Of a stretch of 64,000 bases of DNA, positions 1 through 64,000 are shown piece after piece (the first letter of the stretch is position 1; each line of letters starts with the position of its first letter). The stretch spans positions 80,662,001 to 80,726,000 of the forward strand of contig JBNRSN020000019.1 in NCBI GenBank assembly GCA_051313645.2, in the 5' to 3' direction. Both the position numbers and the translations under genes were made by a program. Source of the stretch: Centroscyllium fabricii (Eukaryota). The notes under the pieces were generated by a model. It was not told the origin of the DNA, made no database searches, and was given only the letters and a program-made list of their open reading frames with translations.

Positions 1-3000
1 TGCTACTACCACACGCGGTTCGATAATAAAGCGCACCGCTGCGTCCAGCCATGCGCATTTGAGCCACGGCCCACCCCAGCCCCCACTATGTCTGTAGGAC
101 ACACAGGAGCACTGCTCTTTGTCACAGACAGCGGCACAGGCCTCCGGTTCCTCTGCGACACAGGCGCACAGCACAGCATCGTGCCAGCCTCCCCAGCAGA
201 AGCCAAACAAGGCACCCGGGGCCCGCCACTCGCAGCGGCCAACGGCTCCAATATTAAAACGTACGGCACCCGCAAGCTCACTATTAGACTTGCAGGCCAC
301 ACGTATAACTGGGACTTTGTTACAGCCCAGGTCACTTCACCCCTCCTCGGGGCAGATTTCCTCTGCGCCCACGGCCTGCTGGTCGATATGACCCGGCGCC
401 GCTTGGTCGACATCAATAACATGTCAACCATCCCATGCTCCACAGGGCCCGCACTCCTGGCCCACGCGGCCGCCCAATGCCGCTCTCGGAACTCCGACGC
501 CTACGGCACACTCTTAGCAGAGTTCCCCACCCTAACCAACCCCACGTTCACCGCCCGCCAGGCCAAACACGGGGTAGAGCATTTTATAACAACCACCGTC
601 CCTCCCGTCCATGCCCACGCCCGCAGGCTCGACCCGGCCAAACAGGCGATCGTGCGCACCGAGTTCCGCACCATGGAGCAACTCGGTATTATCCGCCGCT
701 CCAACAGCCCCTGGGCCTCTCCTCTCCACATAGCCCCCAAGCCGGGCGGGGGTTGGCGCCCCTGCGGTGAATACCGCCACCTTAACAACGCCACCACCCC
801 GGATAGGTACCCCGTACCCCACATCCAGGATTTTTCCGCCAGACTAGCGGGCTGCACGATCTTCTCCAAGATCGACCTGGTGCGTGGCTACCACCAGGTC
901 CCGGTGCACCCGGCGGACATTCCTAAAACGGCCGTCATCATTCCCTTTGGACTCTTCGAGTTTCTCAGGATGCCCTTCGGCCTTAAAAACGCGGCCCAGG
1001 CCTTCCAGCGCCTCATGGACTCGGTCCTGCGGGACTTGACGTTCATTTTCGTCTACCTGGACGACATCCTCGTGGCCAGCACCTCCCCCCAGGAACACCT
1101 CCTGCACCTCAGGACCCTGTTCCAGCGCCTGGTCGAACACGGCCTAATATTAAGCCCCACTAAGTGTAAATTCGGCCTCCAAACCATTGACTTCCTCGGC
1201 CACCGCATTTCCCAAACCGGGGCCATACCTCTGCCCTCCAAGGTGCAGGCAGTCCAGGAATTTCCCCGCCCGCACTCCATTAAGGGGCTGCAGGAATTTC
1301 TGGGGATGGTCAATTTTTACAACCGCTTCATCCCGGGAGCAGCCGCACTTATGGCCCCCTTATACCAGGCCACACGCGGGCAACCCGGCAAAACTGCGGT
1401 AGAGTGGACGGCCGACGCCGACACCGCCTTCACCGCAACCAAAACCGCCCTGGCTAACGCCACCCTCCTAGCCTACCCTAGGCCCAACGCCAGAGTAGCC
1501 GTCACCACTGACACCTCCGACCACGCGGTCGGGGCCGTATTTGAGCAGTGGACCGGCAACTCGTGGCAGCCCCTGGCCTTCTTTAGCCGGCAGCTCCGGC
1601 CCCCAGAGGTCAAGTACAGCACCTTCGATAGGGAGCTCCTCGCTCTCCATCTTGCAGTGCGCCATTTTCGCTTCCTCCTGGAGGGCCGCCACTTTACAGC
1701 CTTCGTCGACCATAAGCCACTTACCTTCAGGATGGCTAAGGTTGCCGAACCCTGGTCAGCCAGGCAGCAGCGCCAGCTCGCGGCCGTGTCGGAATTTACG
1801 ACCGACATTCAACACATCTCCGACCGCGACAACGTGGTCGCTGACTGCCTCTCACGCCCCACTATTAACGCCGCCCAAATGGCGGTCGATTACGCCCAGC
1901 TGGCAGCAGACCAGCTGGCCGACCCTGACCTGCTCAATCCCGCAGCAAACCTCCCCGGCCTCCACTTGGCCAAAATCGCGCACGGCCCCGCTACCACTGT
2001 CGTCTGCTGCGACGTGTCCCTGCCGCAGCCCAGGCCCATCGTCCCCCACGCATGGAGGCGACACATTTTCAAGACCCTCCATGACCTGTCCCACCCCGGC
2101 ACCCGCGCGTCGATTAAACTAATCTCGGCCCGGTTCGTATGGCGCGGCCTGCGCAAAGACGTCCACGCCTGGGCCAACTCCTGTATCGTCTGCCAGCGCT
2201 CCAAAGTCCATAAGCACATCAGGGCACCGCTGGAAACGTTTACAGTGCCGGCCAGACGCTTTGACCACGTCCATATCGACCTCGTCGGACCACTACCGCC
2301 ATCCCGGGGCCACACGCATGTAATGACCATGGTCGACCACAACACTCGCTGGCCAGAAGCAGTCCCCCTCGCTGCCACCAGCACCACGGACTTGGCCAGG
2401 GCATTCATCGCCACCTGGGTCGCCCGCTTCGGCGTGCCCACCGACATCACCTCCGACAGAGGACCCCAGTTTACGTCAGCACTATGGGCGGCCATCGCCC
2501 GCGACCTCGGGGTAACCTTGCATCGAACCACCGCATACCACCCACAAGCTAACGGGCTCTGCGAACGGTTCCACCGCTCTATGAAAACATCACTGCGGGC
2601 CACCCTCAAAGATGCGTCATGGACCGACCGTCTCCCATGGGTCCTCCTCGGGCTGCACTCGGCAGTCAAAGAGGACCTAAATGCCTCGGCAGCAGAACTC
2701 GTCTACAGCCAAGCCCTAACAGTGCCGGGCGAGTTCCTAGCTGAGCCAAACACTCCCTGGTCAGCCGACCAGTACCTAAAGGACTTTGCCAACCCGGCAC
2801 GAGCGTTCCAACCACTACCAGTGGCCCGGCACGGAGAGCCGGCAGCCCGAGTACCGGACGGCATTAAAAATTCGATATTTGTGTTCGTCCGGCGCGACGG
2901 ACACCGATCACCACTACAGCCACCATACGATGGCCCTTATAGAGTGCTTCGGGCGGGAGCTAAAGCTTTCCAGCTTCAAATGGGCAACAGAACAGAAACT

Positions 3001-3180
3001 GTTTCAATAGACCGGCTCAAACCGGCACACGTTATAGCGGGCGAGACGACAGTCCCCGCACAACCACCGCAACGCGGACGCCCTCCCGCAACAACACCCG
3101 CCCACACTCCACCGCAGAACCAGGAACAACGCACAACACGTGCCGGCCGCATCATCCGGCCACCCCAACGGCTCACATAG
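1..3180 (+). CDS. Gag-Pol of a CsRn1-like Ty3/Gypsy retrotransposon (family A); open from base 1, continues upstream of the window
   Basis: Frame 1 carries a CYYH-x9-C-x3-C (CHCC) nucleocapsid motif, protease LCDTGA, RT YLDD, RNase H, HHCC zinc finger, DDE integrase and a GPY motif. PPT ctgggggggagc at ~3207-3218. Confidence 0.93.
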   Translation, partial: CYYHTRFDNKAHRCVQPCAFEPRPTPAPTMSVGHTGALLFVTDSGTGLRFLCDTGAQHSIVPASPAEAKQGTRGPPLAAANGSNIKTYGTRKLTIRLAGHTYNWDFVTAQVTSPLLGADFLCAHGLLVDMTRRRLVDINNMSTIPCSTGPALLAHAAAQCRSRNSDAYGTLLAEFPTLTNPTFTARQAKHGVEHFITTTVPPVHAHARRLDPAKQAIVRTEFRTMEQLGIIRRSNSPWASPLHIAPKPGGGWRPCGEYRHLNNATTPDRYPVPHIQDFSARLAGCTIFSKIDLVRGYHQVPVHPADIPKTAVIIPFGLFEFLRMPFGLKNAAQAFQRLMDSVLRDLTFIFVYLDDILVASTSPQEHLLHLRTLFQRLVEHGLILSPTKCKFGLQTIDFLGHRISQTGAIPLPSKVQAVQEFPRPHSIKGLQEFLGMVNFYNRFIPGAAALMAPLYQATRGQPGKTAVEWTADADTAFTATKTALANATLLAYPRPNARVAVTTDTSDHAVGAVFEQWTGNSWQPLAFFSRQLRPPEVKYSTFDRELLALHLAVRHFRFLLEGRHFTAFVDHKPLTFRMAKVAEPWSARQQRQLAAVSEFTTDIQHISDRDNVVADCLSRPTINAAQMAVDYAQLAADQLADPDLLNPAANLPGLHLAKIAHGPATTVVCCDVSLPQPRPIVPHAWRRHIFKTLHDLSHPGTRASIKLISARFVWRGLRKDVHAWANSCIVCQRSKVHKHIRAPLETFTVPARRFDHVHIDLVGPLPPSRGHTHVMTMVDHNTRWPEAVPLAATSTTDLARAFIATWVARFGVPTDITSDRGPQFTSALWAAIARDLGVTLHRTTAYHPQANGLCERFHRSMKTSLRATLKDASWTDRLPWVLLGLHSAVKEDLNASAAELVYSQALTVPGEFLAEPNTPWSADQYLKDFANPARAFQPLPVARHGEPAARVPDGIKNSIFVFVRRDGHRSPLQPPYDGPYRVLRAGAKAFQLQMGNRTETVSIDRLKPAHVIAGETTVPAQPPQRGRPPATTPAHTPPQNQEQRTTRAGRIIRPPQRLT

Positions 3181-3793
3181 ACTCTTTTTATTCTCCCAGA
3201 CAGATTCTGGGGGGGAGCTGTGTGGCGGCGCCGGGTCATGTCGACCAGGAGGCCGTGGGCGCAGAGGAAATCTGCCCCGAGGAGGGGTGAAGTGACCTGG
3301 GCCGTGACAAAGTCCCAGTGGTATGTATGGCCGGCAAGCTTGATTGTGAGCTTGCGGGTGCCGTACGTTTTAATATCTGAGCCGTTGGCCGCTGCGAGTG
3401 GCGGGCCCCGGGTGCCTTTTTTGCCTTCTGCTGGGGAGGCTGGCATGATGCTGTGCTGTGCGCCTGTGTCGCAGAGGAACCGGAGGCCTGTGCCGCTGTC
3501 TGTGACGTAGAGCAGTGCTCCGGTGTGTCCTACAGACATAGTGGGGGCTGGGCCGGGCCGTGGCTTGAATGTGCAGGGCTGTACGCAGCAGTGCGCTTTA
3601 GTGTCAAACCGCGTGTTGTAGTAGCACCAGCCGGTGCTTGATGGACGCGGTTGCCTGGGAGGGCGCGGGGGCCTGGGTTCAGGCATTGGGTTGGACCTGG
3701 GGGGCGAGTGGTTGCGCTCGATAGCTGCGGCATTGAGGTCGCACGTGGTGGAGCGGGTGCGCTCGGCCGCCATGAGCCTGTCGGCTTCCTCGG

Positions 3794-4317
3794 TGTGGTA
3801 ACCCATATTGTATATATTTACCACTGTGGCGGCACGCCCACTAGGACACCGAATCCGCCTCGGGAACACTGCGGGGCATGGCCCCGCTCATCGGGTGACG
3901 CGATGACATCACCACGACTTCCGGCGTGATGACGTCACCAACGGCGGGCAATTTAAATAAGCCTGCTTCGAGTGGTTCACTCTCTTCTTGTGTTACTGTG
4001 ATGCATTAAACAAGTGTTTTTTCTGTCTCTCTGGCTCACGCGTGGTTCCTAGGCCTTGCTGGCGCTACACCACTGCATTATTGTTGCCAACAATTGGCTG
4101 TGTGTGATACACAGCCTGTAATACTGTCGTGGAGCCAGGTCAGCCACACCTCTAACTCCTCCCCCAGGTGAGGCCTTTATAGGTGAGGACTGACCGAGGC
4201 TCCCTCATTCTGTTCTGATGTTCGTTCGGAGGGTAGCTCCAAAGTAAGTTATTAAAAGCCTATAGTTACGGTAACTACTCGTCCAGTCTTTTATTAAGAG
4301 ATATTGACGATACGTCA
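3794..4317 (+). mobile_element. Solo LTR of family B, inserted in the family-A gag
   Basis: tgtggtaacc...gatacgtca, homologous to the LTRs at 50593 and 55155. 5-bp TSD CTCGG at 3789-3793 and 4318-4322. Confidence 0.9.
3825..4069 (+). mobile_element. Solo LTR of family A, nested in the family-B solo LTR
   Basis: tgtggcggca...gctaca, homologous to 4891-5100. 4-bp TSD CCAC at 3821-3824 and 4070-4073. Confidence 0.9.
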
Positions 4318-5100
4318 CTCGGCTAGCTCGTCCCCGCTCCGGTGGCAGAGGGCCACCAGGGCCGGTCTGATGGAGCGGGGTAGTTTAAGGAGGAATATGG
4401 TGCGGAACAGGGAGGCGGGATCGGCGGTGAGCGCTTGCATTTGGCCTCAAAGGTCCGATGGGTCTGCGTCCCCGAGTTCGGGGAGGTTAAGGAGCTGGCA
4501 GTCGCACTCGAATTGGGAGGGGGTACATTTTTTAAGTAGCGCGGCCTTGAGGAACTCATACCTGCCTGCTGCGGACATGCGCTGTAGCTTCGACAACATC
4601 CGATCGATCGTCGATTGCGGTAGGGCCGAAAAGACCAGGTCGTAGCGGTCGACCCCTGGATGCCATGTGTGCGGCAGCTGGTCTCTATGCACATGAACCA
4701 CGCTGCCGGGCGTTGCTCCCAGAACTCCGGTAGAGTTAGTCTGTGCCCGAAGTTCTGGCCAAGTCCTTGTGATCGAGAAGCTTGGTTTCTTGAAGACATG
4801 TTGCTTTTTAAAGTGTTCTGAGGCTGCTTGGTTTTTAGTCCTGTAGCTGCTGTTTTCTCCTTGGAAGACATTCCAAGTCGGGGTCACCACTGTAGCGCTT
4901 GCAGGACCCAAGAACCACACAGGAGCCGGAGAGACAGATAACACTTGTTTAATTACATTACTAAGCAAGAAAGAGACTGAACCACGAGGAGCAGGCTTAT
5001 TTAAACTGCCCGCTTAGTGACCTCATCGCGTTACCCGGTGGGCGGGGCTATGCCCCGCAGAACTCCCGAGGCGGATTCGTCAGTCTGGTGTGCCGCCACA

Positions 5101-5359
5101 GTATCAATGACCTCGGAGACGAGAAGTTACGAGGTGAACAAAAGGCTTTTATTAGCTAAAAGGTTGGGCATGCACCAGCTAGTCGACTGCTCCCGGAATG
5201 AATGGGGGGAGGGAGACAGTCGCTTATATACCTGTCCTGGGAGGAGGAGTCACAGGCGGGGTTAGCATGGGCATGCCCAGACAAGCAATACACAAAGAAC
5301 TATATACAGTGTTACAGGCCGTTGGTTATATACATATATATACAGAGTGGTTTACCACA
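5101..5359 (-). mobile_element. Family-C LTR, interrupted near one end by the family-A element
   Basis: Ends ggtttaccaca; shares caccagctagtcgactg and cttatatacct with the solo LTR at 31453-31732. Confidence 0.75.
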
Positions 5360-5463
5360 AGCACATTATGGCTTAACACAATGGCAAGTTACACTGGCAA
5401 AAAGATCCCAGCAAACTATCCAGATATTACTGTGTTGAGATATTGAAAAAGCTTGCGCACACT

Positions 5464-6833
5464 TGTAAGAAATCGTGGATTGAAATAAATAATAGTCTGC
5501 TTGGGTTCCCTAGATCAGCAGTTTGCCGAAGTTGATGGCACAGAAAGATTCCAGTCATGTCAGAAAAATAGCGGTACAAAGAGCTGAATTACAAGGTCAA
5601 AACACAAGAACAGGCCTTCGAGTGGGCACAGCTCGGCCTGATAATGGATTGCCGCAAGGAGCTGTAGGATAAACAAGCTGTCTACGAGAGGGCAACAAGA
5701 CCTTCAGAACAGAGATAAGGAGTAAAATGACCTCATGAGGCTGGGAGGGGGCTGTCAGGGGTAGCCTCTCCCTTGTAATTGGACAATGGGATGGGTAAAA
5801 ATGATTGACACCAGGTATCCATCAGCCCATCGAAATAAGGTATAAAAATGACAGAGAGGAAAACAGGCAGTTAGGGTTGAAGGCTTCCCCGAGGTGGCTA
5901 CGATCCAACACCTTGATAAAGTTTAGCCTCTGAGGTGGATCAATGCTGGCTGACGGCCTAACACCTCCAACAGCTCGAAAGACGACCCAACGGAAGTGAC
6001 CGCTGCAGCAGACTACAGGAATCCACCCAATCCAAGACCACCGTACTGCCTCACCGTCCATCCGTCCTGTCATTTCGTTCCGTTCCGGGGCCGTAGATCA
6101 CCTTCATCTGTCACGGGTTGTGTGTCTACTGTATCGATTTCAATTGCATGCACAAGTCCGGCACCGTTACTCCAGACACTGTCAATCCGGAAACTTCAGT
6201 CGTCCGGCACGAATCCGGCTGACTGGTCTGGCAATGCGCAAAATGGCCGCAACGCTTGGCTGCACATGCCCGGGCCTCTCCCCGACTGCCCGACTGGTCT
6301 GCGCATGCGCAAAATGGCCGCAGCGCTTGGCTGCGCATGCCCGGGCCTCTCCCCGACTGCCCGACTGGTCTGCGCATGCGCAAAATAGCCGCCGTGCTTG
6401 GCTGCGCATGCCCAGGCCTCTGCCCGACTGGTCTGCGCATGTGCAAAATGGCCGCTGCGCTTGGCTGCGTATGCCCGGCCCTCTCCCCGACTGGTCTGCG
6501 CATGCGCAAAATGGCCACCACGCTTGGCTGCGCATGCCCGGGCCTCTCCCCGAATGATTGATGATTTGGCGAGCGCATGCGCAGACCATTCAAAATGGCC
6601 ACCGGCGTTCGCGGTGGCCATTTTGAATGGTCTGCGCATGTGCTCACCAAAGCTTCAGTCGTTTGGATTTTTCACTAGTCCGGCACCGGCCTGGTCCTGA
6701 CCATGCCGGATTAACGGTGTCGGACCTGTAGTAGTATCTGATTATGCTTAAACTGTAGCTCTCTAATAAAATACCTTACAACTCCTAACACCCTTTGGAT
6801 AATGTGTGTGTGACCGGTGATCCAAATCTTACA
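5464..6833 (+). mobile_element. Long solo LTR, possibly endogenous-retrovirus type, with a nested MITE
   Basis: Termini TGTAAGA...TCTTACA, 4-bp TSD CACT (5460-5463, 6834-6837), TATAAAA at ~5841 and AATAAA at ~6765. Confidence 0.7.
6153..6728. mobile_element. Tc1/mariner (Tigger-like) MITE with internal tandem repeats
   Basis: Imperfect TIRs caagtccggcaccgttactcc / ggattaacggtgtcggacctg, TA on the right side, ~60-70 bp internal repeats. Related to 34997-35824. Confidence 0.75.
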
Positions 6834-9180
6834 CACTCATAATCCGTTTCAAAGAACGCATGCTAAATAGTATAAACTTAAAGCTATTCATCAGACCATT
6901 ACAAATTTATTATACAGAGTGACATGGCTGGTGTTAAATTTTAAGTACTGAGGGTGCATATCAGAAATTCAGGCCCAGCAGCCCACAGGATTTTCGACAT
7001 ATGGATGCTGCTGAAATTCCTGATATGCGCTCCCAACACGTAAAACTCTGTGCTGGGTACACACTGCAAAGCACATCTACCATTATGTAAGTGTGACAGA
7101 TTGTACCCTCATTTCATCAATATGTGAGGAAAATCTCTTGAATTGTTTTATGCAACAAAGTTAGATCAAACATGTTTTAATTAAAATCTTAACTCAGCTG
7201 ATTTCAATTCTCTTTGTTTGCACATACAACGGCTTAACTGTTGGGTGACTTTTCCGATATTAGGCACTGAAATGCTGAGACTATGAAGCAGAAAGTATAG
7301 CACTCACCAGTCTCAGATGCAGCAGCCATCTGATTTCTGCTGTGGAAAGAGGTTTGGTGAGTCTTCAGTACAAGGACTCAACTTAGAATGGAGATTGTCT
7401 GTTTGACAGCTTCTGAAACGTCATACATTGACATCCTCTGTCACCAGCATTCCCTCAGTTGGCCTGCTAAGCCCACAGGGTGGGCTTAACAAGGTCAATC
7501 AAGGGAAAATAGCGTGGGTTGGCCGGACGTCGTTAGGGGTGGGACTAAATCCCCAAAACCAGCAGTCGCGCCCCCACTGACAAAATCCAGCCCACAATGT
7601 AGGTGGAAAGTGGGAAATAGCCTGAAGTTGCAGCTCTCATAGGCCATTTAAAGGGATGTGCAGAGACAAAGGGGGGGATTTTCGGAGGGCCGTGAGGGCG
7701 GGTTTCCGGTGGGGCGGGGCTTAAAATTCCAAAACAGGGGGGTCCCGGCCCCTCCCGCCGGATCCCCGCCGCTTTGCAGTTTTCAACCGGCATGTCTAGC
7801 CGGCCCGAATCTTTCCCGCCCGCCGCCAGTAGGGTTGATCATTGAGCTCATTAGGGGCCCTGAATTGCCATGGGTTATCCCATTTCAAGGGCCCCTCGTG
7901 ATTTTTGAGCCCTTCCCACCCACACCCCACTATCCTGAAACCCCGCCGGTAAAAGTTAGCGGGATCTCAGCCGGCTTGGTCACTTTCACCTTCAAGGCAT
8001 TGAAGGACCTACAGCAGAATGCCTTCCAGGCCTTCAACACCCTGGAGGTGTAAGTGACTCCCTTCTCTGAGGAGCAGCTGTGAAGAAAACACTCAAAACA
8101 CTTACCTTGACAGATGCTGAAATGCTTCACCGAGAGACGGCCCCAAACTGTGAGCTTTCCAGCGAGTCCTTAGACCGGTCACTCAACCCACTTGGGCTTT
8201 GAGATTGGTTGCACTCCATTGTGATGTCACAATGGACTGTTTCCATAGAAACTAACAACACACAGTCCTTAGAAGTGTCAATCAAGCCTCCGGCTCTCAT
8301 CTGCAGCCCGCTGCTTTCCGACTGGAATCCTTCAATTGGCAGGGGCTCCCCACACGAAGGCCAATTGAGCCAAAATTGCATGGGGCTCCCAGGCCCTTAG
8401 ACATTCGGGACAGAAACCTGATCCAGCCAAAACCCGCCAGGTTCCCACACCTTTGCGAAAATCTCCCCCAATGTCCTGCCAGGACAATGGAACAGCACCT
8501 CAGATGCAACTAGAAGAAGTAAAGCAAAAGAGGGTTTCCTTTGCTCGGGCACCTTGCCCACCTAGGCAGGAGGTGGCTACTTGAGTTCAGGCAATGATAA
8601 TCATCTAAAAGACATGGGAGCAGTTAAATAAAACATTTAACAGCCAAGGTACAGCTAGGCAGTGCTGCACTATATCAAGTCGATAGCAAAGTATGCAGGC
8701 CACTAACAGTTTCCCTTCATCCTGATTGAGGTTTCATGCTAAGCCCTCACAAAACAGTTTGTTTCAAATTTCTAAATGTTCTTCAAATGTCCAACATCTC
8801 AGAAATACTTCTATGCTTGCAGAACAAAGCAATTTACAACAGGAGGAATAGGACCAGAAATGGAGGAGGTTCTCTCCTCACTTAATTACCCCACCCCACC
8901 CCAGTCAACATGAACATTCTGGAATTTGTCATAGGTTGGTTCTTCTCCTTTAACTCTTAGGTTGGCTCTTCCCCTTTAACTGGTTATCACCTTGTTAGCT
9001 CTACTGCCTGCACCTGATTGAACAGCCCAGATTCACCAGTGGTAATCAAGAGCTGTATATAAGCTCCTACTTTCCACCTAGAGGTTGCCAGATCGTTATT
9101 CTTTCTGACTGTGATACCTGTGTTTAGTTCCTAGCTCTCTGATCCTGTCTGTTCGAGATACTGACCTGCTTACTGGAAAT

Positions 9181-9390
9181 TTGGATTCTCTTCTGCTTGA
9201 AATCTGTTTTGGATTTGTCGCTCCCATGGACGGACTACCCGGTATTGTACTGTTTCTGAATTTGGATTCTCTTCTGCCTGAACTCTGTTTTGGATTTGTC
9301 GCTCCCGTGGACGGACTACCCGGTATTGTACTGTTTCTGAATTTGGATTCTCTTCTGCCTGAACTCTGTTTTGGACTTGTTGCCTCCGTG
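9181..9390 (+). repeat. 81-bp tandem repeat (~2.6 copies) inside the chromovirus LTR; same array at 13521-13730
   Basis: ttggattctcttctgc recurs at 9181, 9262 and 9343. Confidence 0.9.
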
Positions 9391-9709
9391 AACTTTCTGC
9401 CGTTATTGACCTACTGTTTCCTATGTCTTTTACTGCTCAGAAATAAAGGAGTTTACTTCTACATATGTTTTCGGTGTATTGCATTTGGGCCCAACCTACA
9501 ACCATTACAGAACGATCTGGCCGACGTCCTCCAAAACGGTCTCAAGAGATTTTCGTGGCACCCAGGTCTACTGCGACAGCAAGGTCACAGTCAGTGGGTC
9601 CCGAACCTATGCAGTTGGGTCGCACCAGTCTCTCATTGGAGGAGCATGAACGACGCCGCCAGGGGATTCTCTGTCTGTACTGTGGCCAGGCCGGCCATTT
9701 TGTTTCCCG

Positions 9710-12700
9710 ATGCCCAGCAAAAGGCCGGGCTCACCAGTAGATGGGGTCGTACTGGTGAGTCGAACTCCTACAAGACTCTCTCCCAATCAACGACCCTTGT
9801 GCCAGGCCAGACTTCTTCTTCCCAGTGGATCCCAGACTCTCGCCACCTTTATTGACTCTGGAGCCGACGTTAACATTATTGATGAGGATCTTGTCACACA
9901 GCTGGAGATTGACCGGGTTCCACTGCCGCAGCCGGTTCCTGCCAACGCCCTCGACGGTCACCTCCTGGGAACAGTGACACATCAGACCTCACCAGTTCAC
10001 ATGCTTATGTCTGGTAATCATCATGAAAGTATTCAGTTTCATATCCTGAAATCACCTCGGCTTCCTTTGATTCTGGGACACACTTGGCTTCGCCGCCACA
10101 ACCCCCACATTGACTGGAACACGGGAACTATTCTGGGGTGGAGTTCCTCCTGTCACCAGGTCTGTCTGAAACAGGCTACCGTCTCCCGACAGCCATTAAC
10201 ACCCCTTCCCGCTTCAGATCTTTCGGTGGTCCCCACTGAATACCACGATTTTAGGGAGGTATTCAGCAAAGCTAGAGCCACGTCGCTGCCTCCACATCGC
10301 CCCTATGACTGCACCATTGATCTGCTGTCAGGGTCTTCCCCACCCAAGGGACGCCTGTATTCCTTGTCTGCACCTGAGAGGGAAGCCATGGAAACGTACA
10401 TCAGCGACTCTATGGCGGCGGGGATCATCCATTCCTCTTCATCCCTGCTGGGGCTGGATTCTTTTTTGTTGGTAAGAAGGACGGGTCGCTGCGACCATGC
10501 ATCGACTACAGGGGTCTTAATGACATCACGATAAAGAACCGGTATCCTCTTCCTCTCATCTCTTCTGCCTTTGAGTTGCTACTGGGGGCGATCATCTTTA
10601 CCAAGCTTGACCTTCATAACGCCTATTACCTGGTCCGGATCCGAGAGGGCGATGAATGGAAGACAGCTTTCAACACTCCCTCTGGACATTATGAATACCT
10701 CGTAATGCCGTTCGGGTTAACCAACGCCCCGGCGGTATTCCAAGCCTTGGTGAATGACGTGTTAAGAGACATGCTGAACCGGTTTGTGTTCGTTTACATG
10801 GACGACATTTTGATTTTTTCTAAGTCTCGTGATGAGCATGTTCACCATGTCCAGACTGTCCTGCAACGGCTTCTCGAGAACTCGTTATTTGTGAAGGCGG
10901 AGAAGTGTGAGTTTCACGTCACTACCGTATCTTTCTTGGGGTACATCATTGCGCAGGGGAGTGTGCAGATGGATCCAGAGAAGGTGTCAGCTGTCGCGTC
11001 TTGGCCTATTCCGGAGACACGTAAACAGCTACAGCGGTTCCTGGGGTTCGCTAACTTCTATCGAAGATTCATTCGCGGCTACAGCACGGTAGCAGCCCCG
11101 TTATCGGCCCTTACCTCCTCTAAGGTGCCGTTTCTGTGGTCTTCTGCAGCGGAGGAGGCTTTTCGAGGTCTCAGGTCCCGGTTCACCTCTGCTCCCATTC
11201 TCCAGGTGCCTGATCCGGATCAGCAGTTCGTGGTAGAGGTGGACGCATCAGATGTTGGAGCAGGGGCTATTCTGTCCCAACATTCTGCTTCCGACCAAAA
11301 GCTACATCCCTGTGCCTATTTTTCTAAACGCCTGTCCTCGGCTGAGATGAATTATGACATCGGGAACCGGGAGTTACTGGCGGTCAAGATGGCATTGGAG
11401 GAGTGGCGCCATTGGCTAGAGGGGACCAAGCTGCCGTTCCTAGTCTGGACAGACCATAAGAACCTCGAATACATTCGCACGGCCAAGAGGCTGAATTCAC
11501 GGCAGGCTAGGTGGTCCCTCTTCTTTACCCGTTTCAACTTCACCCTCTCCTACCGGCCTGGTTCTCGCAATGTCAAGCCTGATGCTCTGTCCCACCAGTT
11601 CCAGAAGGAGGAGAGTTCCACTCCTGGATCTGACTTCATCCTTCCAGCTCCATGTCTGATTGCTGCCGTTACGTGGGAGATCGAGGAGAGGGTGAGATCA
11701 GCCATGGAGAATCAGGCTGGACCCAGCGGTTGTCCTCCCGACCGTCTATTCGTTCCCAAGGACCTTCGACCTGATGTTCTCCAGTGGGCCCATGCTTCCA
11801 AGCTTTCCTGCCATCCAGGGGCTCAAAGGACCAAGGAGGTTATACTGCGGAGGTTCTGGTGGGATACTCTGGAAGAAGACACCCGGGAGTTTGTCAACGC
11901 CTGCTCGGTCTGCAACCAACACAAGCCGTCTCATCGGGCTCCCGCTGGTCTTCTGCAACCTCTGCCGGTGCCACATCGTCCTTGGTCCCACATATCCTTG
12001 GACTTTGTTACCGGTCTGCCTCCATCCAAGGGACTAACCACTATCCTGACAGTGGTGGACCGATTCAGCAAGATGGCTCATTTCATACCTCTGCCTAAAC
12101 TGCCCTCGGCGAAGGAGACGGCTGAACTTATGCTGCAACATGTTTTCCGTCTTCATGGTCTTCCTGTCGACGTAGTCTCTGATCGGGGTCCACAGTTTAC
12201 GTCAGTATTCTGGAGGGAGTTCTGCAGTCTGATCGGGGCCACAGTCAGTCTGTCTTCGGGTTTTCATCCGCAGTCCAACGGGCAGTCTGAACGCATGAAT
12301 CAGGAGATGGAGAAGGCTCTACGATGTATGGTCTCCCAGAATCCCTCTTCCTGGTCCCAGTTACTCCTGTGGGTAGAGTACGCCCACAACACCCTGACCA
12401 GTTCCGCCACCAGACTCTCCCCGTTCCAGTGCGCCTATGGGTTCCAGCCCCCATTGTTGGAGAGGGAGGTTTCCTGTCCGTCCGTCCAGTCATTTATTCA
12501 TCGTTGTCGCCGGACATGGGACCAGGCACGGACTTCGTTGCTTCGCTCAGCGGACCGCTACTCTGCTGCTGCCAACCGTCGTCGCTCGGAGGCTCCTAAC
12601 TATCAGGCTGGTCAGAAGGTGTGGCTCTCCACTAAGGACCTGCCCCTCCAGGTGGAGTCTAAGAAGCTAGCTCCCAGGTTTATCGGTCCCTTCGAGATCC

Positions 12701-13183
12701 AGAGGGTCATCAAACCAGCGGCAGTGAGACTCAAGCTTCCTCGATCCATGCGGGTTCATCCCACTTTTCATGTGTCGCGGGTCAAACCAGCACGAGAGAG
12801 TACATTGGTGCCTGTTGCCACGCCCCCTCCGCCTCCTCGTATGCTCGACGGGGGGTTGGTCTACACTGTTCGCCGACTAACTTCGCTCCCGTCGCCGAGG
12901 GAGAGGACTTCAGTACCTGGTGGACTGGGAGGGGTATGGACCAGAGGAGCGGTCCTGGGTTCCTGCTCATCACATTGTTGATCCTCAGCTTATGGCCGAC
13001 TTCCACAGAAGGCATCCCGACCAGCCGAGTAGGAGGTCTGCGCTCCCTGGCGATCCTGGGCAAGGGCCCAGTTCCGTGCATCCTCCTGAAACCCTGGAAG
13101 AGGAGGTGCAATCCTCTGATGAGGAGAATTCCCTTCATTCTAGTGATGAGATGGACGTGGATGAGTGTCCCGAGGAATATTAG
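9710..13183 (+). pseudogene. Chromovirus pol (PR-RT-RH-IN-chromodomain), frameshifted near 10440 and 12880
   Basis: ORFs 9710-10534, 10576-12981 and 12920-13183 carry successive domains in different frames. Confidence 0.88.
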
Positions 13184-13854
13184 TCCCTCCTCCGCACCCC
13201 TCCGCCCACCCGACTCCGGCATTTGGGGTTTGGGACGTCGGGAGCCGTCCCTTGAGGGGAGGGTTCTGTCATAGGTTGGTTCTTCTCCTTTAACTCTTAG
13301 GTTGGCTCTTCCCCTTTAACTGGTTATCACCTCGTTAGCTCTACTGCCTGCACCTGATTGAACAGCCCAGATTCACCAGTGGTAATCAAGAGCTGTATAT
13401 AAGCTCCTACTTTCCACCTAGAGGTTGCCAGATCGTTATTCTTTCTGACTGTGATACCTGTGTTTAGTTCCTAGCTCTCTGATCCTGTCTGTTCGAGATA
13501 CTGACCTGCTTACTGGAAATTTGGATTCTCTTCTGCTTGAACTCTGTTTTGGATTTGTCGCTCCCGTGGACGGACTACCCGGTATTGTACTGTTTCTGAA
13601 TTTGGATTCTCTTCTGCCTGAACTCTGTTTTGGATTTGTCGCTCCCGTGGACGGACTACCCGGTATTGTACTGTTTCTGAATTTGGATTCTCTTCTGCCT
13701 GAACTCTGTTTTGGACTTGTTGCCTCCGTGAACTTTCTGCCGTTATTGACCTACTGTTTCCTATGTCTTTTACTGCTCAGAAATAAAGGAGTTTACTTCT
13801 ACGTATGTTTTCAGTGTTTTGCATTTGGGCCCAACCTACAACCATTACAGAATT

Positions 13855-14210
13855 AAATGTTAGTCTTAGTAATGGCGACCATGATACCATTGTCGATTGT
13901 TGCAAAAACCCATCTAGTTCACTAATGTCCTTTAGGGAAGGAAATCTGCCGTCCTTACCTGGTCTGGCCTACATGTGACTCCAGACCCACAGCAATGTGG
14001 TTGACTCTTAATGCCCTCAGAAAAATGGCCCAGCAAGCCACTCAGTCGTAAACAACCGCTACGAAAAACAATACACCAGATGGACTGCAGCGGTTCAAGA
14101 TGGCGGCTCACCACCATCTTCTCAAGGGCAATTAGGGATGGGCACTAAATGTAGGCCAACTAGCCAGCGACGCCCACATCCCATCAATGAATTAAAAAAA
14201 AAAAAAAAAA
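13855..14210 (+). mobile_element. SINE (probably Meta-domain type) with LINE-derived tail and poly(A)
   Basis: Core ttcactaatgtcctttagggaaggaaatctgcc. The tail caagggcaattagggatgggc is shared with LINE 3' fragments at ~30690, 34335, 48772 and 60210. Confidence 0.6.
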
Positions 14211-14629
14211 CAGGCCAACCTGGGCATAGAGGTATCTGAAAACAAGGGAGTGGGCCACAGTGAATCTGAATTGCAAGCCTTATATCATTCTTTTCTTATT
14301 CATCTCCCTCCCCTTACACATTTGCTCACCCGTATATGGTGCAGAAAACCACCATGCCACATAAAGCCTGGATGTTTAAAGGCGAACTGCCCGATTCGGA
14401 GCATGAATTGAGTGGACTTGAATGGAAAAGCGAGAAGAGATCCAGTATTACAGATCTCTGCCCACTTTATATCACATGCTTGTTTCCATCAGAGCAGAAA
14501 GCATCCATTTGAAACAGCTGGGCGCTTCATTTAAGTATTAAAATATGGGTGGGGACGCCAAGCACATCATTTCCTGATGTTGCTGTGTGCAGGACGTCAT
14601 TCATAACCACACCCATATGAACCGGGTAT

Positions 14630-15445
14630 CATAGAAACATAGAAGATAGGAGCAGGAGTAGGCCATTCGGCCCTTCGAGCCTGCTCCACCATTCAATTAG
14701 ATCATGACTGATCTTTCAGATTCAGTACCCTGTCCCTGCCTTCTCCCCATATCCCTTGATCCCTTCAGCCTGAAGAAATATATCCAACTCCTTCTTGAAT
14801 ATATTTAATGTACCGGCCTCCACCGCCCTCTGTGGCAGAGAATTCCTCAGGTTCACCACTCTCTGGGTGAAGAAATTCCTCCTCATCTCAGTCCTAAATG
14901 GCTTTTCCCTTACCCTTAGACTATGGCCCCTGGTTCGGGACTCTCCTTTCATCGGAAACATCCTTCCTGCATCCAGTCTGTCCAGGCCTGAAAGAATCTT
15001 GTAGGTTTTGATGAGATCCCCTCTGAATCATCTGAACTCCAGTGGGTATAAGCCAAAATCAACTCAATCTCTCCCCATACGTCATTCCTGCCATCCTCGG
15101 TATCAGCCTGGTGAATCTTCGCTGCACTCCTTCAATGGCAAGAACGTCCTTCCTCAGATGAGGCGACCAAAACCGCACACAATACTCGAGGTGCGGTCTC
15201 ACCAAGGTCCTGTAGAGCTGCAGCAAGACATCCTTGTTCTTATATTCGAACCCTCTTGCTACGAAGGCCAACTTACCATTTGCCTTCTTAACCGCCTGTT
15301 GCACCTGCATGCTTACCTTCAGTGACTGGTGCACAAGGACACCCAGGCCTCTTTGCACTTCCCCTTTTCCCAATCTATTGCCATTCAAATAATGATCTGC
15401 CCTCCTGTTTTTGCCACCAAAGTGAATAACCACACATTTATCCAC
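14630..15445 (-). mobile_element. CR1 LINE 3' fragment
   Basis: LVRPHLEYCVRFWSP and RTRGHSL peptides; tail with catagaaa repeats. Confidence 0.9.
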
Positions 15446-15594
15446 GGTTGGTAGGCAACAGAAGGATTTGGTAATGTTACAGTTGATGTTGTTCATTTCT
15501 TGGCTATGTGTCGTCAGTTTGTTTTGGGGTTTTTTCTATTGGCACTTAGGTTCACTGCCAATTGTTCTAATTGTTTTGCCCCAGCACCATTACT

Positions 15595-18500
15595 AGCACC
15601 TATGGGACTTTCCCATCTGACAGGAAGACATCAAGCAGGAATTTAAGGAACTAGGAAGGAAACTGAGAGAGAAAACGAATAATGCCACGATTTCTGGGAT
15701 CCTACCAGTGCCACGGGATAGGGAGTGGAAAAACAAAAAAAGAATGCGAATAAACGCGTGGCTACAGGATTGGTGCAGAAGGGAGGGCATAAGTTTCGTG
15801 GACAATTGGGGATCTTTCTGGGGAAGGTGGGATCTGTATGACCGGGACGGCTTGCACTTGAACCGAAGGGGCATCAACATTCTGGGTGGGAAACTCGCTT
15901 CGGCCATAAAGGGGGATTTAAACTAATTGGCCAGGGGGATGGGGAAACGGGCAGGGAAACAGAGGGGAGACCAGGGAACAACGAGGAACAGGGGGGAGAA
16001 CCAAGGACGCAGGGAAGTGACAGGGGACTGAAATGCGCCTACTTCAATGCAAGAAGTATACGGAACAAGGCAGGAGAACTAGGGGCATGGATGGCGACAT
16101 GGGACTTCGATGTGGTGGCCATTACAGAGACATGGCTGGAGCAGGGACAGGACTGGATGCTTGGGGTTCAGGGATACAGAAGCTTCTGGAGGAGCAGGGA
16201 GGGAGGAAAGCGCGGGGGGGGAGTAGCACTGCTGGTCAAGGACAGCGTGACAGCTACAGAAAAACACTTTGAGGGGGACACACGAACGGAGGTAGTATGG
16301 GCGGAGCTTAGAAATAGGAAAGGGGCGGTAACGTTAGTGGGAGTCTTTTATAGACCACCAAATAGTAACAGGGAGGTGGAGGAGGAAATTGCGCGACAAA
16401 TAAAGGAAAGATGTGGGGGACATAGGGTAGTTATCATGGGAGATTTCAATTTCCCTAATATAGACTGGAATCTAGGAAGGTCAAAGAGTGCAGATGGAGA
16501 GATTTTCTTACAATGCGTGCAGGAAGGTTTCCTGACACAATACGTGGAGGAACCAACAAGGCGGGGGGCAACGTTGGACCTGGTTCTGGGAAATGAACCA
16601 GGCCAAGTGGTAGAACTGGGGGTAAGGGAGCACTTTGGGGACAGTGACCACAACTCGGTGACGTTCACAATAGTAATGGAGAAGGATAGGAGCATGAGGC
16701 AGGGTAAGGTATACAGCTGGGGGAGGGGAAATTACGACAGGGTTAGGCACGATTTAGCTAACACCAATTGGGAACGGGAACTTGCTGGGAGAGGAACGGA
16801 AGAAAAATGGAGAGTGTTCAGGGAGCAAATTATGAAAGCCCTGGATAAGCATGTCCCGAGTAGGATGGGAAACAAGGGAAAGAGGAGAGAACCGTGGATC
16901 ACGAAAGAGGTAGAACAATTAGTAAAGAAGAAGAAGGAGGCATATGATAGAATGAGAAAGCAGTGTACAGCAGGGGCAGGAAAGGAGTACAAAGAAGCAA
17001 GGAAAAAACTGAAGAATGGGCTAAGGAAGGCAAAGGGAGGGCATGAGAAGGCATTAGCGGGAAGGATAAAGGAGAACCCTAAGGCTTTCTATGCTTACGT
17101 AAGAAATAAAAGGATGACTAGGATAAGAGTAGGGCCGATCAAAGACGGCAAGGGAGAAATGTGCACGGAGTCAGAGGAAATTGGAGAAACACTAAATGAA
17201 TATTTTGCATCCGTGTTCACAAGGGAGAGGGAACTAAAAGTAGAGGAGGAGTTCAAGATACAAGGGGAAAGGATGGGGGAAGTAAATATTCAGAGTGGGG
17301 AGGTATTAGATATTTTGGAGAAACTGAAGGTAGACAAATCTCCTGGGCCGGACGGGATATATCCAAGGATTCTCTGGGAAGCGAGGAACGAAATCACAGA
17401 GCCACTGACCTCTATCTTTAGTTCCTCGCTATCCTCGGGGATAGTCCCTGAGGACTGGAGAGAGGCGAATGTGGTTCCCATATTTAAAAAGGGGAGCAGG
17501 GACGTGCCAGGGAACTACAGACCAGTCAGCCTTACCTCGGTGGTCGGAAAGGTGATGGAAAGGGTCCTGAGGGACAGGATCTACGACCATCTAGAAAGGG
17601 GCAAATTAATCAGGAGCAGTCAGCACGGATTCGTTAAGGGCAAATCGTGCCTGACCAACCTGATAGAATTCTTTGAAGAGGTGACCAAGTGTGTGGACGA
17701 GGGAAAGGCGGTTGATGTCATATATATGGACTTCAGCAAGGCGTTCGACAAGGTCCCGCACGGTCGACTCATGAAGAAAGTAAGGAGTTGCGGGGTAATC
17801 AACGAAGTGGTGGGATGGATTGAGAACTGGCTGGCTCAGAGGAAGCAGAGGGTAGTGGTAGAGGGCCAATACTCGGGTTGGAGACCGGTCACCAGTGGGG
17901 TACCACAGGGGTCGGTGTTGGGGCCACTACTATTTGTAATCTTTATCAATGACTTGGAGGAGGGGACTGAGGGGTGGGTCAGCAAATTTGCGGATGACAC
18001 AAAGATTGGGGGAGTAGTGGATGAGGAGGAAGGAAGTAGAAAGATTCAGAGGGATATAGATAGGATGCAGAGCTGGGCTGAAGAATGGCAAATGGAGTTC
18101 AACACGGGGAAATGCGAGGTGATGCACTTCGGTAGGGCAAATAGGAAGAGGGAATATAGGGTCAACGGCAGGGTCCTGAGTGAAGCAGAGGAGCAAAGGG
18201 ATCTGGGAGTATATGTACACAGATCATTGAAGGCTGCCACCCAGGTGGACAAGGCAGTAAAAAAGGCCTATGGTGTATTGGCCTTCATCAACAGGGGAAT
18301 AGAGTTTAAGAACCGGGAGGTCATGCTACAGCTGTACAGGTCACTGGTGAGACCACACTTGGAGTACTGTGTGCAGTTCTGGGCACCGTACTACAGGAGG
18401 GATGTGGAGGCGCTGGAGAGGGTGCAGAGGAGATTCACCAGGATGCTGCCGGGAATGGGGGGAAAGTCGTACGAGGAGAGGTTGAGGGAGCTGGGACTCT

Positions 18501-18897
18501 TCTCCCTGGAACGGAGAAGGAAGAGGGGGGACTTAATAGAGATGTTTAAAATGATGAAGGGGATCGATAGAGTAAACGTGCAGAGACTGTTTCCCCGGGT
18601 GGGAAGAACGACAACAAGAGGGCACGAGCACAAGATTCAAGGAGGAAGATTCAGAAGGGATGGCAGGGGCAAGTTCTTTACGCAGAGAGTGGTCAGGGAA
18701 TGGAATAGGCTACCATCTGAAATAGTGTATGTGGACAGTCTGGGTGCTTTTAAAAGGATGATGGATAGGTACATGGAGGGGAAGGAAGAGTAGGGGGGAC
18801 AGAAAAAATCAGAGACGGACTAAGCGCGGCACTACATTGAGGGCCCAAGGGCCTGTACAGTGCTGTATGTTCTATGTTCTATGTTCTATGTTCTATG
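15595..18897 (+). mobile_element. Young 5'-truncated CR1 LINE: ORF1 esterase-like C-terminus, intact ORF2, 3' UTR and (TTCTATG)n tail
   Basis: ORF1 ends ...DGLHLN...GDLN* at 15926; ORF2 is uninterrupted; microsatellite tail at ~18870-18897. Confidence 0.95.
15917..18793 (+). CDS. CR1 ORF2 (APE endonuclease plus reverse transcriptase); frame open from 15917, first ATG at 16091
   Basis: YFNARS, ITETW, GDFN and SDHN endonuclease motifs; GVPQGSVLGP and KFADDTK RT motifs; no stops. Confidence 0.93.
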   Translation, partial: FKLIGQGDGETGRETEGRPGNNEEQGGEPRTQGSDRGLKCAYFNARSIRNKAGELGAWMATWDFDVVAITETWLEQGQDWMLGVQGYRSFWRSREGGKRGGGVALLVKDSVTATEKHFEGDTRTEVVWAELRNRKGAVTLVGVFYRPPNSNREVEEEIARQIKERCGGHRVVIMGDFNFPNIDWNLGRSKSADGEIFLQCVQEGFLTQYVEEPTRRGATLDLVLGNEPGQVVELGVREHFGDSDHNSVTFTIVMEKDRSMRQGKVYSWGRGNYDRVRHDLANTNWERELAGRGTEEKWRVFREQIMKALDKHVPSRMGNKGKRREPWITKEVEQLVKKKKEAYDRMRKQCTAGAGKEYKEARKKLKNGLRKAKGGHEKALAGRIKENPKAFYAYVRNKRMTRIRVGPIKDGKGEMCTESEEIGETLNEYFASVFTRERELKVEEEFKIQGERMGEVNIQSGEVLDILEKLKVDKSPGPDGIYPRILWEARNEITEPLTSIFSSSLSSGIVPEDWREANVVPIFKKGSRDVPGNYRPVSLTSVVGKVMERVLRDRIYDHLERGKLIRSSQHGFVKGKSCLTNLIEFFEEVTKCVDEGKAVDVIYMDFSKAFDKVPHGRLMKKVRSCGVINEVVGWIENWLAQRKQRVVVEGQYSGWRPVTSGVPQGSVLGPLLFVIFINDLEEGTEGWVSKFADDTKIGGVVDEEEGSRKIQRDIDRMQSWAEEWQMEFNTGKCEVMHFGRANRKREYRVNGRVLSEAEEQRDLGVYVHRSLKAATQVDKAVKKAYGVLAFINRGIEFKNREVMLQLYRSLVRPHLEYCVQFWAPYYRRDVEALERVQRRFTRMLPGMGGKSYEERLRELGLFSLERRRKRGDLIEMFKMMKGIDRVNVQRLFPRVGRTTTRGHEHKIQGGRFRRDGRGKFFTQRVVREWNRLPSEIVYVDSLGAFKRMMDRYMEGKEE

Positions 18898-19450
18898 TCT
18901 GGAAGTGGAAGTGGAAGACCAACAGAAGGATATCAGGCAGGTCAGACAATTTTTTGTCCCATCCTAGTTTCCCTGGGAGCATTAAGAATCAACTACATAG
19001 TGTGCAACTGATGTCACAGGGAGACCAACAGTCCACCGGCTTTTCATGGTCATTTGACTGACGTTGGCCCATAATTTAATGTCACAATTTTCAGTGGTGG
19101 AATTTAAGCTCAACCTCTGGGTCACTAGTCCAATACCATAGCCACTAGGCTACTATACCCAGGCTGCATTAGAAGTGCTCTGTGCGCACCCATTGGTACC
19201 CACACACCTGCAGACAGAGCTGAATATATTTCACTTTGGTAAGATAATTAATGTAGCCAGTTGTTCATATTCCCAAAGGAAGTTGTGACAGCACAAGCGA
19301 TAGCACATCATCATCATCATCATCATCATCAAGTTACATCATTGAGTGTACAGCACAGAAACAGGCCATTCGGCCCAACTGGTCCATGTTGGTGTTTACG
19401 CTCCACACGAGCCTCCTCCCACCCTTTTTCATCTAACCCTATCAGCATGT

Positions 19451-20135
19451 CATAGAAACATAGAAACATAGAAACATAGAAACTAGGAGCAGGAGTAGGC
19501 CATTCGGCCCTTCGAGCCTGCTCTGCCATTCAATGAGATCATGGCTGATCATCCAAACCCAGCACCCCGCCCCTGCCCTCTCCCCATATCGAACCTCCAT
19601 CAACACATATCCCACCCTATCCCCGTAACCCCACATATTCAAACCCCCTAACACTAAGGGTCAATTTATCCTGGCCAATCAACCTAACCTGCACATCTTT
19701 GGAGGAAACCGGAGCACCCGGAGGAAACCCACGCAGACACATAGAAACATAGAAGATAGGAGCAGGAGTAGGCCATTCGGCCCTTTGGGCCTGCTCCGCC
19801 ATTCAATGAGATCATGGCCGATCATCCAAACCCAGCACCCCGTCCCTGCCCTCTCCCCACATCCCTCGATCCCTCTTGAGCCTGCACCAACACACATCCC
19901 ACCCTATCCCGCAACCCCACACATTCAATCGGCCCAACACTAAGGGTCAATTTATCATGGCCAATCAACCTAACCCGCACATTTTTGGACTGTGGGAGGA
20001 AACCGGAGCACCCGGAGGAAACCCACGCAGACACGGGGAGAATGTGCAAACTCCACACAGATAGTACCCGAGGCTGGATTTGAACCCGGGTCTCCAGTGC
20101 TGTGAGGCAACAGTGCTAACCACTATGCCACCGTG
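19451..20135 (-). mobile_element. Two tandem HE1-type V-SINEs (one 5'-truncated) inside an older CR1 3' end
   Basis: tRNA-like head ggcacggtggcatagtggttagc, V-domain gtggagtttgcacattctccccgtgtctgcgtggg, CR1-like tail. Confidence 0.88.
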
Positions 20136-20224
20136 TCCTTCTGTTCCTTCCTCTCTCATGTGTTTATCAACTTCCCCTTAAATGCATCGATGCTATTTGC
20201 TTCAACTGTTCAATTTGATAGCAA

Positions 20225-20428
20225 GTTCAATTCAATTCAATTCAATTCAAGTTTTATTGTCATTGCAGAGTACTAGTACAATACAACGAGACAAAGACTC
20301 GACTCTCCCGAGAGTAGTGCAAATAAAATAAATAAATTACATGCAAAATGCATACAGTAGAGTACATTATCAGGCGTGCAGGTTTCTTTTTAGAGTTCAG
20401 GAGGCTGACAGCCCTGGGGAAGAAGTTC
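20225..20428 (-). mobile_element. Rex1/Babar-like LINE 3' end
   Basis: FFPRAVSLLNS C-terminal peptide, then tgacaataaa and (ttgaa)n; similar tails at ~33690 and ~59810. Confidence 0.6.
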
Positions 20429-21869
20429 CACATTCTTACCACTCGCTGGGTGAAGAAGTTTCTCCTGAATTCTCTATAAGACCTCTATCGGGTCATCCCT
20501 CAGCCTAGCACTGAGACGTGTGAATGCCTGACTAGCTGCGCTTCCTCAAAAGCAGCCCAATCACAGCATGTCCTGCGTTCAGCGGCACTGCATGAAGGAA
20601 GGTTGTCAGGGTGATCAACAGCCTGATTCACCACAGTTGCCAAGATGCCACCAACCATATCTACAATCTGATGATGTACTGAGAAGTGTCCTGCTGATTC
20701 AGTTATTCTGAACAAATCTATGTTGATCCTGTTCTTTTCCTAAATTAAGCAATATTCCGCTACCATTCTGAATATGTATAATCTAACTTTTTTAATTATT
20801 TCAATTGCCATCATTTGAAAAACATACACCTTTGAAGTCAATCGGGTGGGCGTATAAAGGTCGGCCGTTCCGATATCGCCCGTTTTATGGCCCACCAAGG
20901 TTGAAGCTTCTATCCATAATCACACATTGATACATTGTTCGTCTAGTGTGCAGTATATGTTGTTCAGTGAGCATGAAACAGATATCAAGAAACAGGAAGT
21001 GAACTTTACATAGCAGCCCATGGATGGCTGAAGGAGCTCATTCCAGTGAGTGGTATTGCTGGTGACCGTGGCTGCCTGTTGCAGTGATGTTGAAATCCAT
21101 TGGACCCTTTGGGCTGTGTTGCCATAACTTTGTGAATTTCCACAGGGAAGTGGCTTGAGCCCGCCTCTCTCACGTGAAGGGATAAATTCTTGGCACGGGA
21201 TCTCATCCGCCGTAACTTCACTGGAAGAGCCACAAAGTCTTCAATCCCGTAAACATCAAAAACCTTGAACTCAGCAGCAAATGAATTGAATGAAGGTTAA
21301 TAACATCGAACTTAAGAGCCGGAGCACAAGCGGACCCTCAACGACGGCGCCGGAGAATGGCTTGACGTCTTGTGGGTTCCGGGCGTGCTATGTATCTTGT
21401 GTTCTTTGTTGTTAGGTGATATGTAGTGCGTGGAATAGCAGTAGGCATTTTACTTTCTGAACTTTTGTTCGGTTGTGTGACAATAAAATGTACTTACTTA
21501 CTTACAAAAGCCCCTGGGAACAGTGTCATCTCCTGCAGAAATTCAGCCCCATTGTGTTGGCTATCTGGGTTATGTGGTGGTATTGTTATGTCACCTGTTG
21601 GTAATAGGCCAAAAAAGGAACCAGATTTGGGAGAATTTCTCTTGGTTCAGCCTTAGTAAGTGAATCTTCCACAACATCTCATCTCACATAGACTAGATAG
21701 GAGATCCATCTGCTGCAATTTCAGGTTGCTGCAAGTCGGATTCCCAGAGGTGTGTCCCATATTTGAGACGAGGTGGAGCACTATGGGGTGGCCAAGAAGT
21801 CAGTGCACTGGGTCCAGCCTCAATTGTGCTCCGCAAGCTTTTGAATTTCACGCAGCACTTTCTGTTACA

Positions 21870-22500
21870 AGGTTCACTCGGTTAACCCCAGGGATGAGGG
21901 GCTGGACATATGAGGAGAGGTTGAGTAGATTGGGACTCTACTCATTGGAGTTCAAAAGAATGAGGGGTGATCTTATTGAAACATATAAGATTGTGAAGGG
22001 GTTGGATCAGGTGGACGCGGGGAGGATGTTCCCAATGATGGGTGAAACTAGAACTAGGGGGCATAAACTTAGAATAAGGGGCTGCTCTTTCAAAACTGAG
22101 ATGAGGAGAAACTACTTCACTCAGAGGGTAGTAGATCCATGGAACATGCTGCCCAAAAAAGCTGTAGAAGCTACATCATTACATAAATTTAAAACAGAAA
22201 TAGACAGCTTCCTAGAAGTAAAAGGGATTAAGGGTTACGGGGAGCGGGCAGGAATTTGGACATGAGTCTAGGTTCAGATCGGTCATGGCCCTGTGGGTAG
22301 TGGAGCGGGCCCAGGGACCGTGTAGCCTGATCCTGCTCCTATTTCGTGAGTCTAATTCTGTTAGATTCAGGAGATGGTTCTATGATAGTAGATTGGTGGT
22401 TAGGATCAGATCAGCCATGATCTTGTCGAATGGCGGAGCAGGCTCGAGGGGCCGATTGGCCTACTCCTGCTCCTATTTCTTATGGTCGTATGTTCTTATG
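21870..22500 (+). mobile_element. CR1 LINE 3' fragment
   Basis: YEERLSRLGLYSLE...RTRGHKL peptide plus 3' UTR. Confidence 0.88.
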
Positions 22501-22608
22501 TCATGATCACTGTTACACGTTTTGGGTATGCCTTAGATACTCTCTCGGATATAGTGGCACTGGTCACCCGGAGTGTCCTATGTTCAGGAGTGTGCCTGTA
22601 TTACCCAA

Positions 22609-22853
22609 TATAGAAACATAGAAACATAGAAACTAGGAGCAGGAGTAGGCCATTCGGCCCTTCGAGCCTGCTCCACCATTCAATGAGATCATGGCTGATC
22701 ATCCAAACCCAGCACCCCATCCCTGCCCTCTCCCCACATCCCTATCGAACCTACACCGACACATATCCCACTCTATCCCCGTAACCGCACATATTCAATC
22801 CCCCTAACACTAAGGGTCAATTTATCCTGGCCAATCAACCTAACCCGCACATC
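22609..22853 (-). mobile_element. HE1-type SINE, 3' part
   Basis: Matches the other copies. Confidence 0.85.
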
Positions 22854-23363
22854 TAATTCTACAATAGCATAACCTAGGGTGTAAAAATAGGGAGCCCCCT
22901 TTTGATCTGAACTAGATTATCATATGTCTTTCACAAGTGTCTGCAATCTTTCTGAAGGCCGACTGAAACACTTGGATAAGGTCAGATACAAATTGTTTTA
23001 CTGTCTTAAAAAAATAAAGCAGTTTGTGAGCACACAGAGTAACAGGCAAAACATCTTCCCCTTTACGTCAATCTCACTTCTCTCTTTGAAATATGAGAAA
23101 AAAAATAATAAACCACATTCTCTGTCCCTGTTGTAGCTGACTTCCTTGTTATTGCCAAATCCTTCTTTCTAGACAACTTCTAACTGCAAAAACTGACCTC
23201 CTGCACTTTAGTTTCCAACTCTGGGCTCCTGGTGTACACCTCATAGCCTCTTGTTTAAAACCTGACTGCCCATGCTTCCCTTTGTCCTTTTCTCTGCATT
23301 CCCAGAAGGATGATGTTTGTGACATCAATAAAACTAGCTACCTCTCTTCATCCTGGCAAGGGG

Positions 23364-23868
23364 TGTCATAGGTTGGCTCTTCCTCTTTAACTGGCAACTA
23401 CCTTATTAGCTCTGCTTGGCAACCACCTCGTTAGGTCTACTGCTCGCACCTGATTGAACAGCCCAGAGTCACCAGTGACAATCAGGAGCTGTATTTAAAC
23501 CCCTGTTTTCTACCCAGTGGTTGCCAGATCGTTTTGTGCTTTCTGACTGAGGTAACCTGTGTTTGTTCTTAGCTCTCTGATCCTGCCTGTTCGAGATACT
23601 GACCTGCTTTCTGGATTGTGGATTCTCTTCTGCCTGACCCCATTTGGATTTGTCGCTTTCGTGGACTGACTACCCGGTATTGATCTGTTTTTGGTATTTG
23701 GATTCTCTTCTGCCTGACCTCTGTTTTGGACTTGTTGCCTCCATGAACTTTCTGCCTATATATCGACCCACTGTTACCAGTGTCTTCTACTGCTCAGAAA
23801 TAAAGTAGTTTACTTCTACATATGCTGTTTCGGTGTATTGCATTTGGGCCCAACCTACACCCATTACA
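23364..23868 (+). mobile_element. Solo LTR related to the chromovirus LTR
   Basis: tgtcatagg...ccattaca; TSD AGGGG at 23359-23363 and 23869-23873. Confidence 0.93.
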
Positions 23869-23969
23869 AGGGGGCCTGGATGAGACACTTGAACCTCATT
23901 GTATCTATTTGAAATAGACTATAGACTGTGGCATTCCACAAGCCGGCTTGTCTGGCTTTAATACACATA

Positions 23970-24907
23970 GGGCTGAGATTTTCCATAGAGTCATAGAAAA
24001 TAGGTGCAGGAGAAGACCATTCGGTCCGTCGAGCCCGCACCGCCATTCAATACGTTCATGGCTGAACACAAGAACACAAGAACAGAAGACACATTCCAAG
24101 CCCCGAGGAGGTGGGCATGGAGCCGGAAAATTCGGAGAAAGTGGGGCGGATGGCAAACCCACCCCCATCCCACCTCCGTGCCATTTTGCCAGGAGGCGGG
24201 AAGATGTGCAGCTTCGGGTCCCGTCTCCTAGAGGTGGGAAAAGCATTTAATCCTTTTAACTGCCTGTTAACAGGTAGTTAACAGGCAGAAAAAAGGATTA
24301 GTGCCATTTTACCTTCACAGGTGAAGGCTTCCCGACCTCGGAGAACCCGCCGGGTTGGAGGACACATGGAGGAGGTCTGCGGTGGTCGGAGGCACCTGGA
24401 GGTAAGATGTAGAGGTGAGTGATGGTGCAGGTGTGGAGTGGTAAGTATGCAAGGTGAGCGATAAGTTTTTTTAAATGTTCACTTACCTTGTTTTCTTCCT
24501 ACAGCCTTCAGCCGCGGTGGATCGGGAGAGCTGACATCCTCCTTGTCAATTTCACAGACTGGCTGTTGGTGCCTCTGAACCAACAGCCATGTGAAATTTA
24601 CAAATTTGAAAGGTTTGATGAGTCCTGAACACAAAGGCTTGTCAAACTAAAGAGAATGTCAGTGTTTGACAGCTTCACATAGCTGAAATTTCTTCTTTCA
24701 AGAAGTCTTGACAGATGGCATGTCAGACATTGACATGCTTTGTCAGTGACTGCCCCCCTAATTGGCCCGCTGAGCCTGCAGGGTGGACTTAACAAGCTCA
24801 ATCAGGGGAAAATCCCTCTGAATGGTCAGGCGAGGATGGAAGCGGAACATTGACATGACAAGTAGCAGTCCTGCCTCCAACTCATCACCATTCACAAAAT
24901 CCAGCCC
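23970..24907. mobile_element. Non-autonomous TIR element (gggctggatttt family)
   Basis: Termini gggctgagatttt / aaaatccagccc; inverted homolog at 38243-39084; partial homolog at ~7250-7593. Confidence 0.6.
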
Positions 24908-26025
24908 TATAGAGTCATAGAGGCACAGAAGGAGACCATTTGGCCAGTCCGTGCTTGCTCTCTGCAGAGCAATTGGGTTTTAATCGCTTTATAGCAGTTT
25001 TACTGTCCACTTGTTATAGCAGGCAAACCGCATTAACACCAGTGCGCCTGTTATCAGTGGTGGGGTCTTAGTTAGATGCTTAATGGGTTCAATTGATATT
25101 TCTGTCTCTCCAATACCTGCAGATTCTTTTAAATCTGTGTGAATTCACTTTGTTTTCAAACACGATACTTAAGCATGACTCAATCCCCAAATCCTTCCCA
25201 TGAAGGGAAAAATGATCAAAAATCTCAAAGCAAAAAAGAGAACATGATGCACAGAATGAACTGCCCACACTTCCTATTAAGCAGAATTAGCGTTCTACAA
25301 ATGAACATTCCCCCAGACTCCGATGCCTCTTCCAATGCTCCCAGTCACAGTTCCCCAAACAGTTTCTCTCCCCCCCCCACAAACAGTTTCTCTCTACCCC
25401 ACCCCCCAAACAGTTTCTCTCTCCCCCCCCCCCCCCCATCCCATAGAAAATGCTGGTATATTTCCAGCATTTTCTGTTTTTATTTCAAACTTCTAGCATT
25501 CGCGGCTTTTCCTTTTTATTATGACACGAAGTAGTAATTGGCCATTGAAGTTCACCACGTGGAGTGCTGGCATCACTTTGTTTTGCAGGGTGTACAGGGA
25601 AGAGTCCAGCAGTTGTACCCAGAATGTGGTTTGTCCAGCATCGCTGCAAACTATATCTTCAAAAAAATAAAACTGTCATTTTAATGTTTGGTGAACTTCA
25701 ATGATATTTTCATGAGCTATTCTGCAATTGTGTTGCATGTTTGTAAACAAATGAGGAGGAAAGGTTTTGCCAAGTACCTGTACTTGTTTTGTATGAAGAC
25801 AGCGCCCCTTTAAAGAAAGACACAGACAGGCTGACTGAGCTTATATCCCACTTAACTACCAATGACAGCTTGATTATCTAACCTAATAATAGCTAATAGA
25901 TTCACGAAACAACAGAGATTTCAGCTAGAAATTACTGATGCGCGTACAATCCTCACCACTTACATCATACATTATTACGGGCAGCCACCTAAAGTGGGCA
26001 AATGGCGCTAGCCATTTTCCCATTA

Positions 26026-27281
26026 TGTGGAGGTGCCGGTGTTGGACTGGGGTGGACAATTGTAAGAAGTCACACAACACCAGGTTATAGTCCAACAGTT
26101 TTATTTGAAATCACAAGCTTTCGGAGCGCTGCTCCTTCCTCAGGTGAAGTAACGAGATTCATTTAAACACAGCATATATATAGAGAGAGAACAATGTGGT
26201 CTCTCCAATTGTTCAACATCACACCTCAGCCGAGAGACATCAAAGCAATCAAAGGTGTTCTAACATATCAGTCAGCCTGAGATCAAAGGGTGCAGTCACA
26301 AAGGGTCAAATGTTACAGTCTGCTGTCTGTGAAAACCCACAGAATGACTTTTTTTAAAAAGGATTTTTCTTACTGGGAATCACATCCTCATCAGCGTAGT
26401 GAGAACAAGCCAAAGACGACTCGAGTCTGGATGACTCTACGTCAGGCGGGGTCACATGTAGCGCGACATGAAGCCAATATCACAGTTGAGGCCATCGTCA
26501 TGGGTGCGGAACTTGGCTATCAACCACTGCTCGACGATTTTGCGTTGTCGTGTGTCTCGAAGGCCACCTTGGAGAATGCTTAGCCGAAGATCGGAGGCTG
26601 AATGTCCCTGACCGCTGAAGTGCCCCCCGACTGGAAGGGAATACTCCTGCCTGGCGATTGTTGCGCGGTGTCCGTTCATCCGTTGTCGTAGTGTCTGCAT
26701 GGTCTCTCCGATGTACCATGCCCCGGGGCATCCTTTATTCAGCCTCTGATCTTCGGGTAAGCATTCTCCAATGTGGCCTTCGAGACACACGACAACGCAA
26801 AATCGTCGAGCAGAGGCTGATAGCCAAGTTCCGCACCCATGAGGATGGCCTCAACCGTGATATTGGTTTCATGTCGCGCTACATGTGACCCCACCTGACG
26901 TAGAGTCATCCAGACTCGAGTTGTCTTTGGCTTGTTCTCACTACGCTGATGAGGATGCGATTTCCAGTAAGAAAAATCCTTTTTTTTTTAAATCATTCTG
27001 TGGGTTTTCACAGACAGCAGACTGTAACATTTGACCCTTTGTGACTGCATCCTTTGATCTCAGGCTGACTGATATGTTAGAACACCTTTGATTGCTTTGA
27101 TGTCTCTCGGCTGAGGTGTGATGTGGAACAGTTGGAGAGACTACATTGTTCTCGCCCTCTATATATATGCTGTGTTTAAATGAATCTCGTCACTTCACCT
27201 GAGGAAGGAGCTGCGCTCCGAAAGCTTGTGATTTCAAATAAAACTGTTGGACTATAACCTGGTGTTGTGTGACTTCTTACA
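26026..27281. mobile_element. Penelope-like element 3' end (GIY-YIG endonuclease remnant) arranged as a long inverted repeat
   Basis: YIGET...LRQRMNGHR...GLN peptide. Arms ~26061-26603 and 26737-27281. Flanking direct repeat cattttcccatta at 26013-26025 and 27280-27292. Confidence 0.88.
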
Positions 27282-27753
27282 TTTTCCCATTAACATAGGA
27301 GTCAATTACAAAGGCTATTAAAACATATTAAGCACGTCAGCTATTTCAGACAATGGTGGATCAAACGGTGGCTATCACCATTGTGATATTGAAGCAGGTG
27401 AATAAGATTTACCTACTAATTTCTCTTCATGTTCATCACTTCGATATGTTCTCTTGGACTTGTGTTGCAGTCGCTTTCAGTTTTGATCGCTTTATAGCAG
27501 TTTTACTGCCCAATTATTAGAGCGGGCAAACCGCATTAACACCAGTGCACCAGTTGTCAGCGGTGGGGTTTTTGTTAAGATGCTTAATGGGTTCAATTGA
27601 CAGTTCTGTCTCTCCCATTCTAACCAGTTTATTTTACATAGGTTAACACCTCCACTAAAATAGCAAAGGAATGCCATGTGACTGAATTAAGCCCTTGTCT
27701 GCTAACATTCCCCAACAGTCAGCTGTAGGTTTTGGCAGGAAGGAATTACTTGC

Positions 27754-27887
27754 CTCATTTTCTCTTTGGCCTCCTCAAAGCTTTCTGACAAAAAATAAGC
27801 TTCCTGGAAGGTAGTGATGAGGCATTCCTGGGTGCAGGTTGTCTTTGGCTCGAATGGCTTCACAATGGCTTTGTCCGACAGTGCGTG
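27754..27887 (-). CDS. TPH2: TPH exon (equivalent to exon 10), 134 bp; GC donor
   Basis: [45 protein letters not shown]; HALSDKA and FQEAYF are TPH2-type. Acceptor tcacag, donor GAG|gcaagt. Confidence 0.93.
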
Positions 27888-27955
27888 CTGTGAGAGACAG
27901 TTACGGGTAAATCAGAAATCACTTGGTTATGAACTACAAGCAGATTTTATTGTAA

Positions 27956-28492
<537 letters not shown>

Positions 28493-29598
28493 TTATAATT
28501 CCTGTTAAGTCGCCAAAAAATGGCTCTTGCATTCAATAGTATTTCAAGCCACTACATGAGTAATTTGCTGTTTTTTTTTATATATATATGTCCTGCATGA
28601 TATGGTGAGTAAATAGATTAACTCGCAGGCTCTTGTGGTAATTCATGCAACTGCACATTCTGAAGTACATCATCTGCCCCAGGAGCAGCGCTAGGTAACA
28701 GTAACTGTGGCAACCACATGCTCTCTGTCGCCAACCAGCGTAACTATGAATCACCAGAACTGAATCTGTTGATCGCTAACCGTGATAATTACCAAGTTCT
28801 TTTATAATCATGCAGATTCTCAAATGCAGAACAGTCACACCTAAATAGACCAAGTCAGTTTGTTCACAGACTAGTGCTATCAAGAATGATATTGAATATG
28901 CTCTGTTATAAGAAGATTGTCAAGTAAACCAATTCACTCAGACATGGCATATTAATTGTACAGTAGATTTTTTATTATAGATCTTGAAAATAGCAACAAG
29001 CAACAATCATGCAAGTAGTAGTGATAATACCAGTTGCAGATTATTTTCAAGGTTGCAACATCAACAATCTTTTTTTGTTATTCTACAAGCGTCACATCTA
29101 CATTGTGTTGAGAGGGATGTCTTAGCATATGGAAAGCTTATCTACTAATGTATTTCCCAGCACTATCTGGTACAGCAATGCCTGCCGCTGTAATTTCTGT
29201 CAAAATTTCATTATACTTAAGTCTGAATTGTCCTAGTGACCTTTGTGATAACAAAAGACACTATTACAAATCTTATGTCATAACAAGGTTTGATTGCATA
29301 TAACACACATATGCACAAGTTACTAATTTGGGAAGCTCACTGAACTTAAAGCAATTCTTTCTGAATTATTGTACGCAAGCTAATTACAAAGTCCAGTTGC
29401 TACATCATACAACAAGTGCGTAATCATAGCATTGTGCCTGGCCCGAAGCTCATCTTTCTACTGCCCCCCCCCCACCCCCGCCCCCCGCCCCCCATCATAC
29501 ATCAGTTCCTTCCCAAAGCTACCTTCTTCTTCCTCCACAACACCAGCCACCACCTCCCCTTTCTTTCTGTTTCTGCGGCCAAAATCCTAGTCCATTTA

Positions 29599-30388
29599 GG
29601 GCGGCACGGTGGCATAGTGGTTAGCATTGTTGCCTTACAGCACTAGAGACCCGAGTTCATAGAAACATAGAAGATAGGAGCAGGAGTAGGCCATTCAGCC
29701 CTTCGAGCCTGCTCCGCCATTCAATGAGATCATGGCTGATCATCCAAATCCAGCACCTGCCCCCTCTCCACATCCCTCGATCCCTATCGAACCTGCACCG
29801 ACACACATCCCACCCTATCCCCATAACCCCACATATTTAATCCCCCTGACACTAAGGGTCAATTTATCCTGGCCAATCAACCTAACCCGCACATCTTTAG
29901 ACTGTGGGAGGAAACCGGAGCACCCGGAGGAAACCCACGCAGACACGGGGAGAATGTGCAAACTCCACACAGATAGTACCCGAGGCTGGATTTGAACCCG
30001 GGTCTCCAGTGCTGTGAGGCAACAATGCTAACCACTATGCCACCGTGCCGCCCCAAATCCAGCCTCGGGTACTATCTGTGTGGAGTTTGCACATTCTCCC
30101 CGTGTCTGCGTGGGTTTCCTCCGGGTGCTCCGGTTTCCTCCCACAGTCCAAAGATGTGCGGGTTAGGTTGATTGGCCAGGATAAATTGACCCTTAGTGTT
30201 AGGGGGATTGAATATGCGGGGTTATGGGGATAGGGTGGGATATGTGTCGGTGCAGGCTCGAGAGGGATATGGGGAGAGGGCAGGGGCGGGGTACTGGGCT
30301 TGGATGATCAGCCATGATCTCATTGAATGGCGGAGCAGGCTCGAAGGGCCGAGCGGCCTACTCCTGCTCCTATCTTCTATGTTTCTAT
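29599..30388. mobile_element. Cluster of HE1-type SINE pieces in alternating orientation
   Basis: Plus-strand head 29599-29658, full minus-strand copy 29659-30052, plus-strand copy 30053-30388. Confidence 0.88.
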
Positions 30389-30689
30389 ACCTTCATCACC
30401 TTTATGCTCGTGTTTTCCAATGCCTTGCCAGCTGACCTCCCGACATAACCTTCCCAAGGTTGAATTCATCCAAAGTGCCACAGCTTATTTCCTCACCAGC
30501 AGCAGGTCCTGCACACCCTACCTTCAGCAAGCTCCAATGCCCCAGCATGTCAATTTCAAAACTCTCAGCCTAGTTTTACATCTCTCAATGGCCTTACCCC
30601 TCCTGACATTATTGATCACCACCAGCCTTGCATCGCTACAAACGTCGGTTGCTGCTCTGACATCATATTTCTCCTTGTTCTTTTGCGTT

Positions 30690-31125
30690 GTTCAATCCAA
30701 GCTTCAGCAGCCACTCGTTCAGCCACTACGCTCCTGCCCTCCACCACTGGCGCACGGTGGCCGCAGTGTGTACCATCTACACGATGCACTGCAGCAACTT
30801 CGCCAAGGCGTCGTCGGCAGCACCTCCCAAACCGATGACTTCTGCCACCTAGAACGACAAGGGCAGCAGATGCATGGGGACACCACCAGCTACAAGTTCC
30901 CCTCCAAGTCACACGTCATTCTGACTTGGAAATATATCACCGATCCTTCATCGTCGCTGGGTCAAAATGCTGGAACTCCCTCCCTAACAGCTCTGTGGGA
31001 GCACATTCACCACATGAACTGCAGCGGTTCAAGAAAGCAGCTCACCACCACCTTCGCAAGGCCAACAAGGGATGGGCAATAAATACTGGCCTTGCCAGCG
31101 ACACCCACATCCCAGGAACGAAAAT
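30690..31125. mobile_element. LINE-derived 3' fragment; related pieces at 34335-34435, 48772-48970 and 60210-60530
   Basis: Shared aagttcccctccaagtcacac...gcagcggttcaagaag...gggatgggcaataaat. Confidence 0.7.
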
Positions 31126-31452
31126 GTTAAAAAAATTCTGTACTCGGTTTCCTCCCCCTTGCATTTTCTCTCCCTGCTTTCAAAATCCTCCTCTTTGGCT
31201 GTGCTTTTTATTCCCCATCCTAACTTCTCCACTCTCTTCCCTTTTCCCATCTTCAGTGTCCATTGCATCCCTTTTCTTGTTATAAAGCATTGAGAGACAT
31301 CTTCCTGCGCGTGAGGAGCACGATACAAAGATAAGTTACTGTTACTGTTTTGGAATCATAGAAACATAGACGATAGGAGCAGGAGTAGGCCATTCGGCCC
31401 TTCGAGCCTGCTCCGCCATTCAATGAGATCATGGTTGATCTTTGGCTGAGAT

Positions 31453-31732
31453 TGTGACCTGAAATAACGACCTCATAGAAGAGTAGTTAGATGAAGAAAC
31501 AATTAGGCTTTTATTCACTACAAGCTGGGACATACACCAGCTAGTCGACTGTCCCCAGGTATGGCCGGGGGATGGGAGGCAGCCACTTATATACCTCTTC
31601 CAGGGAGGGAGGAGTCGTGGGCGGAGCCAACCTGGGCATGTCCCAGTAATCGTATCACTGTACAGGTATTACATCAAATACATGTAGGTTAACTATATAC
31701 ATCCAATACTTATGATAAACGGGTTTATCACA
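31453..31732 (-). mobile_element. Family-C solo LTR inserted in a CR1 tail
   Basis: TG...CA termini; TSD GAGAT at 31448-31452 and 31733-31737. Confidence 0.85.
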
Positions 31733-31737
31733 GAGAT

Positions 31738-32260
31738 CATGTCTGATCTTTCATGTTCAGTACCCCGTCCCCGCCTTCTCTCCGGAACCCTTAATCCCTT
31801 TAGCCTGAAGAAATGTATCCAATTCCTTCTTAAATATATTTAATGAACTGGCCTTCACTGCCCTCTGTGGCAAGGAATTCCACAGGCTCACCACTCTCTG
31901 GGTGAAGAAATTCTTCCTCATATCTGTCCTAAATGGTTTACCCCTTATCCTTAGACTGTGGCCCCTGGTTCTGGACTCCCCCGCCATTGGAAACATTCTT
32001 TCTGAATTTAACCTGTCCAGGCCTGTCAGAATTTTATATGTTTCTATGAGATCTCCTCTCAATCTTCTAAACTCCAGCGAGTACAAGCCCAAACTACACA
32101 TATCTCCTCGTAAGTCATTCCTGCCATTCCAGGTATCATCCTGGTGAATCGCCGCTGCACTCCTTCCATGGCAAGAACATCCTTCCTCAGATGAGGCGAC
32201 CAAAACTGTACACAATGCTCAAGGTGTGGTCTCACCAGTGCCTTGTACAGCTGTAGTAAG
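31738..32260 (-). mobile_element. CR1 3' fragment (tail continues at ~31358-31440)
   Basis: LGLYSLEFRRLRGDLIETYK peptide. Confidence 0.88.
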
Positions 32261-32489
32261 GTATCAAGTGTAGTAAGGAATCAAGTGAAATCGGCTGTGT
32301 TGATCGTTTGATACCATTTCATTTGTAACATAAACTTGATTCATACATTGCAGCCCAAACCACAAGATTTACTGGCTCCCCACTTTCTGAAAACTAGGAA
32401 AGCACAATTTGCAGTAAGCCAATTATAGTACAGTACATGTACCAGTATTGTTTTGTTCGATTCTCAGCAGCACCACATTGCTAGATATT

Positions 32490-33349
32490 GGGCCAGAAAT
32501 TCGGGTGCCTCGCACCAGTTGCACCCGCACAGAGGGTGGCCAATATGCCCCGTGCGATGATCACGCGGGGCATGCCCATGGATCGGAGCTTTCCAATGCT
32601 GAGGGAGAAGAGGCCTCAGCATGGAACGCACAAAAGAATTGCACCCAAAAATCCCGATGTTTTTGGGTGTGATTCTGTGCGTTCATCTGTGGGCAAATGG
32701 GCTTGGAGCTGCACAGGAAAAAAGGAGTCATAACCTGTGCGTTGGTGAGAGCAGTGAGTTCCTGAACAAGGTAATTGACTTTTTTACCTTTAATTTTAAG
32801 TTTTATCAATTTTTGGAGTAATGTGGCCAGATCGCTATCATTAAATTGGCTGTTAAAGTTTTTTTTTTTAATTTTAAAAATCCGAATTTCCATTGTTATA
32901 CCTATTCCAAATCGCTTATTTTTAAATTTAAAATTCTGAAATTTGTAACTATTTCCTTAATTTTAAAAACTAAGAGAAAAAATCGCTAAGACTTACCTCC
33001 ATTGAAAAGCTGCTCTGGCCACGGTGCTCACTGCCGAGTGTGTGGGTGCAGCAGTGGGCGTGGTCCTAATAACGGCCTCACGTCCCTGCCCTCTAAGAAG
33101 TCCGACTGTGAAGCAGGGGGCGTTTTTTATTTAAATTAGGGATCTGTGGGCGGGGCATCACTGCTACGCACGCACGACGGCAACGCATATACAGCGCTCC
33201 TAGCGTGGCTGGACTGCCACGCAGCCCAGGAACGGGGCGGAGCCAACAGGAAGTTCTGGCCGTAAAAAATGTGCGATTCTGGTGCGGTGCTAAAGGTGTC
33301 CGCATGGTCCTTGCACCCGCACAAACCGGCAGACTGGAATTTCTGGCCT
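32490..33349. mobile_element. Harbinger-like non-autonomous TIR element
   Basis: gggccagaaatt...aatttctggcct, 3-bp TSD ATT; inverted homolog at 45268-46103. Confidence 0.75.
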
Positions 33350-34996
33350 ATTATACACATACGGTCAAACTTTGTTCTGCAGGCAAGAAAGGCTCTCTTA
33401 TAGGAATAGTCCTTGGCACTGAACATGAAAGAAATATCTGATGCCTTCTGGAAGCTGTAACAGCAAGCAACAGGAAAAGTCTGACTGATCTAAATATGGG
33501 AGCAATGTGCTAAATGTCTGCATGACATCGATATCACGAAAGGAGCCCCGGGGAGGGGCGGTTGGCTGAAGATTGTCGGAATGATGGGAATATGGAATGG
33601 CGGCGCGCACAGACGCAGCGGCTTTGCTGGACTCTTGGGAGCTTGCAAGATCACATTTCGTTGTTCATGTACTTGTACATTGTATAATGACAATAAAGTT
33701 GAATTATTATTATTATTATTATTATATTAGTATCTGTTACGCCCTATAGAAGAGCACATTTGGGAAGTGAAATTCAACGCAGTTCTTCAGTACTGTATCA
33801 ACCTAAATGATGAGCTCAAGTCACTGGAGTGAGATTTGAAATATAGAAACATAGAAACATGGAAGATAGGAGCAGGAGTAGGCCATTCGGCCCTTTGAGC
33901 CTGTTCCGCCATTCAATGAGATCATGGCTGATCATCCAAACCCAGTACCCCGCCCCTGCCCTCTCTCCCTGAACCCACAACTTTCTGACTCAGAGGTGAG
34001 AGTGCTGCTACTGAGCCAAGGTTGACATGCAAGAGTGAGCTGGCGTTCAAGGTGGGTAAGGAAGAAAAGAGAGAGAGTGCCCAATGTGATATCTTGGCAG
34101 CCCTGGTGGGGGGTCGTTGCACATTTTCTGCAATTGCAATCCTGGGGACGAGGGAGTTGACACTCAGTGCCATTAACAAAGAAGCTCCAAAAACATGAAA
34201 AAGGGGTACTCAGATGGCAAAGAGGGGGCTAAAAACAACACTAGTGGCCACCTTCAACTTCGCTAAACTTAACAACTTTGACATTAGTTTTGCAGAGGTC
34301 TTGGACTGGCTTAGTGGGCTCCAACCGATAAATCCTGCAGCGGTTCAAGAAGGCAGCTCACCACCACCTTCTCAAGGGCAATTAGGGATGGGCAATAAAT
34401 GCTGGCCTTGCCAGCGACGCCCACATCCCATAAATGATTTTTTTTAATCCCCAAGGATGGACAAATAGGGTAAATTCACTGAATCTGTGCTCTCAATGGG
34501 AACCTGCACTGAAAAAATTGACGATGCAATGTTGTAGCTCCATCGCTAACTTATGTCCCATTTGTGTAAACATAGAAATAGAAAACATAGAAGATAGGAG
34601 CAGGAGTCGGCCATTCCGCCCCTATGGCCTGCTCCGCCATTTAATGAAATCATGGTGGATCATCCAAATTCAGTACCCTGTCCCTGCTTTCTCCCCATAT
34701 CCCTTGATCCCTTTAGCCTCAAGAAATATATCCAACTCCTTCTTGAATATATTAAATGAATTGACCTCAAATTCCCTGTGTGGCAGAGAATTCCACAGGT
34801 TCACCACTCTCTGGGTGAAGAAATTCCTCCTCATCTCTGTCCTAAATGGCTTACCCCTTATCCTTAGACTATGGCCCCTGGTTCTGGACTCCCCGACCAT
34901 CGGGAACATCCTTCCTGCATCTAGTCAGTCTAGTCCTGTTAGAATTTTGTAAGTTTCAATGAGATCCCCTCTCATTCTTCTAAACTCTAGCAAGTA

Positions 34997-35824
34997 CAGG
35001 TTGAGCACCGTTAATCCGGTAACCGAATAGCCGGCAGCTTCAGTCTGCCGGCACAAATTGCCCCGACTGCACTGCGCATGCGCAAAATGGCAGCCGCCAT
35101 CGTGGCTTCAACGAATGATCTGCGCATGCGCTTATCATTCAAAACAGCTGTGGGTGTTTTGAATGATCTGCGCATGCGTCGCCGGAAGGTTAGCGCATGC
35201 GCAGATAATTCAATACGGCCGCCGGTTATTTTATCGATAACTGTAATTGAAGCCATGATGTGGAGGTGCTGGTGTTGGACTGGGATGGACAATTGTAAGA
35301 AGCCACACAGCACCAGGCTGTAGTCCAAAAGTCCCACTCGAAATCACGGGCCTTCGGAGCGCCGCTCCCCCATCACCTGATGGGGAAGCGGCGCTCCGAA
35401 AGCCCGTGACCCCAACTAAAACCGTTGGACCACAGCCTGGCGCCGTGTGACCTCTTACAGAGCAAAACGGGATTGGATAAATTGCCCCCCCGCCGACCCG
35501 CGCCACCCTCCTTTCCCCCCCCCCCGGACCCGCGCCTTCCTCCCCCCCCCCCCCCCGCGCCGCGCCACGCCACGCCACCCTCCTGCCTCCCCCCGCAAGA
35601 CCGGCCTTTCACTGCTGCCCGACAGCCCTAAAACCTAAACGGAACGCCACAAAAGCCTGAGCCCATCAAAAAACTTTGCGGCGGCCAATATTGGACGATC
35701 TGCGCATGCGCGCTGCCATTGTGACTGGTGCGCATGCGCAGTGTCCAAACTCGTTCTCCCGGTTTTTTCCATTTCCCGGCACGGGCCTGGTCCCGCCCGT
35801 GCCGGATTAACGGTGCTCAACCTG
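34997..35824. mobile_element. Tc1/mariner-type MITE with a nested Penelope-derived hairpin (~35257-35459)
   Basis: Perfect TIR caggttgagcaccgttaatccgg, TA TSD on both sides; interrupts the CR1. Confidence 0.9.
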
Positions 35825-38242
35825 TATAAGCCTAATCGACCCAATCTCTCCTCATATGTCATTCCTGCCATCCCAGGTATCAGTCTGGTGAATCTTTGCT
35901 ACTCACTCTCCATGGCAAGAACATCCTTCCTCAGATATGGTGATCAAAACTGCACACAATACTCAAGGTGTGGTCTCACCAGGACATCCTTGCTCCTGTA
36001 CTCGAATCCTCTCGCTATGAAGGCCAACATACCATTTGCCTTCTTAACCGCCTGCTGCACCTGCATGCTTACCTTCAGCGACTGGTGCACAAGGACACCC
36101 AGGTCTCATTGCACTTCCCCTTTTCCCAATCTATTGCCGTTCAGATAATAATCTGTCTTCCTGCTTTTGCCACCGAAGTGGATAACCTCACATTTATCCA
36201 CATTATACTGCATTTGCCATGCATCTGCCCAATCGCCCAACCTGTCCAAATCACACTGGAGTTTCTCGGCATCCTCCTCACAGCACACATGCCCACCCAG
36301 CTTTGTGTCGTCTGCAAACTTGGAGGTATTACATCTAGTTCCCTCATCTAGATCATTAATATATATTGTGAATAGCTGGGGTCCTAGCACCGATCCCTGC
36401 GGTACCCCACTAGTCACTGCCTGCCACTCGGAAAAAGACTCGTTTATTCCAACTCTTTGCTTTCTGTCTGCCAGCCAGTTCTCTATCCAAGTCACTACCT
36501 TGCCCCCAATCCCATGTGCTTTAACTTTACATGCTAATCTTTTATGCGGGACCTTATCGAAAGCCTTCTGAAAGTCCAAATACATTACATCCACTGGTTC
36601 TCCCTTATCTATTCTACCAGTTACATCCTCAAAGAATTCCAGTAGGTTAGGCAAACATGATTTACCTTTTGTAAATCCATGTTGACTTTGTCCGATCCTG
36701 TCACTGTTTTCCAAGTGCTCTGCTATTACATCTTTTATAATGGACTCTAGCATTTTCCCTGCTACCAATGTCTATAATTCCCCATTTTCTCTCTACCACC
36801 CTTTTTAAATAGTGGGGTTACATTAGCTATCCTCCAATCCATGGGAACTGTTCCAGAGTCTATAGAATTTTGGAAGATGACCAGCAATGCATCTACTATT
36901 TCTAGGGCCACTTCCTTAAGTACCCTCGGATGTAGATTATCAGGCCCTGGGGATTTCGGCCTTCAATCCCGTCAATGTCCCTAACACCATTTCCCTACAA
37001 ATACTGATTTCATTCATTTCCTCCCTCTCACTAGACCATATGTTCCCCGACATCTCTGGGAGGTTATTTGCATCCTCCTTTGTGAAGACAAAACCAAAGT
37101 ATTTATTTAATTGGTTTGCCATTTCCTTGTTCCCCATTATAATTTCCCATGATTCTGACTGCACGGGACCTACGCTTGACTTCACCAATCTTTTTCTATT
37201 CACATATTTATAGAAGCTTTTACAGTCAGTTTTTATGTTCCCTGCAAGTTTACTCTCATAATATACTTTCCCCCTCTTAATTAATCCTTTTTGTCCTCCT
37301 TTGCTGAATCCTAAACTGCTCCCAATCCTCGGGTTTGCTGCTTTTTCTGGCCAAATTATATGTCGTCTCCTTGGAACTTATGCTATCCCTAATTTCCCTT
37401 GTTAGCCACGGTTGAGTCACCTTTTTCGCTTTATTTTTATGCCAACAGGGATGAACAAATTCTGTAGTTCATCCATGCGATCTTTAAATGTTTGCCATTG
37501 CCTATCCACCGTGAACCCTTTCAGTAATGTTCCCCAATCCATCCTAGCCAACTCATGCCTCGTACCATCATAGTTTCCTTTATTTAAATTCAGGACCCTA
37601 GTCTCTGAGTCAACTACTTCACTCTCCATTTTAATGAAGAATGTTATCATATTATGATCGCTCCTCCCCAAGGAACCTCACACAACAAGATTGCTAATTA
37701 ATCCTTTCTCATTGCATAATATCCAGTCTAAGATGGCCTGATCTCGAGTTGGTTCCCCATCCCGTATACACTCTAGGAATTCCTCCGCCACAGTATTGTT
37801 ACTGATTTGGTTAGCCCAATCTATATGTAGATTAAAGTCACCCATGATAACTGCTGTGCCCTTATTGCACGCTTCTCTAATTTCCCTTTTAATGCCATCC
37901 CCAACCTCAGCATTATTGTTTGGGCATCTGTATACAACTCCCACTAACATTTTCTGCCCCTTGGTATTTCTCAGCTCTGCCCATACAGATTCCACATCAT
38001 CAGAGCTAATATCCTTCCTTACTATTGTGTTAATCTCTTCTTTAGCCAGCAATGCTACCCCACCTCCTTTTCCTTTTTTCCTGTCCTTCCTGAATATTGA
38101 ATACCCCTGGATGTTGAATTCCCAGTCTTGGTCACCCTGGAGCCATATCTCCATAATCCCAATTATATCATATCCGTTTACATCTATTTGCCCAGTTAAT
38201 TCATCCACCTTATTACGAATGCTCCTCGCATTAAGACACAAA

Positions 38243-39084
38243 GGGCTGGATTTTCATTCAAGATTCGGGTAGGAGGCGGGACTACAACTTTCGGAGTCGG
38301 AGTCCCGTCTCCATCGGGATGTGGCCAATCCACGCGATTTCAACTTGATTGACCTTGTTGAGCCAGCCCAGCGGGCTCAGCAGGCCAATTAAGGGCCACC
38401 TGGCAACAGGTGATGTCACAGACTGAAATTTCATCTGTCAAGAGGTTTTGACAGATGAAATATCAGTGTTTTGCAGCTGTTTGAAGCTGTCAAACACTGA
38501 CAGTCTTACTTTTAACATGAGTCCTTCTCCACAGACGCAGTTAGAAATCTCTCCTGCATAGAAAGCTGAAGGCTATCACTTTTGACAGTTCGCAGCCATT
38601 TTGCTTTCTGTGCTGGTGAGATGAGGGACTCCCGAGACCTAAAGGAAGGAAGGCTGAAAAGGTAATTACATGTAAGTAAAAGTTCTTTAAACACTTTACA
38701 CACACCAAACACACTTACCTTTGCACTCATGCACAGATCACTCACCTGAAAATCGACATCTCGACCCCTCCAAGTCCTTCAACCTGACGGCACACCTCAC
38801 AAACTTGGCGTGGTTTGGAGCCGTTGGGAATTCCACACTTCAGCATTAAAAATAGGGATTAGTCTAAAAACTGACTGTTAACTACCTGTTAACAGGCTGT
38901 TCATTGGCACTAATCCCTTCCCGCCTTGGGTAGGCGGGTCCCAGTGTGGGGCAGGTACCCGCCTCCTTTGAAACTGGCATGGACGCGGGTTGAGGGTAGG
39001 ATGGTGTCGGGACTGCTGAATTCGGGATTTTAAACCCCCGCACGCCTCCAATTCCGCCTCCACGGCCCAATGAAAATCCTGCCC
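38243..39084. mobile_element. Non-autonomous TIR element (gggctggatttt family) inserted in the CR1
   Basis: gggctggattttca / tgaaaatcctgccc; CR1 sequence resumes on both sides. Confidence 0.75.
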
Positions 39085-39654
39085 AAGCCGTCAGGCTTGA
39101 TTTTTTAACACTCTTAGTCATTTTAGAATTCTTATTTACTGTGGCCCTGTTTGATTTACACCCTTGATTTCTCTGCCTTCCACTTTTGCTTTTCTCCTTC
39201 CTGTCTTTTATTTCTATCCTTGCTTCCCTTTCCTCTGTCTCCTTGCACAGGTTCCCAACCCCTGCCATTTTTGTTTAAACCCTCCCCAACAGCACTAGCA
39301 AACACCGCCCCCCCCCCCCCAGGACATTGGTTCCAGTCCCGCCCAGGTGCAAACCATACAGTTTGTACTGGTCCCACATCCCCCAGCACCGGTTCCAACG
39401 TCCCAGGAATTTGAATCCCTCCCCCTTGCACCATTCCTCTAGCCACATATTCATCTGAAATATCCTACTATTTCTACTCTGACTAGCACATGTAGGCTCT
39501 TATATACCTGAGAAATCTACAAAGTGCTGACGGTCATTGGGAGGAAGTCAATGAATACAGGGGAGAAAGCACTGGAGTGGAAGCCAGGCCACACATGGAA
39601 ACAGGACAAATTCAATTCAGTTCAAATCAGTACAGATAAATGCAGACCATACTA

Positions 39655-40001
39655 CAGGTGATTATTCCTTTATCCGAAATTCCGGAATCCGAAAAGCTCC
39701 GACAACCGAAGGTTTTTTCGGAGCATCACATGACCCGAGTTGCGCCTACACCAGGTGTTTATGAAGCTTCCCAGCCCACCCGCGGGTCCAATTCCTCCCC
39801 CAGCCCACAATCTCCTATCGCCTCCCGGGAGCGTCTCTTACATTTCAGACCACCGCCAACACGGCAATGCGCATGCTCAGAGCGCCGTTCCGCACCTGTG
39901 CACTGGGCACCGTTCCAAAATCCGAAAAATCCCAAAATCCGAAACCCATCTGGCCCCAAGGGTTTTGGATAAAGGATTGTGGACCTGGGATTGTGGACCT
40001 G
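39655..40001. mobile_element. Tigger-like MITE
   Basis: TA-caggt...cctttatcc / ggataaagg...acctg-TA. Confidence 0.7.
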
Positions 40002-40258
40002 TACCTCAATGAATGCTGCTGAACTGACTTGGGGAGAAGATGAAAGCCATCTGGGAGTGATAATAAATTCAACACTTACTATAGCCAGTCATTGCAGACA
40101 AACAAACAATCACGAAATCAAACAGAACATTGAACAATTAGCTTCAGTTTTGGGAAAGTGGCAGAAATGGGCTTGTGGTGTCACAGGCTCTGGACCTACA
40201 GATACATGGTTGAATTACCCCTGTACTTGTAAGACATTCCAAACAAGAGGCAACTTAC

Positions 40259-40385
40259 AGTGGCTAACTTCTGAACATCTTCATCTGACGCAGCAAGAGA
40301 AACAAGACCTAGTTCTTGTGAAAACTGTGCAAAACTTGGATCTGCCAGAAGAGGTACATGTCCCAGCAGCTCATGGCATGTATCT
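40259..40385 (-). CDS. TPH2: TPH exon (equivalent to exon 8), 127 bp, with the iron-binding HxxxxH motif
   Basis: [42 protein letters not shown]. Acceptor tttttcag, donor gtaagt. Confidence 0.95.
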
Positions 40386-40419
40386 CTGAAAAATACACAT
40401 TGAAAAGAGAGTTATATTT

Positions 40420-41348
40420 TCCAAGTTTGCAGATGACACAAAACTGGGTGGGCATGTGTGCTGTGAGGAGGATGCCCAGAAACTCCAGTATGATTTGGAC
40501 AGGTTGGGTGATTGGGCAGATGCATGACAAATGCAGTATAATGTGAATAAATGTGAGGTTATCCACTTTGATGGCAAAAACAGGAAGGCAGATTATTATC
40601 TGAATAGCAATAGATTGGGAGAAGGGGAAGTGCTACGAGACCTGGGTGTCCTTGTCCACCAGTGGCTGAAGGTAAGCAAGCAGGTGCAGCAGGTGGTTAA
40701 GAAGGCAAATGGGATGTTGGCCTTCGTAGCAAGAGGATTCGAGTACAGGAACAAGGATGTCTTGCTGCAGTTGTACAGGGCCTTGGTGAGACCACACCTT
40801 GAGTATTGTGTGCAGTTTTGGCCACCATATCTGAGGAAGGATATTCTTGCCATGGAAGGAGTCCAGCGAAGATTCACCAGACTGATACCTGGGATGGCAG
40901 GAATGACGTATGAGGAGAGATTAGGTCGATTGGGCTTATATTCGCTGAAGTTTAGAAGAATGAGAGGGGATCTCATTGAAACATAAAATTCTAACAGGAC
41001 TAGACAGACTAGATGCAGGAAGGATGTTCCCGATGTGAGGGGTCCAGAACCAGGGGTCACAGTCTAAGGATAAGGGGTAGGCCATTTAGGACAGAGATGA
41101 GGAGGAATTTCTTCAACCAGAGAGTGGTGAACCTGTGGAATTCTCTACCACAGAAGGCCGCAGAGGCCAATTCATTAAATATATTCAAGAAGGAGTTAGA
41201 TATATTTCTTAAGACTAAAGGGATCAAGGGATAGGAAGAGAAGGCAGAGACAGGGTACTGAATTTGGATGATCAGCCATGATCGCATTGAAGAGCGGAGC
41301 AGGCTTGAGGGGCCGAATGGCCTGCTCCTATCTTCTGTGTTTCTATGT
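40420..41348 (+). mobile_element. CR1 3' fragment starting ~35 bp from the exon 8 acceptor
   Basis: KFADDTK...LVRPHLEYCVQFW and 3' UTR. Confidence 0.92.
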
Positions 41349-41589
41349 TTACACATACATAGCAATGTATAATAGTTAAACTAACTTGTACATAGGCATC
41401 ACCAGGTACAAATAGACATGCACACACATATACACTGTATATTGAGAGACATATTCAGGAAATTATGAAACAGAGTGCTCAATTACAGCTTCATAAATGT
41501 ATACGGTTAATTTGTGTGGATTTTGTTGCTTACACACTGCTTTTTTAATGGAGAGGACTAAAGGTCACAGGACATGAGGCCAGAAATAT

Positions 41590-41856
41590 AAGACAGTCAC
41601 GAAGAAATCCAATAGGGAATTCAGAAGAAACTTCTTTACCCAAAAGGTGGTTAGAATGTGGAAGTCAAGGAGTAGTTGAGGCGAATAGCATCGATGTATT
41701 TAAGGGGAAGCTAGATAAATACATGAGGAAGAAAGGACTAGAAGGTTATGCTGATGGGGTGAGATGAAGAGGGGTGGGCGGAGGCTCGTGCGGAGCATAA
41801 ACAGAATGGAGCAGTTGGGCCGAATGGCCTGTTTCTGTGCTGTATATTCTATGTAA
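41590..41856 (+). mobile_element. Older CR1-type 3' end
   Basis: agaagaaacttctttaccca...ggccgaatggcctgtttctgtgctg; inverted relative split across ~19340-19445 and ~20137-20475. Confidence 0.7.
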
Positions 41857-42306
41857 TTTACTAACAAGCCACAATAAAAATGACTGTTAAAATCAGTTGT
41901 CCCATCAGTGCCCAAGGGAGTAAAGAAGTTTGTCATTTACATTAGTGAGTCAGTGTTCAGTGGTACAGCAGTAAAACCATATCGCATTCCGAGAGCCTTA
42001 GAATCACCTTTTTGTACAGAGACCTGTCCCAGCGGGCTGCAGTGCGCCAGGATTTCTGGGGCACCCCCGAGTGATCGGAGCTGGGATTTTATATACTGCA
42101 GGTGCAGCACCATCACAGCTATGTTAATGGAGCAGGACGAGACATCGCTGGCTGGGCGCCTCAGTTGAGGGATTCCCAATGAAACATGGCACTGTGACCT
42201 GCCTCTGGACTCCCTCCAACTGCAAGGCATGCAGGATCCTGGGGCAGGCCATAGGCAGGCAGATAGATGCCTATATTTATTTTCTCCACCACCACCCCAA
42301 GAAATA

Positions 42307-42764
42307 ATGTGGAGGTGCCGGTGTTGGACTGGGGTGGACAAATGCAAGAAGTCACACAACACCAGATTATAGTCCAACGGTTTTATTTTAAATCACAAGC
42401 TTTCGGAGCGTCTGCCCCTTCGTCAGGTGAAAGAGAGTCTGACTTAAAGAACGCACATGTGTGATGAAGAGAGAAATCTGATATCTCCCACATCTCACCT
42501 CCGTAGAGCTAGACACACAAAGGCTTATTAACATATTTTAATAACTTAACACTTAAAATATGTTAATAAGCCTTTGTGCGTCTAGCTCTACGGAGGTGAG
42601 ATGTGGGAGATATCAGATTTCTCTCTTCATCACACATGTGCGTTCTTTAAGTCAGACTCTCTTTCACCTGACGAAGGGGCAGAAGCTCCGAAAGCTTGTG
42701 ATTTAAAATAAAACCATTGGACTATAATCTGGTGTTGTGTGACTTCTTGCATTTGTCCACCCCA
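42307..42764. mobile_element. Penelope-derived palindromic insertion (~210-bp arms, ~12-nt loop)
   Basis: Same terminal sequence as the 26026 element; direct repeat ccaccccaagaaata at 42292-42306 and 42757-42771. Confidence 0.85.
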
Positions 42765-43543
42765 AGAAATATTCAGGTAATCGTGGATTTCTGATCTTCA
42801 GCAGCAGCCAGAAGCCCCTGCTCTCGGAGGCCTGGCTTGCAGCTGTAGGCACTGCGCTTAAATCTCCTCCTGCCAGCACCCTGCCCTGCCAGGCTGCTCC
42901 TGGGCCTGAACAATGCTGGGGCAGCGAAGACCCAAGAAAATCCATGCTTCTTGCATTTTCAGATGGCAAAGTAACAATGGGGGGAATGGCTATTAGGAGA
43001 CCAAGGCTAACCTCTACATCCATGGCTGCTGACCCCACTGAGAAACCCCTTCAATAGCAGAGCAGGGCCGTGGGCTGAAAGCCCAAGCACCTGTCTGCTT
43101 TTCCAGATCCACCACCTCTAGCTGTAAGAAACGTGTGCTGTACAGCTCTGGCACACTGAAAGAGTGTGGGCCAAAGTTGTGCACGATGCTTGAAATAGTA
43201 TCTCCCTCAGGAAGCATGCCAGCGATCTCTCAAGATGCACTCCCTGTGAGTGTTGCTCACCACTGGGAGCGCTAGATTGCAGACTCACCCCTATCAACTA
43301 TTTCAAAGACAATTTTCATTATTGGATTGAGTGCTACACAGATCTTGTTGCTGCTGCAATCGGGACCGTCTATGAATCTCAGGCTCAGAAGGCAAGTTAT
43401 TCCACCTGTGCTCTGGTGAAAAGGCACCCAATGAGAGCTTGTTGCCGAGGAGTAAGGGAGGAAATATATCAGCTTATCACTCCAGCTCACTCTTGCAGAT
43501 CTCCCAGAGGCAACTTGGAGAATGGCATCTGTAGAAACAGATC

Positions 43544-44491
43544 TTCTTCTTAGGCAGTCCCTCGGAACCGAGGATGACTTGCTTCCACACTAAAAATGAG
43601 TTCTCAGGTGACTGATGAGTCCAATGCGGGACCAACAGTCTCTGTCACAGGTGGGGAAGACGATGGTTGAAGGGGCGGGTGGGCGGGGTGCTTGGGTTGA
43701 CGTGCGCTCCTTCCACTGTTTGTGCTTGGCTTCCGCTTGCTCCCGGCGAAGCGACTCGAGGTGTTCGGCACCTTCCTGGATGCTTCTCCCTCACTTTGTG
43801 CAGTCTTGGGCCAGGGAATTCCAGGTGTTGGTGGGGATGTTGCACTTTTTCAAGGAGGCTTTGAGGGTGTCCTTGAAGCGTTTCCTCTGCCCACCTGGGG
43901 CTCTCTTGCCGTGTCGGAGCTCCGAGTAGAGCGCTTGTTTTGGGAGTCTCGTATCGGACATGCGGACGATGTGGCCCGTCCATCAGAGCTGATCGAGCAT
44001 GGTCAAAGCTTCGATGCTGGGGATGTTGGCCAGAGCGAGAACGCTGATGTTGGTGCGCCTATCCTGCCAATGGATTTGCAGGATCTTACGGAGGCAGCGT
44101 TAGTGGTACCTCTCCAGTGCTTTGAGGTGCCTGCTGTACATGGTCCATTTCTCTGAAGCATACAGCAGGGCGGGTATTACTACTGCTCTGTAGACCATGC
44201 CGGGTTTGAGGTCCTGTTCTTCAAACACTCTCTTCCTCAGGCGACCGAAGGCTGCACTGACACACTGAAGGAGGTGCTGGACTTCGTCATTGACATCTGC
44301 CCTTGTTGACAGTAGGCTGCCAAGGTACGGAAAGTGGTCCACGTTGTCCAAGGCATTGTCATGGATTTTGATAATCGGGGGCAGTACTGTGTGGCGGGGG
44401 CAGGTTGGTAGAGGACCTTTGTCTTACGGATGTTTAGTGTAAGGCCCATGCTCTCGTATGCTTCGGTGAAGGTGTTGATGATGGTTTGGAG
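43544..44491 (-). mobile_element. RTE-clade LINE 3' fragment
   Basis: FPYLGS, YRAVVIPALLY and ALERYH peptides; (aag)n tail. Confidence 0.85.
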
Positions 44492-45131
44492 AGGTACAGA
44501 TACGAACTGCTGCAATGAGGATCGCACTCGCCTGCGCACAACGGGGTGCGCAGTAAACTGCCGGGTTTTTTTCAGAGTTTTTCATCGAGGTAAGTAGTGA
44601 AGATTCTACACTTGAAAATACCAGACGTAAGCACCCGTTTTTAGCAGGTAAGTCATTATTTTATAGATTTTAAGTATTGTTCTTACAGGTTTTTAATTTT
44701 TTTAATCTTTAAAGACAGGTAAGTATTCTTTTAGGTCTGTTAAAGACTGTAAAAAAATGTCTAAATTTTTATTTTTTCTTTAAAATAGGTCATTTATGTT
44801 AGTTGGAGTACTGTTAAAAAATGTGGTGTTTTTTTAATTTTATTTTTGAGTTTAGATGTGTTTTGGAAGATCTCTCTTTTCAAAGGTTACACAGATTTCT
44901 CCATGTAAGTTTTGAATGGAGGATTGCTTCCATTGATTGGCTCCCTGCCGATCTCGTGGTCTCGTGCGAGATTTCGAATTAATTACGCCCTTCAGTTGCA
45001 CCAGCAGCTCGCACAGAGCTTTCACAAGCTGTACAACTCAGGAGTTCACAGTGCAAAATTTCAAAACGGCAAAAGTGCTGGGTAAGTGCAAATAGGAGCC
45101 CCACACATGCACGAAGGCTCATTTCTGGCCC
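44492..45131. mobile_element. Partial TIR element ending tttctggccc
   Basis: Same terminus as the Harbinger-like family; AT-rich interior with many GGTAAGT motifs. Confidence 0.5.
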
Positions 45132-45139
45132 AATAATAA

Positions 45140-46205
45140 TAACAACAGAAAATGCTGGAAAACTTCAGCAGTTCAGGCAACATCCGTGAAGAGAGAAATA
45201 GGAGTCAATGTTTCGGGTCGGGACCCTTTAACGAGAGTCTCGATAAAGGGTCCCGACCCGAAACATTGGGCCAGAATTTCAGGTTTGCCGGTTGGTGGGG
45301 TACTAGGACCATGGGGATCCCTAATGAACCGCACCAACATCGCACTTTTTTTACTCCCAGCATTTTGGCTCGGCTCCGCCCCCTTCCTGCGCAACGTGGC
45401 AGTCCAGCCACGCTAGGAGCGCAGTGTATGCCCCGCCCACAGATCCCCAATTTAAATTTAAAAACGCCCACAGATCCCCAATTTAAATAAAAAACGCCCA
45501 CAGATCCCGAGTCGGACCTTTGAGAGAGCAGGGACGTGAGGCGCTGCACTCACAGACTCGGCAGTGAGCAGCGCGGCCAGACCAGCTTTTGACCGAAGGT
45601 AAGTCAGCGATTTTTTCTCTTAGTTTTTTAACTTCACTAAATTAGTTAAAAATTTCAGAGCTCTAAATTTAAAAATTAGCGATTTGGAATAGGTATAGCA
45701 ATTCAAAATCGGATTTGTAATTTTTTTTAAAAACTTTAACATCCAAATTTAATGATACTGATCTGGCCACATTACTCCACAAAACTGTTAAAACTTAAAA
45801 TTAAAGGTCAAAAAATGACTTACCTTGTTTAAAAACGCATTTTACTCCATCACGCACGAGTTACAACTGGTTTTCTCCCGTGCAGCTTGTGGGCCCATTG
45901 CCCACAGAATCACTGACCAAAAATCACCCTTTTGGAGCCCAAATTCTGGGTGCAACTCACTCCTGCGTTTGATGCTGAGGGCCCTTCTCCCTCAGCATCG
46001 GAAATCTCGGATCCGTGGGCATCTCCCGTGCGTTCATCGCACGGGGCATTTTGGACCCGTTCGTGCGTGGGCATCTGGTTTGAGGCACCCGAAATTCTGG
46101 CCCATTTACTCCTATTTCTCTCTTCACGGATGTTGCCCTGGCCTGCTGAGTTTTTCCAACATTTTCTGTTATTATTTTGGATTTCCAGCATCTGCAGTAT
46201 TTTGT
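45140..46205. mobile_element. Short Penelope-derived palindrome interrupted by a Harbinger-like element (45268-46103, TSD ATT)
   Basis: Arms acagaaaatgctggaaa...tttcgggtcgggacccttt and its reverse complement; insert gggccagaattt...aaattctggccc. Confidence 0.75.
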
Positions 46206-46499
46206 TATCCTCTGTATTCCATGATGGCAGTGTAATAAGTAGCAGAATCTGTTCAGCCAACAGGAACCTGAAAAGCACTACTGACATCTAAAAAAAAAGC
46301 TTCTTCAGCATAAGTGCATTAACGACAGGAATCGCCTCAGGATGGTAGATAGCAACTAAAAGTTAAAGTTTTGCTCTAGAGACAAACGTGGTTGTAAACC
46401 TCCACCTGCCGGAGGTTCCATTAAATTACAGTCAGATTATTTGATACTGAATAGTTGTAATATTGATTATGATTAAAAGCACAACAACAATATTAAGAG

Positions 46500-46635
46500 A
46501 AAAAGAAAATACCGCAGATGCTGGAAATTTGAAATAAAAACAGAAAATGCTGGAGACACTCAGCAGGTCAGGCGGCATCTGTGGAGAGAGAAACAGCGTT
46601 AACGTTTCAGGTCGATGACCTTTCGTCAGAACTGG
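46500..46635 (-). mobile_element. Short Penelope-derived repeat with a minimal hammerhead motif
   Basis: Minus strand reads gttCTGACGAaaggtc-atc-gacctGAAAcgttaac. Confidence 0.65.
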
Positions 46636-46831
46636 ATCAAAACTTCTTCAAGGTGGGCATTCCTGGAAGAGAGGTGGCAGTGAATTAAACACTATTACAA
46701 AAAGAAAAGGCTATTATTCAATAGAAAATCTTGGAAAAGCATTAATTCATTTGATAGTTATTAGCTAAATCTCAAAACGGTTTCAGAATGACTTGGTACA
46801 CGGAAGCAAAGTCTGGTAAACAGAAACTTAC

Positions 46832-46967
46832 GGTTCTGGGGTGTAAAAGGGATCCGAGCTGTGACGCACATACTGAGTGCAATGGAAAACTCGAAAAGCT
46901 AATCCAGCTAAAAAGTCTCTTGGAGACAAATATCCAGCCACTGGTCGGACTACAAAGCCTGATCGTT
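46832..46967 (-). CDS. TPH2: TPH exon (equivalent to exon 7), 136 bp
   Basis: Manual translation: [46 protein letters not shown]. Acceptor tttcag, donor gtaagt; phases match both neighbouring exons. Confidence 0.95.
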
Positions 46968-47062
46968 CTGAAACAGGGAGGAAACGCATTTCTACTTAAA
47001 TTCAATCCACACATTAAGGAGGAAAAAAATGCATATTAGTGGACAATGAATATGGCGGGGGG

Positions 47063-47794
47063 GGGGAAATTGGGTGGCTTGCGCCAGCCATTAGCACCCT
47101 AAGAGGGCTGCTAATGGGGCACAAGGCACCTAGCGCCTGGGCTGGCACCTCCCGTTATGTTCAGCGGGGCGCTGGCAGCAGCGGCAGCTGGTAGCGCCCC
47201 GTGTCGCTGCGCTGCCAGCAATGACGTCATCGCCATGCGCAGCGCCTCGCTCGCACCCTGGCCGCAAACATCAGTCGCGTCCCCTGACGTAGCGCCGGAT
47301 GCTGTCACCGACAGGGTCAGGGGGACGCAGATGCAGCCGGGGCAGCGCTATTTAAAGAGGGGGTGCTGGGCGGCCATTTTATTTTGCTGGCCGCCTGCCA
47401 GTACCTGCCCCCTCTGCCGTCCCCGGTTTCCCCGATGCCCCCCGCGGAGTGCTGGCTGTGCTCCGTGAGCCCGGCACTTCCCTCCTTCGGCGGCACTCCG
47501 ACCCCCGGCGGTCCAGCAGGGCTCTGGGCCGCGCCACGCTAGGCCACTCCCCTTTAAGAAGGGGAGGAAGGCCTGCAGTAGCGCGGTGCGGCGTGCTTCA
47601 GAGCGTGTCGCAGCGACCCACAGCAGCCAAAATTGAATTGTTGCGCCCAAGGAACGAGGTGGGGTGCTTGCAGTAGCGCCCCACCTCCTACTTGGGGCGC
47701 TAAAACCCAATTTCAGGCAGAACGGCGCTAACTTTTTCGGGGCGCTAAAAGTAGCGCCTCGCCAAGGTGAGCGCCCCTAACCCAACTTTTCCCC
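47063..47794. mobile_element. GC-rich non-autonomous TIR element filling most of TPH intron 6
   Basis: ggggaaattggg / cccaacttttcccc termini; many internal gcgcc inverted motifs. Confidence 0.6.
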
Positions 47795-47808
47795 ATAGTC
47801 CCAAATAC

Positions 47809-48005
47809 CTTTCAAAAATACAGACACATCTTCCAGCTGTGGGATATTATCCTCTCTGTAGCCGCAGTGCTTTGTTAGAAGAGGGAAATTCTTCAGGTAC
47901 TCCAGGCATGCATGAGTTGGGTAAAGTTTTGTCAGCTCTCTGAACACCGTCCCCCAGGTCTTAATTTCTTCTTCTGTGTAGTCAACTCTAGGAATAGGCT
48001 GGCCA
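47809..48005 (-). CDS. TPH2: Tryptophan hydroxylase exon (equivalent to TPH2 exon 6), 197 bp
   Basis: Reads [65 protein letters not shown]. Acceptor ctctag, donor AAG|gtattt. GQPIPRV and NFPLLTK are TPH2-type. Confidence 0.95.
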
Positions 48006-48203
48006 CTAGAGGGCAGCAAAAGGACATGTTATTGAACAATGTGACGTTAATTCGTGGAACTACACAATTTCCATCTTCCGTTTATTGAGAATAGTGTGTG
48101 GCTCTCTACAGATAACTGATTGTTTAATGTTTGTGTCATTACCCACATCTTACCCATCAGCTGGCGATTATAAAGACGATACACACACTGGAAATCTTTG
48201 AAA

Positions 48204-48645
48204 AGAAAGACTTACATTTATATAGCGACCTCAGGACATCCCAATGTGCTTTACAGCCAATGAAGTACTTTTGAAGTGTAGTTACTGTTGTAATGTGGGA
48301 AAGGCAGCAGCCATTTTGTGCACAGCAAGCTCCCACAAACAGCAATGTGATAATGACCAGATAATCTGCTTTTGTTATGTTGATTGAGGGTTAAATATTG
48401 GCCAGGACACCGGGGATAACTCCCCTGCTCTTCTTTGAAATAGTGCCATGGGATCTTTTACGTCCACCTGAGAGAGTAGACAGGGCCTCAGTTTAACATC
48501 TCATCGAAAAGATGGCACCTCTGACATTGCAGCACTGGAGTATCAGTCTAGATTTTTGTGCTCCAGTCTCTGGAGTGGGACTTGAACCCACAACCTCCTG
48601 ACCCAGAGACGAGGTGTGCTGCCCATTGAGCCACAGCTGACACTT
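48204..48645 (-). mobile_element. Deu-domain SINE (SacSINE1-like); decayed plus-strand copy at ~58228-58675
   Basis: tRNA-like head; core aaaagatcccatggcactatttcaaagaagag. Confidence 0.7.
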
Positions 48646-49006
48646 TGCTTTATAGTGATAAATATTACAGTAAATAAAGTCTATCTTGATATTTCAGTAT
48701 ATTAGTGTAAGTTTCAGCATCATAGTACATGACCCACTCAAGAAAACACTATACCTTAATGTAGTCACACACCATCCTGACTTGGAAATATATCGCCATT
48801 CCTTCAACGTCGCTGGGTCAAAATCCTGGAACTCCCTAACAGCACTGTGGGAGTACCTTCACCACACGGACTGCAGCAGTTAAATAAGGTGGCTCACCAC
48901 CACCTTCTCAAGGGCAATTAGGGATGGGCAATAAATGCTGGCCTTGCCAGCGACACCCATATCCCAGGAACAAATGTAAAAAAAATTCCCTTGGGGGATA
49001 CACATG

Positions 49007-49739
49007 GGCCCAAAAATTCGGGTCGGAGGCTTCCCGTGGGTGTAAGCCTCCAACCTGCACTTACCTTGCGCGCCGGCCGTTGAGCTGTGGAATTCTGATC
49101 CGGGGCCTCCTCCAACTGCCGGCGCGCTGTGCTCGCGTATCCCAACGGCGAAGATAGTGCGATGGACACGTGGACCACGGAGAGCACAGAATGGTCCATT
49201 CATACTTTTGACAGGAAGACCTGTCAAAAGTATGAAAACTACAATCCCCAAAACATCACTAAATTTTCAAATATATTTTTTTTAAATCACATTTTTTTAA
49301 ATAACTATAAATTCCATTAAATAACTATTTAAACAATAATTTAAATTTTTGAAAAAATTAATTATTTTTTCTAACGGGGCTAAAAATAAACTTACCTTTC
49401 TTTAAAGTATTTAAAAATAATAAACCTGTGGGAAAAATGTTTTCATTTGAATTAATTCACCACTTACCTTGTTAAAAGCAGGCCTTGCGACTGCTTTTTA
49501 CATTTCTAAAATATTCAGACTTACCCAGAATGAAAAACCTGTAAAAAAAAAGTGGAAGTGCATTGCACGTGCGCTGCCGTTCCCGCGCACACGTTCCGAC
49601 CTCTGAACCCTTCTGTCAGGGGATCGGAAGTGCCGGTTTCGCGCGCATGCGCTGTGCATGCACAAAACCGGCACTTTGGATGGGCCTACGGGTGAGTACC
49701 CAGCGCATACTCACCCACGGGAACCCGAATTTCTGGGCC
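49007..49739. mobile_element. Harbinger-like non-autonomous TIR element
   Basis: ggcccaaaaattcggg / cccgaatttctgggcc; 3-bp TSD ATG. Confidence 0.75.
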
Positions 49740-49789
49740 ATGATGTTTTCATTCTTTAGCAATCAGAAAGATGCCACAGCTCTGTGAAG

Positions 49790-49990
49790 AAGGCTGGCTT
49801 GCTGGCTGGCTACTATAAAGTATTGGTTATGTGCAGCAACCATAGCCGATGACACCTCTGTTCAACTTGCACACCAAAGCAGAGAACAGCTACAAGGGAA
49901 ACCCAAGGACCTGATTGAGCAGACATTTAGGATGCTGAAGTCGGTCAGCGGAGACCTTAGAGTAGGCCCAGAGAAGGTGTGCAGAGGCCA
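49790..49990 (+). pseudogene. Decayed Harbinger/PIF transposase C-terminal remnant
   Basis: Manual translation GYVQQP*PMTPLFNLHTKAENSY..(frameshift)..IEQTFRMLKS resembles the GY-LMTP-E-YN-IE-FG-LK motif series. Confidence 0.55.
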
Positions 49991-50864
49991 CAGTATGGAC
50001 TTGAACGGCGAACGGTTGAAAATCATAGAACAACTATCGCAGACCAGCCACCACAGTCAGTGAGGGAGGTGTGTTACTGCCTCAGCGACCAGTTCTTCGA
50101 ATTACTTTATTGGGTACTTTTACTTTCTATTGCTGTTTGAATTACCTGGGTTTTTTTGTATAGTAAACTATATGTTAGCTTTACTGTTGGACAACTGACA
50201 CTTCCATATCTGCAAAATGAAAGAACGACCGACTGTAAGATATAATAAAAGTGAAGATATTTTATTTTATATTTTAGTGTATATGCTGTAGGTGTTTGTC
50301 ATGGTTTTTTCTGGTGCATTTTCCCTTGCGTGCCATGAAGTTCTGTGTGTTGACTGTTGCTGTGGCCTACAACTGGATGCCCCCATAGTTGAAGGAGTAT
50401 CACTGGAGACTGCTGCATAGCCAACTGTAGGAGAGACACTGCCTGTATCTACAAGCAGAAGTGCTTACATCAGTCCCAGGAATCTCCTTTGCCAGAGTCT
50501 GTGTGGGCTGTTTGCTTTCAGAGCCAACCTCTGCTGTCACTTGTGCAGGGCCGTATGATGTTACAGTACGATCACTGACGTGAGTGTCACTGTGACGTAT
50601 CGTCAATTCCCTTAATAAAAGACTTCGACGAGTAGTGACCTTAAACTACAGGCTATTATTAACTAACTTTGGAGCTACACTCTGAACGGACATCCAGAAC
50701 AGAATGAGGGAGCCTGGTCAGTCCTCACCTATAAAGGGCCTCACCTGGGGGAGGAGTTAGAGGTGTGGCTGACCTGGCTCCACGACAGTGTTGTAAGACA
50801 GTGTGACAATATTACAGTGGTAAGCTATACAATACGGTTACCACATTCACCCCTTCTTGAAAAT

Positions 50865-53800
50865 CTAAGTCCGGCGGGGTGAATGGACAGACCAGTTCAT
50901 TATAAGCTTGTCCGGCGGTCGTGTCTGTCTGGAGGGTTCTGGTAAAAGTTCCTTATGTTCCGTCCCGTTCGGGTCCGGTAGTGGTGACAGTGGCGCTGGT
51001 GCCAAAATTTCGGATGCTGGTGGTCTCAGTTGATCCGAGCCATCGGAATGGTGGTCTTGGGCTGGCCACGGCTGGGGCTCTGGATACCTCGGAGGCCACT
51101 GTAGATGCAGGGGGTGTTCCAAATACTGTGGCTGGGCGGTCTGCTGCCCGACCAGGGGCTCTGTTGTGGTGCTCCCGGCGGGTGCCAGGTCCCTGATGGA
51201 GATGGTGTCCTCGCGCCCGTCCGGGAACTGCACGTAGGCATATTGGGGATTCACATGCAGGAGCTGCACCTTGTCCACCAGGGGGTCGGTCTTGTGGCCA
51301 CGGACGTGTCTTCTAAGGAAGACCGGCCCTGGTGTCATGAGCCATGGAGGAAGAGCTGTCCCCGAAGTCGACTTCCTGGGAAAGGAAAATATCAAGTCAT
51401 GAGGGGTGGCGTTAGTGGCCGTACACAGTAGAGAGCATATCGAATGTAGCGCGTCTGGGAGGACTGCCTGCCAATGGGCCACTGGAAGGCCTCTGGACTT
51501 CAGAGCCAGGGTGACCGCCTTCCAGATGATCCCATTCTCCCTTTCTACCTGGCCGTTCCCCCGGGGGTTATAACTGGTCGTTCTGCTCGTGGCAACCCCT
51601 TTCTGGAGCAGAAACTGACGCAGTTCATCGCTCATGAACGATGACCCCCGGTCGCTATGAATGTAGCTGGGGAGACCGAAAATGGCGAACAGCGTGGTGA
51701 AGTGTTTTATCACCGTTGCGCTCATCATATCTGAGCAGGGGAAGGCGAAGGGGAAGCGGGAGAACTCATCTACGACCGTGAGGAAGTATGAGTTGCGATC
51801 GGTGGTGGGGAGGGGGCCTTTGAAGTCCACGCTTAGACGTTCAAAGGGGCGGGTGGCCTTAATGAGGTGCACCGTGTCTGGCCGGAAAAATTGGGGTTTG
51901 CACTCGGCGCAAACAGGGCACTCTCGGGTCATAGCCTTGATCTCCGTGATGGAGTAGGGGAGGCTACGGGATCTAATGAAGTGGGCGAGTCTAGTGACAC
52001 CCGGGTGACAGAGGCGATCGTGGAGATCCTTCAGCCGGTCTAGCTGCGCACTGGCGCACGTTCCCCTGGACAGTGCGTCCGGGGGTTCATTGAGTTTACC
52101 TGGTCGGTAAAGAATGTCATACTCGTAAGTCGAGAGTTCGATCCGCCACCGCAGGATCTTATCATTCTTGATCTTACCCTTCTGTTTATTATTAAACATA
52201 AACGCCACCGACCGTTGGTCGGTGAGAAGGGTAAAACGCTTACTGGCCAGGTAATGACGCCAGTAGCGCACGGCCTCCACGATGGCCTGGGCCTCCTTTT
52301 CCACTGCAGAGTGGCGAGTTTCGGGTCCCTGTAGGGTGCGGGAGAAAAACGCTACGGGCCTGCCTGCCTGATTCAGGGTGGCAGCAAGGGCAAAGTCCGA
52401 AGCGTCGCTCTCCACCTGGAAGGGAATGGATTCATCAACGGCGTGCATGGTCGCCTTGATGATGTCTTCCTTTATCCGGGCGAATGCCGTTTGGGCTTCT
52501 ACCGAGAGGGGGAAGACGGCAGCCTTGAGGAGTGGTCTAGCCTTGTCCGCGAACTGTGGGACCCATTGTGTGTAATAGGAGAAAAATCCTAGGCATCTCC
52601 TCAAGGCTTTGGGGTTGTGAGGTAGGGGCAGTTCTTGTAGGGGGCGCATACGCTGTGGGTCGGGGCCGAGGACCCCGTTCTCCACCACGTATCCGAGGAT
52701 GGCGAGCCAGTCTGTATTAAAGACACATTTGTCCTTGTTATACGTAAGGTCCAGCTTTTCCGCCGTGTCAAGGAATTTGGCCAGATTGGCATCGTGGTCC
52801 TGCTGGTCATGGCCGCAGATGGTCACGTTGTGCAGGTAAGGGAAGGTGGCCCGCAACTCGTTCTGGTCAACCATGCGGTCCATCTCCCGTTAGAACACTG
52901 ACACTCCGTTGGTCATGCCGAAGGGGACCCGGAGGAAGTGGTAGAGCCGACCGTTCGCCTCGAAGGCGGTGTACGGGCGGTCGGCTTTCCGGATCGGGAG
53001 TTGGTGATACGCCGACTTAAGATCGATTGTGGAGAACACCTTATGTTGTGCGATCTGGTTGACCATGTCCGAGATGCGGGGGAGGGGGTAGGCGTCGAGC
53101 CCGGTGTAGCGGTTAATGGTCTGGCTGTAGTCGATAACCAGCCGCTGTTTCTCGCCAGTCTTCACCACTACTACCTGGGCCCGCCAGGGGCTGGTGCTGG
53201 CTTCAATTATCCCCTCCTTCAGCATACGCCCGACCTCCGACCTGATAAACGTGCGATCCCCCACACTGTACCGCCGACTCTTAGTAGCAATAGGCTTGCA
53301 GTTGGGGTCGAGGTTGGCGAACAGTGAGGGGGGGTCGATTTTCAGGGTGGAGAGGCCGCAGGCCGGGCTCCGCTTTGGGAAGGGACTGTCCCGGCTACTG
53401 ACGGTGAGGGGGGGCAAGGTCCCGCCGAACTCCATTGTCACGCTCTTGAGGTGGCACTGGAAATCCAGACCTAGTAAGGCTGGGGCACACAACTGCTTGA
53501 GGGTGTACAATTTAAAATTACGGTACACACAACCCTTGACTGTGAGCGTGACGGAGCAGTAGCCGGTGACGTCCGCGGTGCGGGACTGTGAAGCAAGGGA
53601 GACTTCGTAGCGCATGGGCAGGATCTGCAGTCCATAGCGCTGCGCTGTATCAGGGTGGATAAAGCTCTCTGTGCTTCCAGTGTCGAACAGGCAATTTGTA
53701 ACATGGCCGTTGATTTTGATCGGCATGATCGAGTTCGATAGTGTGTGTGGCCTAGCCTGATCGACTTTAGGTACGGCTGAGGCCGAAGTGTGCCTGTGTG

Positions 53801-55129
53801 TGTGGGGGCCCCCTGCTGGTTGGGGTTGTACACAAGATGGCGTCGCCCGTGGTTCGCACATGGCGGGGCGCTGGAGACAAAATGGCGGCGCCCATGGCTC
53901 GCACATGGCGGGCCGCTGGAGACAAAATGGTGGCTCCGAGGGGTCGCACATGGTGGGCCGCTGGAGACAAGATGGCGGCGCCCGTGGTTCGCACGCGGCT
54001 GACCGCTGTGAGCGCGCTGGCAGCGCCCGTGGTTCGCATGCAGCGGGCCGCGGTGGCTGGGTTGGCGGTGCCCGTGGTTCGCACGCAGCGAGCCGCGGTG
54101 TTCGGGTTGGCGGCGCCCGTGGTTCGCACACAGCGGGCCGCGCTGGGTGTGCTGCTGCTGGCGTTGGGGGGTCGCGCATGGCCGGCCGTGGCTGAGCTTG
54201 GCGTGCCGTGGGTGCAGCCGGCCTCTGCTGCATCAGGGTGGGAGATGGGGGTGCTTTTCTTCTACCCCCGGACCGTCGCTGGATCGCGCTGCTATTGCAG
54301 CTTACCTGAGGTCTGGTGGAGCTTTCACAGGCTGCGCTGTTGTACCTGGAGTTGGGCGCTGCTGGTGCTGATCTGCAGGCCTTCGTGTAGTGTCCCTTTT
54401 GGAGCACCTCTCACAGGTCGCGGTCCTCGCTGGGCATCTCGCTCGTGGATGCAGTCCCTGACCGCAGAAGTAGCACCGTTTGTCTGCCTTTGCGGCTGTC
54501 GCAGCCATCATGGGGGTCTCGACCCGTTGTGGTGCTGCCCAGGCCTGGGCCCGTTGTGGCGCGGCCCACACATCGTAGGCCTGCGGGTCTGTGCCGCTGT
54601 ACGCCTGCAGCTTGTTGCGTGCCCCTTCGACAGAGTTCGATATAGAAATCGCCTCTTCTAAAGTCAGAGAGTCTTTCTCCAGCAGCCGCTGGCGGGCTTC
54701 AACGCATCTCAGGCCTGTTGCGTAGGCATCACGGACGAGGAGATTCACCTCCTCTTCTGCTGTCCGTGCTTGGCAGCCACAGACCCGTACCAGAGCCTGG
54801 AGTGCTTGCTCAAATTGTTCATTTGTCTCACCCGGTAGTTGTGGTCTGGTCGCGAGCACATGTCTGGCGTAGACCGAATGGACCGGGCGCTCATAGCATT
54901 TCCTCAGCTTTTCCACTGCCACTGGGTAGGTTTTGGCGTCTCGGATGAGGGAGAATACTCGGCTGGAGATCCTAGACCGGAGAACTTGCAGTTTGTTCCC
55001 GTCGGTTGTAGCCTTGGCGGCGTCCATATAGGCCTCCAGGAGACCGAACCAGTGTTCGAACGTGGTGGCGGCGGCTGGCTCCTGTGGACTGGTGTCCAGC
55101 TTTTCTGGCTTTACCGCACCGCTCTCCAT
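50865..55129 (-). pseudogene. Family-B gag-pol with a frameshift (~54400), an in-frame stop (52890) and RT motif YLHN
   Basis: ORFs 54302-55129 (gag), 52890-54407 (protease LFDTGS, RT N-terminus) and 50865-52883 (RT C-terminus, RNase H, integrase). Confidence 0.9.
53830..54190 (-). repeat. Coding tandem repeat (39-45 bp units) between gag and protease
   Basis: Repeated A(A/M)CEPRAPP peptide, about 8 units. Confidence 0.85.
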
Positions 55130-55604
55130 TTCAAATTTTCTTAGTTAATAAAATTGACGTATCGTCCAATTCCCTTAATAAAAGACTTCGACGAGTAGTA
55201 ACCTTAAACTACAGGCTTTTATTAACTAACTTTGGAGCTACACTCCGAACGAACATCCAGAACAGAATGAGGGAGCTTGGTCAGTCCTCACCTATAAAGG
55301 GCCTCACCTGGGGGAGGAGTTAGAGGTGTGGCTGACCTGGCTCCACGACAGTGTTGTAAGACAGTGTGACAATATTACAGTGGTAAGCTATACAATACGG
55401 TTACCACACACTGCTTGCTCCTGTGCTATTCCATGCATGCAATCGCTGGAGGGCCCTCACAAGGTCCACTGATCTGTGTGAGCACAGAAAGTGGGAATCT
55501 ATGAGATCTTCCCTGTGGTTGCCTGGAACCATTCTCCAAGCAAGATGAATTAGGTTGCAAGTGCTTCATATGGTTGGGGCCCCAAAGCCTCCACAGCAGC
55601 ATGA

Positions 55605-56029
55605 GGGCGGCACGGTGGCATAGTGGTTAGCACTGTTGCCTCACAGCTCTGGAGACCCGGGTTCAAATCCAGCCTCGGGTGACTATCTGTGTGGAGTTTG
55701 CACATTCTCCCCGTGTCTGCGTGGGTTTCCTCCGGGTGCTCCGGTTTCCTCCCACAGTCCAAAGATGTGCGGGTTAGGTTGATTGGCCAGGATAAATTGA
55801 CCCTTAGTGTTAGGGGGATTGAATATGTGGGGTTATGGGGATAGGGTGGGAATATGTGGGGTTACGGGGATAGGGTGGGATATGTGTCGGTGCAGGCTCG
55901 ATAGGGATATGGGGAGAGGGCAGGGGCGGGGTGCTGGGTTTGGATGATCAGCCATGATCTCATTGAATGGCAGAGCAGGCTCGAAGGGCCGAATGGCCTA
56001 CTCCTGCTCCTAGTTTCTATGTTCTATGT
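55605..56029 (+). mobile_element. HE1-type SINE, full length
   Basis: Head, V-domain and tail all present. Confidence 0.9.
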
Positions 56030-56691
56030 TTATTCACAAGAGACAGTACCACTGGGTCTTATTACCTGCATTACCAATGTCAATACTGCTAGTTTTGTCA
56101 TATTACCAATGGCAACAACTGTGCTGATTGTTACTCTTCCAACTAACTATTCCCATTCCACCTACCATGTGTATGGAGACAATCGTCTTTTAACATAGAT
56201 GCCAAACATCTATTTCAAAGCAAGCCCACTCAGGTCCCACTCTAAAACTCTCCGTCTCTCCACCTCTTTCTCCTCTTTTAAGGCCCTCCTTAAACCTGTT
56301 TCTTTCACTAAGCGTTTAGTTATCCTTCCTAATAACTTCATCTTTGGCTCTGTGTCAATTTTTTGACTGCTGATGATTTTCTGCATTAAAAGTGCTTTAT
56401 AAATGCAAGGGGTATTGTTGTTGTATCGCTCCCCAAAGCAGCAGGGGCAATCAGCATTCTGAACCTGCAACCAGTGGGCTGTTATTCATCAACCCTCAGC
56501 ACTGATAGATAGCTACGTGTCATCACAGAGTCCTGAACGAGTGACAGTAGACATTGTATCTGAAAGCAAAAGATATCTTCCAAATTAAAGCTAATTTTCT
56601 GCACTCCACTGTTTCATCTTCAACCCCACGAGCATCTTCTTCCTAGTGTGCTGGGGTTAGAGTTAAGTGTAGATGGTAATGGTTGGTTTTG

Positions 56692-57092
56692 TGGCACGGT
56701 GGCATAGTGGTTAGCACTGTTGTCTAACAGCACTGGAGACCCAGGCTCAAATCCAGCCTCGGGTGACTATCTGTGTGGAGTTTGCACATTCTCCCCGTGT
56801 CTGCGTGGGTTTCCTCCGGGTGCTCCGGTTTCCTCCCACAGTCCAAAGATGTGCGGGTTAGGTTGATTGGCCATGATAAATTGACCCTTAGTGTTAGGGG
56901 GATTGAATGTGTGGGGTTACGGGGACAGGGTGGGATATGTGTCGGTGCAGGCTAGATCGGGATCGAGGGATATGGGGAGAGGGCAGGGGCGGGGTGCTGG
57001 GTTTGGATGATCAGCCATGATCTCATTGAATGGCGGAGCAGGCTCGAAGGGCCGAATGGCCTATTCCTGCTCCTAGTTTCTATGTTTCTATG
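56692..57092 (+). mobile_element. HE1-type SINE, full length
   Basis: Head, V-domain and tail all present. Confidence 0.9.
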
Positions 57093-58954
57093 TGATACTG
57101 TACATGGTCCTCTTTGTGCGCAACTTGTAGACCACGGAGTTCTCCTTGCTCTGCGAAGAGATAGAATATTGTGGCTGCCATTTGCATACTGTATTGTCAT
57201 TCCATGCACTATTAGAGCCTTATGTACGACCAGTCTTTACAGTCATATTGATGTAAAAAAAAGCAAATCACAGCTGATATGGTACATACCAGTTGTCCCA
57301 CACATCCCTGTAACATCCACAGTCCCAACACCTTTTGAGCCCCTCCCCCCACTGTCCCCCGAATAAATCGATTATTCTTTCTTCACGTTCAGTGAGAGTC
57401 GGGTCCACCATCAGTGCCCTCAGTTAAGTGCAAGTTTTACCTTTAAACATAAAAGCAGTGTCGATTAAGATGAAGTGGTTTAGGCCACGAAAAGGATTTC
57501 CCACACTGAATTCTCTTTTCCATCGTGGTAGAATAATATAATCTACCTGCCTCTGCTATTTTTATTGGTACACCCTTGCAAACACTTCTCTGTGTAAATA
57601 CCTGTATAGCATTTTTGCATAGATCTTTCACCACTATGATTTTCCTTCATTCCATATATGTCCTCTGCTGCTACTGTTGCCACATTAGTTGCCTCCACAT
57701 TATGTTGGGGCCATCCCCCCACATCAAAAACGTTCTCCTATTTCTTTGTAACACAGTTAAGAAGAACATCAGGCAAACATTTAGCAGATTTATACCGGGA
57801 TCATTTATACCAATTAAGTGGCTCATTAACTACTTGAGAAGTGTTAAACGTTCATTGTTACAGGTGTTCAATCATAGGGCTTGTTTTTATCATAACAAAC
57901 TTAATTACATTTTTTTTTAAATGCACAATTCAAAATCACATGTTCCTGCCATTTTGTTAGCAGACCATCAATAATGATGAAAAAAAGACCATTTAGCAAA
58001 ACAGGAAGATGCAAGTGTACACATTCCACAACAGATGATTCCAGGGCAGGATGATGTGATCAGGGATTGAAAGAGCTGCAGCAACAACGTGCAGAATTAT
58101 TTATTTCTTTGCCATATTGCACTCAGAGATAAAACTATGGAACCTGAAATAAAAGTGAAACAACCGCTGGCAGTGGAATCAAAAGCGCACATACAAGGAA
58201 AAATTGCACAGTTTTACCTATATTTAAGTGTCAGCTTGGTTCAGTTGGTATCACGCTTGCCTCTGTTCAGGAGGTTGTTGGTTCAAGCAAGGAATTGTGC
58301 ACATAACCTTGGCTGACACTCCAGTGAAGTACTGAGGGAATGCTGGATTGTCAGAGGCGCCATCCTGTTCATGCAGATATAAAAGATCTTCACAACGCTA
58401 CTTGAAGAGTCTTCCCAGTGTGTTTGACAGCATTTCTCCCTCTATTCATTCACCTCATTTGCTGTTTGTGGGATCATGCTGTGTACACGCTGCATGCCAC
58501 ATAATAACAGTGACTGTGCTTCTAAAAGGATCAGCCATGATCTCATTGAATGGCGGAGCAGGCTCGAAGGGCCGAATGGCCTACTCCTGCTCCTATCATC
58601 TATGTAAAAGTAGTTAATTGGTTGTGAAACACTTTGGAATGTCCTGAGGATGTGACAAGGCACTATATAAGTACAATACTAAGCGGCCTAGCTGTAAATG
58701 TGGAAGAAGGTGACAACCCTGAGGCTGGGTGGAAGTTAATGCTGCCCACTAGGTTCTTATAGCAAGTGTGACAGAAACGGAGCACTTTCACATGAAAAGA
58801 CAAGTCAATATATCATGAATTTAAAATAGTTTTCCATTTGTTACATTCTCAAAAGAGTCCCTTTGCCTTTGAGGGGAACATAACACAATATACGAATACT
58901 CTCCAGAATATTTCTATTTCTATGGAGGCTATATGGACGAGCTGACCTCCCAGA

Positions 58955-59332
58955 TATAAGATTGTGAGGGGGCTCGATCGGGTGGATACGGTGAGGATGT
59001 TTCCACTGATGGGTGAGACTAGAACTAGGGGGCATAATCTGAGAATAAGGGGCTGCCCTTTCAAAACTGAGATGAGGAGGAATTTCTTCACTCAGAAGGT
59101 GGTGAGTCTGTGGAATTTGCTGCCTCAGCAAGCTGTGGAAGCTGGGATATTAAATAAATTTAAATCAGAAATAGACAGCTTCCTAGCTGATAAGGGAATA
59201 AGGGGTTACGGGGAACGGGCAGGGACGTGGACATGAATCTAAGTTCGGATCAGCCATGATCCTATTGAATGGCGGAGCAGGCCCGAGGGGCCGTATGGCC
59301 TACTCCTGCTCCTACTTCTTATGTTCTTATGT
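58955..59332 (+). mobile_element. CR1 3' fragment
   Basis: RTRGHNLRIRG peptide and tail. Confidence 0.88.
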
Positions 59333-59541
59333 CTTTGAAATGTTACGTGCATGAGAAACTTGTAGACACCTGATGATCATGCTAAGGTTGTCCTCAGAAT
59401 CAATCTATTCAGTGTATAAACCTGTAAGCACAGCTGAACATTGCTTCTGTCACTTGGTATATATATGTGTGGACAACCAAAATTGGCTGATACTGCAGAG
59501 GATCCCCATATGCTAGCCTGGAAGGAGATGGAGGCATAATA

Positions 59542-59632
59542 GGGGGCCGGGAGCTGCGAGGCCGTCGGGGGCCAGGAGCTGCGAGGCCGTCGGGGGCCGG
59601 GAGCTGCGAGGCCGTCGGGGCCCGGGAGCTGT
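59542..59632 (+). repeat. GC-rich minisatellite (~25-bp unit, ~3.5 copies)
   Basis: ggggccgggagctgcgaggccgtcg repeated. Confidence 0.85.
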
Positions 59633-60856
59633 GCGCCGTCATGGCCGGAGCGCCGGGGCCTGCGTGGCCAGGCACCGGGAGCATCGTGGCTACAGCGCCG
59701 GGTCGTCCTGGTGGGATGGAATGGATCAGACTGGGACTAAAGGACATTTTAATATCTTGGGAGATTGCATGTTTGCATTTCGTTATATTGTGTATGTTCA
59801 CTTTACAATGACAATAAATTGAATTGAATTGAATTGAATTGAATTGAGTTGACTTTGATTGCCACTCACAGGTGTTTTCTTTATGGTGGAGGTTAGCTAC
59901 AGTAGATAGCACAACTCGGCAGCTGACTCCATACTGAGTAGGAGCATACAGAAGCAGTTCCCCTCTGTCATTGCCAACTAGGTGTGCCAGGATATACAGA
60001 TATCACTGGTAGCATAATACTGGGTGCAACCAGTCCGACTTTGGTTCCAGCCATATGCCTTTTTTTGATATTCTTCATCTTTAAGTATGAAAACCTGTTG
60101 CAGAGATGCTTTGAAAACAAACCCCATATTTGCAGAAAAATGCCCTTTTAAAAAACATCTGTGTGTTGCTGGCCTTTAATGACCACTTTCAATGAGCAGA
60201 CTTAATACTAGCCCAAGGCTTCTTCGGCAGCACCTCCCAAACCCGTGAACTCTTCCGCCTAGAAGGCCAAGGGCAGCAGGCACATGGGGACACCACCACC
60301 TCCAAGTTCCCCTCCAAGTCACACACCATTCTGACGTGGATGTATATCGCCGATCCTTCATCGTCGCTGGGTCAAAATCCTGGAACTCCCTCCCTAACAG
60401 CACTGTGGGAGTACCTTCACCACACGGACTGCAGCGGTTCAAGAAGGTGGCTCACCACCACCTTCTCAAGGGCAATTAGGGATGGGCAATAAATGCAGGC
60501 CTTGCCAGCGACGTCCACGTCCCATAAACAATTTTTTTTTAACTTAGGCTCAAAACACAGGAAATGGAAGGCTGTGTTGCCATGCTCTCATTAACACAGA
60601 ATATCCATCCACAATAAAGCTTTTACACATTTTGTGCAACAACAAAGAACAAGGGCGGGCAACTTGAGGTGGAAAACGGAGTGGTACACCTTAGAATTGG
60701 AGGAGCCAATGAGATCCCTTTTCCCAGTCCCTGCTCACCCACTAACCGGCACCAAGACCATTCCCATTGATAGAAAGATCTGCCTTACAGCTCTTTATAG
60801 TCAACTGGAGAGTAACAATTTTAAATGTAATTTCCTGACATCAGGTGTGTGGCTTT

Positions 60857-63800
60857 TGTGGTGATATTTACCCTCTGCCCAGTAGGGGGAACATAGCATA
60901 AACAGAAAGTGAAAGTATATATTAAACAGTGAGCCTCGAGTAATGGCTGCTCCCACAAGCTGTCTCTGTCTCGGTCATTTGAGCACATTACATGGTGTCA
61001 GAATTGAGATCTGAACCCACAATGGAACTAACTTCCCCAGTGAAACCAGTCAGCTCCCGGTGAGTGAAGGTTTACGATAGCTATTTAAGCCAGGATGGAG
61101 ATAACCAGAAGGGACTGAGAGAGAGAAAAAAAAGTGTACTTACTAAGTGCTGCTTAGCTTACTATCATGGCCACTCAAAGTCCTGCATTCTTTCAGATTT
61201 CTCCCCCCTCTAAGTATGATTTTACACGGCCGGAAGAGTGGCCGTTGTGGATCAGCAGATTTGAGCATTTCAGACAGGCTTCAGGCCTTGATAAACAGAC
61301 ACAGGAAAAACAGGTCAATACACTATTATATTCCATGGGAGCGGAGGCTGAAGCGATCGTCCGGTGCAGGAATATTATGGCTGATCAACTGAAAAGCTAT
61401 GACACAGTTAAAACGGAGTTGTCTAATCATTTCATCCTGCGGATGAATTTGATATTTGAACGTGCAAGATTCCATAGGTGCGTGCAGGAGAGGGGGGAAT
61501 CATGTGATAGCTTCATCAAAGCGCTACATGAGCTCATCAAACACTGTGAATATGGAGATATGCTGGATGGACTAATTTGTGACAGATTGGTTGTTGGACT
61601 AAGGGATCTTAAACTCTCTGGAAAATTACCTCTCAGTTGACAAAGCAAAAACACAGGTTTTCCAAAGTGAAACAATAACGAAACAGAAATCAATGCTTCA
61701 GAAAGATAGTAATGAGGAGGAGGAGGAGGAGTACATTGAAACCATAAGTGCCCCCCGACAAGCAGGTCCCCAAAAACATTTTTCTACCAACTCAAGCCAA
61801 ACTGACTCACGTGAATATGTACAGAGGCCTCGCACTGGAACTCAAACTGGAACACATTTCCAACCACAAAAGCGGAGTTGCAGATGGTGTGGCCGGAGTA
61901 CACACAATAGACAAATCTGTCAAGCCAAAGATGTTAGCTGCAGGAATTGCCAGGAAAAGGGACATTTTGCTGCAGTTTGCCAATCCACACCTGCGGTTGC
62001 TGAAATATTAAATAGCGTTCCTGGGGCCAATTGGAGATGGGCAGGACCAGCCGTGGATCATCACTCTAAGCCTGTGTGGTCACATGACTGAATTCAAAAT
62101 CGATACAGGGGCTGATGTCACTGTCATCCCGGAGTGCCTCTACAACGACCTAGGTCTAGAGGCTCTTCAGAGCACCTCTAAGATTCTTCAGGGACCTGGT
62201 CAAGTCCCGTTGAATGTCAGAGGAAGATTTTCAGCTACCCTGACCCATGGTCCACGGTCTGCAAAGCAGGTTGTGTATGTGGTACGAGGTCTACGGACAG
62301 CGCTTCTCGGTTGGCCCGCCAGCATTTCCCTACATCTGGTGTGCAGATTGGACCTACAAGTAGCAGAGACAGTATCTACGGACCTCGAATGGGAGGTCAG
62401 ACAGCAGTTCCCCAGACTGTTTCAAGGCATTGGGCGACTGCAAGAAGAGTATTACATTCGCCTCAAGCCAGAGGCCAAACCTTTTGCTCTCTCTACACCC
62501 CGACGTGTCTCACTCCCCCTTATAACCAAAGTTAAGGAGGAACTAACCCACATGGAGCAACTGGGGATAATTGCAAGAGTTGAGAAACCCACAGCCTGGT
62601 GCTCCGGAATGGTTGTAGTCCCAATACCCAATGGAAAAATCAGAATCTGCGTAGACCGAACAAAACTCAATGAAAGTGTCTGTAGAGAGCTGCATCTCTC
62701 ACCCTGCGTAGAGCACACTCTGGGGCAGCTGAAAGATGCAAAGGTTTTTACAAAGCTTGACGCTCAATCTGGTTTCTGGCAAATACCCTTGACAGAGGAG
62801 TCAAAACGTCTTACCATGTTCATCACGCCATTCGGATGTTACTGTTTCCACAGACTGCCCTTTGGAATATCCTCCACTCCTGAGCATTTCCAGTGCCGCA
62901 TGTCCCGACTCCTTCAGGGACTTGATGGTGTCTTATGCCAAATGGATGAGGTGTTGGTGTTTGGTGCAACCCAAGAACACCACAATCAGCGACTGTTTGC
63001 AATTCTCGGTAGGCTACAGCAAGCTGAACTTACTCTTAACTCCAAATGTGAATTCGCCAAAACACAGATGAAATTTCTCGGCCGGGTCATCGACCGGACC
63101 GGGGTCAGAGCAGATCCTGACAAAGTCAAGGCCCTCACACATATGGCCGCACCAAGGAATGTATCTGAAATACGCCGCTTCATGAGCCTGGTCAATCACT
63201 TGGGCAAATACATACCCCATCTAGACGATAAAACCAAACCGCTCTGGGATCTCCTCAACAGGCAGACCTCATGGTATTGGGGACCCCAGCAGTCCCAAGC
63301 TTTCACTGAGATAAAGACAGAGCTAACCACCCTGCCAGGCCTTGCACTGTATGATCCCAATACACTCACTAAAGTGTCAGCTGATGCCTCATCGTTTGGC
63401 TTGGGTGCAGTCCTTTTACAAAAGACACCTGACACTGACTGGCGCCCTGTAGCCTATGCTTCATGAGCTCTTTCAAAAACAGAGCAGCACTATGTGCAGA
63501 TTGAAACAGAGGCCCTGGCCATTAGTGTGAGCGCTATAGAGACTTCCTAATAGGCATGACATTCCAGGTCAAAATAGATCACAAGCCCCTCCTTACACTA
63601 TTGAGATCTAAAAACTTGAACGAGTTGTCCCCCCGCATTCAGCGCTTTCGAATGCGACTCATGCACTTTCACTTCGCTATATCAAATGTGCCAGGGAAGA
63701 GCCTAGCAACTGCCAACGTCCTCTCCAGAGCTCCCTACCAGCCACTGGTGGATGATTCCTCTGAGGTGCAGTGCATAGAGAATTATGTACACTCAATACT

Positions 63801-64000
63801 CACTGCACTGCCCATTCCCGAGAAACACCTGGCTGCACTTCGTCAAGAACAGGAAATGGATGAACTACTTCGTCAGGTCTTCACATACTGCCGTGAGGGC
63901 TGGCCAGATCATGCGAAACTTGACAACACTCTTAGACCTTAAGCAGCTGTTTCAGTTGACCTCACTATTGCACAAGGATCGCTGCTACAAGGATGCCGGT
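60857..64000 (+). mobile_element. Decayed Mag-clade Gypsy retrotransposon running off the window (LTR start uncertain)
   Basis: LTR end ...attaca at 60992, then PBS tggtgtcagaa (tRNA-Leu-like). Gag 61167-~62010 with two CCHC motifs; protease IDTGA; RT motif decayed to QMDE; stops and frameshifts. Confidence 0.85.

What the first reader, a model, noticed from the sequence alone, without database searches (positions are those of the whole stretch)
55130..55235. Non-chromovirus Gypsy with no tRNA PBS but a self-complementary leader
Seen: on the minus strand the 5' LTR is followed by ATTTTATTAACTAA rather than TGG-. Its 13 nt TTTTATTAACTAA are exactly complementary to TTAGTTAATAAAA inside the LTR (55217-55229), which contains AATAAA. 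A second hairpin (AATTG-ACG/CGT-CAATT) spans the LTR-leader junction. A shorter competing stem (TTAATAAAAG/CTTTTATTAA) lies wholly within the LTR. Established: Tf1/sushi chromoviruses self-prime this way, whereas Mag-type elements normally use tRNA, as the element at 60993 appears to. Inference: an independent self-priming mechanism and/or a switch that hides the poly(A) signal only in the 5' LTR.
Basis: partly seen in the sequence, partly recalled or inferred. Interest (0 to 1): 0.72.

Follow-up and report, generated by a model that had tools for sequence, protein, structure and literature searches.

The report
Self-priming animal Gypsy retrotransposon clade
This jumping gene and its distant relatives carry, exactly where a borrowed tRNA normally docks, 13-14 bases that pair perfectly with the element's own end repeat and change in step with it, so they likely start copying themselves with a piece of their own RNA.

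Summary
Observation confirmed and general. The 4.8-kb Gypsy element (55408-50593, minus strand) has no TGG site. After one spacer base, 13 nt pair perfectly with an LTR segment holding AATAAA (0 of 5000 LTR shuffles). The leader is no local deletion: 2927 exact copies in the genome. The pairing covaries. A blind test matched 19/19 and 19/19, and 34 different arms in shark-genome and metagenome relatives keep it. 20 of 25 gag clusters have it, against 3 of 600 cross-family pairs. Geometry, strict Watson-Crick covariation and one private compensated pair favour self-priming (about 0.75). Poly(A) hiding is at most a second role: 10 of 34 arms lack AATAAA/ATTAAA. By RT the clade is neither chromovirus nor Mag; it is possibly Cigr-1 (untested). 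It differs from Tf1 in a longer duplex, an arm on the poly(A) signal, a predicted start 39 nt upstream, an RCC/GGY helix at the cut site, and no pretzel flanks. No RNA data were available. The scan noted what looks like the same clade before on other DNA.

The parts
55155..55408 (-). 5' LTR, 254 nt, TG...CA
50593..50845 (-). 3' LTR, 253 nt; its arm copy has one change (TTAGTTAATAATA)
55409..55413 (-). target-site duplication CAGTG (partner 50588-50592)
55291..55298 (-). TATA-like box (TTTATAGG); predicted, not tested
55264..55271 (-). initiator-like CTCATTCT, predicted +1 at A 55268, 39 nt before the arm
   Evidence: inference from spacing to the TATA-like box
55217..55229 (-). LTR arm TTAGTTAATAAAA (candidate self-primer; holds AATAAA at 55223-55218); predicted cut between 55217 and 55216
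55200..55216 (-). GCC(T)...(A)GGT short helix directly 3' of the arm, conserved as RCC...GGY in the clade; not in this copy's best fold
55175..55184 (-). CTTTTATTAA, competing partner of the arm inside the LTR; only some shark families
55152..55170 (-). hairpin across the LTR end (one-base bulge in this copy)
55154..55154 (-). one-base spacer A between LTR-terminal CA and the primer site
55141..55153 (-). primer-binding position TTTTATTAACTAA, complement of the arm, no TGG
54302..55129 (-). gag (capsid and zinc-knuckle region); the frame breaks off from pol in the knuckle region in this copy
50865..54410 (-). pol: protease, RT (in-frame stop at 52892-52890; motif reads YLHN), RNase H, integrase; no chromodomain, no env
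53827..54143 (.). 45-bp tandem repeat between knuckles and protease
50846..50860 (-). polypurine tract ...AAGAAGGGGTGAA

Best explanation
The 13 bases after the 5' LTR pair with a segment of the element's own LTR and covary with it across a wide animal Gypsy clade, so they are likely a primer-binding site for self-primed reverse transcription, with the RNA predicted to be cut just after ...AAUAAAA to free the primer end. Shown: the pairing, its fixed position (CA + 1 nt), its 13-14 bp length, its covariation, the absence of TGG, and statistical support for an RCC...GGY helix directly behind the arm. Inferred by analogy with Tf1: RNase H of the element's RT cuts at the arm/RCC junction. The new 3'-OH is extended through the spacer into U5, and the strong-stop DNA jumps via the 15-25 nt of R between the cut and the poly(A) site. 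Inferred: the primer is copied back into the site during plus-strand synthesis, so one change in the LTR arm can be written into the leader. Predicted for the shark families: transcription starts about 39 nt upstream of the arm, making the primer a capped fragment of about 52 nt rather than the first 11 nt. Where the arm holds AAUAAA (24 of 34 arms), the same duplex would also hide the 5' poly(A) signal as a side function.
For: (1) Family norm: 2927 exact copies of LTR end + leader + ATG, reversed-pattern control 0. (2) Clade-wide: perfect stems of 12 bp or more in 68 of 119 genome loci and 39 of 60 metagenome/MAG loci, in 20 of 25 gag clusters, against 3 of 600 cross-family pairs. (3) Primer geometry: CAA directly precedes the site in 99 of 109 loci. 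The LTR end at that CA was confirmed from the 3' LTR in 12 of 20 genome stretches (7 had no 3' LTR in range, 1 was truncated) and 14 of 15 other loci. The chromovirus-like element in the same window has the same CA + 1 nt geometry with an 11-nt site. (4) Covariation: copies picked only by leader base gave 19 of 19 G with arm C and 19 of 19 A with arm T, 2 of 40 not parsed. 11 of 13 pairs show two-sided changes, with covariation 0.68 against at most 0.11 for slid registers. (5) 34 different arms exclude one fixed host RNA as partner. (6) Signs of copying: L069 carries a compensated pair in both LTRs and the leader among only 4 private changes in 236 nt (rough p 0.001, post hoc). Non-Watson-Crick pairs show no G-U excess (18 G-U, 22 A-C, 51 other in 193 loci), whereas the RCC/GGY helix would open with G-U in 19 of 34 arms. 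(7) RCC pairs more than in shuffles in 28 of 34 arms.
Against: No RNA, cDNA or enzyme evidence; the transcript start and the cut are predicted only. The flanking duplexes of the Tf1 pretzel were not found (1 of 34 and 3 of 34 at p<0.05). The duplex is weak (-9.8 kcal/mol against -17.7 for the chromovirus site). If the start is 39 nt upstream, the arm is not the RNA 5' end as in Tf1, and nothing found explains where plus-strand copying would stop (an upstream hairpin was not supported). The RT motif is mostly YxDN, and YLHN in this copy. Copies and subfamilies are not independent events. The sets were selected for perfect stems, so their pairing percentages are circular. Most mismatches are probably decay after insertion. 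The L069 case is a single one. 39 of 232 loci could not be anchored; many are truncated or rearranged, but several were not resolved.
Confidence: 0.75

Rival explanations
1. The duplex is only a switch that hides the poly(A) signal in the 5' LTR; priming uses some other, unseen primer.
For: 24 of 34 arms hold AATAAA/ATTAAA at their 3' end. Predicted pairing of the last 7 arm bases is 0.94 with the leader against 0.31 (shark) and 0.58 (others) in an RNA cut 25 nt after the arm. A start upstream of the arm puts the signal in R, where it needs suppression.
Against: 10 of 34 arms lack a canonical signal, and in L070 and L081 it lies in the loop. The leader is only 15-36 nt and holds no other primer site. 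The fixed CA + 1 nt register and the lack of G-U tolerance are not needed for masking.
Confidence: 0.1
2. The primer has the arm's sequence but comes in trans: from short transcripts ended at the 5' LTR poly(A) site, from solo-LTR RNA, or from the 3' R copy of a co-packaged genome, trimmed after AAUAAAA.
For: The arm sits on the poly(A) signal, so short R-only RNAs are expected. Solo or partial LTRs of the clade are common (three in this window). Sequence covariation cannot tell cis from trans.
Against: Cis pairing over 24-73 nt is predicted to dominate (mean duplex probability 0.88-0.95). It needs the same unexplained cut plus an extra step.
Confidence: 0.1
3. A tRNA fragment or other host RNA primes at this site, and the LTR match is a hairpin of another use.
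For: Half-tRNA priming exists in Copia lineages (PMC6317226, passages). The tRNA check here covered only Lys and Cys isotypes.
Against: The site takes 34 different sequences that follow the LTR arm base by base. It is 12/13 A+T here. The longest match to the 11 tRNA sequences at hand was 7 nt.
Confidence: 0.04
4. Chance AT-rich match, or a local deletion of a normal tRNA site.
For: AT-rich sequence; 3 of 5000 shuffles of the last 90 nt reach 13 bp.
Against: 2927 exact leader copies, clade-wide presence and covariation. The one apparent TGG case (L084) proved to carry the duplex.
Confidence: 0.01

Closest known systems
Tf1/Tf2 (S. pombe), Tj1, and the Tf1/sushi group of chromoviruses (PMC7175516, PMC10085805, PMC4600332, PMC5341516; passages)
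   Same: No tRNA site; the site next to the LTR is complementary to the element's own LTR RNA, with the arm's 3' end facing U5.
   Different: [quoted passage not shown] Here the duplex is 13-14 bp, lies 24-73 nt from the LTR end, usually on the poly(A) signal, and is predicted to be internal in shark families. An RCC/GGY helix follows it, the pretzel flanks were not found, there is no chromodomain, and RT is 28% identical to the window's chromovirus-like element.
Plant TAR Copia (Houba, Osr-1) and Tcn1, predicted self-primers (PMC6317226; passages)
   Same: Self-priming predicted from complementarity of 10 nt or more starting 0-5 nt after the 5' LTR; this clade meets that rule. It shows that self-priming outside Tf1/sushi has been proposed before.
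   Different: Another superfamily or clade and other hosts. The passages seen give no link to the poly(A) signal.
Cigr-1 clade of Ty3/Gypsy (GyDB; PMC2774666 supplement table; PMC6238403 and PMC8556966 passages)
   Same: Two CCHC knuckles, no chromodomain, no env, integrase after RNase H; reported in tunicates, molluscs and annelids. Recalled, not read: Cigr-1 has 245-bp LTRs, one ORF of about 1200 codons and a Mag-like Gag with a non-Mag RT, as here (ORFs 1162-1239 aa).
   Different: No Cigr-1 sequence was available, so membership is untested. The texts seen say nothing on its priming.
Mag lineage (A/B/C clades), represented here by the unnamed Mag-like element at 60993
   Same: Gag capsid is homologous (hhalign probability 96.7); double knuckle.
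   Different: RT is 27% identical and on a separate branch. The 60993 element has a TGG site.
Poly(A)-signal occlusion in retroviral 5' LTRs, e.g. the HIV-1 poly(A) hairpin (recalled, no call)
   Same: AAUAAA is sequestered in a helix in the 5' copy.
   Different: Here the partner is the primer-site position itself and exists only at the 5' LTR; 10 of 34 arms have no canonical signal.

Membership tests
Ty3/Gypsy LTR retrotransposon | TG...CA LTRs, target duplication, PPT, order PR-RT-RH-IN | tested here: met
   best solved RT match Ty3
Tf1/sushi group (chromovirus) | Chromodomain (and Tf2-type SH3) after integrase | tested here: not met
   absent in the window element and 10 of 10 homologues scanned; PF00385 is listed for nearly all homologues of the window's other element
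Tf1/sushi group (chromovirus) | RT groups with chromoviruses | tested here: not met
   28% identity; own branch of length 1.2 with SH-aLRT 100; deep forks unresolved; no named references
Tf1/sushi group (chromovirus) | Site after the LTR complementary to the element's own LTR RNA | tested here: met
Tf1/sushi group (chromovirus) | Primer is the first ~11 nt of the transcript | tested here: inconclusive
   duplex is 13-14 bp; TATA/initiator-like motifs predict a start ~39 nt upstream in shark arms; an initiator-like AGT also sits 11 nt before the arm end; no RNA data
Tf1/sushi group (chromovirus) | Three-duplex pretzel around the primer site | tested here: not met
   1 of 34 and 3 of 34 arms above shuffles; the test window cut into the shark junction hairpin
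Tf1/sushi group (chromovirus) | RNase H cleavage of the RNA duplex makes the primer | not testable with these tools
   needs biochemistry
Mag lineage | Mag-type Gag with two CCHC knuckles | tested here: met
Mag lineage | RT within the Mag cluster | tested here: not met
   27% to the Mag-like element at 60993 and outside its 11-row group; that group's Mag identity is itself inferred
Cigr-1 clade | Two CCHC, no chromodomain, no env, IN after RH | tested here: met
   these features are not unique to Cigr-1
Cigr-1 clade | RT groups with Cigr-1 of Ciona | not testable with these tools
   no Cigr-1 sequence in any tool output
tRNA-primed LTR elements | TGG-starting site complementary to a tRNA 3' end | tested here: not met
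   no CA-TGG in primer position within 60 nt of ATG in 192 loci; 2 regex hits were spurious; L084 resolved
tRNA-primed LTR elements | Match to an internal tRNA segment (half-tRNA priming) | tested here: inconclusive
   only 11 Lys/Cys tRNA sequences; longest match 7 nt

The most novel reading that the evidence does not exclude
A pan-animal Gypsy clade uses one 13-14 bp duplex as both primer factory and poly(A) switch. An internal, poly(A)-signal-bearing segment of a capped 5' fragment of about 50 nt is cut at a junction marked by an RCC/GGY helix and primes an RT with a YxDN active-site motif. The primer is then copied back into its own binding site, so the site rewrites itself. This would be a second, structurally distinct invention of self-priming in Gypsy elements.
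Probability: 0.3. Interest if true: 0.8.

Novelty: new variant of a known kind. Interest (0 to 1): 0.57.

Why it matters
Self-priming is proven only in Tf1-type chromoviruses and predicted for a few plant lineages. A large non-chromovirus clade present from cnidarians to sharks would show that tRNA independence is common in animals. It bears on whether hairpin or tRNA priming came first (raised in PMC3601003, passage). Such elements would lack the target of tRNA-fragment silencing (inference) and are missed or mis-scored by annotation that needs a tRNA site. The short RNA (about 140 nt) with natural compensated variants makes the cut site, the primer length and the coupling to polyadenylation directly testable in vitro.

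Tried and rejected
No RNA holder was listed for the stretch, so no reads were laid. No Rfam match. The viral collection gave no relative and GTDB only 2 likely contaminant contigs. The bacterial promoter scan is irrelevant to this host. A conserved hairpin upstream of the arm, as a stop for plus-strand copying, was not supported (mean z +0.2 shark, +0.5 others). Pretzel flanks were not supported. The competing intra-LTR stem is not general. L084 looked like a TGG exception, but its leader pairs 12 nt with the end of its own 3' LTR, cut by the contig end. A link between YxDD and loss of the duplex was rejected: L084 and L086 are YLDD and keep it. A start at the A 11 nt before the arm end (exact Tf1 copy) was considered, because A/G/T are conserved at -11/-10/-9. 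It is not favoured, because pairing continues to -13 (30 of 34) and -14 (21 of 34), but it is not excluded. A single genome-wide count of arm against leader variants could not be run; a 40-copy sample replaced it. The ESM atlas gave only generic Gag clusters. Literature: searches listed no paper describing self-priming in this clade; one search had a wrong year bound and is void. Levin 1995, Lin and Levin 1998, Atwood-Moore 2006 and a PubMed id recalled for Simmen and Bird 2000 were not held. Butler 2001 and Repbase/GyDB entries were not seen; any of these may already note it. Supplements of PMC6238403 were listed but not read.

Full report
Observation. The window holds a Gypsy element on the minus strand: 5' LTR 55408-55155, 3' LTR 50845-50593 (97.6% identical), target duplication CAGTG and a polypurine tract. 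It has gag, protease, RT, RNase H and integrase, with no chromodomain or env. The copy is broken: gag goes out of frame with pol and there is a stop in RT. Between the LTR and gag ATG lie only 25 nt: a spacer A, TTTTATTAACTAA and 11 further bases. The 13-mer is the exact complement of 55229-55217, which holds AATAAA. A 13-bp match was reached in 0 of 5000 shuffles of the LTR and 3 of 5000 of its last 90 nt. The duplex is in the best fold (z -3.1 for the core, -1.8 for the predicted 5' end).

It is the family norm. The genome is 7.2 Gb; the closest named proteins are from sharks and rays. It holds 2927 exact copies of LTR end + leader + ATG. All 30 loci from the DNA search have this leader type. 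Searches with three other Gag proteins brought in further families with different arms and matching leaders. A Gag alignment found 80 metagenome loci and 2 MAG contigs. Using fixed windows on 179 of 192 loci, perfect stems of 12 bp or more were found in 68 of 119 genome loci and 39 of 60 others, in 20 of 25 Gag clusters, against 3 of 600 leader-LTR pairs from different clusters. Many misses are truncated or decayed copies; some were not resolved. Named homologues come from cnidarians, molluscs, a crinoid, Trichinella, an insect and a rotifer. Their leaders could not be read, and the hosts of the metagenome loci are unknown.

Anatomy. 109 loci with perfect stems give 34 distinct arms. The site follows CAA in 99 of 109. 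The 3' LTR confirms that the LTR ends at that CA in 12 of 20 genome stretches (7 had no 3' LTR in range, 1 was truncated) and 14 of 15 other loci. Pairing, complete by selection for 12 positions, falls from 30/34 at -13 to 21/34 at -14 and 10/34 at -15, so the duplex is 13-14 bp. The loop is 24-73 nt. The arm is followed by RCC in 31 of 34, which pairs within the loop more than in shuffles in 28 of 34, usually with GGY (related rows, simple shuffle). 24 of 34 arms end in AATAAA or ATTAAA; 10 do not. In 9 of 10 shark arms a TATA-like motif lies 80-85 nt before the arm end, and in 9 of 10 an initiator-like motif 51-55 nt before it (one TATA variant was added after seeing the data). This predicts a start about 39 nt upstream of the arm. 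The 24 other arms show no fixed TATA.

Covariation. A subfamily has T>A in the arm with A>T in the leader. In a blind test I listed leader variants and fetched 20 G-type and 20 other copies: 19 of 19 G leaders had C in the arm and 19 of 19 A leaders had T, with 2 not parsed. These are subfamilies, not independent events. On 23 sequences (22 of the 34 arms plus L224), 11 of 13 pairs changed on both sides, with covariation 0.68 against at most 0.11 in slid registers (rows selected for perfect stems). Among 193 of 232 loci anchored with up to four mismatches, 121 were 13/13 and 59 were 12/13; departures were 18 G-U, 22 A-C and 51 other. L069 differs from five sisters at four shared places in 236 nt, two of which are a complementary pair, with the arm change in both LTRs (rough p 0.001, post hoc, one case). 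This is what copying of the primer into its site would give.

Placement. RT-RNase H is 28% identical to the chromovirus-like element at 8927-13805 and 27% to the Mag-like element at 60993. In quick trees the clade is one branch (SH-aLRT 100) apart from both, and the deep forks are open. Gag is homologous to the Mag-like Gag, with two knuckles. Ten of ten homologues lack chromo and Tf2-type SH3 domains. The features fit the Cigr-1 row of the GyDB table, a lead I first took from recall and later saw in an unchecked note. No Cigr-1 sequence was available. Independent origin of self-priming is not shown. The chromovirus-like element is an internal control: CA, one base, then an 11-nt site complementary to a segment starting 31 nt after TATATAA, the layout described for Tf1.

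Mechanism. With no tRNA site, and a leader that follows the LTR base by base, the arm is the likely primer. Tf1 shows the chemistry: RNase H cuts between bases 11 and 12 (PMC7175516, passage). I infer a cut at the arm/RCC junction, extension into U5, transfer through the short R left between the cut and the poly(A) site, and copying of the primer back into the site. Masking of AAUAAA in the 5' LTR is a plausible second role (pairing 0.94 with the leader against 0.31-0.58 without) but cannot be the whole story. Against this reading: no RNA or enzyme data; no pretzel flanks (definition from PMC10085805, passage); a weak duplex; no stop signal found for an internal primer; cis and trans priming are not separable by sequence; and the tRNA check covered only two isotypes.

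Known and new. Passages were read in PMC6317226, PMC5006619, PMC3601003, PMC6238403, PMC5341516, PMC4600332, PMC8556966, PMC2864245, PMC10085805 and PMC7175516; in PMC2774666 a term search of the main text found nothing and one supplement part was read. They place self-priming in Tf1/sushi, Tcn1 and, predicted, TAR Copia. Searches listed nothing on this clade's priming, but subscription papers, Repbase and GyDB pages were out of reach. Earlier scan notes describe what appears to be the same clade in other genomes; they are not independent support. Verdict: a real, clade-wide feature that works like Tf1 self-priming without being a Tf1/sushi member; new variant of a known kind; interest 0.57.

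Noticed in passing
window 52101-53300 (-) and clade homologues: The RT motif is mostly YxDN instead of YxDD: 72 of 86 matched proteins (34 of 120 unmatched) and 38 of 40 loci; this copy reads YLHN. The check was prompted by note e1-9160346.
   Followed up: partly
window 8927-13805 (+): Chromovirus-like Gypsy with an 11-nt self-complementary site (leader AACGATCTGGC just after the 5' LTR, partner 9087-9097, 31 nt after TATATAA) and 81-bp repeats in its LTR: classic Tf1/sushi layout.
   Followed up: partly
window 60993 onward (+): Mag-like Gypsy with TGGTGTCAGAA after ...ACA; the tRNA was not identified. Three priming layouts thus occur in one 64-kb window.
   Followed up: partly
window 4069-4317 (+), 5102-5390 (-), 31450-31730 (-): Solo or partial LTRs of three other families of the same clade, with arm variants TAAGTTATTAAAA, TTAGCTAATAAAA and GTAGTGAATAAAA.
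   Followed up: partly
window 53827-54143: 45-bp tandem repeat in frame between the Gag knuckles and the protease.
   Followed up: no
L084:3980-4030 and the LTR at the end of L086: GT...pyrimidine tract...CAG upstream of the arm looks like an intron inside the LTR; if real, the start lies far upstream and the arm is internal.
   Followed up: no
34 arms: G is nearly fixed 10 nt before the arm end (31 of 34), within a TTAGT/TCAGT-like word; unexplained (second start site or enzyme contact).
   Followed up: partly
L204, L207: Mixed states: L204 has different arm variants in its two LTRs; L207 has a leader matching the other subfamily's arm. Either lagging correction or recombination.
   Followed up: no
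L087, L101, L102, L106, L107: Clade gag genes with no LTR arm or clade-type leader upstream; rearranged or possibly captured copies.
   Followed up: no
window 15842-18793 (+): LINE ORF with endonuclease and RT, open for 983 codons.
   Followed up: no
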